Sequence record: MK562505
Strand: one strand, 5' to 3'
From: Shigella phage Silverhawkium
Length of the DNA: 64,000 nt
This document shows positions 1-64,000 of this stretch, one piece after another (positions within the stretch are counted from its first letter, which is position 1; the number at the start of each line of letters is the position of its first letter). The translations under genes and the position numbers were made by a program. The notes beneath the pieces were generated by a model that was not told the DNA's origin, ran no database searches, and saw nothing but the letters and a program-made list of their open reading frames with translations.

Positions 1-2373
1 TTATTCCCAACAGCTAGTGTCTTCTGGGATACTTCTTACATTAAACCCTAAGAATTTACCAACCTCTACTGGTGATACTTTATTCCAGTCTAAGTTAGAA
101 AGCAAGAAGTTTTCTTTGCGACGAACTTCAAAATACTTTTTAATCTTATCTTCCAGACGCTTCTTAGCATTATCTAGAGAGCGCTTAATCTTAGACTTTG
201 AACGTGTATGCTTACGTAACACTTCCAAAATACTTGTAGTATCTTTGTAAGCAATTGTTGCAGCAGAATAAGCCAGCTTTCCAAACATAGCCTCAATTGC
301 GTCTTCGTTACCTTCTAAGAATAGTGTCGTATCAAAATCTTTTGAATAAACATATCCTTTGGAACGTTTTTGGTTGTTAAACGTGAATGTACGAGAAACA
401 ACATGGTAATCCGTAATGTCATACTTACTTGAAGCCCACTGATAAATCAGATAACGATGGTATTCTACCCAATGAACATTGTCAATATAATCTTTGAAAA
501 CTTGCTCATTAACTTCTAACCAATCTTCAGGAACCTTCTTCCAGTTTGCTTTACGGAAAACATACACATTCTGTCCAGTTAGCTCTGCAACCAACTTTGC
601 AGCAGTTTCTGGTGAGCATGAAAAGATTCCACCAAGAACTTCATCACTCTGTGCTTTGATATACAGTTGTGGTTCTTCAATGTCATCAAAGTTTTCTTTC
701 ACCTCTTCGTAACCAATGCGACCACTTACAGAGTTCACATAAGCTTTATAGAGTTTGACTACGCCACGAGTGACAGTACGTTTTACGTAATGGTGCTCTT
801 TAGATGACATAGTTTGCACACATAACAGACTCTTGTCAAGCATGTGAAGTGCTGCAAAGTCATCAAACTCCTGCTGGCTTCCAAACACGAATACAATGCC
901 ATTGTAACGTCTGAAAGCTGGATTTTCCTGCTCTCTATCACGGCAAGCACCACGTATAATCTGGTTTTTACCAGTTGTCTTTTCAGACCCGTTTTTGTTT
1001 CGACGGTCATTGATAAGGAACAAATAGTTGCTCAACTTATCTTTACTCATTGCACCAAAGATACTAAACATTGCTGCATCTTGTGAATAAGTTGCTGAAG
1101 TTGCTCGAATACGATTCTCCAGACTGCTGTACTTGTAGTATGCTACAGGTTCATACAGATTACCAATATTAGGAACTGGATTACCATCTTTGTCAAGCCG
1201 CAAGTTACCTGCATCATCTTTCAAGAATGACGGAGAACCATCTGCTTCAGTTAACTGACCACGACGGATACCTAACAGTTTTTGTTCAAGTTTTTTCAAG
1301 TTCTGGCCTTGCCATTCCAGAGAATCTTGGACGTGAATAAAGATTTCACGAGCCTCCTTCCTCATGGTATCATAGGCTTGAGCAGCATCAATCAGAGTTG
1401 GCTTGTTAGCAATCTCTTTTACCACATCTTCTACGATTGTCTTAGTGATTTTCTTCACAGCTTCAACAATCTTGGTCTTAGTGGTCTCATTCATCTGCAA
1501 TGCTTCACGAGATGCAGCAATAGCCACTGAACCAATTGGCATGTAGATGTTAACAAGGTCTACAGCACTACGGAAGAACTGAGGCAGAATGCTTGTAAAC
1601 TCTGAACCAAGCAACTCACCCATTTCAACAGGATAAGCAATATTACCCATGATTACATTGAAATGGACGCTGTTACTATTTGAGCGCCAGTTCTCTTTGT
1701 ACTTCATTGCATCATAGACACCATCTTCACGAGAAATGGAAGTCATTGCTTCAAGAATGTCATAGTACTCAACATTACACTCTGGCTTAACTTTAAAGTA
1801 CGAGTATACATTGCTCGCTTCTTCATGAAACTTGTTGATACGGTTATTGGATACCGCTACTCGAACAGCTAAACCATTTGGCTCTGTAGTTGGGTTAGTA
1901 GTCAACTTAGTTACTTGAGGGATACCATTCTCAAGGTAAACTGAGTATTTGTTAACTACACCATCAACATAGCTTGATACAGTGAATGATTGAGCAATTG
2001 CAAACGGTGACTTTGAACCAATACCCATAGCACCGATGTAGTCATTTGAATCATTCTTTGTTGATTCTCCATAGGTCATGTAAAGTTTCATTACTTTATC
2101 ATGAGTCAGGCCAGTACCAAAATCTCGAACTTCAAAGTATGGTTCGAAGCGAGTTGGTAAATGGACTAAGAATGGCTTGTCAACATTACCTGAATCAATG
2201 TGAGTATCAACTGCGTTACAGGACAACTCACGAATTACAGCACGTTCTTTGTAGGTGTATACACCAGAACTCAGAAGACTAAACATTTCAGGTGTCATCT
2301 TAATCTGAGCTTGAGAAGTTTCTAAAGTATTTGAACTTTTGATAATCTCTGCGTGGTCATTTACCATACGCAT
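1..2373 (-). CDS. rIIA: rIIA-like protein with N-terminal GHKL-type ATPase fold
   Basis: 790 aa; N-terminal region (RAVIRELSCNAVDTH ... RDFGTGL ... GAMGIGSKSPF) matches the T4 rIIA N-terminus as I recall it; stop at 1-3; RBS AAAGAGGA upstream of the ATG. Confidence 0.8.
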   Translation of the reverse strand: MRMVNDHAEIIKSSNTLETSQAQIKMTPEMFSLLSSGVYTYKERAVIRELSCNAVDTHIDSGNVDKPFLVHLPTRFEPYFEVRDFGTGLTHDKVMKLYMTYGESTKNDSNDYIGAMGIGSKSPFAIAQSFTVSSYVDGVVNKYSVYLENGIPQVTKLTTNPTTEPNGLAVRVAVSNNRINKFHEEASNVYSYFKVKPECNVEYYDILEAMTSISREDGVYDAMKYKENWRSNSNSVHFNVIMGNIAYPVEMGELLGSEFTSILPQFFRSAVDLVNIYMPIGSVAIAASREALQMNETTKTKIVEAVKKITKTIVEDVVKEIANKPTLIDAAQAYDTMRKEAREIFIHVQDSLEWQGQNLKKLEQKLLGIRRGQLTEADGSPSFLKDDAGNLRLDKDGNPVPNIGNLYEPVAYYKYSSLENRIRATSATYSQDAAMFSIFGAMSKDKLSNYLFLINDRRNKNGSEKTTGKNQIIRGACRDREQENPAFRRYNGIVFVFGSQQEFDDFAALHMLDKSLLCVQTMSSKEHHYVKRTVTRGVVKLYKAYVNSVSGRIGYEEVKENFDDIEEPQLYIKAQSDEVLGGIFSCSPETAAKLVAELTGQNVYVFRKANWKKVPEDWLEVNEQVFKDYIDNVHWVEYHRYLIYQWASSKYDITDYHVVSRTFTFNNQKRSKGYVYSKDFDTTLFLEGNEDAIEAMFGKLAYSAATIAYKDTTSILEVLRKHTRSKSKIKRSLDNAKKRLEDKIKKYFEVRRKENFLLSNLDWNKVSPVEVGKFLGFNVRSIPEDTSCWE

Positions 2374-2407
2374 AGTAGTATTCCTCTTTGTTGTTTGGTG
2401 AGGTAAC

Positions 2408-2435
2408 TATATATTTTCATAGATACCTCTGTCAA
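2408..2435 (-). promoter_or_regulatory. sigma70-like promoter for rIIA (-35 TTGACA, -10 TATATA, 16-nt spacer)
   Basis: minus-strand TTGACA at 2430-2435 and TATATA at 2408-2413, about 35 nt upstream of the rIIA ATG. Confidence 0.45.
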
Positions 2436-2436
2436 G

Positions 2437-2616
2437 TTACTTTTTAAATTTCTTTCCAGAGCCATTGCAACAAGGGCAGCAGTGTCCAGAGCCGATGATA
2501 CCAGTACCTTCACAATAATCACACGGTTCAGTCTCTGCAAAGTACTTGCACAGTACAACTGCAATAGCCACTATACAACCTAGTGATAGGGCAATTTCTA
2601 ACCAATAACCTTGCAT
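2437..2616 (-). CDS. small membrane-anchored Cys-rich protein (59 aa), absent from the ORF track
   Basis: hand translation MQGYWLEIALSLGCIVAIAVVLCKYFAETEPCDYCEGTGIIGSGHCCPCCNGSGKKFKK; GGAG RBS; N-terminal hydrophobic helix plus CxxC/CCPCC cluster. Confidence 0.4.
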   Translation of the reverse strand: MQGYWLEIALSLGCIVAIAVVLCKYFAETEPCDYCEGTGIIGSGHCCPCCNGSGKKFKK

Positions 2617-2933
2617 AGTTTTTCTCCAACAGTCTTGTATAGCATAAAACTTCGGTCATGAACAATACTTGAAGAGACTGCAAAATTATCTTCAAGCACT
2701 TTCTTGTTCGGATTATAAAAACCTTCTAAAAACTGGTCAAGGGCTAACTGGTGATTTTGTGGTAGACCTTTTATAATAACTTTAAGTGTTACAGTTGTGA
2801 GGATTTCACTTTGTAGTTCTTCCTGTGCTGCCACTAAAAGGTTGTTAATAAACTTGTGACCATCTTCTGGATGCTTGATGTTATCCCAAGTCTCTTCCAA
2901 GATAATGTTTACATTCATCTGTTTAATCTTCAT
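2598..2933 (-). CDS. hypothetical protein (111 aa)
   Basis: ORF in the co-directional operon; no recognisable motif. Confidence 0.4.
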   Translation of the reverse strand: MKIKQMNVNIILEETWDNIKHPEDGHKFINNLLVAAQEELQSEILTTVTLKVIIKGLPQNHQLALDQFLEGFYNPNKKVLEDNFAVSSSIVHDRSFMLYKTVGEKLCKVIG

Positions 2934-3145
2934 AGAACCTCCACAATAAATTTCTTAAACTTTTTACGCAGCTTTCTGATTTGCTTTCTTGTAGGCTTTA
3001 CACAGAATTGATGACTCTCAATAATAGCTTGTCTGTCATCAGGCATATCAGCTTCTGTAAACCAGAGTACCCAATACGATTCTTGATACCCACCAAAGAA
3101 ATGATTACTACCAGCTACATAGTATAAATCTGTGTTGAACTCCAT
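2930..3145 (-). CDS. hypothetical protein (71 aa)
   Basis: ORF with 4-nt overlap to the downstream gene. Confidence 0.4.
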   Translation of the reverse strand: MEFNTDLYYVAGSNHFFGGYQESYWVLWFTEADMPDDRQAIIESHQFCVKPTRKQIRKLRKKFKKFIVEVL

Positions 3146-3160
3146 AACACTCTCCAGAAA

Positions 3161-3184
3161 TTAAAAAGGCTCCCGTAGGAGCCT
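3161..3184 (-). terminator. rho-independent terminator after the NAMPT-like gene
   Basis: hairpin GGCTCC-cgta-GGAGCC followed on the minus strand by a T-run. Confidence 0.55.
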
Positions 3185-3198
3185 CTTATAATACTTAC

Positions 3199-5016
3199 TT
3201 AGATTTGGTTGTCAATAACTTTTCGTACATCACGAAGGTTAACATAACCATATGGTTGTGAATCACAGAAGACAAGATTCAGAGCGCATTGAGGGTTGTC
3301 AAGGATACCTTCAAACTCTGCAAATCCAAACCCATCTACAGCTTCTAACTTATCTCCATCCCACATTGGAACGACACCACCAAATGCAGACTTCTTCAGA
3401 CCACTATCTGTTTTCGGGTCTTTTGCCAGCATGATTTCTTCACCATCCATCTGAGCAAGTGTAGCCTTCACAGCAAATGCAAAGGTGTCACGAGTCAAGT
3501 ATTGGTAGGTGTAAGAACCTACACCAAACACTACGTTAGAGCTTGCAAAACCTTTTTCAGCAAGACGGCTAAGAATCTCTTCAGCACGTTCTAGCGTGAT
3601 AGAATCACCATAGATAAGACCAATATGCTCATCAAGAACTTTGTAGCCTTTGTCATTAACGGTTCCTCCAAAGATGTTATACAGTGTCTTGATAGCACCA
3701 TCAATTTCTGCTGTTAGCATTGGCTTGATAACCACGTTTCCAGTTTTATAAACATCTTTCAGGTTAACTGTATCAGCAACGTTGAAGTCTTCTGCATCAA
3801 CAACTAATTCATAACCCTCTGAGATTAACCATGCAGAGAACCCATAACCCATATCCGACATAGAGCAATTTAAGATTGCATCTAGTAAGAATGTGTTATT
3901 TGGAGAAATAGTTTGCATGTGCTTGTAATACATGCTCTTTGCATTCTCCCACTCAATAGCACGATAGCCAGTTACAATGTGTACAGGGTCACCGGAATCT
4001 GGACGGATTACCAGTTTGCCATCACGTTTCAATATTACTTCACGAAGTTCTGGAAGAATCTCTGTAACTGTACGCCAGAAGTTATAAGTGTCAGAAACTA
4101 TACTTGCAATACCAGTTGGATAAACATCAACTAACAGACGTTTAAAAGTGTCTACCTCACCACGCCAACGCATTGCATCTAGCAGGTTATCAGATTGCAT
4201 AAGATGCCAATCACTAACTTCTTTAGAGGTACTATTCCATGAAATGTTTGCACACATCACAGAGTGTTCAGTTGCTGGTACAGAGTTGCCAATATCACTG
4301 ATTGTCATAAACTGACCATAAGCACGTTTAGCAGTATACACAGCAGGGAAGCTGTCAGTACCTTTAAAGCTGGTCAAGTGACCTACAGCATTAAAAGCAT
4401 CATCTGTGAAGCCAGACATACCACGCATTGCAAAATCATGACACTGCCAAGGCAAGTGAAAGTCATTATCACAGGTTACATCAGCCCAATTCTTACAGAT
4501 ACGTTTGTAGTGCAGTGCAATAGTTGCAATGGTACAAGCTTTCCAGATTTCAGCAGAGAAAGCATCTTCCAGATAACCAGCTACCCAATGGAAACCTTCA
4601 ACAGTGTTTTTGAAGACAATCATTGGTACACGCATAGGCACTACAATACCTTCTTCAACAGAGTATACAGCAACTGGCAAGTATCCTAAATCGTGAAGTG
4701 CTTCCCAATGTTCACGACCAATGGCATTTTCACCAAGAACACCATTCATAACCTCTAAGATTTCATCGACAACTTCTTTCTTGTCGCGCTCAAAGAATGT
4801 TGCGTTCCAATGGTCTACCAGATAGTCTTTTACAAAACGTTGGATACCAAAAGCAACTACACCATCAACTTCCAAAGGACTGTTAAACCACTTATCACCA
4901 CGAGGTGTAAGGTTTAGCATCAGGTACTGTGTAGCACTTGGGTACTGGTAAATATGACCTGCCTTGTAAGCATCTGCGTTAAGACCTGCTGGGACTGCAT
5001 AGATTGATTTAGTCAT
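3199..5016 (-). CDS. nadV: nicotinamide phosphoribosyltransferase-like enzyme (NAMPT/NadV family; Namat-like alternative possible)
   Basis: 605 aa; N-terminus NADAYKAGHIYQYP resembles the conserved DSYKVTHYKQYP start of NAMPT enzymes; GAGAGAGA RBS. Confidence 0.8.
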   Translation of the reverse strand: MTKSIYAVPAGLNADAYKAGHIYQYPSATQYLMLNLTPRGDKWFNSPLEVDGVVAFGIQRFVKDYLVDHWNATFFERDKKEVVDEILEVMNGVLGENAIGREHWEALHDLGYLPVAVYSVEEGIVVPMRVPMIVFKNTVEGFHWVAGYLEDAFSAEIWKACTIATIALHYKRICKNWADVTCDNDFHLPWQCHDFAMRGMSGFTDDAFNAVGHLTSFKGTDSFPAVYTAKRAYGQFMTISDIGNSVPATEHSVMCANISWNSTSKEVSDWHLMQSDNLLDAMRWRGEVDTFKRLLVDVYPTGIASIVSDTYNFWRTVTEILPELREVILKRDGKLVIRPDSGDPVHIVTGYRAIEWENAKSMYYKHMQTISPNNTFLLDAILNCSMSDMGYGFSAWLISEGYELVVDAEDFNVADTVNLKDVYKTGNVVIKPMLTAEIDGAIKTLYNIFGGTVNDKGYKVLDEHIGLIYGDSITLERAEEILSRLAEKGFASSNVVFGVGSYTYQYLTRDTFAFAVKATLAQMDGEEIMLAKDPKTDSGLKKSAFGGVVPMWDGDKLEAVDGFGFAEFEGILDNPQCALNLVFCDSQPYGYVNLRDVRKVIDNQI

Positions 5017-5030
5017 CTTATTATCTCTCT

Positions 5031-5053
5031 CAAAAGTGGGGCTATTCAGCCCC
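5031..5053 (-). promoter_or_regulatory. intercistronic hairpin (possible attenuator) between Prs-like and NAMPT-like genes
   Basis: GGGGCT-attc-AGCCCC stem-loop at 5038-5053 with only a weak U-run, immediately upstream of the NAMPT RBS. Confidence 0.4.
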
Positions 5054-5063
5054 TTTAATGGTT

Positions 5064-5945
5064 TTAGTCGATATTTAGTACAGTCAATTGACCATAACGT
5101 GTTAAGCCACGGTCTTCAATATTGCCTAATGAGTTTGTAGTGTAGATGTGGTCAATACCATTGTCAAGTAGGTTCTCAATACCTTTAGAGAAAATACCAT
5201 GAGTGACATACAGTTCTACACGTTCTGCTCCAGCTTCACGAAGATACTTTGCAGCCTCAATGAAGGTTCGACCACCATCACAGATATCATCAAGAATCAT
5301 GACGGTCTTGCCAGTTAAATCTACATCATCAAGGATTCGCATACCAGTGATTTCACCAGTTTTCAGGTTGCGAACCTTAGACATTGTGATGTAGGGTTTC
5401 TCTACATCTTTTGCTGTTTCTTCGGTCTTCTTGGCTGCACCTGCATCTGGAGCTACCAAATAGTCAATACGGGAGTCACTTGCAATGTGTGATGCAACTT
5501 CCTTCTGAGGTATGCAATGGAAGCACTTAAATAGATTTTCTGCGACATTACTATGAACATCCAGAGAGCATACTGCATCAAATTCCATTGCATTCACCAG
5601 ATTGGCAAATACCTTGAGTGCTGCTGCATCACCTTTAAACATGTGACGGTCATAACGGGCATTTGGTAAGAACCCGAACAGAACAGTCTTCATAGCTGAA
5701 CCTTGAGGGATGAGTTTGTCAACTGCCTCTTTAGCTAAAGCTAAGGCAAACAAGGTGTCTTTGTCATAACCCTGCACAGTAAAGATGACATTCTCAATCT
5801 TACCAGCGAAGCTTTCAGCAAACTGTACAAAGTCTTCAGAGAAGTTACCACCAATCTCACCAGATGGAAACTGAATAATATTGAAGGCTTCTTCTAAATT
5901 ACCTTTAGTACTTGAGCTAATAAGAACTCGGATAGTTGTTTTCAT
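5064..5945 (-). CDS. prs: ribose-phosphate pyrophosphokinase-like enzyme (Prs family; Adps-like alternative possible)
   Basis: NARYDR, MILDDICDGGRT (PRPP-binding loop) and VTHGIFSKG motifs parallel E. coli Prs; ORF-track start is TTG at 5963, ATG with GAGAGAAA RBS at 5945. Confidence 0.8.
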   Translation of the reverse strand: MKTTIRVLISSSTKGNLEEAFNIIQFPSGEIGGNFSEDFVQFAESFAGKIENVIFTVQGYDKDTLFALALAKEAVDKLIPQGSAMKTVLFGFLPNARYDRHMFKGDAAALKVFANLVNAMEFDAVCSLDVHSNVAENLFKCFHCIPQKEVASHIASDSRIDYLVAPDAGAAKKTEETAKDVEKPYITMSKVRNLKTGEITGMRILDDVDLTGKTVMILDDICDGGRTFIEAAKYLREAGAERVELYVTHGIFSKGIENLLDNGIDHIYTTNSLGNIEDRGLTRYGQLTVLNID

Positions 5946-5955
5946 AATATTTCTC

Positions 5956-6234
5956 TCAATCAAAAGTTACGTTGGTTACTGCCATTGCAGATTTACATTT
6001 TGCAGGGTCTACAGTGTGATAGAGAACACTACAGTTTCCTGTGCTATCTGGTACAGGTTTGACCCATTGGTGTTTAATATTTGGTTCTCCAAAGTCTTTG
6101 TAGGAACCATCTGTATAATGGTCTACCATCTCAATAGCAAGTATCTCTGGGACGTGACCACGTATCATATACATCTCACAACCATTCCCACCTTCACTTA
6201 CTAATGGTAAGATTTCCCATCTCTCTTTAGCCAT
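5956..6234 (-). CDS. hypothetical protein (92 aa)
   Basis: ORF in operon. Confidence 0.35.
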   Translation of the reverse strand: MAKERWEILPLVSEGGNGCEMYMIRGHVPEILAIEMVDHYTDGSYKDFGEPNIKHQWVKPVPDSTGNCSVLYHTVDPAKCKSAMAVTNVTFD

Positions 6235-6742
6235 GATAAGTTGCCCTATAAACTGTCTCGAACTTCAACAAGAGAGATATTGCCAGAGTCACATACTCCT
6301 TGTCAAGCATTGGTGGCATATTATTTTTGATATATTCCTCCTGTTCTTCATAGGTCATCTTAGGAGTGTCCAGAATAGTTTCTCCCTGCTTCTGGTTATC
6401 AAGTTGAGTCTGGATAAACCAGTTAGAGCAATGATGCTCACCACCCTTTGTGACGGGCTTGTGGTGGCCTAATGTGAAGGCTTGCTTACCAGAGTATCTG
6501 CATAGTTTGTTAAGTGATGCAATAGTGTTCTTGACAACACAGTACTCGTATAGGTTGTCTATGGTGTAGTGAGGGTAGTATCTGAAGAGTGATTTGTCAC
6601 GGAAGCTTCCATGATTCCAAAGAACCATGTGATTAGAGTTTGAAGGGTCATATTTGTGGGAGTCTATAAATTCTTGACGCTCATCAAAATCGAGACGCAG
6701 AACAGACATTGCAGCAGAGCGCTTAAGATTTGCAAGATACAT
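6227..6742 (-). CDS. HNH-motif endonuclease-like protein
   Basis: 171 aa; GHHKPVTKGGEHHCSNW...N fits the HH-x2-P-x3-GG-x-N HNH core. Confidence 0.45.
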   Translation of the reverse strand: MYLANLKRSAAMSVLRLDFDERQEFIDSHKYDPSNSNHMVLWNHGSFRDKSLFRYYPHYTIDNLYEYCVVKNTIASLNKLCRYSGKQAFTLGHHKPVTKGGEHHCSNWFIQTQLDNQKQGETILDTPKMTYEEQEEYIKNNMPPMLDKEYVTLAISLLLKFETVYRATYHG

Positions 6743-6794
6743 ATTTTCTCCAAAATAAAAAGGGAACCTTTTACAGTTCCCTAATCATAATCTA

Positions 6795-7106
6795 TTACTG
6801 GATGGCTTTCAAGACTTTGATGAACTCATCTTCACCGATATTCTCTTTCAAAACTTCGGTAGGTTTGATGTAGTGGTTTAAGCAAACAATCTTCTTACCT
6901 TTTTTATCGTAAGTCAGCTTCAACTGTTTTAACTCTTTGTCATCATTGTCATGCTCATTGTAGAGCTTAACAGCCTCTTTGAAAGGGGTATACTTTCGGT
7001 CAAAACTCAGGAAGCCAGTACCACAATAGTGAGCATTGTGTTTGTCAAGCATGAACTGGCAAAGTGCTAAAATCTGAATCTTACGAGTATTGTGAATCTT
7101 TTCCAT
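6795..7106 (-). CDS. hypothetical protein (103 aa)
   Basis: ORF in operon. Confidence 0.4.
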   Translation of the reverse strand: MEKIHNTRKIQILALCQFMLDKHNAHYCGTGFLSFDRKYTPFKEAVKLYNEHDNDDKELKQLKLTYDKKGKKIVCLNHYIKPTEVLKENIGEDEFIKVLKAIQ

Positions 7107-7117
7107 TTGAATATCCC

Positions 7118-7376
7118 TTACTTGCTACGTTTACGGTTGCGAGCTTTTTTAGCTGCACGTTTAATTGCTGCTGCACCAGATTGACGATGAGCCTGTTTCT
7201 TACCACCTTTACCACGTCCAACGTAAATGTAAGGTTGCTGTTCAACTTGGCTTGCAAGAACCTGTGCAACTGCTGAAGCGTCCACACCAACTTGTTTACC
7301 AGTCATTGAAACGATTGCTGCCGCTTTTGCTAGTGCCTTTAAGAAACCAGCTTTCATATTACCTAAAATTCCCATT
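7118..7376 (-). CDS. small protein with strongly basic C-terminal tail
   Basis: internal ATG (MGILGNMK...) avoids overlap with the upstream ORF; C-terminus KGGKKQAHRQSGAAAIKRAAKKARNRKRSK. Confidence 0.4.
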
Positions 7377-7391
7377 TTAATATCTCTCTTG

Positions 7392-7667
7392 CTAAAGTTT
7401 AATACAGAACTTATTAAGTTCTTCTTCGCTGATACCGATTGGAGTATTACCTTCTCTGATATTTTGAATCCTGTAGAAGTCTCCAAACTTATCTGATTCA
7501 TGGATGACAAAGATAACGTTCTTTACCATTGTTGCAAGAGCACCTAGTGAACGCTCACCAAATTTCTCTCTTGTATAAATCATCCAAGCATCTAGCTTGT
7601 TAATGTTGTAAGTCCACTTACCAGAATAATTACTCTGCTCGCCATTGACAATCGCCTTGCCATCCAT
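7392..7667 (-). CDS. hypothetical protein; start uncertain, overlaps nrdG 3' end
   Basis: ORF 7392-7748 overlaps the nrdG C-terminus in another frame; may be shorter or spurious. Confidence 0.25.
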   Translation of the reverse strand: MDGKAIVNGEQSNYSGKWTYNINKLDAWMIYTREKFGERSLGALATMVKNVIFVIHESDKFGDFYRIQNIREGNTPIGISEEELNKFCIKL

Positions 7668-8115
7668 ACTCTTTTCTCCACAAGTTTTGGTTGTCTGAAC
7701 CACGATATGGTTTATTCGTTGGTTTAGAAGCATCATACTTACCATCAATCACTACGTCAACATATTTCATCACTTCTTTGTTAATTTTTTCATGAAGCTG
7801 AAACCCTGTCCATAGCCATATAGTTTTGTCTGGATAGATAGACTTAACCTTCTGACAAATCTTGGTGACTTCTTCAATATTACGGTCATCGAGTGGTTCT
7901 CCACCTAAAATTGATAAGCCGCTCAGTGAGTCATCTTCCAAGAGTCTTAGAATGCCATAAAGATTTGCGTAAGTAAATTCTTTTCCAGCATTAAACTTCC
8001 AAGATTCTTTATTAAAGCAACCTTCACAATGGTGTTTGCAGCCAGCTACAAAGAGACTAACACGAGCACCTTCACCATTTGCAGTATCAAATTTTCGTAT
8101 TTCCATATAGTTCAT
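7630..8115 (-). CDS. nrdG: anaerobic ribonucleotide reductase activating protein (radical SAM)
   Basis: 161 aa; CKHHCEGC radical-SAM cysteine cluster; sits next to nrdD. Confidence 0.8.
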   Translation of the reverse strand: MNYMEIRKFDTANGEGARVSLFVAGCKHHCEGCFNKESWKFNAGKEFTYANLYGILRLLEDDSLSGLSILGGEPLDDRNIEEVTKICQKVKSIYPDKTIWLWTGFQLHEKINKEVMKYVDVVIDGKYDASKPTNKPYRGSDNQNLWRKEYGWQGDCQWRAE

Positions 8116-8510
8116 TCTACTACCTCCACTTCAATCTTCTCATAAGACATAACATATTCTGGACAGTGTTTGTAAATGAAGTCTTGCAAGATTTTACTAT
8201 CTTGTGCATCAGTCATCAAGGCTACATACTTAGGATTCATCTTCTGAATGTAGCTGTAGAATGAGATATCACCAATCTCAGTTCCCCAATCATCGTCCCA
8301 AGTACCTGTTATGATAATGATTTTATCGAGTAACCAATCAGGGACTACTAAGCTTTCGTCCTCTTTGATTGAGTCAATTAACTCTTGAGTGATTGTGAGT
8401 TCACTGGTGATGTAAAAGCTTGAACCACGACGATGCTCTTTCTCACACTTTCCATCATCTAACGTGCATTCCTTCAGCACTTCCATTAACGCTTTGGAGA
8501 TTTTAAACAT
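8112..8510 (-). CDS. hypothetical protein (132 aa)
   Basis: ORF between nrdG and the HNH endonuclease. Confidence 0.4.
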   Translation of the reverse strand: MFKISKALMEVLKECTLDDGKCEKEHRRGSSFYITSELTITQELIDSIKEDESLVVPDWLLDKIIIITGTWDDDWGTEIGDISFYSYIQKMNPKYVALMTDAQDSKILQDFIYKHCPEYVMSYEKIEVEVVE

Positions 8511-8664
8511 TTTAACTTTCCTCTTAAGTCACAATAAAGGAGTCCTAGAAAGAACCCTAGTGAGATAGAACCGATGAATAAACCAATTATGTTCTCTGCC
8601 ATATCTAACATCCAATAAAAAGGTGATGCAAGCCTATCAAGACCTACACCACCTTGTCAACTAC

Positions 8665-9120
8665 TTACTTAAACCTACAACAATCTTTGTGGAGTTCCTT
8701 TCTCAGTTTCTTCATAAAATCAACAGCTTCCTCAAACTTTTCAAATCTTCTTGAAACCGTTTTCTTGTTATATGTTACTGAAGCTCTCCATCTTCTTCTT
8801 GTAGAGTCCCAAGATACACCTTTAAATCCAGTTTTGTTATCCTCTCGCAATTTAGCATTGCAAGCATTGTCAACTTTGTTAGAGGCTCTTAGGTTTATCC
8901 ACCTGTTATCATCCTTGATACCATTTATGTGGTCTACTAATTCAGGAGCATCTTCACCCATCAAAGTGAAAGCTAATCTATGAGCATACTGTTTTGAACC
9001 ATCTGGTAGTTCAATTAGTATGTATCCACTAGTTATCCTGCTTCCAGCCACATCTCCACTATCTTTCCATCTTATCTCCCCATTATCCGGGTTATAGTCA
9101 AGAAAATTAGCTACATACAT
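8665..9120 (-). CDS. free-standing HNH homing endonuclease with AP2-type DNA-binding domain
   Basis: YAHRLAFTLMG...VDHINGIKDDNRWINLR (HNH) and GFKGVSWDSTRRRWRASVTY (AP2-like); inserted between nrdD and nrdG. Confidence 0.7.
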   Translation of the reverse strand: MYVANFLDYNPDNGEIRWKDSGDVAGSRITSGYILIELPDGSKQYAHRLAFTLMGEDAPELVDHINGIKDDNRWINLRASNKVDNACNAKLREDNKTGFKGVSWDSTRRRWRASVTYNKKTVSRRFEKFEEAVDFMKKLRKELHKDCCRFK

Positions 9121-11255
9121 ACTCTGTCCTTAATTTCTGCAATTTTTGCATCATTCATTCTTGAAGTACCTTTTATTTTAGTCCACCCAAGATAACCACA
9201 AACACGATTGATAACTGAAATGTCATGTGAATGGCACTTAGGGCACTCATCAACATCTTCGTTAGGTCTATGTCCACAATTTTCACAGATTGCTAAGTCA
9301 AAGTTAACACCTTGATAGAAACCTTTACCCATACCTCGTGAGACACAAGCACTAATAGCTTTTTTGTTCTCTGGGTTTGCCATTCTAGAGTAAATGATGT
9401 GACCACCATTGCAAGAATGGAAGAATGGTTCTTCTAAGTCTTGCTTCTCAAATGGTGTAATCTCTGCTGCTACGTTCATATGGAAGCTGTTTGTAAAGTA
9501 CTCTTTATCAGATACCCCTTTGATTACTCCAAACATGTTACGGAACTGCTTTAATTGCGTACCACAAAGGCTCTCAGCAGGTGTCCCATAAAGGGCATAC
9601 AAGAAGCCATCTTCTTGCTTAAACTGCTCCAGTTTGTGGTTTAGGTGCTCCATAACTTGATGTGCAATACCTTTTGAGTTTGCCTCATGAAGTCTACCTT
9701 CTCCCGCAAGAACTGATAACTCATCTAATGCAGTAACACCAAACGATGCTGTGAAAGACTTCACTGTTTCCCAACCAATCTTATCAGTAGGTTTCTTATT
9801 ACCTTTATAGAGTCCACCTTGTGTGAATGCAAGAGGGTTTGAGCTTGCTGGCATGTTAGCAATCATCTCATACCGTTTTTGATGGAACACCCTAATCATT
9901 TCAAGATATTTGTCAATCTCTGCAAAGAAGTCAAGTTGATTCTCCTTAGCATACTGGTAAATCATCGGTAGATTTAGTGATACAGCACCAATGTTTGCAC
10001 GACCAACATAAAACTCTTTACCATCTTCATCAAAATATGGTGAGAGGTAAGCCCTGCACCCCATTGGCGAGATAACCTTACCAGAACGTTTGAAAGCATC
10101 TGCAACAGCACCATGACCAGATACACTCAAGAAGTCTGGGTACATTGCTTTTGAACAACACTCAATAGCTTTGCTGTATAGCTGACCTTGCCAGATATCC
10201 AGATTATGTCGTGTCTTATCATAGATATAGACAAGTTTTGGAAACACTACTGGCTTCTTAGCTTTTCCTTGTCCATTCATTCGAACATCAAGAATTGTCT
10301 TAGCAATCATGTACTGGAGTCTGTTATCTTCATTTGCCATATCTGGTTCCAGTAAACCAAAAGTCAAAGTTGTGAATGCAAAATCACCACGGCTACATGG
10401 CACTGTATTCAATTTCATTTCCAGTGACTGAAAGCCTTGTGTTAATTCAATTTGCAACTGGTTTTTAACATAATGGTAAATGTTTTCTTTAGGGATTCCA
10501 TAAGCAATAGCCATCTCTTCATGGTATTTTTGAGACTTCTTAGCATATGGCACTAGCACCTTATCAATCTCTGGGATAGTGAATCCACCAAATTGTTGAG
10601 CAGTGGCTGACAAAACAACATCACCAATAACCTGCAAGGCTGACAGAACAGACTTAGGTTCACAGTATTCAATGCCTGACATTTCAAAGCCACCTTCTAA
10701 GACTTTGCCAATGTCAAACAAACAGCAGTTAATTCCGCCAAATACTAAGTCCCTCAAGTCATGAATATAGATAAAACCTTCTTCAATAGCTTTTGCCTCT
10801 TCAGGTGTCAAGTGATATTGTTTAAAGATTTCTTTAGTCAGATAACCACGGATAATAGAACCTTTAGTAGAGATTAAACTACTGTCAAAGTTAGCGTTTT
10901 CACGGTCTCCTAAGAACAGTGTATCTTTAGTCTTCTGATAGAGTTCATCCCAATTCTGTGCAACCTCTTTACGGTAGTTGCGATAGGTTGAGTAAGATTC
11001 GTAAATCTCGTGATTAACTTCTGCTAAAGCCCCTTCAACAATGCTGTGAATATCATCTACAGAGATTAGCATAGTGTTCTGATTACAAGCCTTGACAAGA
11101 ATACGCATAAAAGCTGATTCAAGGGCATGAGCAACCTCTAATGGGAGTTCTTTATACCCCACTCTATTAGCTGACTTTGTAACTGCTGCTAAAACTTTTT
11201 TAATATCTGGTTCTTCAAGTGAGCCATTCTTTTTAATAATTTGTACTTTGACCAT
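9111..11255 (-). CDS. nrdD: anaerobic ribonucleoside-triphosphate reductase
   Basis: C-terminal glycyl-radical region RVCGYLG and Cys-rich metal site; start moved to MVKVQ with AAGGAG RBS (ORF-track start 11357 lies upstream of a terminator). Confidence 0.85.
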   Translation of the reverse strand: MVKVQIIKKNGSLEEPDIKKVLAAVTKSANRVGYKELPLEVAHALESAFMRILVKACNQNTMLISVDDIHSIVEGALAEVNHEIYESYSTYRNYRKEVAQNWDELYQKTKDTLFLGDRENANFDSSLISTKGSIIRGYLTKEIFKQYHLTPEEAKAIEEGFIYIHDLRDLVFGGINCCLFDIGKVLEGGFEMSGIEYCEPKSVLSALQVIGDVVLSATAQQFGGFTIPEIDKVLVPYAKKSQKYHEEMAIAYGIPKENIYHYVKNQLQIELTQGFQSLEMKLNTVPCSRGDFAFTTLTFGLLEPDMANEDNRLQYMIAKTILDVRMNGQGKAKKPVVFPKLVYIYDKTRHNLDIWQGQLYSKAIECCSKAMYPDFLSVSGHGAVADAFKRSGKVISPMGCRAYLSPYFDEDGKEFYVGRANIGAVSLNLPMIYQYAKENQLDFFAEIDKYLEMIRVFHQKRYEMIANMPASSNPLAFTQGGLYKGNKKPTDKIGWETVKSFTASFGVTALDELSVLAGEGRLHEANSKGIAHQVMEHLNHKLEQFKQEDGFLYALYGTPAESLCGTQLKQFRNMFGVIKGVSDKEYFTNSFHMNVAAEITPFEKQDLEEPFFHSCNGGHIIYSRMANPENKKAISACVSRGMGKGFYQGVNFDLAICENCGHRPNEDVDECPKCHSHDISVINRVCGYLGWTKIKGTSRMNDAKIAEIKDRVCM

Positions 11256-11274
11256 TTGTGCTCCTTTATATACG

Positions 11275-11296
11275 AAAAAGGTCTCCGAAGAGACCC
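11275..11296 (-). terminator. rho-independent terminator, GGTCTC-cgaa-GAGACC
   Basis: perfect 6-bp GC-rich stem, minus-strand U-run; same hairpin recurs at 15397-15420. Confidence 0.6.
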
Positions 11297-11301
11297 TTAT
11301 A

Positions 11302-11508
11302 TTAATTCTTTTTGAAAACCTTATCAAGAAACTTTTTGAGTTTTCCGCTAAGGTCAAGATGGATTTCTAGAATCTCAAAGATTAACCATACTAGCATTAC
11401 CCCAAACATAAAACCTTGTTTAAAGTCAATGAACATATTCATTGTGAAGATGATAATCAGAAGCATGACAGCATCTACTTTAAAACCATTTATAATTTTC
11501 TCAAGCAT
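11302..11508 (-). CDS. small hydrophobic membrane protein (68 aa)
   Basis: VMLLIIIFTMNMFIDF / FMFGVMLVWLIFEIL hydrophobic segments. Confidence 0.4.
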   Translation of the reverse strand: MLEKIINGFKVDAVMLLIIIFTMNMFIDFKQGFMFGVMLVWLIFEILEIHLDLSGKLKKFLDKVFKKN

Positions 11509-11743
11509 TGTTCACCTCTGCCATAAAGTCTTGTAGTGTGCCAACAGGAATCAAAGTAGTGTCATCAGTCTTCATAATGAAAGGCATCTGACGAACTGGC
11601 ATCTTTGCAATATCCATTAAGTCGGAGAGTTCATAATCCTGACCCAACATTCTTACAACGTGGTCAATACCACGAGCCTTTGCAAAGTTCTTCGCTGTTT
11701 CACACTGAGGGCAACCAGTTTTTGAATAAATTACGTAAGTCAT
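11501..11743 (-). CDS. glutaredoxin/NrdH-like redoxin
   Basis: 80 aa; N-terminal CPQC active-site motif; adjacent to nrdB. Confidence 0.7.
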   Translation of the reverse strand: MTYVIYSKTGCPQCETAKNFAKARGIDHVVRMLGQDYELSDLMDIAKMPVRQMPFIMKTDDTTLIPVGTLQDFMAEVNNA

Positions 11744-12816
11744 TAAGGAACCTCTAAATATCCTGAATTTAAATCATCTACAACAGTATTCAACAAGTAT
11801 GCACCGTTCTGCTGCTCTTGGTTAGCATTCTGCTCTTTATCAATCTCCATCTTCTTAATCATATATTTCAAAGGTGGTTCTTTAGGAGCTACGAAGTCTC
11901 TTGGAATACCAAACATATCATACAGTGGTGCAGCATTATAGTAAACCCATTCATGCAACAATTTTGTGTTTAGGCCAACCACTGCACGACCTTCAGAGAA
12001 GATATAATAAGACCATTTCTCTTCACTTTCAACTACTTCATCAAGAATTACTTTGATTTCTGGAAGAACCTGACGGAAAGCTTCTTGCCACTCTTCATCT
12101 TTCAAAGTTTCTTTCAGTGCTTCAATGTCAATCTTCGTGTGAAGGATTTCATCAAGCATGATTTTTTGTACTGCCTGAGCAATACCTTGGAACTTATCTT
12201 GTGCATCAAGTGCAAAAGTACATGCAAAGGATGCCATAAAAGATACACCTTCCAAGGCTGTCACTGCGAACAGACCTTTCAGAATCACTTTGTGAAAGTG
12301 TAGAGGGTCTTTCTCAAGTAGTGCATCACGAACATAGGTTAGACGGTAGTTTATACCTTCGTCGAGTAATTCTTCCAGTGCTCTGTTAACAGTCTTCAGA
12401 CGGTCTTGTACAGCAGCATTTTGATTAATCTCATCAAGGATTGTGTCTGGGTTCTTGATACACTGACGTACAATCTCTGAGTAAGTTAATGCGTGAAGAT
12501 TCTCAATCTCAGACTGTTTCATAATTGCAGTTGCGTAGATATCATCAGAGATGAATGGTGCAAATGCAAATGCCAAACTTTTAGCAACCTGTGTGTCTGC
12601 TTCCCATTGCCACTTAAGAATCTCAAGCATTACACCAGACATTGATTCTGGTACACTTTCAAAGTCTAATCGTGACTGCTCAAATGGAAACTCATCTTCA
12701 GACCAGTCCTGTGCTTTCTGCTGTTTGTACAATTCAAAGATTTTTGGATAGTGTTTGTTGAGTGAGTCAAAGGTTTTACGCTCACCACCTAAAAAGATTG
12801 GATGTTGGTTAATCAT
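11743..12816 (-). CDS. nrdB: ribonucleotide reductase class Ia beta subunit
   Basis: 357 aa; R2-like fold with conserved acidic/His iron ligands; directly downstream of nrdA. Confidence 0.85.
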   Translation of the reverse strand: MINQHPIFLGGERKTFDSLNKHYPKIFELYKQQKAQDWSEDEFPFEQSRLDFESVPESMSGVMLEILKWQWEADTQVAKSLAFAFAPFISDDIYATAIMKQSEIENLHALTYSEIVRQCIKNPDTILDEINQNAAVQDRLKTVNRALEELLDEGINYRLTYVRDALLEKDPLHFHKVILKGLFAVTALEGVSFMASFACTFALDAQDKFQGIAQAVQKIMLDEILHTKIDIEALKETLKDEEWQEAFRQVLPEIKVILDEVVESEEKWSYYIFSEGRAVVGLNTKLLHEWVYYNAAPLYDMFGIPRDFVAPKEPPLKYMIKKMEIDKEQNANQEQQNGAYLLNTVVDDLNSGYLEVP

Positions 12817-13088
12817 AATGGTAATTTTCCTGTTCTGAACATATCTCTAGCAGCTTGTCTTGTGAGGACTAGCCAGTTTTCCATATTAAATAACTCAGGT
12901 GCTCTAACATATTCTTTACCGCCATTAAAGCAGTCAATATATCTCACACATTTCTTCCAAGAATCATCATCCTGTTTTACCATTACCTCTGTACTGGCAA
13001 CATAGTAAAGTGTGTTTCTTGGCTTATACATTAGATAAACAGATTTACCCTCTGCTTTATTTCTTGCGGATTCTATTAAGTCTATCAT
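12813..13088 (-). CDS. hypothetical protein between nrdA and nrdB (91 aa)
   Basis: internal ATG with GGAGAG RBS, preceded by hairpin GAGGGTC-N6-GACCCTC at 13111-13130. Confidence 0.4.
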   Translation of the reverse strand: MIDLIESARNKAEGKSVYLMYKPRNTLYYVASTEVMVKQDDDSWKKCVRYIDCFNGGKEYVRAPELFNMENWLVLTRQAARDMFRTGKLPL

Positions 13089-13143
13089 AGACTCTCCAAA
13101 GTTAATTTTAGAGGGTCTTTTACGACCCTCATAGTTATTGAAA

Positions 13144-15378
13144 CTAAACACCGCAACCTTCGCAGTAAGCATCTTGTAGTGCTGACTTACCAACACCAAT
13201 TCTACTGTTCAGGTAGTACATAGTTTTCATACCTACAGTGTTGGCATAAATCATGTACTTTAAAGCTTGCTCTAATGATACCTTCTTAGATTTAGAGTAG
13301 TCAACATAGAAATCTGAAGAGATAGCTTGACCAGTGAATTTTTGAACAATTGCATAGCAATCAATCATATCGAATGTGTCAATGTCCCAAGCGATTTCAT
13401 AGACATACTTCAATTCTTCATAATCTGGAACAATAAACAGGACGTTACCAGTTGCAGACTTTTTGGTTAAGATAAAGTCACGGATTGGGTACAGTCCATT
13501 AGTCGTATTAGTTGCCAGTGAAGAACTCTCATTAGGCATGTAAGCCTCAAGTACAGAGTTTCGAATACCACCATTCGCCTTAATACGGTCTGCTAAGTCA
13601 TCCCAATCATAGCGAAGTTTCGCATCGTGCTTTTCATCAATCTTCTTGTTAGCTGTCTTTGGAGGAACCCAACCTTCAGGATACTTGGTGAACTGCATAT
13701 ATTCAGGCACACCACGCTCTTTAGCCAGCCTCAAAGATGCTTCATGCAAGTAGTAAGAGTGCATCTCCGCAAGTTCATGAAGTTTTGTCTTACCAGCCCT
13801 TGATGAGTAGTTCACGTAGTTCTTCGCAAGGTAATGAGCCACATTTGTAAGGCCAATCCCAACAGAACGACGCTTCTGGACGTGATTACGCATTGACGGA
13901 TACGGATACTCCATAAGGTCAATAACGGAGTCAACCATTGCCAAAGCATAATAAGCAACGTCAGCGTATTCATCTTCTGTGATTCTCCCTGCAACAAGAC
14001 TAGCTAAGAAGCAAAGAGCTACCTCACCATCCTCTTTAGCAGCATCATAGCTGTAAAGGTCTGTCTCTTTTTCAAATCCATAAACTGGAAGTACAATCTC
14101 CATGCAAAGATTTGACATTTTCAAAGGTTCTTTGAATGGTGTATGTGTATTGGCATTATTCGTAAAGAATGGATACACACGCCCTGTAGCATAACGTTGC
14201 TGAATAAACAGTTTAGCTACTTCACGAGCTTTTACCCTTTTATGTTTAACTCCAGCATGGACTGCGTGACCAACTGCTTCAGCAAACTCATCAGCAGAAG
14301 CTGTGTAGAACATGTCATAGAGCCTTGGAGCATCCTTGTAAGAGAATAGCAACCAATCTGTATCATACTGCACACATTGCCAGAAATAATCATTTGCACC
14401 AAATGAGTAGTCCATCTCATTAATACGCTTTGATGGAACAGTTGTAGGGTGCTTCAGACGAAGTAAATCTTCAATCTGAGGGTCTAGAGCAGTATAAAAG
14501 TTATTAGCTGAACCACCACGACTCTTTTGTTTATTTGCCTCTACAGCAGCACGTACAAGCTTGTAATAAGGGAGTTTCCCCATATGCTCAATAGTGTTTT
14601 GTCGAATACCATCACCAATTGTTCTGGTCTCCATAAGCATACCAATACCAGCTTGTTTAGTGGTCATATCGTAGGCTACTTTTGTAGCAATGCCGAGTGA
14701 CTCAGCAGTGTCATTAGCTTTAATCAAACAGCATGACGCATACCCAGACTTAGTAGCTCTTAAACCATTCAGATAGGGGGTAGGAGCATTAATTTTCAAG
14801 TCTGACAGATAAGTGTACAGTTTGATAACATCCTCTAAGCGTCGTTGCTTAGGCTGTCTTTCAAAGGCTTTCATAGCCATTCCCATGAACATAAATTGTG
14901 GTGACTCAAAGAGTTGTCCAGTTTTAATGTCACGAATACCGTACTTATCACGGAACTGTTTAAGTACTGCATAACCATATGAGATATCTTTTGAGTGAAC
15001 AATGTACCCTTGCAGATATTCTAACTCTTCTCGTGAGTAGTCCATCTTTTCCCAGAGTCCTAATACCTCCATATTTTTAACGAAGACATAAAGGTTTGGA
15101 ACTTTAGTGAATCCTCCAAAAGCCTCTTTATAGATGATACCCAACAGTAGTCGTCCAGCCATGTCTGAGTATTCTTGACTCTGCTTATCAATACAAACGT
15201 CAATCATAGCTTGGTGCATTTCTTTAGTTGTGCAACCTTCATAGACACGTTTCATAGCTTCCATAGTAACTTCTGACCAGATAATTCCACGTTTATCAGC
15301 CCAAGAAGCCCACTTGTTTAAACGTTCTGGTTCAAAAGTAACTAAACTTCCATTAGATTTGCGAATTGTTTTAATCAT
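13144..15378 (-). CDS. nrdA: ribonucleotide reductase class Ia alpha subunit
   Basis: 744 aa; active-site NLCMEI cysteine context and C-terminal CEGC redox pair. Confidence 0.85.
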   Translation of the reverse strand: MIKTIRKSNGSLVTFEPERLNKWASWADKRGIIWSEVTMEAMKRVYEGCTTKEMHQAMIDVCIDKQSQEYSDMAGRLLLGIIYKEAFGGFTKVPNLYVFVKNMEVLGLWEKMDYSREELEYLQGYIVHSKDISYGYAVLKQFRDKYGIRDIKTGQLFESPQFMFMGMAMKAFERQPKQRRLEDVIKLYTYLSDLKINAPTPYLNGLRATKSGYASCCLIKANDTAESLGIATKVAYDMTTKQAGIGMLMETRTIGDGIRQNTIEHMGKLPYYKLVRAAVEANKQKSRGGSANNFYTALDPQIEDLLRLKHPTTVPSKRINEMDYSFGANDYFWQCVQYDTDWLLFSYKDAPRLYDMFYTASADEFAEAVGHAVHAGVKHKRVKAREVAKLFIQQRYATGRVYPFFTNNANTHTPFKEPLKMSNLCMEIVLPVYGFEKETDLYSYDAAKEDGEVALCFLASLVAGRITEDEYADVAYYALAMVDSVIDLMEYPYPSMRNHVQKRRSVGIGLTNVAHYLAKNYVNYSSRAGKTKLHELAEMHSYYLHEASLRLAKERGVPEYMQFTKYPEGWVPPKTANKKIDEKHDAKLRYDWDDLADRIKANGGIRNSVLEAYMPNESSSLATNTTNGLYPIRDFILTKKSATGNVLFIVPDYEELKYVYEIAWDIDTFDMIDCYAIVQKFTGQAISSDFYVDYSKSKKVSLEQALKYMIYANTVGMKTMYYLNSRIGVGKSALQDAYCEGCGV

Positions 15379-15396
15379 TGTTTGAATCCTACAGGT

Positions 15397-15420
15397 GAAA
15401 AGGGTCTCCGAAGAGACCCC
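15397..15420 (-). terminator. rho-independent terminator, GGGTCTC-cgaa-GAGACCC
   Basis: near-identical copy of the 11275-11296 hairpin; minus-strand U-run. Confidence 0.6.
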
Positions 15421-15428
15421 CTTAGAGA

Positions 15429-15764
15429 TTAAATGCTAAAAATCTTTTTGTTTTCCCAGAGTTCGTAGAATCTCTGAGATACTTTGGTAATAGAGCCTTT
15501 TGACATTGCGTTGTGATACCAGTAACGCTTTCCTTCATCAAATGCAGCTTCAAGTTTTTCGTGAATATTATCTTCAATCCTTGCAATTGAGAAATTACCA
15601 CGAACCTTTGCAACAACTCTACCAAACTTAATATCACTTCGTCCTTTACAATCCTCTGTGTACATCACAAAGTCACCGAAGTGGATTGGTTCTCCGTATT
15701 TGTCAACACCTAGTTCTACACCAGATTTGACTTCATCAATGGTCAGCTTTTTAGTTTTAGACAT
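15429..15764 (-). CDS. hypothetical protein (111 aa)
   Basis: ORF in operon. Confidence 0.4.
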   Translation of the reverse strand: MSKTKKLTIDEVKSGVELGVDKYGEPIHFGDFVMYTEDCKGRSDIKFGRVVAKVRGNFSIARIEDNIHEKLEAAFDEGKRYWYHNAMSKGSITKVSQRFYELWENKKIFSI

Positions 15765-16080
15765 GGTATCTATCCAGATTACGTTTCAAATAAGTCCACT
15801 GTTCGTCAGTGCGTTCTACGCCCATAAACAGAGGTGCGACAACGACTTTACCAAATGTATTTCGATGCTGACAAATCTCGTAAGAATATTCTTTGTCAAT
15901 ATTAAAGCCATATTTGTAAAGAACAGCTTTGAGCACTTGCTCATTGTCCAGAAGTGTATCTGGAGTTTCACCATACTTCTCTAACAGTGAATCATTCATG
16001 AATACTGTCATAGAGATGTTATAGTTTGAGAAATGGCTCGCCTGAGCCACCTCTGCTTTATCAATGTTCTGTGAATCCAT
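15757..16080 (-). CDS. hypothetical protein (107 aa)
   Basis: ORF in operon. Confidence 0.4.
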   Translation of the reverse strand: MDSQNIDKAEVAQASHFSNYNISMTVFMNDSLLEKYGETPDTLLDNEQVLKAVLYKYGFNIDKEYSYEICQHRNTFGKVVVAPLFMGVERTDEQWTYLKRNLDRYHV

Positions 16081-16816
16081 TATAACCTACCCCTTTTAAC
16101 CAATTCTTCAGGTTATTTGCATCATAGTTCAACTTCGGGTATGAGGTCGTATGGAACTTCTCACCATCGTAGTAAACGATATCTGCAACCCACAAGTTAT
16201 TATCTTTACAGAAATCTCTATCAGCTTTAGAACTGATTGGAGTAACTTCTGTGAAGTTATCTACACCAAGGCTTCTCAGACTTCCTAGTAAGCCCTGACA
16301 AATAATACATGTGTCAGATACTACCACGAATAACTCTTCAGATTCAACCTCTGCAATGTAAGTTGCAAGCTGAACTTTTGGCAGATTAGATTGTTTCATA
16401 ATCTTACCGTCTGACTTACGAACAATTGCAAACCACTCTTTTCCTTCAACGATTGATTGACGGATAAAGCATTCATCACCAGTGCGTTTCTCAATGTCAA
16501 ACATTCTTGAGACAGCTTCTTGGTAGTCATCCGTATATTTCAAGTTGTTGTTGTGGCAAACAGCTTTCATAGCACCGTCATGGTCATGTTGTGACAGGAA
16601 TACTAATCCGTCTAGCACATATTGCAAGTCTGCTTGTGCATCAAGAGTTTCAACAGGGTCTTTTGCCTCAACTGCTGCAATCAACTCCTTAGCCTCTTCT
16701 AACATACAAAGAGATTGACTCTTCAGTGATTCCCAATATTCAGGGCTATATAGAACCTTGGGAGTATTACCACAACGCATGTTCCAATTTACTACTGATT
16801 CTCTGGAATTAAACAT
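16061..16816 (-). CDS. hypothetical protein (251 aa); N-terminal part weakly MazG/NTP-pyrophosphohydrolase-like
   Basis: EEAKELIAAVEAKDPVETLDAQADLQYVLDGLVFL loosely resembles all-alpha NTP-PPase helices; weak. Confidence 0.35.
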   Translation of the reverse strand: MFNSRESVVNWNMRCGNTPKVLYSPEYWESLKSQSLCMLEEAKELIAAVEAKDPVETLDAQADLQYVLDGLVFLSQHDHDGAMKAVCHNNNLKYTDDYQEAVSRMFDIEKRTGDECFIRQSIVEGKEWFAIVRKSDGKIMKQSNLPKVQLATYIAEVESEELFVVVSDTCIICQGLLGSLRSLGVDNFTEVTPISSKADRDFCKDNNLWVADIVYYDGEKFHTTSYPKLNYDANNLKNWLKGVGYNGFTEH

Positions 16817-17025
16817 TAGACCTCCTGAAACAGTTTCTGCTTAGACTCAATATAATCCAGACGGGATTTAAGTTCAACGCGTTTGTTCAACAGATGCTGG
16901 ATTTGAGACTCAAGAGCTTCCATCTCAGCTTCTGTAGTTTCTTTAGCTTTTGCAATGATTACCTTGAGGTTTTCTACGCCAGCTTCAATCTTTGCTTTAT
17001 GGTCTTGCTTGATAGTGTTAAACAT
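16816..17025 (-). CDS. small coiled-coil protein (69 aa)
   Basis: charged heptad-like sequence. Confidence 0.4.
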   Translation of the reverse strand: MFNTIKQDHKAKIEAGVENLKVIIAKAKETTEAEMEALESQIQHLLNKRVELKSRLDYIESKQKLFQEV

Positions 17026-17527
17026 GATTTTCTCTCTCGTTAAGTTTCATTATTTTTTGAATACGTTTTTCAGCTTCTTCGTAGGTTTCTTTTGTCAGAA
17101 ACTTGATAGCTGCGATATTTGCATTGTAGAAGAGTCTGAGTTTCGAGTCAATCCTTTTTGTCATAACATCGAACTTGTGTTGGAGATTTGCTTCTCCGTA
17201 GACCAATCCACCTCGCGTATAATAAGTTTGGATGATATAGAAGTCAAATTCTTTTTCACCAAAAGCTTCAATATCTTTCTTAATGTATTCAGAAGAAGTC
17301 TGGTAAACCATCCAGTCACTCTCTTTTGTGACCACCTTACGTCTTGTTTTTCCAGCAACCTTCTTCTTGGTGATGCTATTAAACTGCTTCTTACCAATGT
17401 AATACTGTCCTGTCTTCTTGCAATATACTAAGTAGACAAAACCAAACAGTTTAGCGGGGTCAATCTCCCCGCATAAAGATACCCAATGACCATAAGTAGG
17501 GCAATCCCCGAAACCTTTAATCTTCAT
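17018..17527 (-). CDS. GIY-YIG-type endonuclease-like protein
   Basis: 169 aa; FGFVYLVYCKKTGQYYIGKK resembles the GIY...YIG core. Confidence 0.45.
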   Translation of the reverse strand: MKIKGFGDCPTYGHWVSLCGEIDPAKLFGFVYLVYCKKTGQYYIGKKQFNSITKKKVAGKTRRKVVTKESDWMVYQTSSEYIKKDIEAFGEKEFDFYIIQTYYTRGGLVYGEANLQHKFDVMTKRIDSKLRLFYNANIAAIKFLTKETYEEAEKRIQKIMKLNERENHV

Positions 17528-18584
17528 TCATAGTAGGCTCCCATCCATATTTTTCAAACGTGAAATCATCCTTTGGATTTCGTTCTTGGTATGCAATCCA
17601 GAAATGCTGCTGCATTAACTCTAGTGGTGTTCTGGTAACTGTTTGACCATCCCACGACACATATGTGTAAGAGTCTTTTTTGGCATACAATTCATAGATA
17701 GCATCTAAACACTCTTTATAGGTTGTTTTACCTTCCAGAGCATTCATGACAGCAACTTTACCAGCACCCTTAAGGCCAAAGTAGTTATCTGCATTATCAC
17801 CAGCTACAGCTTGGTAGCAGAGGAATTTAAATCCTACCCCGACTGTCTTCTTAGCTTTTGGTTTAGATTTGATAGGGCAATCCCAAATCTCACCAACGTT
17901 ATTGTCAGCGATGAAGATAAGCGGTGCTTTCTCATAAGTCATATCAATACAATAAGTATTTTCTGCTTGACGAAGGTCTTTGTCAATACTCATGAGTGCA
18001 GCTTTCTTACCTAACTTTTCAGCTTTTGCAATAACGATTGAGTCAGCCTCAAAACCACCTTTGAGAAGCTTGAACTCAGGTCGTGACAGAAGATACTCAC
18101 GACAAGCAACTAAGTGCGTAGGTGTCACTGCTTCTTTTCTGTTACCTTGATACTGGTGCTCTAGACCTTTAATATCTTTGTGTTTATGAACACCCTTCTC
18201 AGTGAGGTAACCCATCCATTTACGTTCTTTACCAACAACTTTCAGCCATTCTTGTAAAACCTGCTGAGTTGCCATGATAGCTTCTTTCTCGCTTTTTGCT
18301 TCCTTCCAAGTCTGTCTTTCCCATTCTTCTTCATCAAAGTCAAGACCAAGTTCCTCCGTAAGAACTCTCTGGTCAGCAAGCCATTGTGAAGCTAACTTAG
18401 CACTATCAAAGTCTTCAGATTCTTCAGCAGTGATTTTATTCACGTATTTGTACTTTGCTTTCTCAACTACACAAGCACCTTTATAAGCAATGCTATCTGA
18501 GTCAATGAAGACATGTGTAACGCTTTCTGGGAGCTTTGTAAGTGTATATTGATTCATTGTATCCTCCATACGAAAAAGCCCCAT
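17517..18584 (-). CDS. 5'-3' exonuclease / flap endonuclease-like (RNase H family)
   Basis: HVFIDSDSIAYKG, SIDKDLRQ and AGDNADNYFGLKGAGKVAV resemble FEN/5'-nuclease acidic-residue and H3TH motifs. Confidence 0.5.
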   Translation of the reverse strand: MGLFRMEDTMNQYTLTKLPESVTHVFIDSDSIAYKGACVVEKAKYKYVNKITAEESEDFDSAKLASQWLADQRVLTEELGLDFDEEEWERQTWKEAKSEKEAIMATQQVLQEWLKVVGKERKWMGYLTEKGVHKHKDIKGLEHQYQGNRKEAVTPTHLVACREYLLSRPEFKLLKGGFEADSIVIAKAEKLGKKAALMSIDKDLRQAENTYCIDMTYEKAPLIFIADNNVGEIWDCPIKSKPKAKKTVGVGFKFLCYQAVAGDNADNYFGLKGAGKVAVMNALEGKTTYKECLDAIYELYAKKDSYTYVSWDGQTVTRTPLELMQQHFWIAYQERNPKDDFTFEKYGWEPTMNED

Positions 18585-18621
18585 ACGTTTCTGTACAGGG
18601 CTTTATATAGGTTACTGACTA

Positions 18622-19476
18622 TTATTCTTCGTCAGTTTCAAAATCTTCATCATCGTCATCCGGTGATGGCAGGTCGTCGTCATCGTCATCACTACCTTTA
18701 TCTTCATCAGAATCTTTTGCATCTTCTTCAGAGATTTCACCGTTATCTTCGACACCTGCAAGACCCAGCAGAGCCAGTTCATCTTCATCCAGTTCAGTTT
18801 CAGTAGCACCACCAGTTCCACCAGTATATGGTACAAGGGTGTCAATGATAAACTGCTCCTGAATTGGCTTAGTAAGAACATTTCCCTCGAATGTGTAGAA
18901 GTGAGTAGAAAGAATCACACTACCAAAGGAACCGTTACCTACTGCAATATCTGGACAGATAACATCATAAGTCTTGTCGTCATCGTGCTTATCAGATTTT
19001 GCTGCTTTAATCTTCTTCATAGGCTGCTTGACAGCAACACGTTTACCATTTACCTCTTCTACCAGCATTACAGGGAAACTCTGTTTTGCTGACCATACAG
19101 CACCGTCTTTGTATGCTGCTGAACGGCTCACTTTCAAGATGTGATAGGTGTCAGCTTCAAATGGTGGCTCACAACCAAACTTCTCTTCGAAGTCATCTGC
19201 ATCAACTGCCTCAGTAGTAACCTTATCCCAACCCATTGGGTTTTTCTTGGACTTGGTGAACTCTTTAAAGAGTTTGTTACCATCTTTTGCAAGGATTGAT
19301 ACGCTGTAGTTACAATCTTTCCCCGGAAAATGTTTATCTACAGATTTACCCTTCTGAGGGCGTGGAATAGTGTTCAGGTAGTAGAACCAAACATCTTTCA
19401 GTAAGTAACGAAGAGTTTCGTGCTCTTTACCATTGTACTTTTCTACCGGAGACTTCATTTTAACAACTTTAGACAT
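18622..19476 (-). CDS. putative single-stranded DNA-binding protein with acidic C-terminal tail
   Basis: 284 aa; extreme acidic C-terminus (DSDEDKGSDDDDDDLPSPDDDDEDFETDEE); placement in the replication module. Confidence 0.45.
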   Translation of the reverse strand: MSKVVKMKSPVEKYNGKEHETLRYLLKDVWFYYLNTIPRPQKGKSVDKHFPGKDCNYSVSILAKDGNKLFKEFTKSKKNPMGWDKVTTEAVDADDFEEKFGCEPPFEADTYHILKVSRSAAYKDGAVWSAKQSFPVMLVEEVNGKRVAVKQPMKKIKAAKSDKHDDDKTYDVICPDIAVGNGSFGSVILSTHFYTFEGNVLTKPIQEQFIIDTLVPYTGGTGGATETELDEDELALLGLAGVEDNGEISEEDAKDSDEDKGSDDDDDDLPSPDDDDEDFETDEE

Positions 19477-19519
19477 TTTAATACCTCTTTCTCAAATTAA
19501 CTATTCAATCAAATCTTAT

Positions 19520-19548
19520 TGGGAGTACAATCTTACACACTTCATACT
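19520..19548 (-). promoter_or_regulatory. sigma70-like promoter (-35 TTGACA, 17-nt spacer, -10 TAAGAT) upstream of the SSB-like gene
   Basis: read on the minus strand. Confidence 0.45.
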
Positions 19549-19563
19549 CCCTTGTCAAACCTT

Positions 19564-19701
19564 TTAAGCAGCTTTTTTAGCAGCTTTGCGAGCAGTCTTA
19601 CCTGTACGTACCCGCTTCATTTCATAGTGAGAAGCAGACTTACCAGCAGTTGCTTTCATGGAATCGCCAAATACTGCTTCAAAAGCTTTAGAATGTTTCA
19701 T
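19564..19701 (-). CDS. small basic protein (45 aa), absent from the ORF track
   Basis: hand translation MKHSKAFEAVFGDSMKATAGKSASHYEMKRVRTGKTARKAAKKAA. Confidence 0.3.
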   Translation of the reverse strand: MKHSKAFEAVFGDSMKATAGKSASHYEMKRVRTGKTARKAAKKAA

Positions 19702-19991
19702 TTTATTCTCCGATGTATTTCATACTCAAAAGTGTTGTTTGTCAAGGTAAAGAAGTAAATTGTTTCAAGCTCATCTATTATTAGTGCAAAGACCTCAACA
19801 CCATCTCTGCTACGATGTTCATGTTTTACTTCATGTCCCTTGTTGATGAGTACTTTAGCGAACTCTTCAATCTTAGTCAAGCACTCTTTTACAAATTTAT
19901 TGCTACTTTCTTGAGAGTGGAAGGGTGTAAACCCCTCCTTGATATAACTATCAGTCAGTTTCAAACGGGCAGTCATCTTCATCTTCCCCAA
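19698..19991 (-). CDS. hypothetical protein (97 aa)
   Basis: ORF overlapping the primase-helicase 3' end. Confidence 0.4.
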   Translation of the reverse strand: MGKMKMTARLKLTDSYIKEGFTPFHSQESSNKFVKECLTKIEEFAKVLINKGHEVKHEHRSRDGVEVFALIIDELETIYFFTLTNNTFEYEIHRRIK

Positions 19992-21936
19992 TTACAGGTG
20001 GAATTGTAGAGCTTTGACGCTGTTCTTCTGTGTAAACTTCACCAGTGGATTTGTCAAAGTCAACATCATCATATTGTGGCATAGAGTCGTCGTAGTGGTC
20101 TTCTGGTTCACCGATGCCATACTGCTGCCGGATGTTTTCTGCTGCACCATCTATATCAACACCACAACCAGCAGCCTTAATCAGACGTCCTGTTTCTGGA
20201 TTATACCAAGTGTGACCAGCGATACCAGTCGATTTACCATGACGACGGCACTTTGTTAACTTGATTTTAGTCAAGTTTTTCTTAACAGGGTCTGGGTCAA
20301 CCTTGTTACGCATCAACAAAATGTTGTTCATAGAAATCTGGAAGTATGCACCAGAACCCTTGATATCCTCTTCAGAAATATCACCACCTTCTGAGTTAGC
20401 TTTCTGACCACCTGCACTCTTACGAACGTGACATACGTTTACCTGAGCATACTGATAACGTTTGCAACGACGCAATAGTTCAGATAGAACTTCCTCTTCA
20501 TCTGTATCAGAGCGTGACAATGCCAGTGTAATAGGGTCAAGGATGATAATCTTACAATCTAGACTGTTAACAAGGTAGTCAACAAACTCTAGCAAGTTAT
20601 CTTGGTCAATAGCCCCTTGGTGGTCAACGATATGAATACGACGACCTTTCGACAATTCTGCGTGAGCAGTCTTAATCTCATCCCAATTACGCTCATCATA
20701 AGGAATCTCTGAAATCTGCTTACTCAGGTGGATTGCACAGAGCATCTCCATGAGTTCTTCGTAAGTGTCTTCCACTGGAATTACACCAATATTATATTCA
20801 GTGTCTTTCCAAGCTGTGTAAATCATCTCACGAGTATATGCAGACTTACCTACAGATGATGGTGCAGCTAACGTAGTAATCTCACCTAATCCATAACCAC
20901 CATAAGTCAGTTTGTTCAAATCCCCAAAAGATTCTGGGAATGGAATCAAAGGAATCTGACCACGATTCTTCATTGCTTCAAAGCCATCTGCAAAGTTCTT
21001 AATACCAGCAGGGCAATAACGAGGCGCATTGTAGATTCTTTGCTTAAATCCTTCTAAGACTGTTTCTTTATCTTTGAAGAATTTAGTCCACCACTCACTT
21101 AAGTCTTTAATACCTTCAGGGTACTGGAACAGACGAACCTTTTCAATTGGCAGTATACCAGCAGCTTCCTTAGTTACTTTCGCACCCGCTTCATCATTAT
21201 CAAAGCAAAGGTAAATCTCATCAAAAGATGTGATGTACTGATAATTCTCTTTGATTGATTTAACGTTTGCACCAGATGGGACAGATACATGGCAGTAATT
21301 TTTTCTGCGTGACTTATCCTTAATTGCTAAAGAAGTCATGTAGACTGCTGTAGCGCACTCCATCTCACCTTCCCAGATGAATAGGCGATTACCACCTTCA
21401 GGGGCAATCCATGAACCAAACATTGCAAGTTCACCTTTAATATCACCTACACCACCTGAGAAATCTTTTAACTTGCCACGAAGTTGCTCTTTTGGATGGT
21501 CATCAGGGTATTTGTGACGTACACGATAGCCAACATGCTTAAGCTTACCATCTTCATCTTTCTTATATGTTGGGTAAAAGTGAGCATCAATATCTCCATT
21601 TTCATCAACATCAACCTTGATTCCAAGACGCTCAAGAACCTTCGCAGGAATCTTTCTGTCTTTTAAGTCCAGTGCTTCCAGATTGTCTTTAACGTCATCT
21701 AAATCCATACCACGAAACTTACGATTCTTATTATCCGAACCTGTAGACATAGTGCTCACAATTTGACCCTTATCAAAATCCCACTCTGGAAAACCTTTAT
21801 TGCAACTGAAGCAAGTCATTGAATATGAATCGTCATCATGGTGATAGATTGAACCTGCATCAGACGAACCACACTTTGGACAAGCACAATGACCTACAAA
21901 CTGACCAGCCTCTTTTAATTTTCTAGTTTTAGCCAT
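19951..21936 (-). CDS. bifunctional DNA primase-helicase (T7 gp4-like)
   Basis: N-terminal Cys4 zinc ribbon (CACPKCGS...CFSCNKG), central TOPRIM region, C-terminal DnaB-type Walker A (APSSVGKSAYT). Confidence 0.85.
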   Translation of the reverse strand: MAKTRKLKEAGQFVGHCACPKCGSSDAGSIYHHDDDSYSMTCFSCNKGFPEWDFDKGQIVSTMSTGSDNKNRKFRGMDLDDVKDNLEALDLKDRKIPAKVLERLGIKVDVDENGDIDAHFYPTYKKDEDGKLKHVGYRVRHKYPDDHPKEQLRGKLKDFSGGVGDIKGELAMFGSWIAPEGGNRLFIWEGEMECATAVYMTSLAIKDKSRRKNYCHVSVPSGANVKSIKENYQYITSFDEIYLCFDNDEAGAKVTKEAAGILPIEKVRLFQYPEGIKDLSEWWTKFFKDKETVLEGFKQRIYNAPRYCPAGIKNFADGFEAMKNRGQIPLIPFPESFGDLNKLTYGGYGLGEITTLAAPSSVGKSAYTREMIYTAWKDTEYNIGVIPVEDTYEELMEMLCAIHLSKQISEIPYDERNWDEIKTAHAELSKGRRIHIVDHQGAIDQDNLLEFVDYLVNSLDCKIIILDPITLALSRSDTDEEEVLSELLRRCKRYQYAQVNVCHVRKSAGGQKANSEGGDISEEDIKGSGAYFQISMNNILLMRNKVDPDPVKKNLTKIKLTKCRRHGKSTGIAGHTWYNPETGRLIKAAGCGVDIDGAAENIRQQYGIGEPEDHYDDSMPQYDDVDFDKSTGEVYTEEQRQSSTIPPVIGEDEDDCPFETD

Positions 21937-22144
21937 TCACACCTCTCCGACGCAATTCTGATTTAAGACCATTTTCAATCTTATCTAATTCGTGAATTTC
22001 TTCTGCAATCTCTTTCCGACGAGAAGCGACCCTCTCAAGTCGCTCCATCATAACTTCTTTAGAAAGAGATGAGAGTTCTACACTACGGTGGTCAATAACT
22101 TTCAGATTATTATCTCTCATCTTAATTCTCTTTTCAAAGGCCAA
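21929..22144 (-). CDS. hypothetical protein (71 aa)
   Basis: ORF in operon. Confidence 0.4.
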   Translation of the reverse strand: MAFEKRIKMRDNNLKVIDHRSVELSSLSKEVMMERLERVASRRKEIAEEIHELDKIENGLKSELRRRGVNG

Positions 22145-22874
22145 TAATGGCTGTTAGTTTACCTTTAAGCTCATCCAGAGTCCCGTTATTTTGAATGATA
22201 TCACGACCAAAGTTTGTTGAGATGCCCTTCTCAGAAGAATGAGATGCAACCTGTGTAGCATTACTTCTCTTCACCTCAATGATTTGACTGTCATAACTTT
22301 GAAGGAACTCAGCCTCAATGTCAAATCGTAAGTCACAAATCAACATAACTGGTGTGTGACCTGCCTTATCACACTCTCCGTAGAACTTCTCCATTCTCTC
22401 TGCTAAATCAACAATCCAGAATCGCTCACCCAGAGTTTTTCTCACAACCTCACTGCCCCAAACCTGCTGAATTTGACGTGAAGAGATATAGTAGTCATTT
22501 CTCAAACCAAGTCGAGTCTTGATAGTTGGCTTCCCAACTTTCTTTAACTCTTTGATAAGCTTGTCAGCGATTTCACCACAAAGTTTAGAGTCTTCGTGAA
22601 TCTTTTTGCCTTTCATGTGCCTCTGGAAAGCCCAAGTGACGCGAGACTCAATATTATCAAAGTCGAGATTGAACTTCTGAGGCATCTCTTTGGTTTCCCC
22701 ATAAAGGTCTTGCCAGTTAAGGTCGAAGATTGTTCCAGCAGTGGCTTTCAGATTGTCTGCGAATGCAAAGACTTTAACAGCGTAACCTTCATCAATCAAG
22801 ATGTTTTTTACAATAGTACATGAAGTGTCTTTACCAGAACGTGCCTTACCAGTGAATGCAATAATATCTTTCAT
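22134..22874 (-). CDS. deoxynucleoside monophosphate kinase (T4 gp1-like)
   Basis: N-terminus MKDIIAFTGKARSGKDT mirrors the T4 dNMP kinase P-loop start. Confidence 0.75.
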   Translation of the reverse strand: MKDIIAFTGKARSGKDTSCTIVKNILIDEGYAVKVFAFADNLKATAGTIFDLNWQDLYGETKEMPQKFNLDFDNIESRVTWAFQRHMKGKKIHEDSKLCGEIADKLIKELKKVGKPTIKTRLGLRNDYYISSRQIQQVWGSEVVRKTLGERFWIVDLAERMEKFYGECDKAGHTPVMLICDLRFDIEAEFLQSYDSQIIEVKRSNATQVASHSSEKGISTNFGRDIIQNNGTLDELKGKLTAIIGL

Positions 22875-22930
22875 AATAACCTCTCAATAATAAAAAGCCC
22901 CCAATTAAGGAGGCTTGGGAAAACTAATGA

Positions 22931-23734
22931 TTACTGCTCAGTAGCTTGTGAGTTTTCACGTTCAGCCATTGCATCAAGCTGTTCACAGAACTCTTCACCA
23001 AAAGTAATTGCAATCTTTTCACGTACAATTGCTGCACCTGTCTGGGTGAACACTTCATAAAGCGCACCTACACTTGCACCTCCAGACATTTCTTCTACAA
23101 AGCTTGGTTCAGCATCGAGAATTTTTGATACCTCTAAAAGAGCATGGATACCCATCACACTAATCACAGCAGACAGGATTGACGTCAGTTTAATCTGACT
23201 AGTATCAATACCTGCTACAGACTCTGACGCTGCAACTTGCTCAAGTTTCTGCACTGAAGACTTAGCATACTCTTTAGCAACATCAGAGATGGCATCATAC
23301 CCCCAATCCAGCTTTTGATAGCGAGGTGAATGGTCATTCATGCGTTTCTCAAGAGAGGCCATCACAGCAGCAACTGGTGCTACAGTGGCATTTACCAGTT
23401 CTTCTTCGCTCATCTTGTCAAGCTCTTTTAAACCAGCCTCTGTGATTGCATTGTAACCACCTGCATACATCTCATTAAAGATGTACTCAGCAAAAGTGTC
23501 AAGGCCAATTACAATGGACTGTAAAGCGGCTTTACGATTGTCAAGCAAGAACTTAACCTCGTTTCGGAATTTCTCATCAGAGTCTACACCAGCCCCATCT
23601 GGACGGAGTGAGTCTGGGATTACTTTTCCAGACAGTGAATTACTACGCATAACTACAGCAAGTGTCTCCACTGTGTTAAGCAGGAAGTTCTCATTGATAC
23701 CTTTTTCAAGCAACACTTCATTTACAGTTTTCAT
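22931..23734 (-). CDS. hypothetical protein (267 aa); first 37 codons lie in a duplicated segment
   Basis: ORF; no recognisable motif. Confidence 0.45.
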   Translation of the reverse strand: MKTVNEVLLEKGINENFLLNTVETLAVVMRSNSLSGKVIPDSLRPDGAGVDSDEKFRNEVKFLLDNRKAALQSIVIGLDTFAEYIFNEMYAGGYNAITEAGLKELDKMSEEELVNATVAPVAAVMASLEKRMNDHSPRYQKLDWGYDAISDVAKEYAKSSVQKLEQVAASESVAGIDTSQIKLTSILSAVISVMGIHALLEVSKILDAEPSFVEEMSGGASVGALYEVFTQTGAAIVREKIAITFGEEFCEQLDAMAERENSQATEQ

Positions 23735-23877
23735 TTTTAATCTCTCTCATTTTTCCAGACAGTGAATTACTACGCATAACTACAGCAAGTGTCTCCACTG
23801 TGTTAAGCAGGAAGTTCTCATTGATACCTTTTTCAAGCAACACTTCATTTACAGTTTTCATTTTTAATCTCTCTCAT
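23624..23877. repeat. perfect 127-bp direct tandem duplication (23624-23750 and 23751-23877)
   Basis: base-by-base identity of the two copies; covers the 3' end of the upstream gene and the RBS/start plus 37 codons of the downstream gene. Confidence 0.9.
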
Positions 23878-24285
23878 TTTGTTAATAGTAAGTCGTGATA
23901 ATCTTAAACCTTCCTGTGAAGAGAAGTCAAGTCCTTTTTCAGACCTTGGGAAGTAATGCCTATCCCAAGTACTCTCTGCATCTTGAAGAAGTGTTGCTAG
24001 ACTAACTAAGTCTGTTCCGTTTTGCAACTTCTTTTTTAAGGTGTCTATCAAAAATGTTGTATCTTTTGCTTTACGCCTCTCAGAAGAAATCTCCTTCATA
24101 TGCTCAAAGACTGAGCACTTCATTTCTTCGTCATATCCTTCAGACAACTCTATCTCGTGCTGAACATCAACCATACGACGATGTTGATAAGCGTACTCCT
24201 TCTGTGATTCTAAGTCAAGCTTTTCGATTTTCTCTAGAGCCTCAATGAAATTCAAGATATCTGGGTGAACGTACATCCTCTGCAT
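23845..24285 (-). CDS. hypothetical protein (146 aa)
   Basis: first gene of the minus-strand operon next to the divergent promoter region. Confidence 0.45.
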   Translation of the reverse strand: MQRMYVHPDILNFIEALEKIEKLDLESQKEYAYQHRRMVDVQHEIELSEGYDEEMKCSVFEHMKEISSERRKAKDTTFLIDTLKKKLQNGTDLVSLATLLQDAESTWDRHYFPRSEKGLDFSSQEGLRLSRLTINKMREIKNENCK

Positions 24286-24376
24286 GATTGCCTCTGTTAA
24301 GTTTCTATAAAGAGTTTAATCTCTTATCTTTACGTATTCTATACGTATACTTTAAAGCTTTTAAAAGGCTATTAAA

Positions 24377-24434
24377 AGTCTTTTAAGGGTTTTAAAGAAT
24401 CTGTATAGTAAGTCTGTAAAGGGAGTCTATTAAG
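24377..24434. repeat. three direct repeats AGTCT-N-T-N-AAG in the divergent intergenic region
   Basis: agtcttttaag (24377-24387), agtctgtaaag (24411-24421), agtctattaag (24424-24434) in an AT-rich region. Confidence 0.5.
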
Positions 24435-24452
24435 ATAAAACCCACTTCGAAA

Positions 24453-24482
24453 AGATTAACACCTTGTCAAGTGCTTTGTCAA
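24453..24482 (-). promoter_or_regulatory. candidate leftward sigma70-like promoter (-35 TTGACA, -10 TAATCT)
   Basis: two tandem minus-strand TTGACA hexamers at 24465-24482. Confidence 0.3.
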
Positions 24483-24543
24483 CTTGCTTTTTCAAAAAAA
24501 GTAGAGTAGTGTATTAACCAGACTGATTTGAGAGGGAGTTAAA

Positions 24544-27243
24544 ATGGAAAATGTAGATTTTGAAAACTTGCATTTAGTTGGTGATACAGAAACTGATGGG
24601 TTGTTGCTTGAGTTCACAAAAGCTCACGTTATGGCCTTTGCAGATTACAAAGATGACAGTGACGAACCTCCTGTTTGGGTATTCACTGATGAACCTATCC
24701 TTGGTCACAAGTATACCAAATACATTAAAGGTGGCTTACGAGAAGGGGTTGAGTTTGCTTTAAAGGCAAAAAGACTTTGCATCCACAATGGTCTGGGTTA
24801 TGACTGGTGGGTGTTTAACCACATTGCACCTGATTTATGGAACTTTGATAATCCAAAGTGTAAACCTTGGGGTGATTTCTTCCAAGACTCACTTATTCAG
24901 TCTCGCGTTCAGTGGATGGATAGGCCAACACCAAAAGGCTACAAAGGTGCTCACGGATTGGCTGCGTGGGGTGCTCGTGTTGGTGTTCGTAAACCTGAGA
25001 TTGAAGAGTGGGGTGTATGGAATGCAGAAATCCTTAACCGTGTTGTTGAAGATATCCGCATTAACGCCAAAGCAAAAAGGGCTATGGATAATGAGTATCT
25101 AAAACTGAAGAAGTGTGGTGTTGATACTTATGAAACATACATGAGAGCCAAGGAAACATCTTTTTGGATGAGTCAGCAAGCAATCAATGGTTGGAAAGCT
25201 GATATCAACAAAATGAAAAGTTGTATCAAAGAGTTGGATAAGATGACTTCTGACTTAGCTTCTGAGGTAGAACCATTCTTACCACCAACTATCAAAACAA
25301 AAGGTAAAGTTACTGGTGAAGAATTTGCCAAGTCATGGAATGAGTACGTAGAGACATTTGGTGGTGCAGATGGTTTGAAGAGAATCACAAAGTACCCTAA
25401 GACAAAATATCGTCAGCAGGTTCGTAATGGTGAGATGCAAAGTTACCCTATCAAGCCATATGGAAAACCAACTACAAAGATTTTCAGCATTGAAAAAAGA
25501 AATTGCTACACTCCAACTAACACCGTTACTGGAGAAGAGTACAAAGAAGGTTTTGTAGCGATGAAAGATGCTCGTGCAGTTTGCAATGAGTTAAATGCTA
25601 AAGTGGATAAGAAGTGCAAAGATTGGAAGCCAGTTAAGACGGTGAAGATTGTGAAGTACTACAACAACCATGTAGTTAATCACTTTGGTCTTGAATCAAG
25701 TCGATACACAGGGTTGATTGATGCACCGTATACACCTATTGAGTTTGAAGTGTCACGAATGACTCAGGTGGCTGTTGTTAAGGATTACTTGAAGACTTTA
25801 GGTTGGATTCCTGATGATTGGAATTACAAGAAGGATTCAGATGGTCGTCCTGTGAAAGTTTGTCGATTCAAAGACAATAAGAAAATGATTCGCAAGCACC
25901 CAAAATGGGATGAAATGGTTGAGCGTTGTGGATTGAACTATGTTGAGCACGAAGGTATTCAGTACATTGAGCATAACTGGTCTGTCAAAAAGTACACAGA
26001 CTTGCTTGAGCCTTGCTTGATTCGTACTTCACCAAAACTGACTGAATCATCTTATGACACCATTGAAGGTGAACTTGGACAGAAGATTGCGAAGTACTAT
26101 ACTTTGATGCACCGACGTAGAACTATTGAGAACTCAAAAGATGATGAAAAGGGCTGGTTGAACCAGATTCGTCCAGATGGTCGTTTGAGTGCTGGTGCAA
26201 TGGTGTTTGGTACATCTACTGGACGTATGACGCAGTATGGTATTGTAAACGTACCTTCTGGTGCTGCCGTTTATGGGGAACCAATGAGGGCAGTTTGGAT
26301 TTGTGAAGAAGGGACAAACGTAGTCTCTGTAGATATGAACTCTGCACAGCTTGTTCTTCTTTGTAACTTTATGGGTGATAAGGATTTCACAAAGGCTGTA
26401 ACTGAAGGTAAAGAAGAGATTGAGTTTGTTCGTCAAGAAGATGGTCGTTACTATTGCAAACACTTTGATGAATACTTGAACCCTGAAGTTGACAAGTATC
26501 TTCGTTATGACCATGAAAATGACCTGTATGTAGTTTACTCAGGTACTGATGCTCATACACTGAACAGTATCTACTTTAGTTTGAATGATGAGCAGGATAT
26601 CTTGACTTGTCGTATGACTCAGGATGAAAATCTTCTTCACGAAATTAGTAAGGGTCGTAAGAAAGCTAAGAATGGTATCTATGCACTGTTGTTCGGTGCA
26701 GGTGATGAAAAGTTTGCTAAGACCATTAAAGCAGCTACCACTCAGGAAGGTGCATTAACTAAACAGACTTACTTTGTGCGTTTGCCGAAGATTAAGAAAC
26801 TGTTAGACAACTTAGAAGCCGACTTTAAAGCTACTAAGAAAGCACTGGAAGAGGTGTTTGGTAAAACTGCTGCTATCGCTAAAGGTGGTTTTGTTAAGGT
26901 TGCTGGTGCTTGGTTGTGGTGTAAATCTCCACATAAACTTTTGAACTATCTGTTGATGGGTTCAGAAGCACAAGTACAGAATGAAGCAATCAACCTTGCT
27001 TGTCGTCGTATGATTGATGAAGGGTTAATGAAACTGAATGGTCGTAAACCAGCTATTGGTGCTCGCCTACTCTGTGCTTACCACGATGAAACAAGCTGGG
27101 AATGTCCAGAGAGCATGACAGCAGAAGTCAAAGCAGTAACTGACTGGTACTACGGGCAAGCTTCTAAGAACTTAGGTCTTAAAAAAGATACCCTTGTAAC
27201 TGGTGCTGGTAAGGTTGGTAAAAGCTGGCTGGAAGTTCACTAA
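24544..27243 (+). CDS. DNA polymerase, family A, with 3'-5' exonuclease domain
   Basis: 899 aa; exo motif LVGDTETDGL; motif A-like VDMNSAQLV, motif B-like KNGIYALLFGAG, motif C-like YHDE; GAGGGAG RBS. Confidence 0.9.
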   Translation: MENVDFENLHLVGDTETDGLLLEFTKAHVMAFADYKDDSDEPPVWVFTDEPILGHKYTKYIKGGLREGVEFALKAKRLCIHNGLGYDWWVFNHIAPDLWNFDNPKCKPWGDFFQDSLIQSRVQWMDRPTPKGYKGAHGLAAWGARVGVRKPEIEEWGVWNAEILNRVVEDIRINAKAKRAMDNEYLKLKKCGVDTYETYMRAKETSFWMSQQAINGWKADINKMKSCIKELDKMTSDLASEVEPFLPPTIKTKGKVTGEEFAKSWNEYVETFGGADGLKRITKYPKTKYRQQVRNGEMQSYPIKPYGKPTTKIFSIEKRNCYTPTNTVTGEEYKEGFVAMKDARAVCNELNAKVDKKCKDWKPVKTVKIVKYYNNHVVNHFGLESSRYTGLIDAPYTPIEFEVSRMTQVAVVKDYLKTLGWIPDDWNYKKDSDGRPVKVCRFKDNKKMIRKHPKWDEMVERCGLNYVEHEGIQYIEHNWSVKKYTDLLEPCLIRTSPKLTESSYDTIEGELGQKIAKYYTLMHRRRTIENSKDDEKGWLNQIRPDGRLSAGAMVFGTSTGRMTQYGIVNVPSGAAVYGEPMRAVWICEEGTNVVSVDMNSAQLVLLCNFMGDKDFTKAVTEGKEEIEFVRQEDGRYYCKHFDEYLNPEVDKYLRYDHENDLYVVYSGTDAHTLNSIYFSLNDEQDILTCRMTQDENLLHEISKGRKKAKNGIYALLFGAGDEKFAKTIKAATTQEGALTKQTYFVRLPKIKKLLDNLEADFKATKKALEEVFGKTAAIAKGGFVKVAGAWLWCKSPHKLLNYLLMGSEAQVQNEAINLACRRMIDEGLMKLNGRKPAIGARLLCAYHDETSWECPESMTAEVKAVTDWYYGQASKNLGLKKDTLVTGAGKVGKSWLEVH

Positions 27244-27303
27244 TAGTGTTGACAAGGTGCTCATGGAAGAGTACCTTATACTATATCTTGTATAGGAGGT
27301 CAT

Positions 27304-27522
27304 ATGACACTTTCAGAGATTGAAGTACAATTGCAGTGTGCAGGTTATTCTCAAAAAGAGATTGAAGGTATGTTTATTGCTCTTTGCAGTGGTTCTAGAA
27401 ATTTGAAGGTAAACCCTGAAGTTCTGCGTAAAGTAGATATCTTTATTGCTGGTGGGAAAATTGCAAAAGATAAGACAGGCTACTTAAAAGGTGAGCACGT
27501 AGATATTGAGAGTTTACTATGA
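27304..27522 (+). CDS. hypothetical protein (72 aa)
   Basis: ORF with AGGAGG RBS. Confidence 0.4.
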   Translation: MTLSEIEVQLQCAGYSQKEIEGMFIALCSGSRNLKVNPEVLRKVDIFIAGGKIAKDKTGYLKGEHVDIESLL

Positions 27523-27728
27523 GCCACCGTGGAAGAACACATCTGGCAATGATGAAAGATGCTTCAAAGGAGACTATTAAGAACCGTAAGCAGAAGTTGT
27601 TTGAGAGGATGAACAGACTCATTGATAACACTTCTCTTTCTGGTAGTGAGAAGGTTTTCTTGAAAGGGAATCTGAAAAGTATTGCACAGGAACTTATTGA
27701 CATTGAATTTTGGAGACACCAAAAATGA
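27519..27728 (+). CDS. hypothetical protein (69 aa)
   Basis: translationally coupled ORF. Confidence 0.4.
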   Translation: MSHRGRTHLAMMKDASKETIKNRKQKLFERMNRLIDNTSLSGSEKVFLKGNLKSIAQELIDIEFWRHQK

Positions 27729-27976
27729 GCAGTAGAGAAGAAGAAGCTTTAGCAATCTTCAAGAATGAAGACAAATCAATAGCTTTTGTCTCAGAGGCTT
27801 GGTGCAGAGGTTTGGGATATGATTGGTATCTTTTCTTATGCGCTAAGAAAGATGTTAAACCAGTTGATGAAACCCGATTCAAAGAACTGTATAATATCTG
27901 CCAAGAGGGTTATGAAGAACATTACAAAGGTTCTTTGAATCCTGTAAATTCAAAAGCTTCAGATTTATTTTATTGA
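27725..27976 (+). CDS. hypothetical protein (about 83 aa)
   Basis: start set at MSSREEE. Confidence 0.4.
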   Translation: MSSREEEALAIFKNEDKSIAFVSEAWCRGLGYDWYLFLCAKKDVKPVDETRFKELYNICQEGYEEHYKGSLNPVNSKASDLFY

Positions 27977-27986
27977 GAGGTTTAAA

Positions 27987-28232
27987 ATGTTAAAATTATT
28001 GATACCAGCTTTAGCAGTCATACTGGTTGGGTGCAACCCTTCTTATGAGAATAAGGATGCTTCTTACAGACTTCCTCCAGAAATGCAAGACTGCAAGATT
28101 TATAAACTTAATGGTGATGCCATTAGCAGGGATGTTATTGTAGTTCGCTGCCCAAATTCTCAGACTACAACTTCTTACAAGTATGGAAAGAATAGTCAGT
28201 CACACACTACAGTTTTTGATGGAGGATATTGA
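27987..28232 (+). CDS. putative lipoprotein
   Basis: 81 aa; signal peptide ending in lipobox LVGC (MLKLLIPALAVILVGC). Confidence 0.5.
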   Translation: MLKLLIPALAVILVGCNPSYENKDASYRLPPEMQDCKIYKLNGDAISRDVIVVRCPNSQTTTSYKYGKNSQSHTTVFDGGY

Positions 28233-28233
28233 T

Positions 28234-28437
28234 ATGCAGGTTCTGGTAAACTTTATCTATAAGTATGAAAACATCTTCAGCACTATGACTGAAGGTCAAC
28301 GCAATCCAGTTATCCCACGAGAAGGGGATACTGTTGAGATTAATGATTGGAACCACAGAGTTGCAGGGGTCAAGCATAAACTTAAAGATGATTATGACCA
28401 CCAAGTTGTAAATGTGTATTTAGAAGGTAAGTGGTAA
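28234..28437 (+). CDS. hypothetical protein (67 aa)
   Basis: ATG 1 nt after the lipoprotein stop, GGAGG RBS. Confidence 0.4.
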   Translation: MQVLVNFIYKYENIFSTMTEGQRNPVIPREGDTVEINDWNHRVAGVKHKLKDDYDHQVVNVYLEGKW

Positions 28438-28531
28438 TGAGAATCTTACATATCATCTCTGAAGATTTTGGAGGGTGCTCTTGGCACTCATTTTTCACAA
28501 AAGGTTGTCTAGCTTGTGAGGCACGTAATAA

Positions 28532-29632
28532 ATGACAATTCTGTACAAACAAAATAAAGATGGCTCTTTTAACGTCTGGTCATGTGTTGCTGTAGGTGAC
28601 AAAGTCGTCACAACTTATGGTAAAGAAAATGGCAAGATGATGTTTGAAGAGTACACAGCAGAACCTAAGAACATCGGTAAAAAGAATGAGCGTAATGCTG
28701 AACAGCAAGCTCTCTTTGAAGTTGCTGCTAAGTACAAGAAGCAGGTTGACCGTAAAGGGTATGCTTACACAAAATCTGAAGCAGAGAATGTTGAAAAGGT
28801 TGGTGTACAGCTTGCTCAGGATGCTTCCAAGATAAGTCACAAGAAGTATCTGGTATTCCCTGCCGATGCTCAACCTAAACTTGACGGGGTTCGTTGCAGG
28901 ATTTCAAGAGATGCTGACTCAGAAAGTTTTACAGCATATTCTCGTGAGAACACGGTATACAACATTCCTGTAGAGTTGATTCCTGATGTTCTTCTTATGC
29001 TGAAGCTTCATAAAGATGTTGAAGATTTCGACGGTGAGATTTATGCTCATGGTTGGGACTTGGAAGATATTGTGTCTATGATTAAGAATGCTGACAATCC
29101 AGACCGTCACCTTCTTAAATTCTACTGGTATGATATCTGTGACAAGACTAAATCTTGGCCTGAGCGTCGTGAAGTTATTGATAATTCACCAATCGTTGAA
29201 CTCGGTGATGCTTGCAGGGTTGTACCTGTTCAGACAATCCGTGTTAACTCTTGGGAAGAATTTGATAATGCTCATGACAATTGGGTTAAACTCAAGTTTG
29301 AAGGGGCAATGTATCGGTCAATCTCACCAGATTCGTTCTATGAGTGTGGTCACCGTTCGTACTTCTTGATTAAACACAAGAAGATGCACACGCAGGAGTT
29401 CATAGTAACTGCTGTCAAGACTGATAAACGTGGTCACGGTAAGTTCGTTGTAGAGACCCTTCCTAACGTCTTTGTAGATGTTTCATGGAAAACTACCCAT
29501 GAGAAGAAGCAGCATCTTGCTGAACATCCTGAAGAGTTTATCGGGAAGCCTTTAACGGTTCAGTTCCAGAAGATGACTCGTAAGGGGTCTTTACAGTTCC
29601 CTGTTGGGCTTGTTATACGAGATTATGAATAG
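28532..29632 (+). CDS. ATP-dependent DNA ligase
   Basis: 366 aa; adenylation motif I KLDGVR. Confidence 0.8.
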   Translation: MTILYKQNKDGSFNVWSCVAVGDKVVTTYGKENGKMMFEEYTAEPKNIGKKNERNAEQQALFEVAAKYKKQVDRKGYAYTKSEAENVEKVGVQLAQDASKISHKKYLVFPADAQPKLDGVRCRISRDADSESFTAYSRENTVYNIPVELIPDVLLMLKLHKDVEDFDGEIYAHGWDLEDIVSMIKNADNPDRHLLKFYWYDICDKTKSWPERREVIDNSPIVELGDACRVVPVQTIRVNSWEEFDNAHDNWVKLKFEGAMYRSISPDSFYECGHRSYFLIKHKKMHTQEFIVTAVKTDKRGHGKFVVETLPNVFVDVSWKTTHEKKQHLAEHPEEFIGKPLTVQFQKMTRKGSLQFPVGLVIRDYE

Positions 29633-29640
29633 AGGTTAGC

Positions 29641-29790
29641 ATGTTTAGCGCAATTATCCTGTTTGTTTTTGTTGTTTTATCATTATCTTACTTCATAAGT
29701 AAACTGATAAGCATAACATACAAATCAGCCTTAGCCCTTACTCTGTTATCATTTGTAGTAAATGCAGTAGTCAGAGAATTTTTAATATAA
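29641..29790 (+). CDS. small hydrophobic membrane protein (49 aa), absent from the ORF track
   Basis: hand translation MFSAIILFVFVVLSLSYFISKLISITYKSALALTLLSFVVNAVVREFLI; GAGG RBS. Confidence 0.35.
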   Translation: MFSAIILFVFVVLSLSYFISKLISITYKSALALTLLSFVVNAVVREFLI

Positions 29791-29795
29791 AGTTG

Positions 29796-29823
29796 TTGAC
29801 ATAGAAAATTTGGTGAGTATACT
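29796..29823 (+). promoter_or_regulatory. sigma70-like promoter (-35 TTGACA, -10 TATACT)
   Basis: consensus hexamers with 16-nt spacer; transcript would run into the repeat modules. Confidence 0.55.
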
Positions 29824-29854
29824 GAGCAGCATAAACCAACGGGTACTCACCAGC

Positions 29855-30111
29855 ATCACTTAAGAGTCTTTGAAAAGGATTTTTAAGTGATATTTGGTAT
29901 GGTATGGTACGGTTCGGTGGTGTATGGTTTGGTTCGGTGGTGTAAGGTGTGGTCCGGTAAAGTATGGGTAGTTAGTCTCAGCTACATTAAAATGAGACTT
30001 ACCTTTTTAAAAGGTCTTGAAGAGGGTCTTTTAATAAGGTAGGGTAAGGTTAGGTAAGGTATGGTTGGGTTAGGTATGGGTGGATGGTAGTAGCCACGTT
30101 AAAAATCTACC
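29855..30111 (+). repeat. noncoding modular repeat region 1: two units of hairpin + phased GGTNN array + hairpin
   Basis: hairpin atcacttaa/ttaagtgat (29855-29891); 15 in-phase pentamers (29896-29970); hairpin agtctc/gagact (29974-29999); second array (30038-30088); hairpin ggtag/ctacc (30086-30111); no ORF of 60 aa or more. Confidence 0.8.
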
Positions 30112-30169
30112 AAGTTTCTAAAGAGTCTTCTGTTGAGGGTTCTTTATAAACAACTTAACAATAAACTAA

Positions 30170-30775
<606 letters not shown>

Positions 30776-30777
30776 TT

Positions 30778-31218
30778 ATGAATACAAAAGCATTAGCAGC
30801 AAAGTTTAGTTACGGTGATACTGTATCACACTCTGAGATGGACACCTTCTTAGGTATTGAGAAGCCAACTTATCAAGGTAACATTGTTAAGTACGAAGAT
30901 GAAATGAAGGCTTACGCGCTTACACGCCTAAATCGACTTGAGAAGTTTATTGAGAAGCTTCTTAAAGAAGAGAAGATTTATCTGGTTGCTTCAATGGGTG
31001 TTGGTTATCGCGTGGTTGAACCCAAACATCAAGCAACTATTGCAAAACGTAAAATGTCTAGTAAGATTGGTCGTGCTTTAAAGCAAGCCACTCAAGCGAT
31101 TGAGAATGTGAACACTATGGCACTGAGTCATCAAGAACGTTCACGACTGATTGAACAGCAAAACCATTTAGCTGCCATGAAAGCTAACATTAACAAACAA
31201 CGTAGAAAGCCTTTCTAA
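30778..31218 (+). CDS. hypothetical protein (146 aa) with basic C-terminus
   Basis: ORF 3 nt after the previous stop; C-terminus NINKQRRKPF. Confidence 0.5.
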   Translation: MNTKALAAKFSYGDTVSHSEMDTFLGIEKPTYQGNIVKYEDEMKAYALTRLNRLEKFIEKLLKEEKIYLVASMGVGYRVVEPKHQATIAKRKMSSKIGRALKQATQAIENVNTMALSHQERSRLIEQQNHLAAMKANINKQRRKPF

Positions 31219-31229
31219 GTTGATTAGGT

Positions 31230-31252
31230 AGCCTCTTCGGAGGCTCCTTTTT
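31230..31252 (+). terminator. rho-independent terminator after the cassette
   Basis: AGCCTC-ttcg-GAGGCT followed by a T-run. Confidence 0.6.
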
Positions 31253-31253
31253 A

Positions 31254-31512
31254 AAAGGTCTTTAAAAGGGTCTTTTAATAAGGCTCGGCAATGTTCGGCA
31301 TGGTCTGGTATAGTCCGGTGCTGTTCGGCGTGGTAAGGTGAGGTATGGGTAGTTAATCGGAGCTACATAAAAATTCGATTACATCACTTAAGAGTCTTTG
31401 AAAAGGGTTTTTAAGTGAGGTTTGGCTCAGTATGGTTATGTGTGGTGATGTGTGGTTCTGTAAGGTCATGTTTGGTATGGAAGGATGGCAGTAGCCTTAT
31501 AAAAAATCTGCC
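31254..31512 (+). repeat. noncoding modular repeat region 2: same module family as region 1 in a different order
   Basis: arrays at 31282-31351 and 31424-31488; hairpins aatcg/cgatt (31355-31380), atcacttaa/ttaagtga (31383-31418), ggcag/ctgcc (31487-31512). Confidence 0.8.
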
Positions 31513-31531
31513 AAATAAGCTATAAAATCTG

Positions 31532-31560
31532 TTGACAAGTCAGGTGTTATAGCTTATTTT
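31532..31560 (+). promoter_or_regulatory. candidate sigma70-like promoter (-35 TTGACA, 17-nt spacer, -10 TATTTT)
   Basis: upstream of the secreted-protein gene; TATACT also present further downstream. Confidence 0.35.
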
Positions 31561-31600
31561 TATACTCAAATGTATACAAAATTTTATATAGGAGGTAGTT

Positions 31601-31981
31601 ATGAAAAAGTTACTTGTTGGTGTCATTGCTCTTGGTATGAGTTTTAGTGCAGTGGCTATGAAGATGCCTGAAGCAAACTTTAGTGGTGTTGCTTTAGAAT
31701 CTTGTAAGATTGTACAGAAAATTGCATCAAATGCTGGAGAGTTAACTAAACCGTTGTCTGCTACGACTGTTCAAGAAATGACTGATAAGATGGTTGACTA
31801 CAACTACCATTTTATGGGAGATTACTATGACAGATTAGCAGATGAGATGGTCACTCAGAACGTTGACCTTCTTGATAGTAAAGGTATTGAGACTGTAGAA
31901 GATGTGAAAGACAACTTTATGCGTGAGTCTTTCAAAGGTGTTCAATACTTTATTGAAAATCGTCACTGCATGGGTTTATAA
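31601..31981 (+). CDS. putative secreted/periplasmic protein
   Basis: 126 aa; N-terminal signal peptide MKKLLVGVIALGMSFSAVA; AGGAGG RBS. Confidence 0.5.
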   Translation: MKKLLVGVIALGMSFSAVAMKMPEANFSGVALESCKIVQKIASNAGELTKPLSATTVQEMTDKMVDYNYHFMGDYYDRLADEMVTQNVDLLDSKGIETVEDVKDNFMRESFKGVQYFIENRHCMGL

Positions 31982-31983
31982 TC

Positions 31984-32187
31984 ATGAAGAAGAACATCTG
32001 TAGAACAGACTATGGTGAAGTGGTCGATGATGACGGAGTAGTTATTTACAGAGTTTGGGCTAATGATTTTGCAACCGTTGTAGAGTCTTTAGATAACTAC
32101 ATCAATGGGACTCGTGAAAACGTCAGAGCAACTAATCTTGATTCGTTAATCGACACTTCCAGAAAACGGAGAAAGAAAGATGAATGA
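31984..32187 (+). CDS. hypothetical protein (67 aa)
   Basis: ORF overlapping the next gene by 8 nt. Confidence 0.4.
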   Translation: MKKNICRTDYGEVVDDDGVVIYRVWANDFATVVESLDNYINGTRENVRATNLDSLIDTSRKRRKKDE

Positions 32188-32479
32188 GGTTTTTGACCCT
32201 TATGCTCCACAAGATGATTGGGAGGCAAATAGAGAGGCTGAAATGGAAAGCTATATCTGTCCAATGGATGTTGAAGAAATGAGAGAGTTCGTTTCTTACA
32301 GATTCAGAAAAGAGATTGAGAAGCGAAAGTACTCTCAAGCACAAGTTGCAAAGATTTGTGAAATATCTCAAGCAAGAGTCTCGAACATCATTAATGAAAA
32401 TGGTAAAGTAACTCTCGAATACATGCTCAGGGCATGTGAAAAACTAGGTGTAAATTTTAACTTAAGGCTGGCAGACTAA
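32180..32479 (+). CDS. helix-turn-helix DNA-binding protein (XRE-like)
   Basis: 99 aa; SQAQVAKICEISQARVSNIIN fits an HTH motif. Confidence 0.5.
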   Translation: MNEVFDPYAPQDDWEANREAEMESYICPMDVEEMREFVSYRFRKEIEKRKYSQAQVAKICEISQARVSNIINENGKVTLEYMLRACEKLGVNFNLRLAD

Positions 32480-32480
32480 T

Positions 32481-32840
32481 ATGAAAACTCAAAATGCAAT
32501 CTTCAATGACAACTTTGCTCTTGGATTTTATGGTAAACCTACAAGAGTTGAGAAATCGTTTGGTGAAGAACTCTTATCTGTTTTGAAGAGTATGTACAAA
32601 GATGGTAAGATAAAACACACTGAAAAGAAGCGAATCGCTGGATACATGACGATTGGCTCTGCTATCTCAAACATTAAACTTGAAACAACATGTGCTCATG
32701 ATGTTCGCAACAAGTTTATAAAGGAACTTTTTGACAACATTGATGGTGTTTCTGTGAAAGCTATCTGGTTAAATGTTGATGGTACTAACTACACAACATT
32801 CACTTTCAAAAACGAGGATATCAAATGTCTCTTCCCATAA
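32481..32840 (+). CDS. hypothetical protein (119 aa)
   Basis: ORF. Confidence 0.4.
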   Translation: MKTQNAIFNDNFALGFYGKPTRVEKSFGEELLSVLKSMYKDGKIKHTEKKRIAGYMTIGSAISNIKLETTCAHDVRNKFIKELFDNIDGVSVKAIWLNVDGTNYTTFTFKNEDIKCLFP

Positions 32841-33328
32841 AAATAAACTTAGTCTTTGGATTTAACGTTCTAAAGGGTCAAATACTGAGTCTCCCAAAGT
32901 CACCTTATCGCACTGATAAGGGTTCAGTGAAACGTGCTGCACACTATAACAACAATTTAGGTGCTTTGCAGTCTCTATATGAGTGGCTTGATGAGGATGG
33001 AAGACTCAATGAATACCTTCATCAACTTAATTTGACATTGGAAGAGGGCAATATGGTTTATAACCACCTTCCACAACTTTACACGCCAATGTCACCAACT
33101 CAGCAAAACTGGAATGAACGTGCTTTAGATGGGTATAGCACAATTACACACTCGAAAAGTCTGGACAGCACACCTGAGTACAGGAAACTCAGAGAGATTA
33201 TCTACCAAACTATAGGTAAGAGAGTTTCAAAAGGGCTTGGTTACAAAGAAAAGGTTGACTGGAATACACAAAAGTGTATAAAATTCTACTCATTTGATAA
33301 TGAGAAGCAGACATTTATAGAGGTTTAA
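32825..33328 (+). CDS. hypothetical protein (167 aa)
   Basis: ORF. Confidence 0.4.
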   Translation: MSLPIKINLVFGFNVLKGQILSLPKSPYRTDKGSVKRAAHYNNNLGALQSLYEWLDEDGRLNEYLHQLNLTLEEGNMVYNHLPQLYTPMSPTQQNWNERALDGYSTITHSKSLDSTPEYRKLREIIYQTIGKRVSKGLGYKEKVDWNTQKCIKFYSFDNEKQTFIEV

Positions 33329-33329
33329 C

Positions 33330-33851
33330 ATGCAAAAGATAGGATTCCTGTTGATACAACCAGAAGCTATTCTATTAAAAGGTATCATTTCAAGCCATTT
33401 TAAGAACAGAAACCTCCAAGAAGGTGAAGTTCTGATTGAGACAAACTATGAAGCTGGCACAACTGAGTTTGTTGATGCAGATACTGGAGATTCACTTTGT
33501 ATTCTCCCTTCACACTTGTTCACACCGGAGTTGAGAGATTCTAAATCAATCTCTATGAAGCTGGAGTCAAGTATTGAACTTTATGAGGATACTCAGTATC
33601 CAAGAAGCTTCAAATCTATGTTGAACATCTTCTTAGAGGATATCAAAGAGATTGTGAAACCAGAAGCAGGGAAACATATAGTGACTGCTGAGTGTCCAAA
33701 TGGGACACACATAACATTTACCGGAGATTTTGGTTCAATGGAGTTTCTGAGTTTTGTACCAAAACACTTCGTAGATTTCTTATCAACTGAGTGTGATGAT
33801 TTAGATTTCATCGTTGATATTCAACAAATATTTAAGGTAAACAAAAAATGA
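33330..33851 (+). CDS. hypothetical protein (173 aa)
   Basis: ORF. Confidence 0.4.
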   Translation: MQKIGFLLIQPEAILLKGIISSHFKNRNLQEGEVLIETNYEAGTTEFVDADTGDSLCILPSHLFTPELRDSKSISMKLESSIELYEDTQYPRSFKSMLNIFLEDIKEIVKPEAGKHIVTAECPNGTHITFTGDFGSMEFLSFVPKHFVDFLSTECDDLDFIVDIQQIFKVNKK

Positions 33852-34120
33852 AAATCTTTGAAAAGTTTGAACAATGTTACGCTCAAGATGGTGAGCCTTT
33901 GAAATGCCCCACTTGTGGAGGTTCAAACTTCCAAGGTGAAATTTCAGAGATTGTTGCTGGGAACATAGCTGAAGAGTACACACGCTGTATTGATTGCAAT
34001 AACATTGTATCTTTTTGGGCGTATGGTAGCTATCAACCACAACCTAAGCTGGTGTACCATCCGGTAAAAATCATCAAAGATATTGCAAACTGGTTTGTAA
34101 TTAAGGGGTTCACACAATGA
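33848..34120 (+). CDS. small zinc-ribbon protein
   Basis: 90 aa; CPTCG ... CIDCN cysteine pairs. Confidence 0.45.
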   Translation: MKIFEKFEQCYAQDGEPLKCPTCGGSNFQGEISEIVAGNIAEEYTRCIDCNNIVSFWAYGSYQPQPKLVYHPVKIIKDIANWFVIKGFTQ

Positions 34121-34662
34121 TTCGTTTAGTATTTGCAAGTGGTAGAAAAGGTGAGTTTGGTTGCCCTAGTGGGATGCCTTGGGAACGTAACCGTGAAGAC
34201 ATGAAGGAGTTCAGGAAACTTACTGAAAACCAACTAGTGGTTATGGGTAATGAGACCTTTAAAAGCCTTGGTAGAAAGCCTTTACCAAACCGTGAGAACA
34301 TGGTTTTATCAAATAACCTACCATACTATGGTATAGATTTTGATAATGAAAACTTTGTCATTGCAAAGGTTGAACCAGACTCTTTTGGTGCATTCCTTAA
34401 AAAGATTGATAAGCAAATTGATGAAGATGTTTGTGTAATCGGTGGTGCAAATATCTTGAAAGCTGCCTTACCATTTGCTGATGAGGTTTACCATACAGTA
34501 ATTTATGAGATTACTAAGGAACCGACTGTCTATTTACCTGAAGAGGGTTTCTTTGAGTATTTGCATGAGAAAGAGTTATTTGCTAGAATACAATCTAAAC
34601 CGTTAGCTGACAAATCTGGTGTAGTTAACTTTTATGTACCACAAGTAAGAGGACGTTTTTGA
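34117..34662 (+). CDS. frd: dihydrofolate reductase
   Basis: 181 aa; N-terminal MIRLVFASGRKGEFG...GMPW and later VVMGNETFKSLG resemble the DHFR fold motifs; directly upstream of thymidylate synthase. Confidence 0.75.
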   Translation: MIRLVFASGRKGEFGCPSGMPWERNREDMKEFRKLTENQLVVMGNETFKSLGRKPLPNRENMVLSNNLPYYGIDFDNENFVIAKVEPDSFGAFLKKIDKQIDEDVCVIGGANILKAALPFADEVYHTVIYEITKEPTVYLPEEGFFEYLHEKELFARIQSKPLADKSGVVNFYVPQVRGRF

Positions 34663-34663
34663 T

Positions 34664-35563
34664 ATGTCACAAGCAGATGTAAGTTACAAAGGGATACTCA
34701 ACCATGTTCTTTCTGTTGGAGAAGAACGTAAAACAAGAACTGGAAAGGTAGTATCTACATTCGCACCACCTGAGTTTCGATTTGATATGCGAAGCGGGTT
34801 TCCATTAATAACTTCGAAGCAAACATTTATGCGTCAAGTTTTAGGTGAAGCTCTATGGTTCCTCAACGGAGAAAACAAACTAGGTCACTTACGTTACAGG
34901 ACTTGGGGTGAAAACGATGGAGAGCGTTGGACTATCTGGTCAGATGATTTTGAACGTTGGCTGAAGACAACTTATGCAACTGAAACAGATTGGTTGGAAG
35001 ATGCAGGTGGAAGAATCTATGGAGTCCAATGGAGAGCCTACGAAGGTCATGGAGGGGTTGTTGTTGACCAGCTAACCAATCTTGTAGAGAAGATGAAAAA
35101 CTCTCCTACAGACCGTTATATGCTGGTTAATGCGTGGAATGCAGCAGATATTGCAAGCAACTCTATGGCATTAGCACCTTGTCATGTTCTGTTTCAGATT
35201 TATATCTCTAACACTGGTGAGGTTGACTTGAAATGGTATCAACGTTCCTGTGATACATTCTTAGGTTTGCCATTTAATATTGCATCGTATGGGTTTATTT
35301 TGGAAGTTTTGTGTAAGATGACAGGGTTGACTCCACGATACCTCATTGGTACTTTTGGAGATACTCAAATCTACATGAACCATATGCAACAAGTTTACCA
35401 GTTGCTTGCAAATGAGGATTACCCAGCACCTAAGTTCGAGATTGGTATCAACCTACACAGCATGGAAGACTTAAAACACTTAACAGCAGATGATTTTATT
35501 GGTGGTTTAACAGACTACCGACATGCTGGTAAAATTGAAGCTCCACTGTCAGTAGGTAAGTAG
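34664..35563 (+). CDS. td: thymidylate synthase
   Basis: 299 aa; active-site region LAPCHVLFQIY and folate-binding region; no intron interruption seen. Confidence 0.85.
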   Translation: MSQADVSYKGILNHVLSVGEERKTRTGKVVSTFAPPEFRFDMRSGFPLITSKQTFMRQVLGEALWFLNGENKLGHLRYRTWGENDGERWTIWSDDFERWLKTTYATETDWLEDAGGRIYGVQWRAYEGHGGVVVDQLTNLVEKMKNSPTDRYMLVNAWNAADIASNSMALAPCHVLFQIYISNTGEVDLKWYQRSCDTFLGLPFNIASYGFILEVLCKMTGLTPRYLIGTFGDTQIYMNHMQQVYQLLANEDYPAPKFEIGINLHSMEDLKHLTADDFIGGLTDYRHAGKIEAPLSVGK

Positions 35564-35571
35564 AAACAAAA

Positions 35572-35595
35572 AAGGCTCCCATAAAAAGGAGCCTT
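35572..35595. terminator. bidirectional terminator hairpin between convergent modules
   Basis: AAGGCTCC-N8-GGAGCCTT with A/T runs on both sides. Confidence 0.55.
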
Positions 35596-35599
35596 ATAA

Positions 35600-35974
35600 C
35601 TATTTGTTTTTATTGTTCTGTGTATTTTGCTCAGTAATTGCTTGCAAAGCTGATACAGATTGTGCTAAGTTGTTAACACTGTCAGAGAATTTATCAAGGG
35701 TTTTGGTCAACTTAGCGTTTTCACCCTTTACGTTCTCTAGCTGAACTTTCTGGTTCTCCATCCCTAACTGTAAAAGTTTCATATCAGATTGCAAATCACG
35801 AATTGCTGAGTAGTTACCTTTAGAGTAACCATCCAACTGCTGTAATTTTGTATTGATAGAAACTTCCTGCTTACCGTCAGAGACCTGCATCGTAGTGTAC
35901 ATTCCAATCACACTGAAAATACCCACAACAATTGCACCAATGTTATTCTTAAAAGCCTCTTCAATCCACTTCAT
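35600..35974 (-). CDS. membrane-anchored coiled-coil protein (i-spanin-like topology)
   Basis: 124 aa; N-terminal TM helix then coiled coil. Confidence 0.3.
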   Translation of the reverse strand: MKWIEEAFKNNIGAIVVGIFSVIGMYTTMQVSDGKQEVSINTKLQQLDGYSKGNYSAIRDLQSDMKLLQLGMENQKVQLENVKGENAKLTKTLDKFSDSVNNLAQSVSALQAITEQNTQNNKNK

Positions 35975-36168
35975 TATTTCTCACCCTTAAAAGCCTTTTC
36001 CAAGGTATCTACAAATTCATCATCAATAGGTGTATCAGTCTTACTCGCAAGGTATCTTGCAAGCTTGAAGAACACTTTTTCAATCATGTATTCACTAAGA
36101 AGAGAAAGTAGAAGCTTCCAGAAGAATGCCCCAAGATTTTTCATGAGGATTGCTAGGATAGTCGGCAT
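35974..36168 (-). CDS. small membrane protein (64 aa)
   Basis: N-terminal hydrophobic helix, charged C-terminus. Confidence 0.3.
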   Translation of the reverse strand: MPTILAILMKNLGAFFWKLLLSLLSEYMIEKVFFKLARYLASKTDTPIDDEFVDTLEKAFKGEK

Positions 36169-36254
36169 TTAATCACCTTACTTCTTGAGCCAAGATGGTG
36201 AGAATACCTACTAAGAAATATTAACACCATCTTAACAATTAGTCAACAAGGTAA

Positions 36255-38618
36255 TTAAGCAGTTCTAACCCAAGCCATCAGTTTGATGTAACTGTTTAAC
36301 ACACTGAATGCAGAACCAGAACCAGTTGCACCAGTATTACCACTCACTGTATGGTTGTGAGCACCAATACCAACGTTGTGTGCATGGTTACCAGTTGTGT
36401 TGGTTACACCTGTCCAAGTTCTTGATGCGTGGAAATCAACTGGAGCACCATAAGTGAAGTTAGAACCTGTGAAGCCGTGTGAAGCCTGACTACCACCCAT
36501 AACAAACGCACCACTCGCAGTGTAGAATGCACCGTTATCACTTCTGAACCAACCAAACACACCAGAGATTTCCATGTTACCCCTATCATGAGCGTGGTTA
36601 CCTGCTGCCGTTGTTCCTTTAGTACCATAGTCGAACGTTGAAGTTGTACCAGAGAAGCTATGAGTGTGTGAAGGAATATGCCCTACAGACAGTGCTACAG
36701 AGTCTGCACCACCAACCTGCTTGATATCTGAACCGTTTGCTGCACCAATTCTGATAGTTCTTCCTGCACCCTCTGACAAATAAGTCCAAGTAGTGCCTGG
36801 GAAAGCAGTATTTGGGTTTGTGTTTGCTGCAAAGAATGTTACAATCCCAATTGGATAAATCTTCTTAAGGTCTGTTGAATCTGTTACAGCAGCAGCAATC
36901 TTCTGGTCAGTTTCAGCTTTAGTGTATGCACCAATATCTGAAGGTGTAGGTTTGTTCTTCTCTGTATAGAATTGGGTGAATGGTTCTTCAAAACCAAGAC
37001 CATCTCTTGAAGACCTATACCACACTCCACCATTTTTATAGTTGAATTTCAACTGTGCAGATGGTGTTGAGCTTGCCCCTTGATATAGCTGTAGGACAAG
37101 GTTAGTAGAGCCTCCAGAAGAAGTTGTTACATTGTAAAGTCCTGTTTTAGCATTCCAAGCAATACCATCTCCACCTCCAGCTTCAGTACCTGTACCAGTT
37201 GCACTAGCCAGCATGAATCTTGCATTTGCAGAGCTTTGAGTAAAGTATCTTGAATCTAGGTTAGACCAGTCAGAAGGTTGCACCTGTCCAGAAATTGCCA
37301 GAGTGGTATTAAGTTCTGCTGCTGAACCAATGCTAAGACCTTTACCTGTCTTGTAGTTATACAGGTTTAAGATATCACTGGCATCACCGTTACCAATATA
37401 CCACTTGCTGGTTCCATCAGCAGCCTTACCTCTAATGAACAATGACGTGGCAGTTTTTGCTTGCAACGCAAGGGCTTCACCATCAGAGTTGATAATCTGC
37501 TGTACAGAGAATGTGTTAACAGCATTAGTTCTTGCTAGGACGTTTGTCAGAGAACTTGGAACATATCTTGAATCAAAGTTAGCAAAGTCACTTGGTTTTA
37601 CTTGACCAGTTACATTAATTGCTTTATTGAAAGAAAACTCAGTAGCAATCTTAAAAGCAACGTTAGTCATCTGGTTAACCAGAGCAATCTCAGACTGAGT
37701 ACCATCTGCTTGACCAACATACCAAGTCCCTGTATTAGCACTATTGTACCCACGGATAAACAATGCAGCATTCTCTGTAGCTGCTCTTAAGTTTAGGGCA
37801 TTGCTATCTGCAATAACGTAAGTCTTACCATTAAAATTGTTAACACCTACAAAGTTGTTATTTGCAGACAGTCTTGCAAATCTCTGGTCAGCAGCAGTTT
37901 GAGTAAAGTATCTTGCATCTAGGTTAGACCAGTTGTTAGGCTGGACTTGACCATTAATTTCCAAGTTCTTATCAAAACTAGCAGAGTTTGTACCAAGAGT
38001 CAATGTTGCACCCTTGCTATTAACTAAGGTTACATCAGAGCTTGAAGTCAGGTTACCAACTGTGAATCTCAAAGCATTTGAAGAATCTCTTGCTTCAATA
38101 AATGCACCACCATCAGGTAGGATACTTTTCAGAGTCAGACCAACACCATTGATATTAATAATTTGTCTTGCTAAGAAAGTGTTTTCAGTTGCTTTCATAG
38201 CATATCTTGCATCATTCTCTGCATTTGTTCTCATGCCAAGTTCATTAGGAGTTGGTTTGTTCAAAGTGTGATAAACATTTGCAGACCTTGTAGCATCATT
38301 AACAGTAAGTCTCAAACCATTTGCATTAATTCTAAAAGTTTTTGCAACATCACCAAGAATAACCTCAGATGCACCTGTTGGGTCAAGTAAATCATTCCCA
38401 CCATAAGTTAACTTCACAATACCAAGATTACCTGTCATAGTCCCACCAGTTAATTGCAGGAATCTTTGAAGGTTAAAAGAGGCTAGGAAGTTTGCATAGG
38501 TCATTTTACGGTCTTCGTCACCTAACATGTCAGACCTTTTAATAATTCTTAGGTGAAGCAAATCTTCTGAGCGAACTGTATCAATACTGTTTAGTTCACT
38601 TAGCTTATATTCAGCCAT
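36255..38618 (-). CDS. tail fibre protein with His-rich (HxH) C-terminal tip
   Basis: 787 aa; C-terminal HSFSG...GNHAHD...GNHAHNVGIGAHNHTVSG motifs; C-terminus ...WVRTA. Confidence 0.7.
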   Translation of the reverse strand: MAEYKLSELNSIDTVRSEDLLHLRIIKRSDMLGDEDRKMTYANFLASFNLQRFLQLTGGTMTGNLGIVKLTYGGNDLLDPTGASEVILGDVAKTFRINANGLRLTVNDATRSANVYHTLNKPTPNELGMRTNAENDARYAMKATENTFLARQIININGVGLTLKSILPDGGAFIEARDSSNALRFTVGNLTSSSDVTLVNSKGATLTLGTNSASFDKNLEINGQVQPNNWSNLDARYFTQTAADQRFARLSANNNFVGVNNFNGKTYVIADSNALNLRAATENAALFIRGYNSANTGTWYVGQADGTQSEIALVNQMTNVAFKIATEFSFNKAINVTGQVKPSDFANFDSRYVPSSLTNVLARTNAVNTFSVQQIINSDGEALALQAKTATSLFIRGKAADGTSKWYIGNGDASDILNLYNYKTGKGLSIGSAAELNTTLAISGQVQPSDWSNLDSRYFTQSSANARFMLASATGTGTEAGGGDGIAWNAKTGLYNVTTSSGGSTNLVLQLYQGASSTPSAQLKFNYKNGGVWYRSSRDGLGFEEPFTQFYTEKNKPTPSDIGAYTKAETDQKIAAAVTDSTDLKKIYPIGIVTFFAANTNPNTAFPGTTWTYLSEGAGRTIRIGAANGSDIKQVGGADSVALSVGHIPSHTHSFSGTTSTFDYGTKGTTAAGNHAHDRGNMEISGVFGWFRSDNGAFYTASGAFVMGGSQASHGFTGSNFTYGAPVDFHASRTWTGVTNTTGNHAHNVGIGAHNHTVSGNTGATGSGSAFSVLNSYIKLMAWVRTA

Positions 38619-38663
38619 TTGTAAATCCTCTTATTAGGGGCTGTGTAGCCCCTTTAAAAATAA

Positions 38664-39839
38664 TTAAGCAGTTCTCTTCCAGACATATACAACATAAGAT
38701 GGTTGTTCAATATTAAATGCTTGTCCAGAACCAAATGCACCAGTTGTACCTGAGTGTGTATGCTCAGAAGACTGTACAGTTACTGTACCAGAGTGGCTAT
38801 GAGCACCAATTGCAACACTATGACTGTGAGCACCAATATACACAGAGTGGTTGTGGTTACCTGCTGCTGAAGAGTTGACGTTGAATGTATGTGTATGAAC
38901 ACCGTCAAAATCAGTGTAGGAAGCATTACCAACACCAGCATCAGAAGAAGCTGTGATACCATTAGAGCCGGGTCTGTCATTACCACGCAACGGGATTCTG
39001 TGACTGTGATTACCAGCACTACTTACAGAACCATTAACATTGTGAGCGTGATTACCACCGTCAGTTGTTGCCTTAGAACCGTAGTCGTAGCTTGAGGTGT
39101 TCTTGCTACCATAATCAAAACTTGAAATACTGACCGTTGCTCCGTGAGTATGTCCACCACCAGTTAAATACACCGAGTGTGTGTGACTTGGGATGTTGTT
39201 CTGTGTAAGTGAAACCGTAGAAGAACCAAATACAGACTCTACAGGTCTTTCATCAGAATCGTAACCAACCAGTGACCTTCCTTTAGAAACTAACTCCCAA
39301 GTACCACCACAAAGTAAATATGTAGCTGGGTTTGCAGGGTTAACTGATAAGTGAATAGTACCAATTGGGTAGCTATTCTGAATAGCTCTATACAGAGCAT
39401 TAACAGCCCTTGCACTAGCATATTTGTCAGCATCTTCAGAGTAAGAGTTTGTGTAAGTCCAGTTTTGGATATTTCCAAGACCAACTTGAATTTTAGTAAC
39501 GTTGTGAGGGTTATTCTTGTCATCAATGTGAGCTTGAATAAGTGCATTCACTTCATCACTAGAAAGGATTCCTAAGTTTGTTCTTGCCTCTTCAACACTA
39601 ACCACATCTGATAAGTTATTTGCCGCAACTAATTGCAGGGCGTTAATAACACTACTCAGACCAACTTGAGACTTTGTAACTCCATGAGGGTTATTTTTAA
39701 GTGATGCGTGAGGTGCAAGTAACTGCTCTAATGTGCAGCGTTTATCCTCAATACCTTGCTTTAAGTGAAAGATATCACTCATATCAATTGGCAAGGAAGC
39801 TTGAGGTAACGCACTAATTTGAATTTCACCAACTGCCAT
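38664..39839 (-). CDS. second tail fibre protein, paralogous C-terminal tip
   Basis: 391 aa; HTHS, GNHAHNV, GNHSH, HTHTF, GNHNHS, GAHSHS repeats; C-terminus ...VWKRTA. Confidence 0.7.
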   Translation of the reverse strand: MAVGEIQISALPQASLPIDMSDIFHLKQGIEDKRCTLEQLLAPHASLKNNPHGVTKSQVGLSSVINALQLVAANNLSDVVSVEEARTNLGILSSDEVNALIQAHIDDKNNPHNVTKIQVGLGNIQNWTYTNSYSEDADKYASARAVNALYRAIQNSYPIGTIHLSVNPANPATYLLCGGTWELVSKGRSLVGYDSDERPVESVFGSSTVSLTQNNIPSHTHSVYLTGGGHTHGATVSISSFDYGSKNTSSYDYGSKATTDGGNHAHNVNGSVSSAGNHSHRIPLRGNDRPGSNGITASSDAGVGNASYTDFDGVHTHTFNVNSSAAGNHNHSVYIGAHSHSVAIGAHSHSGTVTVQSSEHTHSGTTGAFGSGQAFNIEQPSYVVYVWKRTA

Positions 39840-39841
39840 TA

Positions 39842-40141
39842 TTAGCCCCCTACATATTCATATGTGTATAGGTTGGTTGTGCTTGTACTTGCAGTCCCTG
39901 TTACGGTATCAATCAGAGTCCAACCATTTGATACAAGGTCTGGTTGTTCAGTAGCAAAAGAACGAACCTCCCCAACCGTACCATTTACTTTATTAAGCAG
40001 ATAGTTGATAATATAGTTAAACCACTGACGACCCATAGGTTCACCCCTTAATAGACCAGTGGCTTGAATTTCAGGAGGTGGTAAAACTTTAAGCTGGTTA
40101 CCATCAGCATCAACTGTATCTGTAGACCATTCAAGAGCCAT
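39842..40141 (-). CDS. tail-associated protein (99 aa)
   Basis: position between baseplate and fibre genes. Confidence 0.35.
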
Positions 40142-40998
40142 TATGAGCTTCCTTCTTGTTGGGATTTATCTTTTCTGCCTTTGATGATTTGTGCAACTTC
40201 AGCCATAACACCATAATCACCACCTGCAACCGTTTCTTTGCCAGCAATAAAGTAATCATTACTATTATTTGACTTGCTGACCTGCATATAATCTTTGCTT
40301 GTGCTATCACCAGTTTTATCAACTCTGACATAGCCATCTCTTACACCAGCATCTGCTAAACTACCGAGCATGTTTGCTTCAAGAGAACCACCTGTGTTGT
40401 TTGTGATAAGACCCTTGTTAGTGTTCGTAACAAACCAGTTATTCTGTTCATCTGTGATTGCTAAGGCTGAGTCAGCAACCTCTACAGGAGTCCACGCAGT
40501 TCCATTAAGTGTTACATCTCTCAAGATAACTGCTGAACCAATAGTTGTTGCAGCAATCTTTGAAAGTGTGTATGCTGTATCTACAACGTTATTCCTTGTG
40601 TTAACCCTGATTACCACCCCACCAGTCATTGGTGTAATATGCTCAAACACTTGGCTAAAAGTGGCATCATAAAGGGTCATAATAGCTTTCTGGAGGAATG
40701 CTGGAGTTGTGTCAGAACGTCTTAGAAAGATTTGGATGTAGAGGATTGCTCTATAGGTTTCGTCATCAGCACCAATAGGACGAGGGACTTTAATCAAAGC
40801 CCCAATATTGTCAAGCTGCTTACCAACACCTGTACGGATATTTCTTTCAGTAAATAACTGACCACTAATATCCTCTAATAATTGTAACTCATTTGTAATA
40901 GATTTCAATAGACTAGTGTAAATAAACTTATCTTTGAATTGAGTTACAGTCCTTTCATCCAATGTTTTCTCATAAAAGTTTTCAATCTTTTGAAACAT
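40141..40998 (-). CDS. baseplate/tail-fibre attachment protein
   Basis: 285 aa; position downstream of the J-like gene. Confidence 0.4.
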
Positions 40999-41000
40999 TG

Positions 41001-42470
41001 TTACTCCTTAGTGATTGTGTACTGTGAACTTTCCCAAACAGTATACTGGTCACCATCAATAGTCACCCTTGCTGTTGTATATTGGTCATCAGCAGGTGGA
41101 GTTGCTTGGTTGTTTGACAGAGCAACTTTAATCTCATTAATCTCAATACCCTGAATAACATCATAGATGTATCCATAGATTCTATTTGGAATTACGTCAT
41201 TACCAACCTTTAGAGTCCTACCATAAGCATTAATACCAGTTACAATTCTATCATGGATATCCTGTTCAGGGATGTTTAAGCTTTCTTCATCGTATAATGA
41301 GTAGGTTACCTTCACAAATACATACTTCGGCATAGGTCTACTAAAGTATACATTATGAGGAAGTCCACCTAAATCATATGCAGTACCAAAGATAGAGCCA
41401 TAGGCACGAATACCAGCAGGTTTTGTATCCCAGATTGCTTGTGCGATATTATCATTCTGACCACCAACAACGACAATCTTAAATGATTTTGGAGGTAAAC
41501 CATCTGACGTAGTAGTTTCTGTATCGTTCTCTACTCCAGAAGCATCAGATACACCTTGGATTCTCTTGACAGCAGCAACGATAGCATCTAAAGTACCAAC
41601 ACCAGTTACTGCAAGAGACTCTAGGTAGCGTTGTCTTAACTCTGTGTCAGTTTCTTCATCTCTACCAGTTGTTAGGTCATATCTGTTAAACACGCTATCA
41701 AGACCATCTACAGTTGTTTCAATCTCAATAAGTGTCCCTGCCAAGGTCTGAATAGCACCAGTTTCTTCAGCTACAACGTCACTAATAGTAATAACCTTTG
41801 TAAATGTTAAGAAGGTTGTAGCAGTAACAACCATAGGGTTTGTTCTCGCAACAATATCACCAGTGTCTTTATAAATTCTTAACAGGGAACCATTTTCAAT
41901 TACTTCTGCTTTTGCAGTCAGTCCACCATTAATAGCATCTGCTAACTCTTGAAGGAGAGTAGTGATAGTGTCTGAGCTAGTTGGTTGGTATGAGTATTCA
42001 ACGTTATCAATGATAATAACATAATTTGTGTCTGGACGCAAAGAGTTTACTTCTAAATTTGCTTCAACACAGTAAGAGGGTGTCAGTGTAAAAGTTGATA
42101 CAGGGTAAAAGATATTCCCTGCTGTACTTCTTAGTCGTGTTGTTACTGGAACCTGAGCACCAGTGTTACCACTAAATTCTGCTTGTCCTCTTGTAGCTTG
42201 AGCAACAAATCTATAGACAGCATTCAAAGCTGTTACATCGTCTAAACTGAAACCTTCAGCTTTATCAATAGTTCCACCATCATAGATTTCTGATAGAATC
42301 TCATGAACATCTGCAAGACCTCTACAAACCGAAGCTAAGAAGAGGCCAAGTTCACTATCTTCCGAAACGTCAAGGTTTGGAGAAATATCTCTATATAGAC
42401 TTGCTTTTACATCATCAAGAATCTCTTGGTATCTTTTTGTCTGCAAACCTGTACTAGTTAATCCAGCCAT
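41001..42470 (-). CDS. baseplate J-like protein
   Basis: 489 aa; size and synteny. Confidence 0.45.
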
Positions 42471-42885
42471 TAAATATTCACCTCTTCATTAATTTCAACT
42501 TCATTAGTAGAAGTCGTTGCATTAAATCTCACCGAAACTTTCCTCAGTGCATTATCCATTGTTGAAGAGTAGTTATAGATGTTTGTTACATCCCTTGTAT
42601 CAACAAGGTAACTCTTCATGTAATTGTCAAAAATAGAAGTCTTTTGCTTGAACTTAGCAAGCTGTAAATAAGGGAAGCCAGCAGATGTGTTAAAGAACAC
42701 TTCACCAGCCCTTAATAGACACCTAATATGTAATCTTTGTGCAACCTGTGTAGCTTTGTCATCTTCTGGGATGATTCTAATCTGGTTACCAACAATTTTT
42801 AAATCTCCGTGAGCTACATAAACAGAATCATTTCCTAGTTTTGCTACGTAGTCACCGCCAAGGTTAATTGCAAAATCTGTTTTCA

Positions 42886-42886
<1 letters not shown>
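42470..42886 (-). CDS. baseplate wedge protein (W/gp25-like)
   Basis: 138 aa; synteny. Confidence 0.4.
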
Positions 42887-45629
<2,743 letters not shown>

Positions 45630-45630
<1 letters not shown>

Positions 45631-47846
45631 TATTCATCCTCTGGGTAGCTAGAGTTTAACAAAATATCTTCCTGATTCTTATCAGTGATATCAACCATCT
45701 TAGTAGCAATCTGCTTACCATCCAGATTAAACGAGACATTAAGAGTTTGCTTAGTTTGCATTGGGAATCCAGAAGGTGTCATCATCATAGGTGTCTGGTT
45801 AAACTTAGTTGCAAAGTTGTTTAGAGACTCAGACAGGTTATTCATAATAATATCCCAATTCGACAAACCATTATCAACTCTCTGAATATTTCCAGAGGCA
45901 TCTGTGGTATATTGTGCAAACTGGAGTTGTCCATTCTGGTCAAAGAACATAGGGCGTTTAGCATTGGTAATCCCAGCAGTAGCTTCGTTGAAAGGATTTG
46001 GTGTATTAACATCACTAAACCTCTTTCCAGCATTAGGGTCAGAAGACCTAGATAGTGCCATTGTTGCCAAGGCTACCTTTACTTGAGGTGGCATTAAAAA
46101 TGGAGATGCTCTTGGTGCAACTTTCTCAGCCACCTCAATGCCAAATCTCTGAAGAATCTTTCGTACAATTGCTGTATCAAAGAATCCAGTGATAAGCTTC
46201 GCCACTTTAGCAACGGTTGCTACAGCACCACCAATAGCAACAACCGTTGCAAGGAACTCTGAAGCTTCTTTCACTAACTTCTGCTGTCCAGCATCCATTT
46301 CCTTGTAATAACCCATTGCTGTGTAGTACAATGAAGAAATGCGGTACATAATATCTGTCACGAAGTCTAGAAAGTTACTAGCACCTTTCAAAAGGTAACC
46401 AATACCAGTACCAAGAGCTTCAGAAGTACCTAAAGAGCCTTGCAAGAACATTGCAACTGAGTTAGATAGCTGTGAAATACCATCACTAGAGTTATTAAAC
46501 AGGGCTACCAGAGTGTTATCCCACATAGCCTTTGCCTGACCCATAGATGTTGCTGTCTGCTTGGAAACGGCATTCATACCACCTGCTGCATCCACCAACT
46601 CTCTCATTTTCTCAGAGACTTTTGGAAGAACATCTTTAGCAAGCAACTTACCGTCTTGCATCAACTTATCAAGCTCCTGTGGAGTCTTGCCAATAGCATC
46701 AGAGAATAACTGAACAGCACCTGCTAAACGGTCACCTAACTGACCACGAAGTTCTTCAGCCTGAATCTTACCTTTAGATGCCATCTGTTGGAAAGCAACC
46801 ATGATACCTTTCAAGTCTTCATCAGATGCCCCTCTAATACGAGAGAACATTGCAGCATTTTTATAGAACTCTTGAGTACCCTGAAAACCTAGTGTTGGTT
46901 GAGCACCAGCAGCAAAGTTTGAGTACTGTTTCATAGTGTCTGTATAGTTCTGACCAATCTGGTGAGCGAACGTTGCAGCGAACATTCTAGCTTGCTGTGT
47001 ATCTCCACCAAAAATAGCTGTGGAAGCTAATTGTGCAGACTGTCTTTTAATACCAGCATCAATTGTCTTTTGAGCTAATTCAATCATAGCATATGCAGAT
47101 ACAAATCCACCGATTAACTGTCTCAGTGATGAGTTTGCTCTATCCTGTAGCCATGCTGATTCTTTGACTGCCTTAAGTCTAGCATTTTCTGCAATAACCC
47201 AACGTTTGGTTGTGTCAATGAGCTTTTTAACTTCCATCTCATATTCACCAACCTTTCCACTCCCTTTATACTTGTTATAGATGCCTTGTAAGTTTCCTCT
47301 AAAGGAAGCAGCCATTTGGTTTCCTTGTCCACCAATTGTTTCAAGACGACGAGTTAACCCAGAATAGAAGTTGTTATTAAACATCCTTTCCATCTGTCTC
47401 TGAGCAATATCCGGTCTTACTCTTGGTGAACCACCACTACCACCTGTTGGTGGAATATTATTACCACGGCCTTTACCAGTTCCACCACGAATATTAACTT
47501 TACCTTCAACATTCATAGCTTGTCTTAAAACCTTGTTAATTTCTTTGGCTGTTTTCTTACCTTGTGTCTCTAATTTACGGAGAGACTTAACACCTTGAGA
47601 ATCCAAGTTTAGGGCGTTATTTAGGGATTTATTGATTCTGCCCGAAGCAGTCTGAGCGTTTTTAACAAGTCTGTTTAAAGCTTCTTGAGAACTTTTATTA
47701 GGCTTCACATCAAAAGCTTTGTTAATATTTCTTTCAATACGTTGAGCGGATTGCATAGCCATCTTTTCAACTCTTTGTAAGCCTTTAACTACTTTTTCAC
47801 TGAATCCAAGTTCAACAATAAAACTATCAACTGTATACTGTGCCAT
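45630..47846 (-). CDS. tail tape measure protein
   Basis: 738 aa; long helical, Gly/Ala-rich, low-complexity; located after the chaperone pair. Confidence 0.7.
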
Positions 47847-48073
47847 TAAATTTTACCTGCCTTTCTAAGTTCGTTGTAGGCCATTTCTTCTTTGTATGAC
47901 TTTTGAATTTCAAGGTATTGACGAAGAGATAATAGGTCAACGAAAGTCATTGAGAAAAGTTGGTCAAGTGTTTCTTTACACCCTTCCATACCATAAATGG
48001 CAAGCACAAATTTCATCTCATCTGCTTCTTCATAAGTTGCTTCTACAGCCCCGTCAGTCAGCGGGGTCTGCAT
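47846..48073 (-). CDS. tail assembly chaperone, downstream ORF of pair
   Basis: 75 aa between the chaperone and tape measure genes. Confidence 0.4.
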   Translation of the reverse strand: MQTPLTDGAVEATYEEADEMKFVLAIYGMEGCKETLDQLFSMTFVDLLSLRQYLEIQKSYKEEMAYNELRKAGKI

Positions 48074-48081
48074 AGCATATC

Positions 48082-48489
48082 TTAAGCTTCCTGAGAAGTT
48101 AGGCTTTTGAAAATGCTTGCCTCGAAAAAACTTCCGAAGTTTGCCTCCAAAGCAAATGCCAAGAAGTCAATAAACTCACCATAGTTTGCTTGGAAGTAAC
48201 TATCAATTTTTAGTGGGAAATCATCTACCGTTGCTCCCTGAAAAAGCAACTCTGCCATTGAGTCAAGATTTAACTCATCAATTTTATCAAAGCAAGCTTC
48301 CACAAGTTCTTTGAAAGGAACTTTAGGAGCATCAGCATTTCCATCTTTTCCAGCAAGACTTGTCATCATCTGAGCAAATGTTGGAACAACTACTTTACCA
48401 AGCTTCATAGAAATCTTGATACCTTCTCTTGCACCAAGAAGAATGATTGTTACCTTCTTGCCGTTAATAATTTTAGTTTCTGTTTTCAT
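48082..48489 (-). CDS. tail assembly chaperone
   Basis: 135 aa acidic protein between tube and tape measure genes. Confidence 0.45.
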   Translation of the reverse strand: MKTETKIINGKKVTIILLGAREGIKISMKLGKVVVPTFAQMMTSLAGKDGNADAPKVPFKELVEACFDKIDELNLDSMAELLFQGATVDDFPLKIDSYFQANYGEFIDFLAFALEANFGSFFEASIFKSLTSQEA

Positions 48490-48566
48490 TGTGATTCCTT
48501 AAATTTTGGTGGTATAAAAACACAAAAGGGGAAGACCTTTTACAGTCTCCCCCTTATTAGGATATT

Positions 48567-49013
48567 TTAAACACTTGACGCAGGAATTGTTGAAGTGTAG
48601 TCTAGCTTCTCACAACCGAAAATCCAAGTTTTGGAGTTCTGGTCACGACCTAGTTCAATCTGTGGCAGTTCTTGCAACCAAGCATTAATACCTGTTGCTA
48701 AGACTGAACCAGATGGGTCGTAAATAACGAAGTTAGAAGAGATATCTTCTTCAAGTTCCATATCATCTTGTTTAGCTTGAATTGCAGAAAGCATCTGATT
48801 AGAGAGTGAAGTTTGCATTAACTCAATCTCAATAGTACCTGTCTTATCTGCGTTTCTTGTCAGAGCTACTTGACCACCTGCACCTACAACTGGCGTAACA
48901 AGTGGAGAAGTTCTCTGAAGACGTAAGAATGAATCTGGGGCAAAGCCTTCAATGGCAATACCATTCCAGCTACAAACTACATCTTTAGGGGAATATTGCT
49001 GATACATAGCCAT
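48567..49013 (-). CDS. tail tube protein
   Basis: 148 aa directly downstream of the sheath gene. Confidence 0.5.
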   Translation of the reverse strand: MAMYQQYSPKDVVCSWNGIAIEGFAPDSFLRLQRTSPLVTPVVGAGGQVALTRNADKTGTIEIELMQTSLSNQMLSAIQAKQDDMELEEDISSNFVIYDPSGSVLATGINAWLQELPQIELGRDQNSKTWIFGCEKLDYTSTIPASSV

Positions 49014-49028
49014 TCCTAATTACTCCTT

Positions 49029-50381
49029 TTATTCGTAAGCCACTGTGCCTTTCAAGTCAACATCCAAGATAGCCCCTGCAAGAATACCGTGGAAGGTAAT
49101 ATCTTTCAGAATACGTGCTTTCTTATCTGCCAATGATACTTGTGAGGCTTTAGGAACAGTAACGGTATAAGTAGACAAAAAGTTTCTGTTAACTGCTCTC
49201 TGAAGAGATGTTTCAATGACCTGACGAATACGGGTAATACCAGTATCATCATAAGTAATCTTACCACCCTTCTGATTAATTAGCAAGTCTCTCAGAGAAG
49301 TTTTCAAATCAGATTCTAACCAGTCAACACCACGAATGATATCAATCCATTCTCCACCAGAAGTGATACCTCTACGCACAACTGGAACGCCACCATCAAG
49401 GTCAACGAAGTTACAGCTACGTGCATCAAGAGCAGACTTCTGAATGCTTGTCAGAGGTCTCTGATTAGCTGGCTGCAAAGATGCTTCCACACCAGTTAAC
49501 TGAGCGTTACCCCAAGCAATTGAACCTGCATCATATGGAGCACCATATGCAATGTAAGCCATTTCTGGATAGTCAAACTGTGCAGTGTGATGCCATAGGC
49601 AAACTGTACGAGTGTATTTGCTCTTAGCAAGTTGTGCTGGTACGTCTGTAGCAGACTCTAGCTCAGTTCCTTGCAGGGCTTTCACATCAGCGTTAGCTGT
49701 GAAGAAAATCTTCTTACGAGCTTGAATCTCTGAAGCCATTGCCAATACAAACTGTGAAGTTCTATCTTCCGTGGCAATGAAATACCAATCAGTTGAATAT
49801 GCTTCGATAGAGGCCAATGCAGTCGATGCTGTGTCGGCAGTCGTTGCAGCTACTGAAACTGTCTGTGTAGTTGTGGTAACTTTTACGAAGTCATTGTCAC
49901 CAGCTTTTGTGATAATCATCGTTGCTGAAGAACCTGAACCAGTTACGCTAACAGATACACCCTCACTAATTGATGGCTGTGCTTCAATCTGTGTTTTGAA
50001 CTCTCCAAGAACAATTTCAGCAGTGTCGTCAGCTTTAGCTGTATACTGGAATGGCTGAGAAATACCACCACCAATAGCAACTGTCAGTGAATATTCTTTA
50101 CTTTCTTCAACTGTGTCTGGGATTGAAACTGTATACTGCATAGTACGTCTACCAATATACAACTGAGTTACTTTTGGAGTTTGACTCCATAGCTGTTTAG
50201 CAGCTTTATACGCAGCAGTATCTTCATCAAAGTCTTCGGCTACTTCAGATAGGGAAGTGTAACCACGAACTCTCTCTTCAAAGTTATCAGTTGAAGCGAG
50301 GAACAATGGTAAACCAAACCCTTCTCTCGTAGTCCCTGCTGTGTTCAATGTAATATCTACATTAACAATTGGATTCCACAT
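49029..50381 (-). CDS. contractile tail sheath protein
   Basis: 450 aa; size and position upstream of tube. Confidence 0.55.
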   Translation of the reverse strand: MWNPIVNVDITLNTAGTTREGFGLPLFLASTDNFEERVRGYTSLSEVAEDFDEDTAAYKAAKQLWSQTPKVTQLYIGRRTMQYTVSIPDTVEESKEYSLTVAIGGGISQPFQYTAKADDTAEIVLGEFKTQIEAQPSISEGVSVSVTGSGSSATMIITKAGDNDFVKVTTTTQTVSVAATTADTASTALASIEAYSTDWYFIATEDRTSQFVLAMASEIQARKKIFFTANADVKALQGTELESATDVPAQLAKSKYTRTVCLWHHTAQFDYPEMAYIAYGAPYDAGSIAWGNAQLTGVEASLQPANQRPLTSIQKSALDARSCNFVDLDGGVPVVRRGITSGGEWIDIIRGVDWLESDLKTSLRDLLINQKGGKITYDDTGITRIRQVIETSLQRAVNRNFLSTYTVTVPKASQVSLADKKARILKDITFHGILAGAILDVDLKGTVAYE

Positions 50382-50981
50382 TTATTTTACCCCTTTGGAG
50401 TCTACATCTAGATGGATAGTATATTCTGGTGGCTCCTGTCCTTCCTCATAAACCAATTCACCATCAACAATGATACGTTCAATAATATTTCCACGTTCAT
50501 CTTTTAATACTGAATTTTTTACAAGTGTTACAACAAGAGGTGCAGAATTTTCAAAGTCTGTGTTAAGATAAGTATAGTCATTTGGGATAGCTCCAGTGTC
50601 TAAGACTGTTGCTCCAGTTTCTTCAAGAATTAAATCTCTTGTAGTACTCATCTCTAACCTTTGTTTCAACTCAAGCATAATGCTATGAGCACCTTTACCA
50701 TTTACCGTGATTAATACTGGAATCTGGAAAGCAATTCTGTAACAAACTACATCATCTTCCACGAATTTATCAAGAACCCACCCGTAAGGTGTTGTAGCAT
50801 CTTGACAGTAAACAGTAATAAATGGCTGGTCAGGTTTTAAACCTTTATCATTAGAGTTGTCAGAAGGGTAAGCCCTAATAACATTTGGTCTGTTATTCTT
50901 ATCTCGTGCTAAACGGTGTCCAATAACATCTACCAAAGTTCTAACAATCCCTTTCTCAAGTTCTGCTGTTTCTAACTGCAT
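50382..50981 (-). CDS. tail completion/terminator-like structural protein
   Basis: 199 aa; synteny. Confidence 0.35.
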   Translation of the reverse strand: MQLETAELEKGIVRTLVDVIGHRLARDKNNRPNVIRAYPSDNSNDKGLKPDQPFITVYCQDATTPYGWVLDKFVEDDVVCYRIAFQIPVLITVNGKGAHSIMLELKQRLEMSTTRDLILEETGATVLDTGAIPNDYTYLNTDFENSAPLVVTLVKNSVLKDERGNIIERIIVDGELVYEEGQEPPEYTIHLDVDSKGVK

Positions 50982-51357
50982 TCATTTTATCCCTTCTAAT
51001 GATGATATATTCATAATGGGATGTGTGAGCTAACTGATTAGACCAATCCATAGTCATAAATACCTCATATTCGTGACCATCAATCATTACAATATCTGCC
51101 TCTGTCCATTCAACATCATCAGAGGTTCTCAGTTTAGCTACAGTGAAAAGGATTCTTGTATCTGTAAGTCTGATACCTTCAGGTAAAACAATCTGTGTAC
51201 CATTCTTTACAGAACCCTTAATGTAAGGTTGAATATTACCTTTGCAGTTCACTTCCACAATATCCTGAGAAGATACCCAATCACCATCGGCATTGTAATA
51301 ACCATCTTCAGAGACCTTGCGTTTGACTACAAAGCTGTGTCGATTTAAGAGTCTCAT
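50956..51357 (-). CDS. head-tail joining protein
   Basis: 133 aa; synteny. Confidence 0.35.
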   Translation of the reverse strand: MRLLNRHSFVVKRKVSEDGYYNADGDWVSSQDIVEVNCKGNIQPYIKGSVKNGTQIVLPEGIRLTDTRILFTVAKLRTSDDVEWTEADIVMIDGHEYEVFMTMDWSNQLAHTSHYEYIIIRRDKMNAVRNSRT

Positions 51358-51836
51358 TTCTTAATACCCTTTTTAGTAGAAATTTTATAAGCAAGGTTAT
51401 CTCGTAAATCTCCAGTCTCCACTAGAGGTGCATTAAAGCCTTTCTTTTTAACAGTGGAAGGAGCATTAGGAGGAAGGATAGCAGTATTACCAAAACCTCT
51501 CTTAATAGACTTTTGAGCACCTTTTGCAAATGCCTCTAAAGTATCTGAGGGGTCTACATTAAGACTGTTTAGTTGCTTATAGAGATTCTTCTTAGTCTGC
51601 TCTAACAAGGTCTGTCTAGATAACATCATAGTAATTTCGAACAGCCTACGATACACTTTACCAGAAGCTGAGGGAACACCTATAACTTCGTGTAAGTACA
51701 TTAAAGCAGGATAAGAAAAACCAGAGCTATGTTGACCTTGTTCTTGAAAATACCCAACTTGAGCATTAGCCGTTCGCAAGTTCTTCATAGCCCCGACTAA
51801 TTTAGCTCTAGCGGGGTGAATAACCCTTTTTACCAT
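51354..51836 (-). CDS. head-tail connector/completion protein
   Basis: 160 aa; synteny. Confidence 0.35.
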   Translation of the reverse strand: MVKRVIHPARAKLVGAMKNLRTANAQVGYFQEQGQHSSGFSYPALMYLHEVIGVPSASGKVYRRLFEITMMLSRQTLLEQTKKNLYKQLNSLNVDPSDTLEAFAKGAQKSIKRGFGNTAILPPNAPSTVKKKGFNAPLVETGDLRDNLAYKISTKKGIKK

Positions 51837-52285
51837 TATTCATCTCGCTCAATAATAAATACGCCATTGACACGTTCACAGTAATCTCTACCGTTGTATC
51901 TAGCAGCATCGCCATATTCAGTGTATTTCTTGACAGAGCAAGGATTACGACGACGCATATCAATATCACACTGATTAATACCACCCGCATAGGGAATACC
52001 ATTAACAGAGCTTTTAACTAGGTCGTCGTAGACAGCTTTCAGAGATTTAAATCTGGAAGAGTTACGTAAATAAACACCACCAACTTTCTCATCTCCCATC
52101 TTGGCTACTTGAAAGAGTAAATATTTAAGAGCTTTGATGGCTGCTTTCTTTTCATCCTTTCCAGATTCTAGATAGAACCACTCTAGCACCGATTGTTCAA
52201 TAAGAATTTCATCGTTATTGGTATCGGTGCAGAGGATTCTAACTCTATCAAGAGGGTTATTGGCTGGGTCGCCTGTATAACACAT
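51836..52285 (-). CDS. head-tail adaptor-like protein
   Basis: 149 aa; synteny. Confidence 0.35.
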   Translation of the reverse strand: MCYTGDPANNPLDRVRILCTDTNNDEILIEQSVLEWFYLESGKDEKKAAIKALKYLLFQVAKMGDEKVGGVYLRNSSRFKSLKAVYDDLVKSSVNGIPYAGGINQCDIDMRRRNPCSVKKYTEYGDAARYNGRDYCERVNGVFIIERDE

Positions 52286-52306
52286 TTATAACCCTCCTTA
52301 TCTGAA

Positions 52307-53410
52307 TTACTCTGCGTCTGAACGAACGTCAACCAGCAGTTGAGGACGTGTGCAGTATGGCAGCATGTAAGAGTGAGCTTCGAAGTCAATACCTTCGTCA
52401 CGGTCTTTTTCGTATTCAAATACGTACAGTTCCTGACCAAGAGTATTTGCATAACCCATCTTAGGACATGGAGCGTAAGCCACTTCAAAGATGTTGTTTG
52501 CTTCACCCAGCATTGCTACGTTAGGGAAAGCATGACCTACACCAACGTTAGTATCAGAAACACCATCAATGCTAACCAGAGTGTGAGTCTTACCACGCTT
52601 GTCTTTGAACTTACCGTTGTACTGTACGAATACAACACCACCGTAGTAGAAACGGTTCATGTGAGCCTGAACACCGTCAGCCCCACCAGTTCTCAGAGAA
52701 CCAGTAATCTGTTGCCAAGCCAGCGGAGTCTGCTGTGCAAGGTATGCATCACGAATCTTAGGATGCTTGATAAGCTTGCTGAAGAAAGTTCTGTCAACAA
52801 CGATGTGAATTTCTTCACCGTTGATTACAGTACCTGTCTTAGCTTCGTCTTCCATGTGCATACGCAGGTCTTCGATATGAGCATCGATATCAGAGTTCGG
52901 GTTGTCCAAGTCAAAGTAGATAGTCTTCTTAGTTACATCGAACTGCTTGTACAGGTCTGCGTACAGAACACCGTTAGCGTCGATAACTTTACCCTTCAGA
53001 GCTTGCATGAACAGGAACTCACGAGTAATATCAAACTTGGTACGAATCTTCATCAGCTTCTTAGCACGTACAACTGCTTCAGTAGTCAGTTCATTTGCAG
53101 TGCCTGGCTGACGAACACCCTGAATCTCATCAGGAGTAATGCTTTCAACTTCCTTGAAGTACATCATTGGGAAGCTAATCTGACGAACACGTTCAGGAGC
53201 GCTAGTCTCAGCTTTACGGCTAGTGCGGTCTACAGCGTCAAGCAAGCTGATATCCCAATCAGTCAGGTCCATCAGGAAAGTCGTCGTAGTTTGTGGAGCA
53301 GAACGGAACAATCCCAGACCAGAGATATATCCGTAAGTATTTGGAATAGACTGGACTTCACCAGTTAAATCAGCAAGGAAAAATCTGCTTTTTTCAGAAT
53401 TAGTCAACAT
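52307..53410 (-). CDS. major capsid protein
   Basis: 367 aa; position between decoration/protease genes and connectors. Confidence 0.6.
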   Translation of the reverse strand: MLTNSEKSRFFLADLTGEVQSIPNTYGYISGLGLFRSAPQTTTTFLMDLTDWDISLLDAVDRTSRKAETSAPERVRQISFPMMYFKEVESITPDEIQGVRQPGTANELTTEAVVRAKKLMKIRTKFDITREFLFMQALKGKVIDANGVLYADLYKQFDVTKKTIYFDLDNPNSDIDAHIEDLRMHMEDEAKTGTVINGEEIHIVVDRTFFSKLIKHPKIRDAYLAQQTPLAWQQITGSLRTGGADGVQAHMNRFYYGGVVFVQYNGKFKDKRGKTHTLVSIDGVSDTNVGVGHAFPNVAMLGEANNIFEVAYAPCPKMGYANTLGQELYVFEYEKDRDEGIDFEAHSYMLPYCTRPQLLVDVRSDAE

Positions 53411-53441
53411 TGTAAAATTCTCCAGAATGTCTTATTATTAA

Positions 53442-53819
53442 TTACAGGCCAGTTGGGACGAAATCAATACCTTTCGCCTTCAGAGCAGTCTTGACAGCAG
53501 CAGCATCAACGCTTTCTGCCAAAGTCAGCATGTCTTTCAGTTCAGCGTCACGGTAGATACCAACGACTTTTAACTGACCATGATAAGACAGTTGCAGGTC
53601 TGCGTAGAAGTTGACGATACATACAGAGTCTGCCTGAGATTCTTCACCTGCTGCGACCTTAGTACCATCAGCTTTCAGAACTTCACCTACACGGTATTCT
53701 GTGCTGGCTACTGGAGCGTACTCTTTACGAGAATGTCCAGTTGGTGTAATCTGTTCCCAAAGGATAATATCGTTAAGAGGTTCTCTGTTACCTAATTTAG
53801 TAAAACCTTGATATGCCAT
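53442..53819 (-). CDS. head decoration/accessory protein
   Basis: 125 aa between protease and capsid genes. Confidence 0.4.
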   Translation of the reverse strand: MAYQGFTKLGNREPLNDIILWEQITPTGHSRKEYAPVASTEYRVGEVLKADGTKVAAGEESQADSVCIVNFYADLQLSYHGQLKVVGIYRDAELKDMLTLAESVDAAAVKTALKAKGIDFVPTGL

Positions 53820-53831
53820 TATTTGTGTTCC

Positions 53832-55178
53832 TTATTTGATAAGAGTTTTCAAAGCATTCTGGAGAGCCAGTTTGCGTTGGTCAGCGTTAGCATTAGCATT
53901 TGCTTCTGGAGCGGTGTCTTTACCGTCATCCACTTCTGCTTCACCGTCATTTCCAATTTCTTCCATTGCGGTAGAGTGTTCCAGAACAGCACCAGCAGTT
54001 TCTTTCAGCTTAGTGATTTCTGAATCTTTCTCTTCCATTGCAGAAGCATGGGACGCGATAGTTTCATTAAGTTTCTGGTTAGCACCTTCCATAGCATTCA
54101 TAAACAGAACACTCAGAGGGTTGTCAAGACCAGCACCTAAAATAGCTGTTGCAGCTTCTTTTGCATCAAACCCGAAAGCTTCAGCAGAAGCAGAAATCTT
54201 GCCAGTTAAATCTGACAGTGCAGCTTCCTGTTCTTTAGCTTTCATTTGAGCAACCTGAAGACGCAGAGCTTCTAGTTCTTGCTTTTCTTGTTCAGTCATT
54301 TCTTCACCTGAATTGTTAACGTTTAAACTTACAGGAGCCTCTTCAGAACCTTGTAAGTAATTTAAGAAATCATCTTGAGACATGATTGAGTTAATTAAAC
54401 CAAGTTCAAGAGCTTCCTGAGCAGAATAAACATTCGCCTCAGTATTCTTTACAGCTTCTTCAGAGATGTTACGAGACTCCGCTACAAAACCTGTAAAGGT
54501 TGAATAGGTGTCGTTAATTCTCTTTTGAAGTCTTTCTTTGCTTTCTTCTGAAAGTGCTTGGAATGGAGAACCCATACCTTTAAATTCACCAGCTTTGATA
54601 ACGTTAATAGTAACGCCATTCTTTTCAAATGCCTTGGTCAATTCTTGGTGAACCATAATTACACCAATTGAACCAACGTCTGCATCTGGTGATGCAATAA
54701 TTTCTTCAGCAGAAGATGCAAGAGCATATGCAGCGGAACAAGCGAACTCATCTACATAAGCGATAATTTTCTTTTGGCCTCTTGAAGCCATAATGTGACG
54801 TGCCAACTCAAAGCAACCTGACGCTTCACCACCACCTGAGTCAACGTGCAGTACAATTGTCTTAATAGATTCATCTGCTAAGGCTTCATCAAAACCTCTG
54901 CGTAAACCTTCATAAGAACTCAGACCACCTGTACACATTGCATCCATGAATGTCATACGATGTGTTAGGCCACCCATAATAGGAATAATAGCAATATCAT
55001 CTTTAACTTTTAAAAGACTTCTTGCTTCACCTTTAGGTTTATCAAAATTGACTGCTGCTTGAACTTCACCTAGCAAACGGTTATTAACATACGTCGCTGC
55101 TGAGTGAGCTAATGATTCAGTGGCTAGTAAAGGTTGGTTGAATAATCTATCAGCAAGTCTGAAGATATTCGAACTCAT
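53832..55178 (-). CDS. prohead protease (S49/ClpP-like) fused to scaffold-like C-terminal domain
   Basis: 448 aa; LHVDSGGGEASGCFE serine-protease region; C-terminal Ala/Glu/Lys-rich coiled coil. Confidence 0.6.
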   Translation of the reverse strand: MSSNIFRLADRLFNQPLLATESLAHSAATYVNNRLLGEVQAAVNFDKPKGEARSLLKVKDDIAIIPIMGGLTHRMTFMDAMCTGGLSSYEGLRRGFDEALADESIKTIVLHVDSGGGEASGCFELARHIMASRGQKKIIAYVDEFACSAAYALASSAEEIIASPDADVGSIGVIMVHQELTKAFEKNGVTINVIKAGEFKGMGSPFQALSEESKERLQKRINDTYSTFTGFVAESRNISEEAVKNTEANVYSAQEALELGLINSIMSQDDFLNYLQGSEEAPVSLNVNNSGEEMTEQEKQELEALRLQVAQMKAKEQEAALSDLTGKISASAEAFGFDAKEAATAILGAGLDNPLSVLFMNAMEGANQKLNETIASHASAMEEKDSEITKLKETAGAVLEHSTAMEEIGNDGEAEVDDGKDTAPEANANANADQRKLALQNALKTLIK

Positions 55179-55189
55179 TATTACTCACC

Positions 55190-55522
55190 CTATTTGTTTA
55201 AATCAACGGACACTGAAGAGATAACATAGATACCTTCTTCAGCAAAGAACTGAGGACTACTCAAAGCACCTGTTGCCATGCACTTATCATTGTCATCCCA
55301 TAGGCTAAAATGTGAAACCGTTGCAGAAGCCGGAACAGTAATGTTTACCGTATCTTCCGAGGCGATTAAGCCGTTATTAGGTTCCGAAAAGAAGATAGCC
55401 ACTGGCTGAGTAACCTTATTTGCTGTAGGGTCTGCCGTTGGGTCTACGTTGTGTAATACAATAGTCGTTGGGGTTAGTGTGGCTAGGATTTTATTCTTAC
55501 CATCAATAGTTAATGTTCCCAT
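55190..55522 (-). CDS. hypothetical head-associated protein (110 aa)
   Basis: ORF between portal and protease. Confidence 0.35.
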   Translation of the reverse strand: MGTLTIDGKNKILATLTPTTIVLHNVDPTADPTANKVTQPVAIFFSEPNNGLIASEDTVNITVPASATVSHFSLWDDNDKCMATGALSSPQFFAEEGIYVISSVSVDLNK

Positions 55523-56022
55523 TAATTAAACCTTACTTTTTGTTTAAGGACTGTTGAATGGTTACCAGATTCATCCACCACATTTACAATCATATCATAA
55601 ACTTTACCTTTGACAAGTACTTTGTAATCATTTTGTGAAAAAATGTATTCAAGTCTGTTAGTGACTTTGTTTACTGTCATAGGAGATTGAAATGCTGTAT
55701 CAATGGTAATGAAAGCAGCTTCAACACTATTAACGTTAACACGTTTATTCTCACAGTTATATAACTTTACACCCAAAAGGCATGAACTGTCAAATGGAAT
55801 TTTAACAATTTCGTTACAATTGTTTGAAATAAACGAATTTCCGCTCATTGGAGCATCAAGTAACCTGCAAATAGTGAAAACGTCAGAGGTTCCACCATCA
55901 CTAACATAACCTGAAAGGCTGACTCTTGAGCCAGCCCTTACAGATAATTCATCAGTAATGATTAAGACACCTCTATAAGAATGCACTCTCGTAGCATTTG
56001 AAATAGAGATAACTTCTGCCAT
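55522..56022 (-). CDS. hypothetical head-associated protein (166 aa)
   Basis: ORF downstream of portal. Confidence 0.35.
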   Translation of the reverse strand: MAEVISISNATRVHSYRGVLIITDELSVRAGSRVSLSGYVSDGGTSDVFTICRLLDAPMSGNSFISNNCNEIVKIPFDSSCLLGVKLYNCENKRVNVNSVEAAFITIDTAFQSPMTVNKVTNRLEYIFSQNDYKVLVKGKVYDMIVNVVDESGNHSTVLKQKVRFN

Positions 56023-57488
56023 TATTTGTTTGCCTTGTTAGCTGTACTTGGGTCTTTTGCTGAAGGAGTCTTAGCAGTCCCTTCTCCAGCAGTCTTATAA
56101 CCATCACCAGAGCGACTCTGAGTGTTTGGAGATAATGTCTCAGATACTGGTTTTGATTCATCAGCAGGTTCAAGGTCAAGGTATTCTCTAAGCTTGTTAG
56201 ACAGAGGTTTGTCAACTTCAAGAGCACCGACTGCAACTGTCTTCTGAATAAAGGAAGCAATAGCTTCTAAATCAGGGGTTTCAATATCATCATAAACAAT
56301 CTCAACATGTTCTTCATCGTCCCACATATTCAGAGCATAAGTCTGAGCTACTAGGTCACGATTAATGACATTCTTGATTTGTTTTAAGAGAATATCTACA
56401 GACATTGCAAGTAAGCTTGTCTTAGAATCTGCTAGAGAGAATGAACCATATTTTGATTGTCCCATTGCAAGAATATCAGACATAAATGCCATCATAATCT
56501 GCTTAGAATATCTGTCAATGATTGCCCCTGTGTCATAAGCTTTAGCACCCTGTCTAGACACTAATGAGAACTCAAAAATATCCTCTTTAGTTTCTGGGTC
56601 AATAAATCTAGGCCAGATAATACCTGCCCTGTCATTTGCAATCATATCATTAACGATATCTTTGCAGTATTGTACGAAAGCTTTCTTCTCAGGTTCTGCA
56701 TTCTCATCCAGATAATCTGGTGGAAGACCAATCTTAGGCATACCCACTAAGTCTCTGGAAACACCAACTGCTTCATACTCTTCAATCTGTACTTTATATT
56801 TCCAAGGTACATAAGCATTAAGTAATGGTGAACGACCTTCTGGGTTACCATATTCATCATCATACTTAAACAGTAAGAATTTACTTCTTGGGAGTTTTCT
56901 TGTTAGTGGTTGTTCTGCAAGATTCATTGCTCCAGTGATGTATGAGATGTTTCTAAGGTTCTGTCTAACTCCAGTAACTTTTCTGTAGTCAGCATCAAAA
57001 TACCACTTATCAAGAGTGGATTGGTTTCTGATTGGTAACTTAGCCCAACCAATTAAACCGTCATTATATTTTGATGGATATTTCCCTTTCTTACCTTGAC
57101 GCTTTTTGTAAACTTTTTCATTGACACAGAAGCCATAAGTGCAGAATGACATTACAGAGTTAATAAAGTCAGCCCAATCATGCTCCATGTCATTCATTAA
57201 TGAGTTGAAGAACTCTGCTCTTTCAATAAGCTTTGCATCTTTCTCTTTACCCTTCGGTGGTACGAATCTCCAGTTTACCTTTCTAACAAACATTTTAATA
57301 ATGTTCACAGATGCAGCTACTGCTGGGTCTCGCATCATAAGTTGGAAAGTCTTAATACTTTCTGGGAATCTTAAAGCCTGTCTAGGTTCTTCATAGATTC
57401 TTCCTGAACGAACTTTAAGGCCAAGACTCCCAACCTCACCCATTCTGAATGGAGGAAGGCTTTCTTGTGTTTCTGTGATATCTGCCAT
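56022..57488 (-). CDS. portal protein
   Basis: 488 aa immediately downstream of large terminase. Confidence 0.6.
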   Translation of the reverse strand: MADITETQESLPPFRMGEVGSLGLKVRSGRIYEEPRQALRFPESIKTFQLMMRDPAVAASVNIIKMFVRKVNWRFVPPKGKEKDAKLIERAEFFNSLMNDMEHDWADFINSVMSFCTYGFCVNEKVYKKRQGKKGKYPSKYNDGLIGWAKLPIRNQSTLDKWYFDADYRKVTGVRQNLRNISYITGAMNLAEQPLTRKLPRSKFLLFKYDDEYGNPEGRSPLLNAYVPWKYKVQIEEYEAVGVSRDLVGMPKIGLPPDYLDENAEPEKKAFVQYCKDIVNDMIANDRAGIIWPRFIDPETKEDIFEFSLVSRQGAKAYDTGAIIDRYSKQIMMAFMSDILAMGQSKYGSFSLADSKTSLLAMSVDILLKQIKNVINRDLVAQTYALNMWDDEEHVEIVYDDIETPDLEAIASFIQKTVAVGALEVDKPLSNKLREYLDLEPADESKPVSETLSPNTQSRSGDGYKTAGEGTAKTPSAKDPSTANKANK

Positions 57489-57500
57489 TCTTTCTACCTA

Positions 57501-59102
57501 TTAGAATCTTAGCCCCTGATATGGGTTGCTTCTTACAATATCTGTGTGAGAACCCATTGAAGGTGGCTTAAATAGTTTAACTTCGTTTAGACTGTTGAAA
57601 GCATCACTGGTAGCATCCACTTGGTCATCCTTAGTTCGACCATCACCACAAAAACCTTCTAGTTCTTGAAAGTAAGCCTCATTCCAAGAGCCTCTCACAA
57701 TTTTTACAAGACCAGCTTCTGAAGCAGCAGAGAAACCCGCAAAACGGGTAACTTTATCTTTATTGGTAGGTTTAGCTCTTGCTCTATAGCCTTTCTCAGC
57801 AAGTTTTCTAATAAGAGATGTTGCGTAGGATTTACCAGCAGCGCCTGGGTCTTGTGGGATAAAAATACCAGTGCGTTTACCATCACCTTCAGCAGTCAGG
57901 TTAATTTGTGTCTCAACTCCAGAAGGTCTATCTCTAAATCTTACTACGTTAATTACATAATAGCAACCATCTTTTTTAGATTTACCCATTTTAACACCTG
58001 CTGTCCAGTCAGGGTTAGGGTTAACTTCAGAAGGTAATGTTGCAGCCAAGTCCCAAGCTCGAACATCAAATACATCTGCTGGAACACTATCAACAATCTC
58101 ACACCATTGTCTTTGCCAATAGTTTGAACCTTCTGCACGAGCTTTCCAGTTACCGAAACGAAGTCTTGCAACGTTGACTGGTGTATTGTTTTCCAATTTA
58201 CCACGATATTTTGGTTCTAAGAAGTCAAGGATTGGATTATCATCAATCGTACCAGAAATAAAGGTGTATGTTTGAGGAATCTCAAGAGGGAACATTTCAA
58301 GAATCTTATTCTTATCCCAATCAGAAATCATAACACCATCACTCATTACATACCAACGAATCCTACCGCATTTAGCTGGGTCTGGATAACCTTCTTCATC
58401 CAAGAATGGTTCTACCCAATCGTAAATAAAGTGGTCTCTATCTGGGTTCATTGAAATCTTCATATATGAGTCACCTTCAGCACCAGAACGTAAACGTGTC
58501 TGTAGATAAGAAATCTGTGAAGCTGAGAAGTGAGTCCCTTCATCGAAATAGATAGCGGAATACTCAATCCCTTGGTGACCCTCTGAGTGCTTTTCAAGTT
58601 CCAAATAAGTGAACTTGATAGTTGCCCCTGAAGGGAATGTAATAGTCATCTTCTGTTCATGTGGGATTCCACCGAACTTACCAAATAACTTTTTAGCTGC
58701 TGGCCACAAACCACCCTGTAACTGTGTAGTGTTTCTACGGAAATATACAGCATTATAGTTAGGGTCATCAATAAATCTTAGAGAGTCCATTAAAAGGGCA
58801 GCAGTCTTACCAGCACCAGCAGCACCACCATATAGCACTAGGTCAGCATTAGTGTTCAAGAATACCTCTTGAGAGCCAGGCTGAGGGGCTACATAGTTCT
58901 TGTCAGTCATCAATTTAAAGATGAGTCTTACTTGGTCTGGGGTGTATCTTAATAAAGTCAGAATTTGAGTTGGAAGGAATTTAGAGGGGTCTTTACCAAA
59001 TGATTTGATAATTTCTTTTACTTCTTCAGAAAGCCCCAACTCACCAGCTAGGACTTTCCTTACATCTTCCACTCGCTTCTGCTTAATAGCATTTAAGTCC
59101 AT
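57501..59102 (-). CDS. terminase large subunit
   Basis: Walker A LYGGAAGAGKT; C-terminal nuclease-type acidic residues; ATG with GAGGTG RBS at 59102 (ORF-track TTG at 59117). Confidence 0.8.
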   Translation of the reverse strand: MDLNAIKQKRVEDVRKVLAGELGLSEEVKEIIKSFGKDPSKFLPTQILTLLRYTPDQVRLIFKLMTDKNYVAPQPGSQEVFLNTNADLVLYGGAAGAGKTAALLMDSLRFIDDPNYNAVYFRRNTTQLQGGLWPAAKKLFGKFGGIPHEQKMTITFPSGATIKFTYLELEKHSEGHQGIEYSAIYFDEGTHFSASQISYLQTRLRSGAEGDSYMKISMNPDRDHFIYDWVEPFLDEEGYPDPAKCGRIRWYVMSDGVMISDWDKNKILEMFPLEIPQTYTFISGTIDDNPILDFLEPKYRGKLENNTPVNVARLRFGNWKARAEGSNYWQRQWCEIVDSVPADVFDVRAWDLAATLPSEVNPNPDWTAGVKMGKSKKDGCYYVINVVRFRDRPSGVETQINLTAEGDGKRTGIFIPQDPGAAGKSYATSLIRKLAEKGYRARAKPTNKDKVTRFAGFSAASEAGLVKIVRGSWNEAYFQELEGFCGDGRTKDDQVDATSDAFNSLNEVKLFKPPSMGSHTDIVRSNPYQGLRF

Positions 59103-59123
59103 TAAGCACCTCTGCAAATAGAA

Positions 59124-59327
59124 TTATTCAGGTTGAACTTCTTCTGGTTTAGCTTCTACACCAAATTTAGCATCCACTAAATCCAGAAGCTTATCCATAG
59201 TTGCTTCTTTAGGGTCAATACCCGTAGCATTAATCAGTCGTTCAGCAACAGCCATAACAGTTGTCTTCAACATTTCAGCGTGTTTCTGAGTTTCATAAAG
59301 TTCTTTGTAAACGTTAGTCTCATTCAT
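59124..59327 (-). CDS. hypothetical small protein upstream of terminase
   Basis: 68 aa from ATG with GGAGAAAA RBS. Confidence 0.35.
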   Translation of the reverse strand: MNETNVYKELYETQKHAEMLKTTVMAVAERLINATGIDPKEATMDKLLDLVDAKFGVEAKPEEVQPE

Positions 59328-59451
59328 TGTATTTTCTCCAAAAGTAAAGTTAATGGTTCCTCTGAAAAAAGACGGCGCAGAGACCGTCAAGGAGAAACCA
59401 CAATGTATGCCAGAGACATACTGTATAAGTCTTCTTATAAAGTATAACTCT

Positions 59452-59512
59452 ATAAAAAAGCCCTGTCTAAAAATACTCTCCGGTAGCGAAAGGGAGAATA
59501 CTCATAGCAGGG
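59452..59512 (-). terminator. long structured rho-independent terminator ending the tRNA array
   Basis: outer stem GCCCTG/CAGGGC with inner CTCC/GGAG stem, then minus-strand T-run. Confidence 0.5.
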
Positions 59513-59545
59513 CATATAATAACTTTGAGAGAGATATTATTAAAT

Positions 59546-59621
59546 TGGAGTATCGGAAGGGACTCGAACCCTCATAAACCTGTTTTGCAGACAGGAACAT
59601 ATCCATTTCTGTCACCGATAC
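59546..59621 (-). tRNA. tRNA-Cys (anticodon GCA)
   Basis: manual cloverleaf; anticodon loop CTGCAAA; T-loop TTCGAGT; CCA encoded. Confidence 0.7.
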
Positions 59622-59627
59622 ATAATT

Positions 59628-59720
59628 TGGAGGAAGATACCAGACTTGAACTGGTACGCCGATTTCTCGGTTACTGGCAGTTTAGCAAACTGCTCCCTTA
59701 CCTGTTAGGGTTAATCTTCC
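59628..59720 (-). tRNA. tRNA-Ser (anticodon GCT), long variable arm
   Basis: anticodon loop TTGCTAA; type II variable arm; T-loop TTCAAGT. Confidence 0.65.
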
Positions 59721-59722
59721 AG

Positions 59723-60457
59723 TTATTTGTTAAGTGCATCTTTCATTTCTGGTGTAGAGATAGAGTCAATAACACCAGTCTTACAAGCATCATCAAACCA
59801 GTCTGGTAAGACATTTGCAAGAAAACCGTTAATGTTTGTCTTAAGATACTCAGCCATCAATGCTACTTCATCAGCAATCATCTGTGTGACTTCTGAAGCG
59901 TATGCAGTAATCTTTGACATACCTTCATTAATCGCTGTAACAGCTTGTGAGGCTAAATCTTCGATTGTATCAAGCCCTTGGTCAATTGCATCTTGTAAGT
60001 CGCTTAGAACGCCGTTTACAGCGTCTATGGAGGTGTTTATAATCTCCATAGCTTTGTTACCATACTCAGTAGCAACTCCCATAATCCCACTGAATGGCGT
60101 ACAACCAACTTGTTCACCTGCTGCTCCCATTACATTAGAGTAGCCTTTTGCCACCTGCATTCGTTGAGAGAACTCATCTACAGATTTCTGACCATACTCA
60201 GTCAGTGTAGTGGTTGTTGAAGTTGTACTGCCAAGACTTGTTGTGAAGCTACTTAAGAGTGCTGCTGTTAATCCAGCCGCAATAAGCTTATCTTGCACAG
60301 TCGGGTCTGTTACGGAACTAATAGAGTTTACTAATGACTGAGAGGCAGCAATTGTACCACCAAGGACTGCTGCACCAGTAATAAGAGGGTTTGAGAAACC
60401 ATTACCAGTTTTAAGGAGATTAAAAATCTCTTTACTTTGTTCTGTCATCTCTTTCAT
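59723..60457 (-). CDS. membrane protein embedded in the tRNA array
   Basis: 245 aa from MKEMTEQ (TAGGTG RBS); two hydrophobic segments, Ser/Thr-rich stretch, acidic helical C-terminal domain. Confidence 0.5.
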   Translation of the reverse strand: MKEMTEQSKEIFNLLKTGNGFSNPLITGAAVLGGTIAASQSLVNSISSVTDPTVQDKLIAAGLTAALLSSFTTSLGSTTSTTTTLTEYGQKSVDEFSQRMQVAKGYSNVMGAAGEQVGCTPFSGIMGVATEYGNKAMEIINTSIDAVNGVLSDLQDAIDQGLDTIEDLASQAVTAINEGMSKITAYASEVTQMIADEVALMAEYLKTNINGFLANVLPDWFDDACKTGVIDSISTPEMKDALNK

Positions 60458-60473
60458 TATGCACCTATAAAGT

Positions 60474-60546
60474 TGGTAGCCCATCGGGATTTGAACCCTG
60501 TTCTCATGTTTTTCAGACAAGCGCTTTAACCATATAAGCTAATTGA
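60474..60546 (-). tRNA. tRNA-like element, isotype unresolved (possibly aberrant)
   Basis: acceptor pairing and TTCAAAT T-loop present; no canonical anticodon stem or D-stem found. Confidence 0.3.
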
Positions 60547-60547
60547 G

Positions 60548-60624
60548 CTATTAAATTGGGGTGACCTACGGGAATCGAACCCGTATAGACCATGTTCACA
60601 GCATGGGTCATTATCCATTTATGA
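60548..60624 (-). tRNA. tRNA-His (anticodon GTG)
   Basis: anticodon stem CCATG/CATGG, loop CTGTGAA; T-loop TTCGATT. Confidence 0.7.
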
Positions 60625-60664
60625 TAAGGCCACATTTAAGGACTCTCGTAAGAACCCTTAGAAG

Positions 60665-60740
60665 TGGCAGCAGTATAAGGATTTGAACCTTAATCTTTCA
60701 GCTTCAGAGGCTGGAGCATTGCCAGTTATGCTATACTGCT
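60665..60740 (-). tRNA. tRNA-Gln (anticodon CTG)
   Basis: anticodon loop CTCTGAA with one stem mismatch; T-arm TAAGG/CCTTA. Confidence 0.55.
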
Positions 60741-60746
60741 AATATT

Positions 60747-60817
60747 TGGTACTCCATATCGGATTCGAACCGATACATAACACAGATTTTAAATCTGGCC
60801 TCTCTGCCAATTGGAGT
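60747..60817 (-). tRNA. short tRNA-like gene, anticodon unresolved (possibly TAA)
   Basis: good acceptor and T-arm (ATCGG-TTCGAAT-CCGAT); anticodon region folds non-canonically. Confidence 0.4.
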
Positions 60818-60827
60818 AATGGAGCCT

Positions 60828-60903
60828 TGGCGGGGGATGATGGAATTGAACCATCTTCTTCGATTTCAAAGACCGAGGTTTTAACCTTGTAAACTAATCC
60901 CCT
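60828..60903 (-). tRNA. tRNA-Gln (anticodon TTG)
   Basis: anticodon stem TCGGT/ATCGA, loop CTTTGAA; A1-C72 mismatch. Confidence 0.6.
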
Positions 60904-60911
60904 ATTAAATT

Positions 60912-60988
60912 TGGTGCAGAATAGAGGATTCGAACCCCTAACAAACAACTTCGTAGATTGCTGTTCTATCCATTTGAACTAATTCTGC
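60912..60988 (-). tRNA. tRNA-Arg (anticodon ACG)
   Basis: perfect acceptor GCAGAAT/ATTCTGC; anticodon loop CTACGAA. Confidence 0.6.
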
Positions 60989-60989
60989 A

Positions 60990-64000: not shown

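Follow-up and report, generated by a model that had tools for sequence, protein, structure and literature searches.

The closest described relative of the locus analysed here is VIPR (Viral Interference Programmable Repeat), which was reported for the phage SUSP1 in bioRxiv preprints of April-June 2026 (10.64898/2026.04.26.720920, 10.64898/2026.04.26.720927). Its protein component, Vipr, is a minimal RAMP of about 20 kDa which comprises an RRM core, a G-loop and a thumb and branches before Cas5, Cas6 and Cas7, and VIPR is proposed as an ancestor of the CRISPR RAMP effectors (10.64898/2026.04.26.720920, 10.64898/2026.04.26.720927). The RNA components, designated vrRNAs, are about 100 nt in length and are encoded in the intergenic regions around vipr and vap. 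They contain 9-16 YNNGG repeats with hypervariable NN, followed by an invariant 3' tail which forms a pseudoknot in the SUSP1 clade (10.64898/2026.04.26.720920). The cryo-EM structure of the SUSP1 Vipr-vrRNA complex reveals a right-handed helical filament with one protomer per GGY/NN repeat, in which GG and the pyrimidine are flipped into pockets of the protein (H17, D177, R138, W178, E71/M72, R179, C173) while NN is presented (10.64898/2026.04.26.720927). The series of NN dinucleotides pairs with one strand of dsDNA, every third base being skipped, which leads to an R-loop triplex; a PAM is not required and either strand may be targeted (10.64898/2026.04.26.720920, 10.64898/2026.04.26.720927). 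The outcome is transcriptional silencing, and the resulting protection is enhanced by vap1. Expression of the SUSP1 vrRNAs, their co-purification with Vipr and the silencing itself were demonstrated by small-RNA sequencing, pull-down, GFP and phage assays, and 18 of the 20 vrRNAs of the SUSP1 clade with identifiable targets match a satellite phage residing in E. coli genomes (10.64898/2026.04.26.720920).

VIPR shares with the crRNA-Cas7 backbone of Class 1 CRISPR systems (Cascade, Csm, Cmr) the RAMP fold including G-loop and thumb, the polymerisation of protomers on a guide RNA in a fixed register with periodic base flipping, and a variable guide capped by a conserved structured handle. It differs from them in a register of 5 nt, three bases of which are sequestered and two presented, compared to 6 nt with one base flipped in Class 1 CRISPR, as well as in a noncontiguous guide that skips 1 nt of the target between dinucleotides. 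Moreover, the VIPR type considered here does without repeat-spacer arrays, Cas1/Cas2 acquisition, PAM and nuclease.

Here we analyse a stretch of 64,000 nucleotides of Shigella phage Silverhawkium (sequence record MK562505), hereafter called the window, in which an initial annotation had pointed out two noncoding modules at 29855-30111. Almost certainly, the phage, a Mooglevirus/Felix-O1-like myophage, possesses a type II VIPR locus with four vrRNA genes, and these modules represent two of them.

Organisation of the locus

The locus is situated in the neighbourhood of replication genes (polymerase, ligase), and its features are compiled in Table 1. An ORF of at least 60 aa is absent between the ligase gene and the long gene that follows, as the initial annotation had stated, but a conserved 49-aa ORF sits in this gap. 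The consensus promoter which had been placed at 29796 is indeed found there (P1); its sequence is identical in most related loci, and the -10 hexamer region falls within an inverted repeat of 8 bp. Likewise, both tandem units, each composed of a head dyad, an array in strict 5-nt phase and a tail hairpin, are present with all their parts. What had been described as “region 1” is real, yet it makes up only half of the locus since two more units are located at 31246-31512. Two vrRNA blocks of two units each thus flank a two-gene cassette consisting of vipr and vap, and the four units of the window are mutually homologous from end to end.

Table 1. Features of the VIPR locus of the window and best matches of its four guides in satellite islands (L165, L166, L167) of E. 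coli genomes.
Feature	Position	Strand	Remarks
Ligase gene	28532..29632		5' of the vrRNA block
Conserved 49-aa ORF	29641..29790		phrog_22006; between ligase and P1
Noncoding stretch proper	about 29791-30187
Promoter P1, sigma-70-type	29796..29823	+	TTGACA-16-TATACT, 11/12 consensus matches; upstream of first vrRNA
Inverted repeat (8 bp) around P1 -10 region	29812-29819 / 29844-29851		GGTGAGTA / TACTCACC
Head 1	29855..29891	+	Imperfect dyad ATCACTTAAGAGTCTTTGAAAAGGATTTTTAAGTGAT; directly 5' of repeat tract 1
vrRNA1 repeat tract	29893..29965	+	15 NN dinucleotides in GGY/NN register: TT AT AT AC TC GG AT TT TC GG AA GT CC AA AT
vrRNA1 3' tail	29966..30003	+	H-type pseudoknot, S1 GTAG/CTAC, S2 AGTCTCA/TGAGACT; covariation
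T-run	30004-30008		Just 3' of vrRNA1 tail
Head 2	30002..30039	+	CCTTTTTAAAAGGTCTTGAAGAGGGTCTTTTAATAAGG; holds locus-specific box GTCTT-N4-AGGGTCTTTT
vrRNA2 repeat tract	30037..30081	+	About 9-10 repeats; NN series AA AG AA TA AA AT TG TA AT TG
vrRNA2 3' tail	30078..30111	+	Pseudoknot, S1 GTGG/CCAC, S2 GGTAG/CTACC; covariation
Head 3	30118..30151	+	Box GTCTTCTGTTGAGGGTTCTTTATAAAC; immediately 5' of vipr, not followed by an array
vipr	30188..30775	+	195 aa, RAMP family; 99% identity to PDB 36pp; phrog_4652
Putative vap (vipr-accessory protein, vap1 position)	30778..31218	+	146 aa; located 3' of vipr; phrog_5926
Predicted intrinsic terminator after vap	31230..31252	+	AGCCTCTTCGGAGGCT then T-run; from sequence
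vrRNA3 unit	31246..31382	+	Head 31246-31283, tract about 31281-31346 (13 NN), tail 31347-31382
vrRNA4 unit	31383..31512	+	Head 31383-31419, tract about 31419-31478 (12 NN), tail 31479-31512
Promoter-like site P2	31532..31560	+	TTGACA-17-TATTTT; before next gene 31601..31981; conserved in related loci
vrRNA1 target	L167 6410-6453	-	27/30 NN; CDS 6029..6739
vrRNA2 target			15/20 NN; none above chance (four satellites)
vrRNA3 target	L167 5221-5258	-	21/26 NN; CDS 5167..5490
vrRNA4 target	L165 6961-6995, L166 6865-6899	-	22/24 NN; CDS 6874..7146 (L165)

The phased arrays are real and far beyond chance. Scanning the roughly 64,000 positions of the window for at least six GG per ten phased pentamers singles out only four arrays (29.9, 30.0, 31.3 and 31.4 kb, the latter two within 31281-31495), all of them on the + strand, with GG-phase scores of 6-9, while the maximum on the - strand amounts to 4. 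The 5-nt periodicity reported initially is thereby substantiated.

Each vrRNA as well as vipr is preceded by a head box of the form GTCTT-N4-6-AGGGTYYTTW. Within the 64 kb this box is confined to the VIPR locus, where four exact sites and one variant are found compared to 0.01 expected. Head 1 may act as a vrRNA promoter or determine the 5' end, while head 3 is likely to drive or regulate the vipr-vap operon. The box may serve as a dedicated promoter/operator which co-regulates guides and protein. The accessible text of the VIPR preprints contains no discussion of vrRNA promoters or of 5'-end formation.

A comparison of the region 29400-31800 with the 4227 covariance models of Rfam yielded chance-level matches only, all of them far under the gathering scores. 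In the annotation of phage wV8 part of the units is labelled “DR_4” with no function given.

Vipr and Vap

The protein encoded at 30188-30775 shows its 99% identity over the full length to PDB 36pp_D, termed “SUSP1 Vipr protein” (E 1e-129). The RNA-contact residues H17, E71, M72, R138, C173, D177, W178 and R179 are all retained in the Vipr of the window; the sole listed contact residue which is changed, Thr175, is a valine both in the window Vipr and in the PDB chain. The Vipr proteins of Sf17, Sf19 and Moogle are 100% identical to that of the window. The identity of 99% goes along with a matching repeat code, and the element is already known. The initial annotation had not recognised it as a described element, a statement overtaken by the preprints of April-June 2026 on SUSP1.

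The vap gene starts 3 nt after vipr and lies directly downstream of it in all vipr-positive loci whose sequence reaches far enough, including the contig L035. Searches of its 146-aa product against Pfam and PDB gave no match, and the assignment as vap1, which is made by position only, is putative.

Homologues of Vipr also emerge from the repeats themselves. Scanning IMG/VR for exact occurrences of (GGTNN)6GGT, with microsatellites and coding repeats set aside, led, among the matches listed, to many unrelated viral contigs which harbour arrays of high NN diversity co-oriented with the genes; in these listed matches the arrays often begin within a few nt of an upstream stop codon. In several unrelated metagenomic contigs the stop codon from which the array starts belongs to a Vipr homologue of about 190-225 aa. 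These ORFs are homologous to that at 30188-30775 and carry the C-terminal G-loop GxGDFRPxxGxFGxF. A scan of IMG/VR with a 17-mer of the head turned up eight loci which were matched by chance alone.

Repeat code and comparison with related phages

The window belongs to the Ounavirinae, its best DNA matches being the Shigella phages Sf17-19 (89%) and the Citrobacter phage Moogle (84%). It was compared with related loci, roughly 35 in number, drawn from GenBank phages as well as from IMG/VR and comprising 100 arrays of which 75 are distinct; searches with a profile of the unit gave between 0 and 6 copies in each related phage. The logo calculated from 860 pentamers of the 75 distinct arrays corresponds to the motif D-G-Y-N-N. 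Position 1 is occupied by G in 80%, T in 12%, A in 8% and C in 0.1% of the pentamers, position 2 by G in 96%, and position 3 by T in 88% and C in 11% (Y in 99%), while hardly any preference is seen at positions 4 and 5 (0.07 and 0.08 bit, respectively). The conserved triplet of the initial annotation is hence confirmed as such, although it is not strictly GGT but GGY. The arrays extend over 42-94 nt with 8 to 19 repeats, and for each head/tail type the distance from head to tail is constant modulo 5 in 73/75 arrays. Hardly any variation is seen in heads and tails, whereas the NN dinucleotides are almost wholly different even among close relatives.

Four sequence classes of tails can be distinguished, and the differences between them compensate one another within two interleaved helices, i.e. 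in a pseudoknot. Helix S1 (4 bp) is 100% paired, with 3/4 pairs changed on both sides, and in S2 (7 bp) 6/7 pairs are changed on both sides. Taken over the entire pseudoknot, 93.5% of the cells are paired and 9/11 pairs show two-sided changes (slid-partner controls: 27-37%), a covariation which, with just four sequence classes, reflects few independent events. Both the phase and the hairpins, which according to the initial annotation should recur in related phages, are thus conserved. In the stem variant AATCGGA/TTCGATT a G.U pair is formed on the + strand where the other strand would have an A.C mismatch, which points to a plus-strand RNA. By analogy with the small RNAs of SUSP1, the units probably specify a noncoding plus-strand RNA, as had been suggested.

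This strand preference also bears on the view that the arrays act at the level of DNA, namely as origin iterons, as an R-loop origin downstream of P1, as a pac site or as a recombination hotspot. Such a role would be in line with the neighbourhood of polymerase and ligase genes and with a G-rich transcript downstream of a consensus promoter. It would also agree with the shuffling of units between slots across phages, where one and the same array allele can occupy different slots, and with the breaks which several assemblies show within the locus, that of warpig at the units being repeat-induced. However, the close relative L027, a 90-kb contig which is one of two loci returned by a search with the p155 homologue, lacks the entire locus; its ligase gene and small ORF run straight into the next gene with zero units in between. 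The locus is therefore dispensable, and its copy number of 0 to 6 speaks against a DNA-level function as well. Furthermore, the NN positions are not depleted of C, so that the G-richness is limited to the GGY triplet, and the stem variant described above would be mispaired on the strand on which an A.C mismatch arises. A genome terminus or pac site is out, since experimentally mapped ends are available for UAB_Phi87 (PMC4837284), whose record begins close to the tRNA cluster, some 30 kb distant from the locus, and the breaks at the units are repeat-induced. Iterons, an origin or a recombination hotspot, which the initial annotation had put forward as its second reading, are accordingly very improbable, given the relative without the locus and the G.U pair on the + strand.

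Mobile intergenic modules are reportedly known from T4-type phages in the form of the PeSLs, promoter/stem-loop cassettes described by Arbiol, Comeau and Krisch in 2010. Common to them and the locus of the window are repeated intergenic regulatory modules which flank accessory ORFs and seemingly mediate modular shuffling; units of the window type are found in varying slots and numbers depending on the phage, with the cassette being either present or absent. PeSLs, however, consist of promoter and hairpin only, with neither a phased tract nor a cognate RNA-binding protein.

With the VIPR locus of SUSP1, that of the window shares, besides the nearly identical Vipr, the position of vap, the GGY/NN code, the classes of tail pseudoknot, the genomic slot between ligase and the p155 homologue, and an E. 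coli satellite as target, the 1-nt skip falling on the wobble position in both. They differ in the distribution of the vrRNAs around vipr-vap, which is 1 + 3 in SUSP1 (and in L035) compared to 2 + 2 in the window, in the guide (NN) alleles, and in the phage itself, which is Mooglevirus-like and not SUSP1.

Guide targets

The satellite was found by blastn of the baseplate gene, which lies beside the tape-measure gene of the window, against complete E. coli genomes. A copy of this gene, 73-77% identical, is carried by 474/5426 genomes. Four satellite islands of 11-15 kb each were considered, in which recombinases are encoded along with tape-measure and baseplate proteins and which are sited in yecE/DUF72 or beside dinB. 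The NN series of the 75 distinct arrays, restricted to guides of at least 10 NN, were scanned against these four islands (50 kb). If one nucleotide of the target is skipped after each dinucleotide, 33 guides match at 80% of NN or above, while not a single guide does so with a skip of 0, 2 or 3 nt. The 1-nt skip likewise yields no guide at this threshold in flanking chromosome of equal length, and just one if the order of the NN is shuffled.

For vrRNA1, vrRNA3 and vrRNA4 of the window the scores given in Table 1 are reached by 0/300 shuffles of NN order, and for all three guides the skipped base, as derived from the coordinates, is codon position 3. The best match of vrRNA2 in the four satellites is no better than those of shuffles, and its 16 specified AT-rich bases occur in IMG/VR, among the matches listed, with chance-level abundance. 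In the 64 kb of the window itself no self-target is present, the four guides matching to 0.75 at most.

These matches weigh heavily against a TRAP-like attenuator or decoy, in which GGU repeats would wrap a ring protein in order to titrate it or to control a hairpin terminator, with spacers devoid of information. A triplet with a free spacer of 2 nt does resemble TRAP sites, hairpins follow the arrays, and in a jumbo-phage contig arrays are located directly before strong intrinsic terminators. As in the (G/U)AG-NN(N) sites of the Bacillus trp leader, one subunit is accommodated per triplet, with spacers of about 2 nt, the first base of the triplet is the most tolerant one, and the array adjoins a hairpin. 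The adjoining protein, however, is a RAMP which forms an open helical filament unrelated to the 11-meric TRAP ring, and Pfam reveals no TRAP-family domain in seven neighbouring proteins. In addition, repeat numbers of 8 to 19 are unfit for a closed ring, and the NN series match coding sequences of the satellite at 81-100% only with the 1-nt skip. The spacers of the window hence carry information, and the output would be DNA targeting as opposed to attenuation. From the TRAP paradigm invoked by the initial annotation, the binding of one subunit per triplet with a 2-nt spacer survives, as seen in the cryo-EM structure from SUSP1, while the ring is replaced by a helical filament of a RAMP with Cas7-like fold. 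The notion of a titrating decoy has to be given up, as the supposed spacers, by analogy with SUSP1, form a functional noncontiguous guide which reads dsDNA with a 1-nt skip. A TRAP-binding RNA in the strict sense is dismissed on account of the triplet, a GGY spaced by exactly 2 nt in place of (G/U)AG spaced by 2-3 nt, and of its RAMP filament binder. Overall, we regard a TRAP-like function as having hardly any chance of being correct.

Least probable of all is a role of self-structure, be it tandem two-tier G-quadruplexes (similar to the thrombin aptamer, GGTTGGTGTGGTTGG) stabilising an RNA, as GG every 5 nt could suggest, or a C-rich, G-poor antisense Rho-loading site, as the G-poor minus strand (NNACC)n could suggest, since position 1 is other than G in 20% of the pentamers, G-quadruplexes do not require the pyrimidine at position 3, the best-conserved dinucleotide of the minus strand is RC instead of the YC of Rho, and neither structure accounts for the matches of NN to targets.

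The position-specific logo and, subsequently, the NN-to-target matches also eliminated a generic R-loop and a pairing with tRNA 3' ends (RCC) of the kind seen with RNase P L15 or the T-box. A CRISPR array was discarded because the units are built as head, tract and tail without alternation of repeats and spacers, and no cas genes were detected nearby.

Proposed function of the locus

The reading of the locus as VIPR is consistent with a minimal RAMP gene beside long intergenic regions, the presence of vap, a tract within the range of 9-16 repeats, the tail pseudoknot and, apart from vrRNA2, targets matched with a 1-nt skip. Small-RNA transcription, formation of an RNP, filament and triplex structure, and silencing are transferred from the SUSP1 preprints, and the functional roles assigned to the locus of this phage are by analogy carried over from there. 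Each unit would accordingly give rise to a + strand RNA of about 100 nt consisting of 9-15 GGY/NN pentamers and the invariant pseudoknotted 3' tail. [quoted passage not shown] Joined to one another, the NN dinucleotides would then pair with one strand of dsDNA in the form NNxNNx..., independently of a PAM and on either strand, and this binding would silence transcription. The natural targets are presumably genes of a small satellite in E. coli chromosomes which carries Ounavirinae-like tape-measure and baseplate genes.

Orphan vrRNAs

While vipr is present in about 117 Ounavirinae records, units are found in 227-248. About half of the related Felix-O1-like phages harbour one or two intact units between the same promoters but neither vipr nor vap, from which it follows that units can persist without a Vipr encoded in cis. 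UAB_Phi87 is a case in point: neither vipr nor vap occurs anywhere in its genome, although two units are kept, and one orphan guide of this phage matches a satellite gene at 22/22 NN. At a threshold of at least 80% NN, 3/10 guides from vipr-less loci have a match compared to 30/61 from vipr-positive loci.

The published model leaves the persistence of units in vipr-less phages unexplained. It is conceivable, although we consider it rather doubtful, that orphan vrRNAs are functional in that they are loaded in trans by the Vipr of a co-infecting relative or of another element, or in that they act as sponges which disarm the Vipr of a competitor. Alternatively, they may be remnants. Within their accessible parts, the VIPR preprints address neither a function of orphan vrRNAs nor co-regulation via the head box.

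Conclusions

For the stretch 29855-30111 we recommend the annotation vrRNA1 and vrRNA2 (type II VIPR locus); there is no need to follow it up as an unknown. The raw sequence alone was sufficient to reveal the signature of a class of RNA-guided systems which has since been published independently as VIPR. The element is already known and explained, as the published model was the SUSP1 clade, in which loci with a nearly identical Vipr are included. To this the present analysis contributes, from its own data, the repeat code, the quantisation of phase, the covariation of the tails, the identity of Vipr and the satellite matches. The latter replicate the 1-nt-skip rule independently, with different tools and on a small data set, and provide predicted targets for 3/4 guides of the phage; a natural relative without any locus is a further addition. 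The biology of VIPR is remarkable and already explained, and the residual value of our findings lies in this replication, in the target predictions and in the question of the orphan vrRNAs, which are common in vipr-less relatives and represent a testable loose end.

Conserved elements upstream of the vrRNA units and vipr

A box of the form GTCTT-N4-6-AGGGTYYTTW is located upstream of every vrRNA as well as of the vipr gene. The window contains four exact copies and one variant of it, against an expectation of 0.01, and across the 64 kb no further copy is present outside the VIPR locus. The box may represent a locus-specific promoter or operator. In addition, an 8-bp inverted repeat (GGTGAGTA ... 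TACTCACC), whose arms are 24 bp apart and whose left arm contains the -10 region of the promoter P1, is kept in most of the related phages examined; it may function as an operator or as a leader hairpin.

We would like to note that repeats are also observed elsewhere in the window. A minus-strand ORF has its ribosome-binding site and initial codons doubled by a perfect tandem duplication of 127 bp (2.0 copies, 100% identity), which could be either genuine and recent or an artefact of assembly. Just 5' of the DNA polymerase gene lies a cluster of short tandem repeats whose periods are 9-13 bp (TTTAAAGCT, GCTTTTAAAAG, TCTGTAAAGGAAG, TTGTCAACGTGCT). This is the point of divergence between the blocks of minus-strand and plus-strand genes, and the cluster is therefore a candidate for a regulatory region or an origin.

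Coordinates and records of the described features
Feature	Location	Record
GTCTT-N4-6-AGGGTYYTTW box sites	29867, 30014-30032, 30125-30145, 31258-31276, 31394-31413	window
Inverted repeat at P1	29812-29851	window
127-bp tandem duplication	23624-23880	window
ORF with doubled start region	22931..23734 (minus strand)	window
Short tandem repeat cluster	24327-24495	window
DNA polymerase gene	24544..27243	window
Satellite copies L164-L167		E. coli NZ_CP151045, NZ_CP013663, NZ_AP045169, NZ_CP033401
GGYNN array block L047	6114-6498	IMG/VR metagenomic contig
GGYNN array block L163	3396-3843	IMG/VR metagenomic contig
Locus without VIPR (L027)	3700-4010	IMGVR_UViG_2974556886_000001

vrRNA units without vipr and their satellite target

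Many Felixounaviruses (loci L019, L022, L023, L024, L030, L032, L033 and L007) possess one or two intact vrRNA units, placed between the same two promoters, while vipr and vap are absent. For one of them, UAB_Phi87, the whole genome was searched (L168 and L169) and contains no vipr or vap homologue; nevertheless, when the 1-nt skip is applied, a satellite gene fits its guide L030_712 at every NN position (22 of 22). Some deposited Felixounavirus assemblies open within vrRNA units, as at the record ends of MN850637 (phage warpig) and in MN850580 (momo); the probable cause is that the heads and tails, being repeated, make assemblers break there. The unit counts in records opened in this way may be collapsed.

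Of 5426 complete E. coli genomes, 474 carry the targeted satellite, an island of 11-15 kb which is inserted inside yecE (DUF72) or adjoins dinB. Besides tape-measure and baseplate genes of the Ounavirinae-like kind, it encodes serine recombinases together with an HNH endonuclease or a methyltransferase; none of the four copies L164-L167 harbours vipr, vap or a vrRNA array.

Distribution of the arrays and dispensability of the cassette

Tandem GGYNN array blocks are also present in unrelated metagenomic viral contigs of IMG/VR (L047, L163, L153, L162, L143, L130 and L129). The end of each is marked by a fixed punctuation, either GGCAG or GGCTAATGG, and the blocks are often situated directly 3' of a Vipr homologue. 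These contigs probably represent further VIPR types, in which the arrays are built differently. The 189-kb jumbo-phage contig IMGVR_UViG_3300029288_001872 (L051-L054) contains at least eight GGYNN arrays, spread over intergenic gaps that follow one another. Four of these gaps, in L054, were examined: in each the array lies 3' of the stop codon of the upstream gene, in most cases no more than about 20 nt away, and a hairpin closes it; in three of these cases a T-run comes after the hairpin.

From the Mooglevirus-like phage represented by L027, whose p155 homologue shares 94% identity with that of the window, the VIPR locus is entirely absent: ligase, a small ORF and one promoter are followed directly by the next gene. 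The whole VIPR cassette is therefore dispensable.

Follow-up and report, generated by a model that had tools for sequence, protein, structure and literature searches.

A pentamer-repeat region of a FelixO1-like phage as the very probable downstream guide-RNA array of a type II VIPR system

VIPR (Viral Interference Programmable Repeat) was first described in 2026 in two preprints from one group (bioRxiv 10.64898/2026.04.26.720920 and 10.64898/2026.04.26.720927), the text of which presents it as CRISPR-related RNA-guided DNA silencing used by phages against rival genetic elements and describes Vipr as a minimal RAMP protein. According to the same text, phage SUSP1 makes four vrRNAs of ~100 nt, of which one lies upstream and three lie downstream of vipr-vap1 (the second gene is named vap1 in 10.64898/2026.04.26.720920), and a vrRNA consists of 9–16 YNNGG repeats and an invariant 3′ tail whose pseudoknot was predicted by covariation and seen by cryo-EM. 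The SUSP1 vrRNAs are stated to co-purify with Vipr and to silence matching DNA; in the SUSP1 clade, 18 of the 20 guides with an identifiable target hit an E. coli phage satellite, and the skipped base is usually the codon wobble position (10.64898/2026.04.26.720920, 10.64898/2026.04.26.720927). Experiments on SUSP1 described in the preprints show that one Vipr protomer sits on each repeat, that the GGY bases are flipped out and gripped by the protein, and that the NN dinucleotides are displayed and pair with double-stranded DNA, with one target base skipped per repeat. The Vipr filament gives rise to an R-loop triplex and to silencing of target transcription, and the natural targets mostly belong to a phage satellite integrated in E. 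coli chromosomes.

The stretch of DNA analysed here, which we call the window, comprises 64,000 nt of Shigella phage Silverhawkium (sequence record MK562505), a FelixO1-like myophage of the subfamily Ounavirinae. The top matches over 30700–32000 were the Shigella phages Sf17, Sf18 and Sf19, and the region under study (31254–31512) is 99.3% identical in Escherichia typing phage 1. This region is intergenic, between the ORFs 30778–31218 and 31601–31981, all on the plus strand; a related second gap (29633–30187) comes after the DNA ligase gene. The locus is surrounded by replication genes, with DNA ligase adjoining and DNA polymerase nearby. Away from the locus, the window holds a perfect tandem duplication (23624–23877, two 100% identical copies of 127 bp), situated where gene orientation and GC skew turn from the minus to the plus strand, and a dense cluster of minus-strand tRNA genes (59500–64000), recognisable by repeat families that contain T-arm sequence; the genome of the relative UAB_Phi87 has its ends beside the tRNA cluster.

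The region is almost certainly the downstream guide-RNA array, with two vrRNA genes, of a type II VIPR system, which makes our finding a rediscovery, as the system has been known since April–June 2026. The identification follows from a pentamer consensus that matches the published GGY/NN code, the identity of Vipr and vap1, the covariation of the tails and the predicted target of vrRNA-3; the function of the window's vrRNAs and Vipr is carried over from SUSP1 by analogy. The features that define VIPR were found as follows: a Vipr protein (minimal RAMP/RRM fold, ~20 kDa) is encoded at 30188–30775, with vap1 beside it at 30778–31218; the YNNGG tracts have 14, 8, 13 and 12 repeats, of which the 8 repeats of vrRNA-2 fall below the range of 9–16; the 3′ tails have the hairpin and pseudoknot; and vrRNA-3 has a skipped-base target with the skips at wobble positions and no self-target. 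All public records that we inspected annotate vipr and vap1 as "hypothetical protein", and where they mark the RNAs at all, it is as "repeat_region"; no description of the element is given in the FelixO1 genome paper or in that on three Salmonella biocontrol phages (including UAB_Phi87).

A PDB sequence search with the vipr product matched entry 36pp, "SUSP1 Vipr protein" (E 1.3e-129), and 193 of the 195 residues are identical to SUSP1 Vipr; the gene begins with the ATG at 30188 rather than with the GTG at 30173. The product of vap1, a predicted DNA-binding protein, is identical at 142 of 146 residues to that of the SUSP1 gene in the equivalent position. The two ORFs match phrog_4652 and phrog_5926, respectively, while Pfam and NCBIfam searches with the 200-aa and 146-aa proteins returned nothing. 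The SUSP1 Vipr residues are kept at all 14 positions cited in the structure preprint (H17, K33, R39, E71, M72, K82, G87, K88, R138, C173, 175, D177, W178 and R179). Residue 175 is V both here and in the translated SUSP1 gene but T175 in the text of the structure preprint, where it is placed in the lining of the pyrimidine pocket; the discrepancy may be one of numbering or text.

A repeat search followed by alignment revealed four homologous units, two at 29855–30112 (region 1) and two at 31246–31513 (region 2), each built of a 5′ hairpin, 8–14 pentamers in (G)GY phase and a structured 3′ tail. We infer that these units are vrRNAs (vrRNA-1 to vrRNA-4, Table 1). The locus thus runs from a promoter through two vrRNAs, vipr, vap1 and two further vrRNAs to a terminator-like hairpin that overlaps the next promoter. 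The first promoter is putative, being assigned by its match to the consensus; a 9-nt inverted repeat, 29811–29819 and 29844–29852 (TGGTGAGTA / TACTCACCA), covers its −10 hexamer and start region. The T-run of the terminator-like hairpin that follows vap1 doubles as the 5′ arm of the next Y hairpin. At the far end, to judge from the sequence, 31513–31566 likely combines the end of the vrRNA transcript with the start of the downstream operon. Its 19-nt inverted repeat lies on both sides of the −35 hexamer in the promoter that follows vrRNA-4 and could be a terminator of the vrRNA transcript or an operator.

Table 1 Predicted features of the VIPR locus in the window (X and Y, 5′ hairpin types; P1, P2, Q1 and Q2, 3′ tail types)
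Feature	Position	Strand	Remarks
Putative sigma-70-type promoter, TTGACA-16-TATACT, before the first vrRNA	29796..29823	+	nearly invariant in all relatives
5′ hairpin, type X, before vrRNA-1	29855..29891	+	
vrRNA-1 repeat tract, 14 (G)GY-NN pentamers	29896..29965	+	
vrRNA-1 3′ tail, type P1, pseudoknot GUAG/CUAC + AGUCUCA/UGAGACU	29966..30003	+	
5′ hairpin, type Y, between vrRNA-1 and vrRNA-2	30002..30039	+	
vrRNA-2 repeat tract, 8 GGY-NN pentamers	30038..30077	+	
vrRNA-2 3′ tail, type Q1, GUGG/CCAC + GGUAG/CUACC	30078..30112	+	
vipr, 195 aa	30188..30775	+	PDB 36pp match, SUSP1 identity, phrog_4652
vap1 (vipr-accessory protein), 146 aa	30778..31218	+	SUSP1 same-position gene, phrog_5926
G+C-rich terminator-like hairpin after vap1	31230..31245	+	
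5′ hairpin, type Y, before vrRNA-3; the region under study begins here	31246..31283	+	
vrRNA-3 repeat tract, 13 pentamers	31282..31346	+	one-skipped-base match to satellite gene
vrRNA-3 3′ tail, type P2, GUAG/CUAC + UAAUCGG/UCGAUUA	31347..31382	+	
5′ hairpin, type X, between vrRNA-3 and vrRNA-4	31383..31418	+	
vrRNA-4 repeat tract, 12 pentamers, 5 of them AGT or TGT, not GGY	31419..31478	+	
vrRNA-4 3′ tail, type Q2, AAGG/CCUU + GGCAG/CUGCC	31479..31513	+	
19-nt inverted repeat (89% complementary), then T-run, over the next promoter TTGACA-17-TATTTT	31513..31566	+	

A sequence-only reading of the region had recognised the same parts in both gaps in swapped order (A-B-C-D-E-F versus D-E-C-A-B-F), which corresponds exactly to the arrangement that we found. 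With module X (ATCACTTAAGAGTCTTTGAAAAGGxTTTTTAAGTGA) and module Y (CCTTTTTAAAAGGTCTTxAAxAGGGTCTTTTAATAAGG) at the 5′ ends and P and Q for the 3′ hairpins, region 1 is X-array-P, Y-array-Q and region 2 is Y-array-P, X-array-Q. The variable stems that it cited are present (AGTCTCA/TGAGACT versus TAATCG(G)/(T)CGATTA; GGTAG/CTACC versus GGCAG/CTGCC), and the identical stem ATCACTTAA/TTAAGTGA(T) occurs in both regions. The order is real, but what looked like a "shuffled module pair" is more aptly described as four vrRNA genes in tandem, among which 5′ hairpins and 3′ tails are interchangeable, and the swap probably arose by recombination among tandem, partly identical units. The 5-nt GG(T/C) phase that it saw persisting across the diverged arrays is also genuine: only the intergenic tracts reach at least 7 of 10 "GG" at a 5-nt step, and elsewhere in the 64 kb the minus strand reaches at most 4 of 10 and the plus strand very rarely exceeds 4. 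What was overlooked is that the arrays are the functional core, a GGY scaffold with an NN code in programmable, Vipr-bound guides.

Another question is whether the stems are maintained by selection. Each vrRNA tail, of ~35 nt, is an H-type pseudoknot. Among 15 distinct tails from related phages, aligned without gaps, its ten pairs in two helices are paired in 96.7% of cells and nine of the ten are changed on both sides, although the tails represent four paralogous types and hence few independent compensatory events. No shuffle out of 500 equalled this covariation, and partners slid out of register pair in at most 42%. Stem 1 occurs as GUAG/CUAC, GUGG/CCAC or AAGG/CCUU, and stem 2 as AGUCUC/GAGACU, AAUCGG/YCGAUU, GGUAG/CUACC or GGCAG/CUGCC. 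The two variable hairpin stems noticed earlier are thus stem 2 of the pseudoknot, stem 1 having been missed. The suggestion that compensated stems indicate selection on structure is supported by the tails and, in its preference for RNA, by the G.U pairs of the 5′ hairpin described below; the covariation among tails of related phages speaks against chance agreement between only two copies. A cmscan search of 28000–33000 against Rfam (E up to 10) gave chance-level hits only, none within the vrRNA units.

The identical stem beginning with ATCACTTAA is the outer part of a second structure, a 16–17-bp hairpin of which X and Y are two forms. From 25 distinct sequences, RNAalifold predicted 16 pairs, five of them with compensatory changes. 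At four positions, G.U or U.G is the prevalent or sole pair, so that the hairpin is valid in plus-strand RNA alone and in neither cruciform DNA nor minus-strand RNA. Of the two forms considered in the sequence-only reading, RNA or cruciform, the former is therefore favoured and the latter not; an unexplained cruciform, like the option of a 3′ UTR, becomes superfluous once the units are read as vrRNAs. The hairpin adjoins the preceding tail, its 3′ arm extends into the first repeat, and it appears to divide neighbouring vrRNAs. Because the vrRNAs of ~100 nt given in the preprint text fit the repeats plus tail without the 37-nt hairpin, we suggest that it marks a boundary or a cut in a precursor; it may be a cleavage site, for example for host RNase III. 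The text of the discovery preprint, figures aside, has no mention of RNase, maturation, precursor or stem-loop and uses "hairpin" for the tail only, and the text of the structure preprint, again figures aside, mentions neither RNase nor hairpin.

Comparison of homologous loci from ~30 relatives in three genera (Felixounavirus, Mooglevirus and Suspvirus) separated constant from variable parts. The units always lie on the gene strand, in tandem, with 1 to 3 per region, and hardly any variation is seen in the promoter, 5′ hairpins, tails and downstream promoter region. Between phages, the pentamer tracts have almost nothing in common except the motif [G>A/T, never C]-G-[T>C]-N-N; in 75 distinct arrays from relatives, the consensus was [G 79%, A/T 21%, C 0%][G 98%][T 91%, C 9%] N N. 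Our map of SUSP1, with one unit upstream and three downstream, agrees with the four vrRNAs reported from small-RNA sequencing in the preprint text. In the last vrRNA, the window and SUSP1 share one of 12 NN dinucleotides (the constant final AT), and the third codon positions of vipr are 86% identical; the NN codes have diverged far more than neutral sites. The final AT, constant in nearly all vrRNAs, is probably outside the code.

In vrRNA-4 (31419–31478), AGT and TGT replace GGY almost alternately, and the equivalent last vrRNA of wV8 has the same tendency; such repeats could reflect decay or a tolerated variant of the motif. GGY>AGY was among the motif substitutions tested in SUSP1, and perturbation of GGY abolished silencing, according to the preprint text (10.64898/2026.04.26.720920, 10.64898/2026.04.26.720927). 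By analogy, vrRNA-4 may be weakened, because 5 of its 12 repeats are AGT or TGT.

For target prediction, we located the satellite through its baseplate gene in 474 of 5,426 E. coli genomes. It is an island of ~12 kb with recombinase, tape-measure and baseplate genes (L143–L150, in E. coli chromosomes), occupies three or more sites (yciI-tonB; within a DUF72 gene beside yecD; within mdtG beside lpxL) and is often broken by IS elements. Eight copies were scanned for one-skipped-base matches to all guides. Guides of relatives served as the positive control, and many of them matched the satellite at 88–96% of NN bases, well above their shuffles. The guide of vrRNA-3 (TC AA TC AT CT AT CC GC TC GT AA GA AT) matched L147 9803–9840 and L145 9855–9892 at 22 of 26 NN bases, the first 11 consecutive dinucleotides being perfect. 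The match requires one skipped base: with 0, 2 or 3 skips it was at most 19, and the maximum over 200 shuffles was 20. The site is antisense within a gene of 107–109 aa, over the peptide FTDAGISIDFD, and all 12 skipped bases fall at codon position 3; the mismatched dinucleotides are the two 3′-most ones, including one beside the constant 3′ end. Such agreement makes this satellite gene the likely target of vrRNA-3. The other guides, vrRNA-1, -2 and -4, had no significant match in the eight sampled satellites, and exact gapped-pattern scans with vrRNA-1 (IMG/VR) and vrRNA-4 (IMG/VR and metagenomes) gave zero hits. No guide matches the 64-kb window itself. The eight satellites contained no vipr and no convincing arrays, and blastn of the vrRNA region against the 5,426 E. 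coli genomes, in search of satellites with similar vrRNAs, found no match.

The link between array and protein extends beyond Ounavirinae. A search of IMG/VR with the bare DNA pattern (GGTNN)x6 yielded at least 120 loci, many of them simple microsatellites; dozens are degenerate arrays like those of the window, from unrelated phage contigs of 30% to 73% G+C, and these are intergenic and share the strand of the genes around them. A tblastn search with the 200-aa ORF of the window identified Vipr homologues in 20 array-bearing contigs outside Ounavirinae, adjacent to the array in most of them and on its strand in 19 of the 20. Such an association cannot be produced by the DNA pattern alone. In some IMG/VR loci (L031 824–870, L047, L064, L091 and L100), the array is directly followed by a tRNA T-loop signature (GGTTCGATTCC); ARAGORN called no tRNA at these places in the contigs with such T-loop-like sequence, which may be a tRNA-like 3′ end that replaces the pseudoknot. 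Other contigs (L129, L052, L137, L140, L054 and L141) contain numerous arrays, as many as 16 within 12.6 kb; some of the arrays abut, with "GGCAG" alone between them, and some stand as tandem units with a short conserved spacer (ctctggcgagaaatttttatgc). These are probably the other array architectures mentioned in the preprint text.

These data also bear on the possibility that the locus acts at the level of DNA, as a replication origin, as iterons bound by a phage protein or as a promoter-driven R-loop origin with a G-rich transcript. Its setting among replication genes, with DNA ligase adjoining and DNA polymerase near, the strong promoter that leads into a G-rich tract and the resemblance of phased short repeats beside a small gene to an initiator gene with its iterons would all fit such an element. 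However, GC skew tracks gene orientation and does not single out the site, the G.U pairs of the hairpin are valid in plus-strand RNA alone, and the co-orientation of array and Vipr homologue in 19 of 20 unrelated contigs is left without explanation, as is the match of the NN code to a foreign gene. Moreover, the adjacent protein is a RAMP-family RNA binder whose structure was solved with such RNA. We therefore regard an origin or iterons as very improbable in comparison with guide RNAs.

An equally improbable alternative is a structured non-coding RNA that does not pair with DNA. It might, for example, sequester a host RNA-binding protein as a sponge, or form successive two-tier G-quadruplexes (GGNNN)n. 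Sponge RNAs have a similar layout, with single-stranded repeats between hairpins, GG recurs every 5 nt, and no Rfam family matches. Quadruplexes, however, explain neither the strict pyrimidine at position 3 nor the C-free position 1, and 5 of the 12 repeats of vrRNA-4 (AGT/TGT) lack GG; a sponge leaves unexplained why hypervariable NN dinucleotides match a satellite gene in codon phase, and the cognate binding protein is known and encoded by the phage. The association of array and protein and the PDB match also led us to drop a tRNA 3′-end or anti-Shine-Dalgarno sponge, as well as an antisense Rho site, a RecA hotspot, primase sites and G-quadruplexes; a genome terminus or packaging site was rejected because in UAB_Phi87 the ends, determined by experiment, map to the tRNA cluster instead.

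Units like the vrRNAs are also found apart from the protein. EC6, BPSELC-1, 35FD and one LF82P3 record (loci L021, L019, L020 and L017) have a single region and lack the two-gene cassette. Among the Ounavirinae records, 230 contain vrRNA-like DNA and 117 contain Vipr at ≥90% identity, so about half of the records with vrRNA-like units are without vipr. The vipr-less relatives keep one or two intact "orphan" vrRNAs together with promoter and tail. In the complete 35FD genome (L151, L152), no homologue of vipr or vap was found at E up to 1; of the two vrRNAs of 35FD, one agrees with a satellite gene at 24 of 26 NN bases, and one vrRNA of BPSELC-1 matches the satellite at 25 of 28. Orphan guides might function together with Vipr that a co-infecting phage provides in trans, or they may just be recent deletion products of recombination between flanking repeats; a repeat search of the window identified direct repeats 1528 bp apart.

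The same facts could be taken to mean that the whole region is recombination debris, that is, intergenic sequence duplicated by insertion or deletion of a cassette, with stem covariation by chance: the two-gene cassette is present or absent among relatives with repeats on both sides, the direct repeats 1528 bp apart could mediate deletion, and four tail types alone offer few independent compensatory events. This is the least probable of the readings, given flanks that are nearly invariant over three genera around arrays with a strict 5-nt motif, tail pairing of 96.7% versus at most 42% for slid partners, the recurrence of array plus protein in unrelated phages and the direct experiments in SUSP1 reported in the preprint text (10.64898/2026.04.26.720920, 10.64898/2026.04.26.720927).

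VIPR is a newly reported way in which RNA recognises DNA and, as its discoverers propose in the preprint text, is older than CRISPR (10.64898/2026.04.26.720920, 10.64898/2026.04.26.720927). Its RNA component was visible in the raw sequence, in the 5-nt phase and the compensated stems. The gain for the window is one of annotation, with four vrRNAs, vipr and vap1 placed to the base, and for one guide, vrRNA-3, a gene of an E. coli phage satellite can be named as the likely natural target. Small additions concerning the making and exchange of vrRNAs come from the 5′ hairpins and from relatives that have guides but no vipr. We put forward only tentatively, and with some doubt, that the X/Y hairpin (maybe a release signal) and the orphan vrRNAs of vipr-less relatives are jointly new beyond the preprint text.

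The closest described system is that of SUSP1, which resembles the window in gene order (Vipr 99% and vap1 97% identical), in GGY/NN repeats, tail types, pseudoknot, promoter and flanks, and in the class of target (the E. coli phage satellite) with the rule of one skip at the wobble position. The two differ in the distribution of vrRNAs (2 + 2 in the window versus 1 + 3 in SUSP1) and entirely in the NN codes (one of 12 common in the last vrRNA); unlike SUSP1, the window has an 8-repeat vrRNA, and tail P2 (UAAUCGG/UCGAUUA) occurs in the window and other relatives but not in SUSP1.

In the trp leader RNA of Bacillus, TRAP binds (G/U)AG triplets separated by spacers of 2–3 nt, the oligomer reading one repeat per subunit. 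TRAP sites thus share with vrRNAs a single-stranded tract, a conserved triplet, a period of ~5 nt and one subunit per repeat, whereas the triplet differs, the protein is unrelated, and the spacers, which are uninformative in TRAP sites, are the information in VIPR.

There is also a likeness to the crRNA-Cas7 complexes of class 1 CRISPR: both have an RNA-guided RAMP filament in which each short RNA period is bound by one protomer and has one flipped base, a variable guide capped by a structured conserved handle, tandem guides and rival mobile elements as the target. Repeat search and ORF and family scans of the window found no CRISPR array, no cas1/cas2 and no effector cas genes; in VIPR, unlike CRISPR, there is no spacer-repeat array, and no Cas1/Cas2 acquisition genes accompany the locus. 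The VIPR guide is also non-contiguous, with 2 of every 5 nt pairing and the target skipping 1 of every 3; its period is 5 nt versus 6 in CRISPR; it is encoded by a phage; and its outcome, according to the preprint text, is silencing, not cleavage. The relation between Vipr and CRISPR claimed in that text is one of distant RAMP homology (10.64898/2026.04.26.720920, 10.64898/2026.04.26.720927).

Follow-up and report, generated by a model that had tools for sequence, protein, structure and literature searches.

The histidine-rich fibre locus of Shigella phage Silverhawkium (record MK562505, analysed here as a window of 64,000 nucleotides) holds two neighbouring genes, and raises the question of whether each of them encodes a receptor-binding tip and, if so, whether two tips imply that the phage recognizes two receptors.

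Two adjacent fibre genes

Both genes are intact open reading frames on the minus strand, and lie exactly where the first-pass annotation had placed adjacent fibre genes of 787 and 391 aa: the short tail fibre (STF) gene, of 391 aa, at 38664-39839, and the long tail fibre (LTF) gene, of 787 aa, at 36255-38618. The proteins are 100% identical to the GenBank entries QBP33145.1 (STF) and QBP33144.1 (LTF) of Shigella phage Silverhawkium, which belongs to the Ounavirinae, and they match phrog_2097 (STF residues 1-390, E=5.6e-126) and phrog_4277 (LTF residues 1-787, full length, E=0) of PHROG. In the phage collection, tblastn matches with 100% coverage were found in 292 records for STF and in 197 for LTF, with best identities of 88% and 80%, respectively, STF being the more conserved overall. 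The LTF orthologues used for comparison were drawn from this collection; the search with the LTF tip listed none at full length, which is probably a limit of word seeding.

The gene order is wedge 2 (489 aa), wedge 1 (285 aa), a 99-aa platform protein, STF and LTF, and past LTF there are small lysis-type genes convergent with thyA, which is the gene order around the STF/LTF pair of the Ounavirinae. The open reading frames downstream of LTF encode proteins of 64 and 124 aa that are annotated in relatives as hypothetical and holin. The synteny from wedge 2 to LTF is the same in Sf13, Sf14, Felix O1 and Bas63. By synteny, the 99-aa protein (phrog_4141; 39842-40141, minus strand), directly upstream of STF, would be the LTF-platform trimer, corresponding to gp25 of Bas63 and similar to gp9 of T4 (PMC12609058). 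STF and LTF are orthologous to gp52 and gp53 of Sf14 and to gp26 and gp27 of Bas63. GenBank already lists both genes as tail fibres, and the arrangement was published in 2025 for close relatives.

In Sf14, gp52 (391 aa) is called the 'long' tail fibre and gp53 (792 aa) the 'longer' one (PMC11821841, Commun Biol 2025). Gene order, protein lengths, HxH counts (9 and 4), head types and C-termini are alike in the two phages. Protein identity between the Sf14 group and Silverhawkium is approximately 88% for STF and 80% for LTF, and Sf14 differs by sequence divergence only (dN 0.09-0.14), with no architectural difference found. The description of Bas63 (Sci Adv 2025, PMC12609058) agrees with Silverhawkium in the beta-helix repeats of the LTF shaft and in the LTF platform encoded upstream. 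Nonetheless, six HxH motifs are reported for the Bas63 LTF, whereas the Silverhawkium LTF is of the type with four HxH motifs and a 67-residue head, and seven were counted in the needle of the Bas63 STF versus nine in the whole tip of the Silverhawkium STF.

Homology of the tips to T4 gp37

STF contains nine HxH motifs, at positions 219-360, and LTF contains four, at positions 651, 675, 745 and 754. These counts were reached in none of 20,000 shuffles for STF and in one of 20,000 for LTF, which places the dense repeats noticed in the first-pass annotation far beyond chance; all other real open reading frames of the window have at most one HxH each. The GNHxH repeats are also present, three times in STF and twice in LTF. 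BLASTP aligns LTF 584-787 with STF 153-391 at 31% identity (E=3e-18), indicating that the C-terminal domains are homologous and that the two genes are paralogous, as had been proposed. A common C-terminal end does exist (WKRTA in STF and WVRTA in LTF), but the motif is W-x-R-T-A, conserved across the family, and not the (K/R)TA first described. As for the N-terminal attachment segments, which had been described as related, the motif E-D-[KR]-[KR]-[CM]-T is common to both and their likeness rests on it, but relatedness by sequence is marginal (local alignment z=3.0, reached by 66 of 5000 shuffles; hhalign P=0.005).

Both tips match the tip of T4 gp37 (2XGF), either as single sequences (E=9e-23 for STF and 1.9e-6 for LTF) or as profiles (3.4e-30 and 3.8e-15), and no other solved fold was matched by the needle. 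The HMMER bias in this His/Gly/Ser-rich region is strong (24-45 bits), and the E-values are still strong once corrected for it. In STF all seven HxH motifs of the T4 iron sites are kept, together with two extra, collar-proximal ones, while LTF keeps four of the seven (the equivalents of 883, 915, 980 and 989) and misses 929, 966 and 998. The W-x-R-T-A chain ends align with the ...VRLA end of T4 gp37 itself. This homology to the gp37 needle supports the assignment of the His-rich regions to the metal-coordinating type of fibre tip. The part of the assignment that does not hold is the location of the tip, which is predicted to lie where the chain turns from one HxH arm into the other, and not at the C-terminal end. 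The chain would go out along the needle, turn at the head and return, so that the shared ...RTA end would be back at the collar. The Bas63 fibres are described in the same way, with a baseplate-binding domain followed by a gp37-like collar, needle and head at which the chain doubles back (PMC12609058). Among 10-15 relatives, the HxH arms, the collar and the C-terminus are conserved, and variability is highest in the stretch that separates the two arms.

The likeness to the T4 gp37 tip comprises the collar, the HxH needle arms, a predicted head at the hairpin turn and the ...R-x-A end. In T4, however, four proteins build the fibre and the tip is its distal quarter, whereas here a baseplate-binding fibre carries the tip as a direct fusion, and the head of LTF is larger. 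A tblastn search of the window with T4 gp38 gave nothing below E=2.2 and, since the window has no gp38-like chaperone, assembly differs from that of T4. No U/Tfa-type chaperone gene was found adjacent to LTF among the open reading frames of the window by Pfam or PHROG, and the authors of the Sf14 study report no homologue of a tail-fibre assembly chaperone in that genome (PMC11821841). A short fibre of the T4 gp12 type, in which the receptor-binding domain has a single Zn site, was considered and rejected, given that neither protein matches the Pfam Collar family (PF07484, E<=0.1). The 391-aa protein is 'short' by name only, and its tip is gp37-like.

The AlphaFold2 (AF2) monomer models have a confident collar, long out-and-back strands and a returning C-terminal strand, with an overall pLDDT of 65-68. 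The turn and head of both STF and LTF have pLDDT below 50, so that no head fold can be read from them. Foldseek searches of the PDB with these models gave nothing significant, the best matches (E=0.03-0.05) being to the C-terminal domain of T4 gp10. For the STF collar the best match was 2fkk, with an rmsd of 3.1 over 91 columns, also not significant, and 2XGF was absent from the list. Matches to the stems of pore-forming toxins were spurious, drawn by the long hairpins, and were discarded. Single chains modelled out of an intertwined trimer make poor queries and, therefore, the profile-sequence matches were relied upon.

Domain organization of the two fibres

All features described in this section are on the minus strand. 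STF opens with a segment of approximately aa 1-46 (39702-39839) that carries the motif EDKRCT and is conserved among relatives better than any other part of STF (0.92-0.99); AF2 models it as two strands and a helix at 23-46, and by analogy with the cryo-EM of Bas63 and Sf14 it would bind the baseplate. The shaft (approximately aa 47-140; 39420-39701) contains two NPHxVTKxQVGL fibre repeats and is supported by the direct repeat D5, of 180-nt spacing, and by PHROG matches to residues 36-137. It is followed by a collar with the fold of the T4 gp10 C-terminal domain (approximately aa 141-218; 39186-39419), which matches PF21939 with 68.2 bits (cut-off 27), has a pLDDT of 76-91, and for which gp10 chains of the PDB were matched by the STF profile at E of approximately 1e-11. 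The outgoing needle arm (aa 219-280; 39000-39185) has HxH motifs at 219, 230, 264 and 278; those at 219, 264 and 278 align with the H883, H915 and H929 motifs of T4 gp37, and that at 230 is extra. The head at the hairpin turn, the predicted receptor-contacting tip (aa 281-314; 38898-38999), aligns with the T4 gp37 head and is the least conserved stretch of STF among relatives (0.50). The returning arm (aa 315-362; 38754-38897) has HxH motifs at 315, 329, 338, 347 and 360 and includes a 27-nt tandem repeat that encodes IGAHSHSVA units (38789-38855). The C-terminal segment (aa 363-391, ...YVVYVWKRTA, with the stop codon; 38664-38753) would lead back to the collar and aligns with the C-terminus of T4 gp37, and AF2 places a strand at 385-389 with pLDDT of 86-87.

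LTF begins with a segment of approximately aa 1-50 (38469-38618), with the motif EDRKMT, that would also bind the baseplate, judging from the orthologues (PMC11821841; PMC12609058). The shaft (approximately aa 51-470; 37209-38468) is made of beta-helix modules and conserved linkers (GQVQPxxWSNLDxRY), with three Pfam gp37_trimer matches (152 bits), DNA repeats D1/D3 with a period of 318-345 nt, and alternating conserved and variable bins. Residues 474-582 (36873-37199) form a domain like that of the Mu, P2 and P1 S fibres (Pfam gp37_C, PF12604, 86.8 bits against a cut-off of 22.5; Mu S fibre, PDB 8ju3, E=3.8e-21), with tblastn matches to P1, Mu and P2-like fibres. The collar (aa 584-650; 36669-36869) has the gp10_C fold (PF21939, 35.9 bits against a cut-off of 27; pLDDT 66-86), and the outgoing arm (aa 651-677; 36588-36668) has HxH motifs at 651 and 675 that align with the T4 H883 and H915 motifs. 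The expanded, aromatic-rich head of 67 residues (aa 678-744; 36387-36587), again the predicted receptor-contacting tip, stands where T4 has the two HxH layers nearest its head, and its conservation among relatives is 0.43-0.49. The returning arm, with HxH at 745 and 754, and the C-terminal segment (...KLMAWVRTA) with the stop codon occupy 36255-36386, and AF2 places a C-terminal strand at model residues 245-249 with pLDDT of 83-95.

The domain of Mu S, P2 H and P1 S (PF12604; 8JU3) is thus internal in LTF, where it is followed by a gp37-type tip. In Enterobacterales (Erwinia, Photorhabdus, Serratia, Pantoea and Mixta), prophage and tailocin-like fibres are 40-47% identical to LTF 537-787 and share the gp10_C collar, the HxH arms and an ending of the W-Y-R-S-A type, but have other heads, three to seven HxH motifs and shafts with Phage_fiber_2 repeats.

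Proposed architecture

It is very probable that the two genes encode baseplate fibres of a Felix O1-like myovirus, each ending in a receptor-binding tip of the T4 gp37 type. For this reading, the present analysis supplies the intact state of the genes, their homology, the mapping of motifs, the pattern of variability and the purifying selection, while the trimer state, metal binding, attachment sites and receptor identity are taken from orthologues or from T4. STF and LTF would be homotrimers, the orthologues being approximately 430 and 630 Angstrom long, in which each chain would open with a small baseplate-binding domain, continue as the shaft and have the tip last. As in relatives, LTF would attach to the 99-aa platform protein and STF to the wedge; the STF and LTF of Bas63 are seen as density attached to the baseplate (PMC12609058). 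In the tip, the collar of gp10 C-terminal fold would be followed by an outward HxH beta strand, the head and a returning HxH strand, and the last residues, W-x-R-T-A, would finish back at the collar. By analogy with T4, the six histidines of each HxH layer of the trimer would hold a single metal ion, which in T4 is an octahedrally coordinated Fe2+, and the stacked ions would stiffen the six-stranded needle. From the alignment with T4, there should be nine metal sites in STF and four in LTF. The variable heads, STF 281-314 and LTF 678-744, would contact the host, where the ligand is likely the LPS core, as in relatives. Since they are unrelated in this phage, the two heads would most probably bind different ligands, or act in sequence, with LTF binding first, reversibly, and then STF.

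One receptor or two

The first-pass annotation had taken the presence of two tips to suggest dual receptor specificity. The heads of the two Silverhawkium fibres are unrelated, with 34 residues in STF versus 67 in LTF and 15 of the 67 identical and, for this reason, it is plausible from the sequences that the two tips bind different ligands. This idea has already been published, as a hypothesis, for the Sf14 orthologues (PMC11821841). In Silverhawkium, Sf13, Sf14, DE17, wV8 and MET-P1 the 34-residue STF head is always paired with a shortened-needle LTF tip, which has four predicted metal sites and the 67-residue aromatic-rich head, and the dN/dS of the head is approximately 0.1 versus Sf14 and DE17. 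By contrast with these mismatched heads, the STF and LTF heads within one genome are near-identical in Felix O1, SP116, NS7, SeKF63 and JH2 (22-29 of 31 residues), so that having two tips does not require there to be two receptors. In Felix O1, 87 of the 93 nucleotides of the head are the same in the two fibres, versus approximately 64% in the flanking return arm, and the identity of the flanks of matched heads in the Felix O1-type phages is approximately 37% (aa) to 64% (nt). The confinement of DNA similarity to the head in Felix O1 looks like the product of gene conversion. We tentatively propose, as a possibility short of an expectation, that the Ounavirinae switch between two configurations of host recognition, with matched or with mismatched heads. 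The main text on Bas63 (PMC12609058) was not found to state this contrast.

The fibres may also share the work as in T4, with LTF alone setting the host range through reversible binding and STF being a conserved secondary anchor or trigger, irreversible and deployed once the baseplate has rearranged, and not an independent determinant of specificity. The observation that the STFs of Bas63 are fully occupied and its LTFs variably so, from which its authors propose T4-like behaviour (PMC12609058), is in line with this, as is the greater overall conservation of STF (88% vs 80%). Nonetheless, such a role is somewhat unlikely, given that the STF head is hypervariable among relatives, that the build of STF is that of a gp37 tip and not that of T4 gp12 (STF has no PF07484 match), and that the sharing of one head by STF and LTF in the Felix O1-type phages is hard to square with a conserved secondary site.

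A single receptor for both fibres, where the second would add only avidity or reach and no dual specificity, is unlikely in Silverhawkium. The Felix O1-type phages show that the family can work with matched heads, and relatives depend on only one receptor class, the LPS core (PMC8594841 and, citing work on VpaE1, PMC11821841). Against this, the Silverhawkium heads differ both in length and in sequence, and the mismatched pair is retained under purifying selection in Sf13, Sf14, DE17, wV8 and MET-P1.

Expression and selection

Ribosome-binding sites precede both genes. The 45-nt spacer between STF and LTF contains a GC-rich hairpin (GGGGC-TACACA-GCCCC; 38637-38652, minus strand) and, after it, AAGAGGA, which is the ribosome-binding site of LTF (38626-38632, minus strand). 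In 10 relatives the stem of this hairpin is kept and its loop is variable, and in wV8 it carries a terminator annotation. Scans of 35400-43700 gave 22 promoter-like sites versus 21.5 expected and five terminator-like sites versus 4.7 expected, i.e., background. Only a terminator at 35595-35572 and a TTGACT-17-TAATAT site at 36246-36218 were noteworthy in these scans.

The dN/dS values of STF and LTF are 0.10-0.23, ratios that are rough because dS (0.9-2.2) is near saturation. Both fibre genes are under purifying selection and, therefore, neither is a remnant. That one of them is a decaying duplicate, no longer expressed or assembled, has a negligible probability, given that only the paralogy itself speaks for it, while both frames are intact and have ribosome-binding sites, each of the two is conserved in more than 190 full-length orthologues, selection is purifying, and mass spectrometry found both Sf14 orthologues, gp52 and gp53, in virions, where they were also docked into the observed density (PMC11821841).

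Significance

The architecture, the gp37-like tips with HxH motifs and the idea of two receptors are already present in the two cryo-EM studies of close relatives published in 2025. The practical value of the present analysis is a residue-level map, which relates the HxH motifs to the T4 iron sites and places the heads at STF 281-314 and LTF 678-744, marking the sites for swaps or mutations in host-range engineering of Felix O1-like phages of Shigella and E. coli. The comparison of matched and mismatched heads is a cheap, testable handle on the choice between one and two receptors. If the Ounavirinae do switch between the two configurations, Silverhawkium would represent the two-ligand one, and the fold of its LTF head may be absent from all solved tips of the gp37 type.

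Gene neighbourhood and integrity of the two fibre genes

The two adjacent fibre genes recognized in the first-pass annotation lie on the minus strand at precisely the coordinates first given: the short fibre (STF, 391 aa; 38664-39839) and, downstream across a 45-nt spacer, the long fibre (LTF, 787 aa; 36255-38618). STF is an exact match to Silverhawkium QBP33145.1 ("putative tail fiber protein") and LTF to QBP33144.1 ("tail fiber protein") (source contig of 88,821 bp), and the closest DNA records in the phage collection are those of the Mooglevirus group Sf13-Sf19, with ~83% identity. STF is preceded by a Baseplate-J wedge (489 aa), a wedge of 285 aa and a 99-aa protein. On the same strand beyond LTF come TTGACT-17-TAATAT with a TG extension, which resembles a promoter (36246-36218), and two small genes: one for a membrane-type protein of 64 aa (35974-36168), the other for a protein of 124 aa that combines a hydrophobic N-terminal segment with a coiled coil and is annotated as holin in relatives (35600-35974). 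A strong terminator (35595-35572) closes the block, which is convergent with thyA/frd. This order of genes and terminator is common to the window, Sf13, Sf14, Mordin, Felix O1, wV8 and others, and the fibre-then-holin arrangement echoes the order gp37-gp38-t of T4. Unlike in T4, a gp38-like gene is absent from the window; for Sf14, no Mu-type chaperone homologues were reported in the genome (PMC11821841).

The possibility that one gene is a non-expressed remnant is rejected, given that both have ribosome-binding sites (GGGGG for STF, AAGAGGA for LTF), hundreds of full-length orthologues each, and dN/dS values of 0.10-0.23 versus Sf14, DE17 and Felix O1, which are rough because dS is near saturation. 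Furthermore, mass spectrometry detected Sf14 gp52 (391 aa, ~430 Angstrom) and gp53 (792 aa, ~630 Angstrom) in virions, and both were docked into the tail density (PMC11821841). Between the fibre genes lies a GC-rich hairpin (GGGGC-loop-GCCCC; 38637-38652, minus strand), kept with a variable loop in 10/10 relatives. It is followed by TTTT in Felixounavirus and is a full terminator in Erwinia phage SunLIRen; in the window it has no T-run, stands directly upstream of the LTF ribosome-binding site, and may act as an attenuator or on transcript stability.

HxH motifs and relatedness of the two fibres

Both fibres are dense in HxH motifs, as first noticed. STF has 24 histidines, 18 of them within nine motifs (residues 219-362), and LTF has four motifs, at 651, 675, 745 and 754; with 20,000 shuffles per protein, these counts were reached by none for STF and by one for LTF. 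Elsewhere in the window, genuine ORFs contain at most one HxH. The baseplate central spike ORF (42886-43542, minus strand) carries a single HTH(H) near its C-terminus (...NDHTHHYYW..., at 42940-42948), which corresponds to the iron-binding HxH reported in the tail needles of Sf14 and Bas63. Histidine codons in the fibres favour CAC versus CAT (17:7 in STF, 8:5 in LTF), and a cluster of 24 tRNA genes (59546-63896, minus strand) includes tRNA-His(GTG). Homologues contain from 3 to 13 HxH per chain. An imperfect 27-nt (9-codon) tandem repeat at 38789-38855, with 2.5 copies encoding IGAHSHSVA units in the STF returning arm, is a plausible substrate for the gain or loss of HxH layers.

Pairwise alignment by BLASTP (LTF 584-787 against STF 153-391; 31% identity, E=3e-18) confirms that the C-terminal domains are paralogous. 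A common ending also exists, although the motif in both proteins is W-x-R-T-A and not the (K/R)TA initially given. The proposed kinship of the N-terminal segments is marginal at the sequence level (local alignment z=3.0, equalled by 66/5000 shuffles; hhalign P=0.005), and is carried by the motif EDKRCT (STF) / EDRKMT (LTF), of a type that the Sf14 authors also pointed out (PMC11821841).

Both tips are of the gp37 type

The Pfam gp10_C domain, with a cut-off of 27 bits, is found in STF (68.2 bits) and LTF (35.9 bits), and LTF also carries gp37_trimer three times and gp37_C. The T4 gp37 tip (2XGF) was matched by the single sequences (STF E=9e-23, LTF E=1.9e-6) and by profiles of 58 and 75 homologues (3.4e-30 and 3.8e-15, respectively); in the profile search against solved structures, no other fold matched the needle. 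LTF 475-575 matches the Mu S fibre 8JU3 (E=3.8e-21). In the alignment with T4 gp37 785-1026, the iron-site motifs at 883, 915 and 929 before the head and at 966, 980, 989 and 998 after it correspond to STF 219, 264 and 278, and 315, 329, 338 and 347, while the extra STF motifs, 230 and 360, are both collar-proximal. LTF retains equivalents of 883, 915, 980 and 989 only, with aromatic-rich sequence in place of two head-proximal layers, giving a 67-residue head. The T4 ending ...IVRLA aligns with ...WKRTA of STF and ...WVRTA of LTF. T4 gp37 has 7 HxH layers versus nine and four here, the LTF head is larger than that of T4, and here the tip is fused straight onto a baseplate-binding fibre.

In both AF2 monomer models (mean pLDDT 65.5 for STF and 68.3 for LTF), the collar is confident, long strands run out and back, the turn has low confidence, and the last strand lies at the collar. 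Foldseek with these models returned nothing significant, as expected because the chain folds only as an intertwined trimer. A gp12-type short fibre was rejected for both proteins because the Pfam Collar domain is absent. By every feature testable here, both tips belong to the gp37-type family, and the pair is a member of the Ounavirinae STF/LTF family. The initial structural reading is correct, for a feature already known and annotated, and it is already published because two cryo-EM papers describe the Sf14 and Bas63 orthologues (PMC11821841; PMC12609058). In Bas63, both fibres end in a gp37-like tip made of a collar, a six-stranded HxH needle and a head where the chain doubles back, with LTF attached to the gp9-like platform trimer and STF to wedge 2 (PMC12609058).

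Homologues of the LTF collar and HxH tip (537-787), at 40-47% identity, also occur in prophage or tailocin-like fibres (P0131-P0238) encoded on the chromosomes of Erwinia, Photorhabdus, Serratia, Pantoea, Mixta and Pragia. The same module is widespread in Enterobacterales prophage fibres, with other heads. The label "phage baseplate protein" that many of these homologues carry is probably a misnomer derived from the Pfam name gp10_C.

The receptor-binding head and the number of receptors

Conservation across 10-15 relatives extends over the collar, the HxH arms and the C-terminal strand, and identity falls to 0.43-0.50 exactly between the arms (STF 281-300, LTF 681-740). This peak of variability places the tip in the hairpin head (STF 281-314, LTF 678-744), the predicted receptor-binding part, and not at the chain C-terminus as originally proposed. 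In felixounaviruses, the tips and the beta-helix repeats of LTF are the regions where variability concentrates (PMC12609058).

The two tips had been taken to suggest dual receptor specificity, and the Sf14 abstract states that the two fibre types "may bind different receptors" (PMC11821841). The heads of the window are unrelated (34 residues in STF versus 67 in LTF, 15/67 identical), which fits two ligands or a sequential long-then-short mechanism such as that proposed for Bas63. The 34-residue type (R-[IV]-P-[LM]-R-G-[NS]-D-R...) and the 67-residue type, with its four-HxH tip, always occur together, in Mooglevirus (window, Sf13, Sf14) and in Felixounavirus (DE17, wV8, MET-P1), and it seems that the two are passed on or exchanged together.

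By contrast, in Felix O1, SP116, NS7, SeKF63 and JH2 a 31-residue head is near-identical in both fibres of each genome (22-29/31), the JH2 head being unrelated to that of Felix O1. No statement of this contrast between matched and mismatched heads was found in the main text on Bas63 (PMC12609058). Between STF and LTF of Felix O1 (L010, 5901-9466), the heads share 87/93 nt, the collars 23/63 aa and the return arms 86/135 nt, a pattern that suggests local gene conversion of the head. Given the near-identical heads of Felix O1-type genomes, two tips need not mean two specificities.
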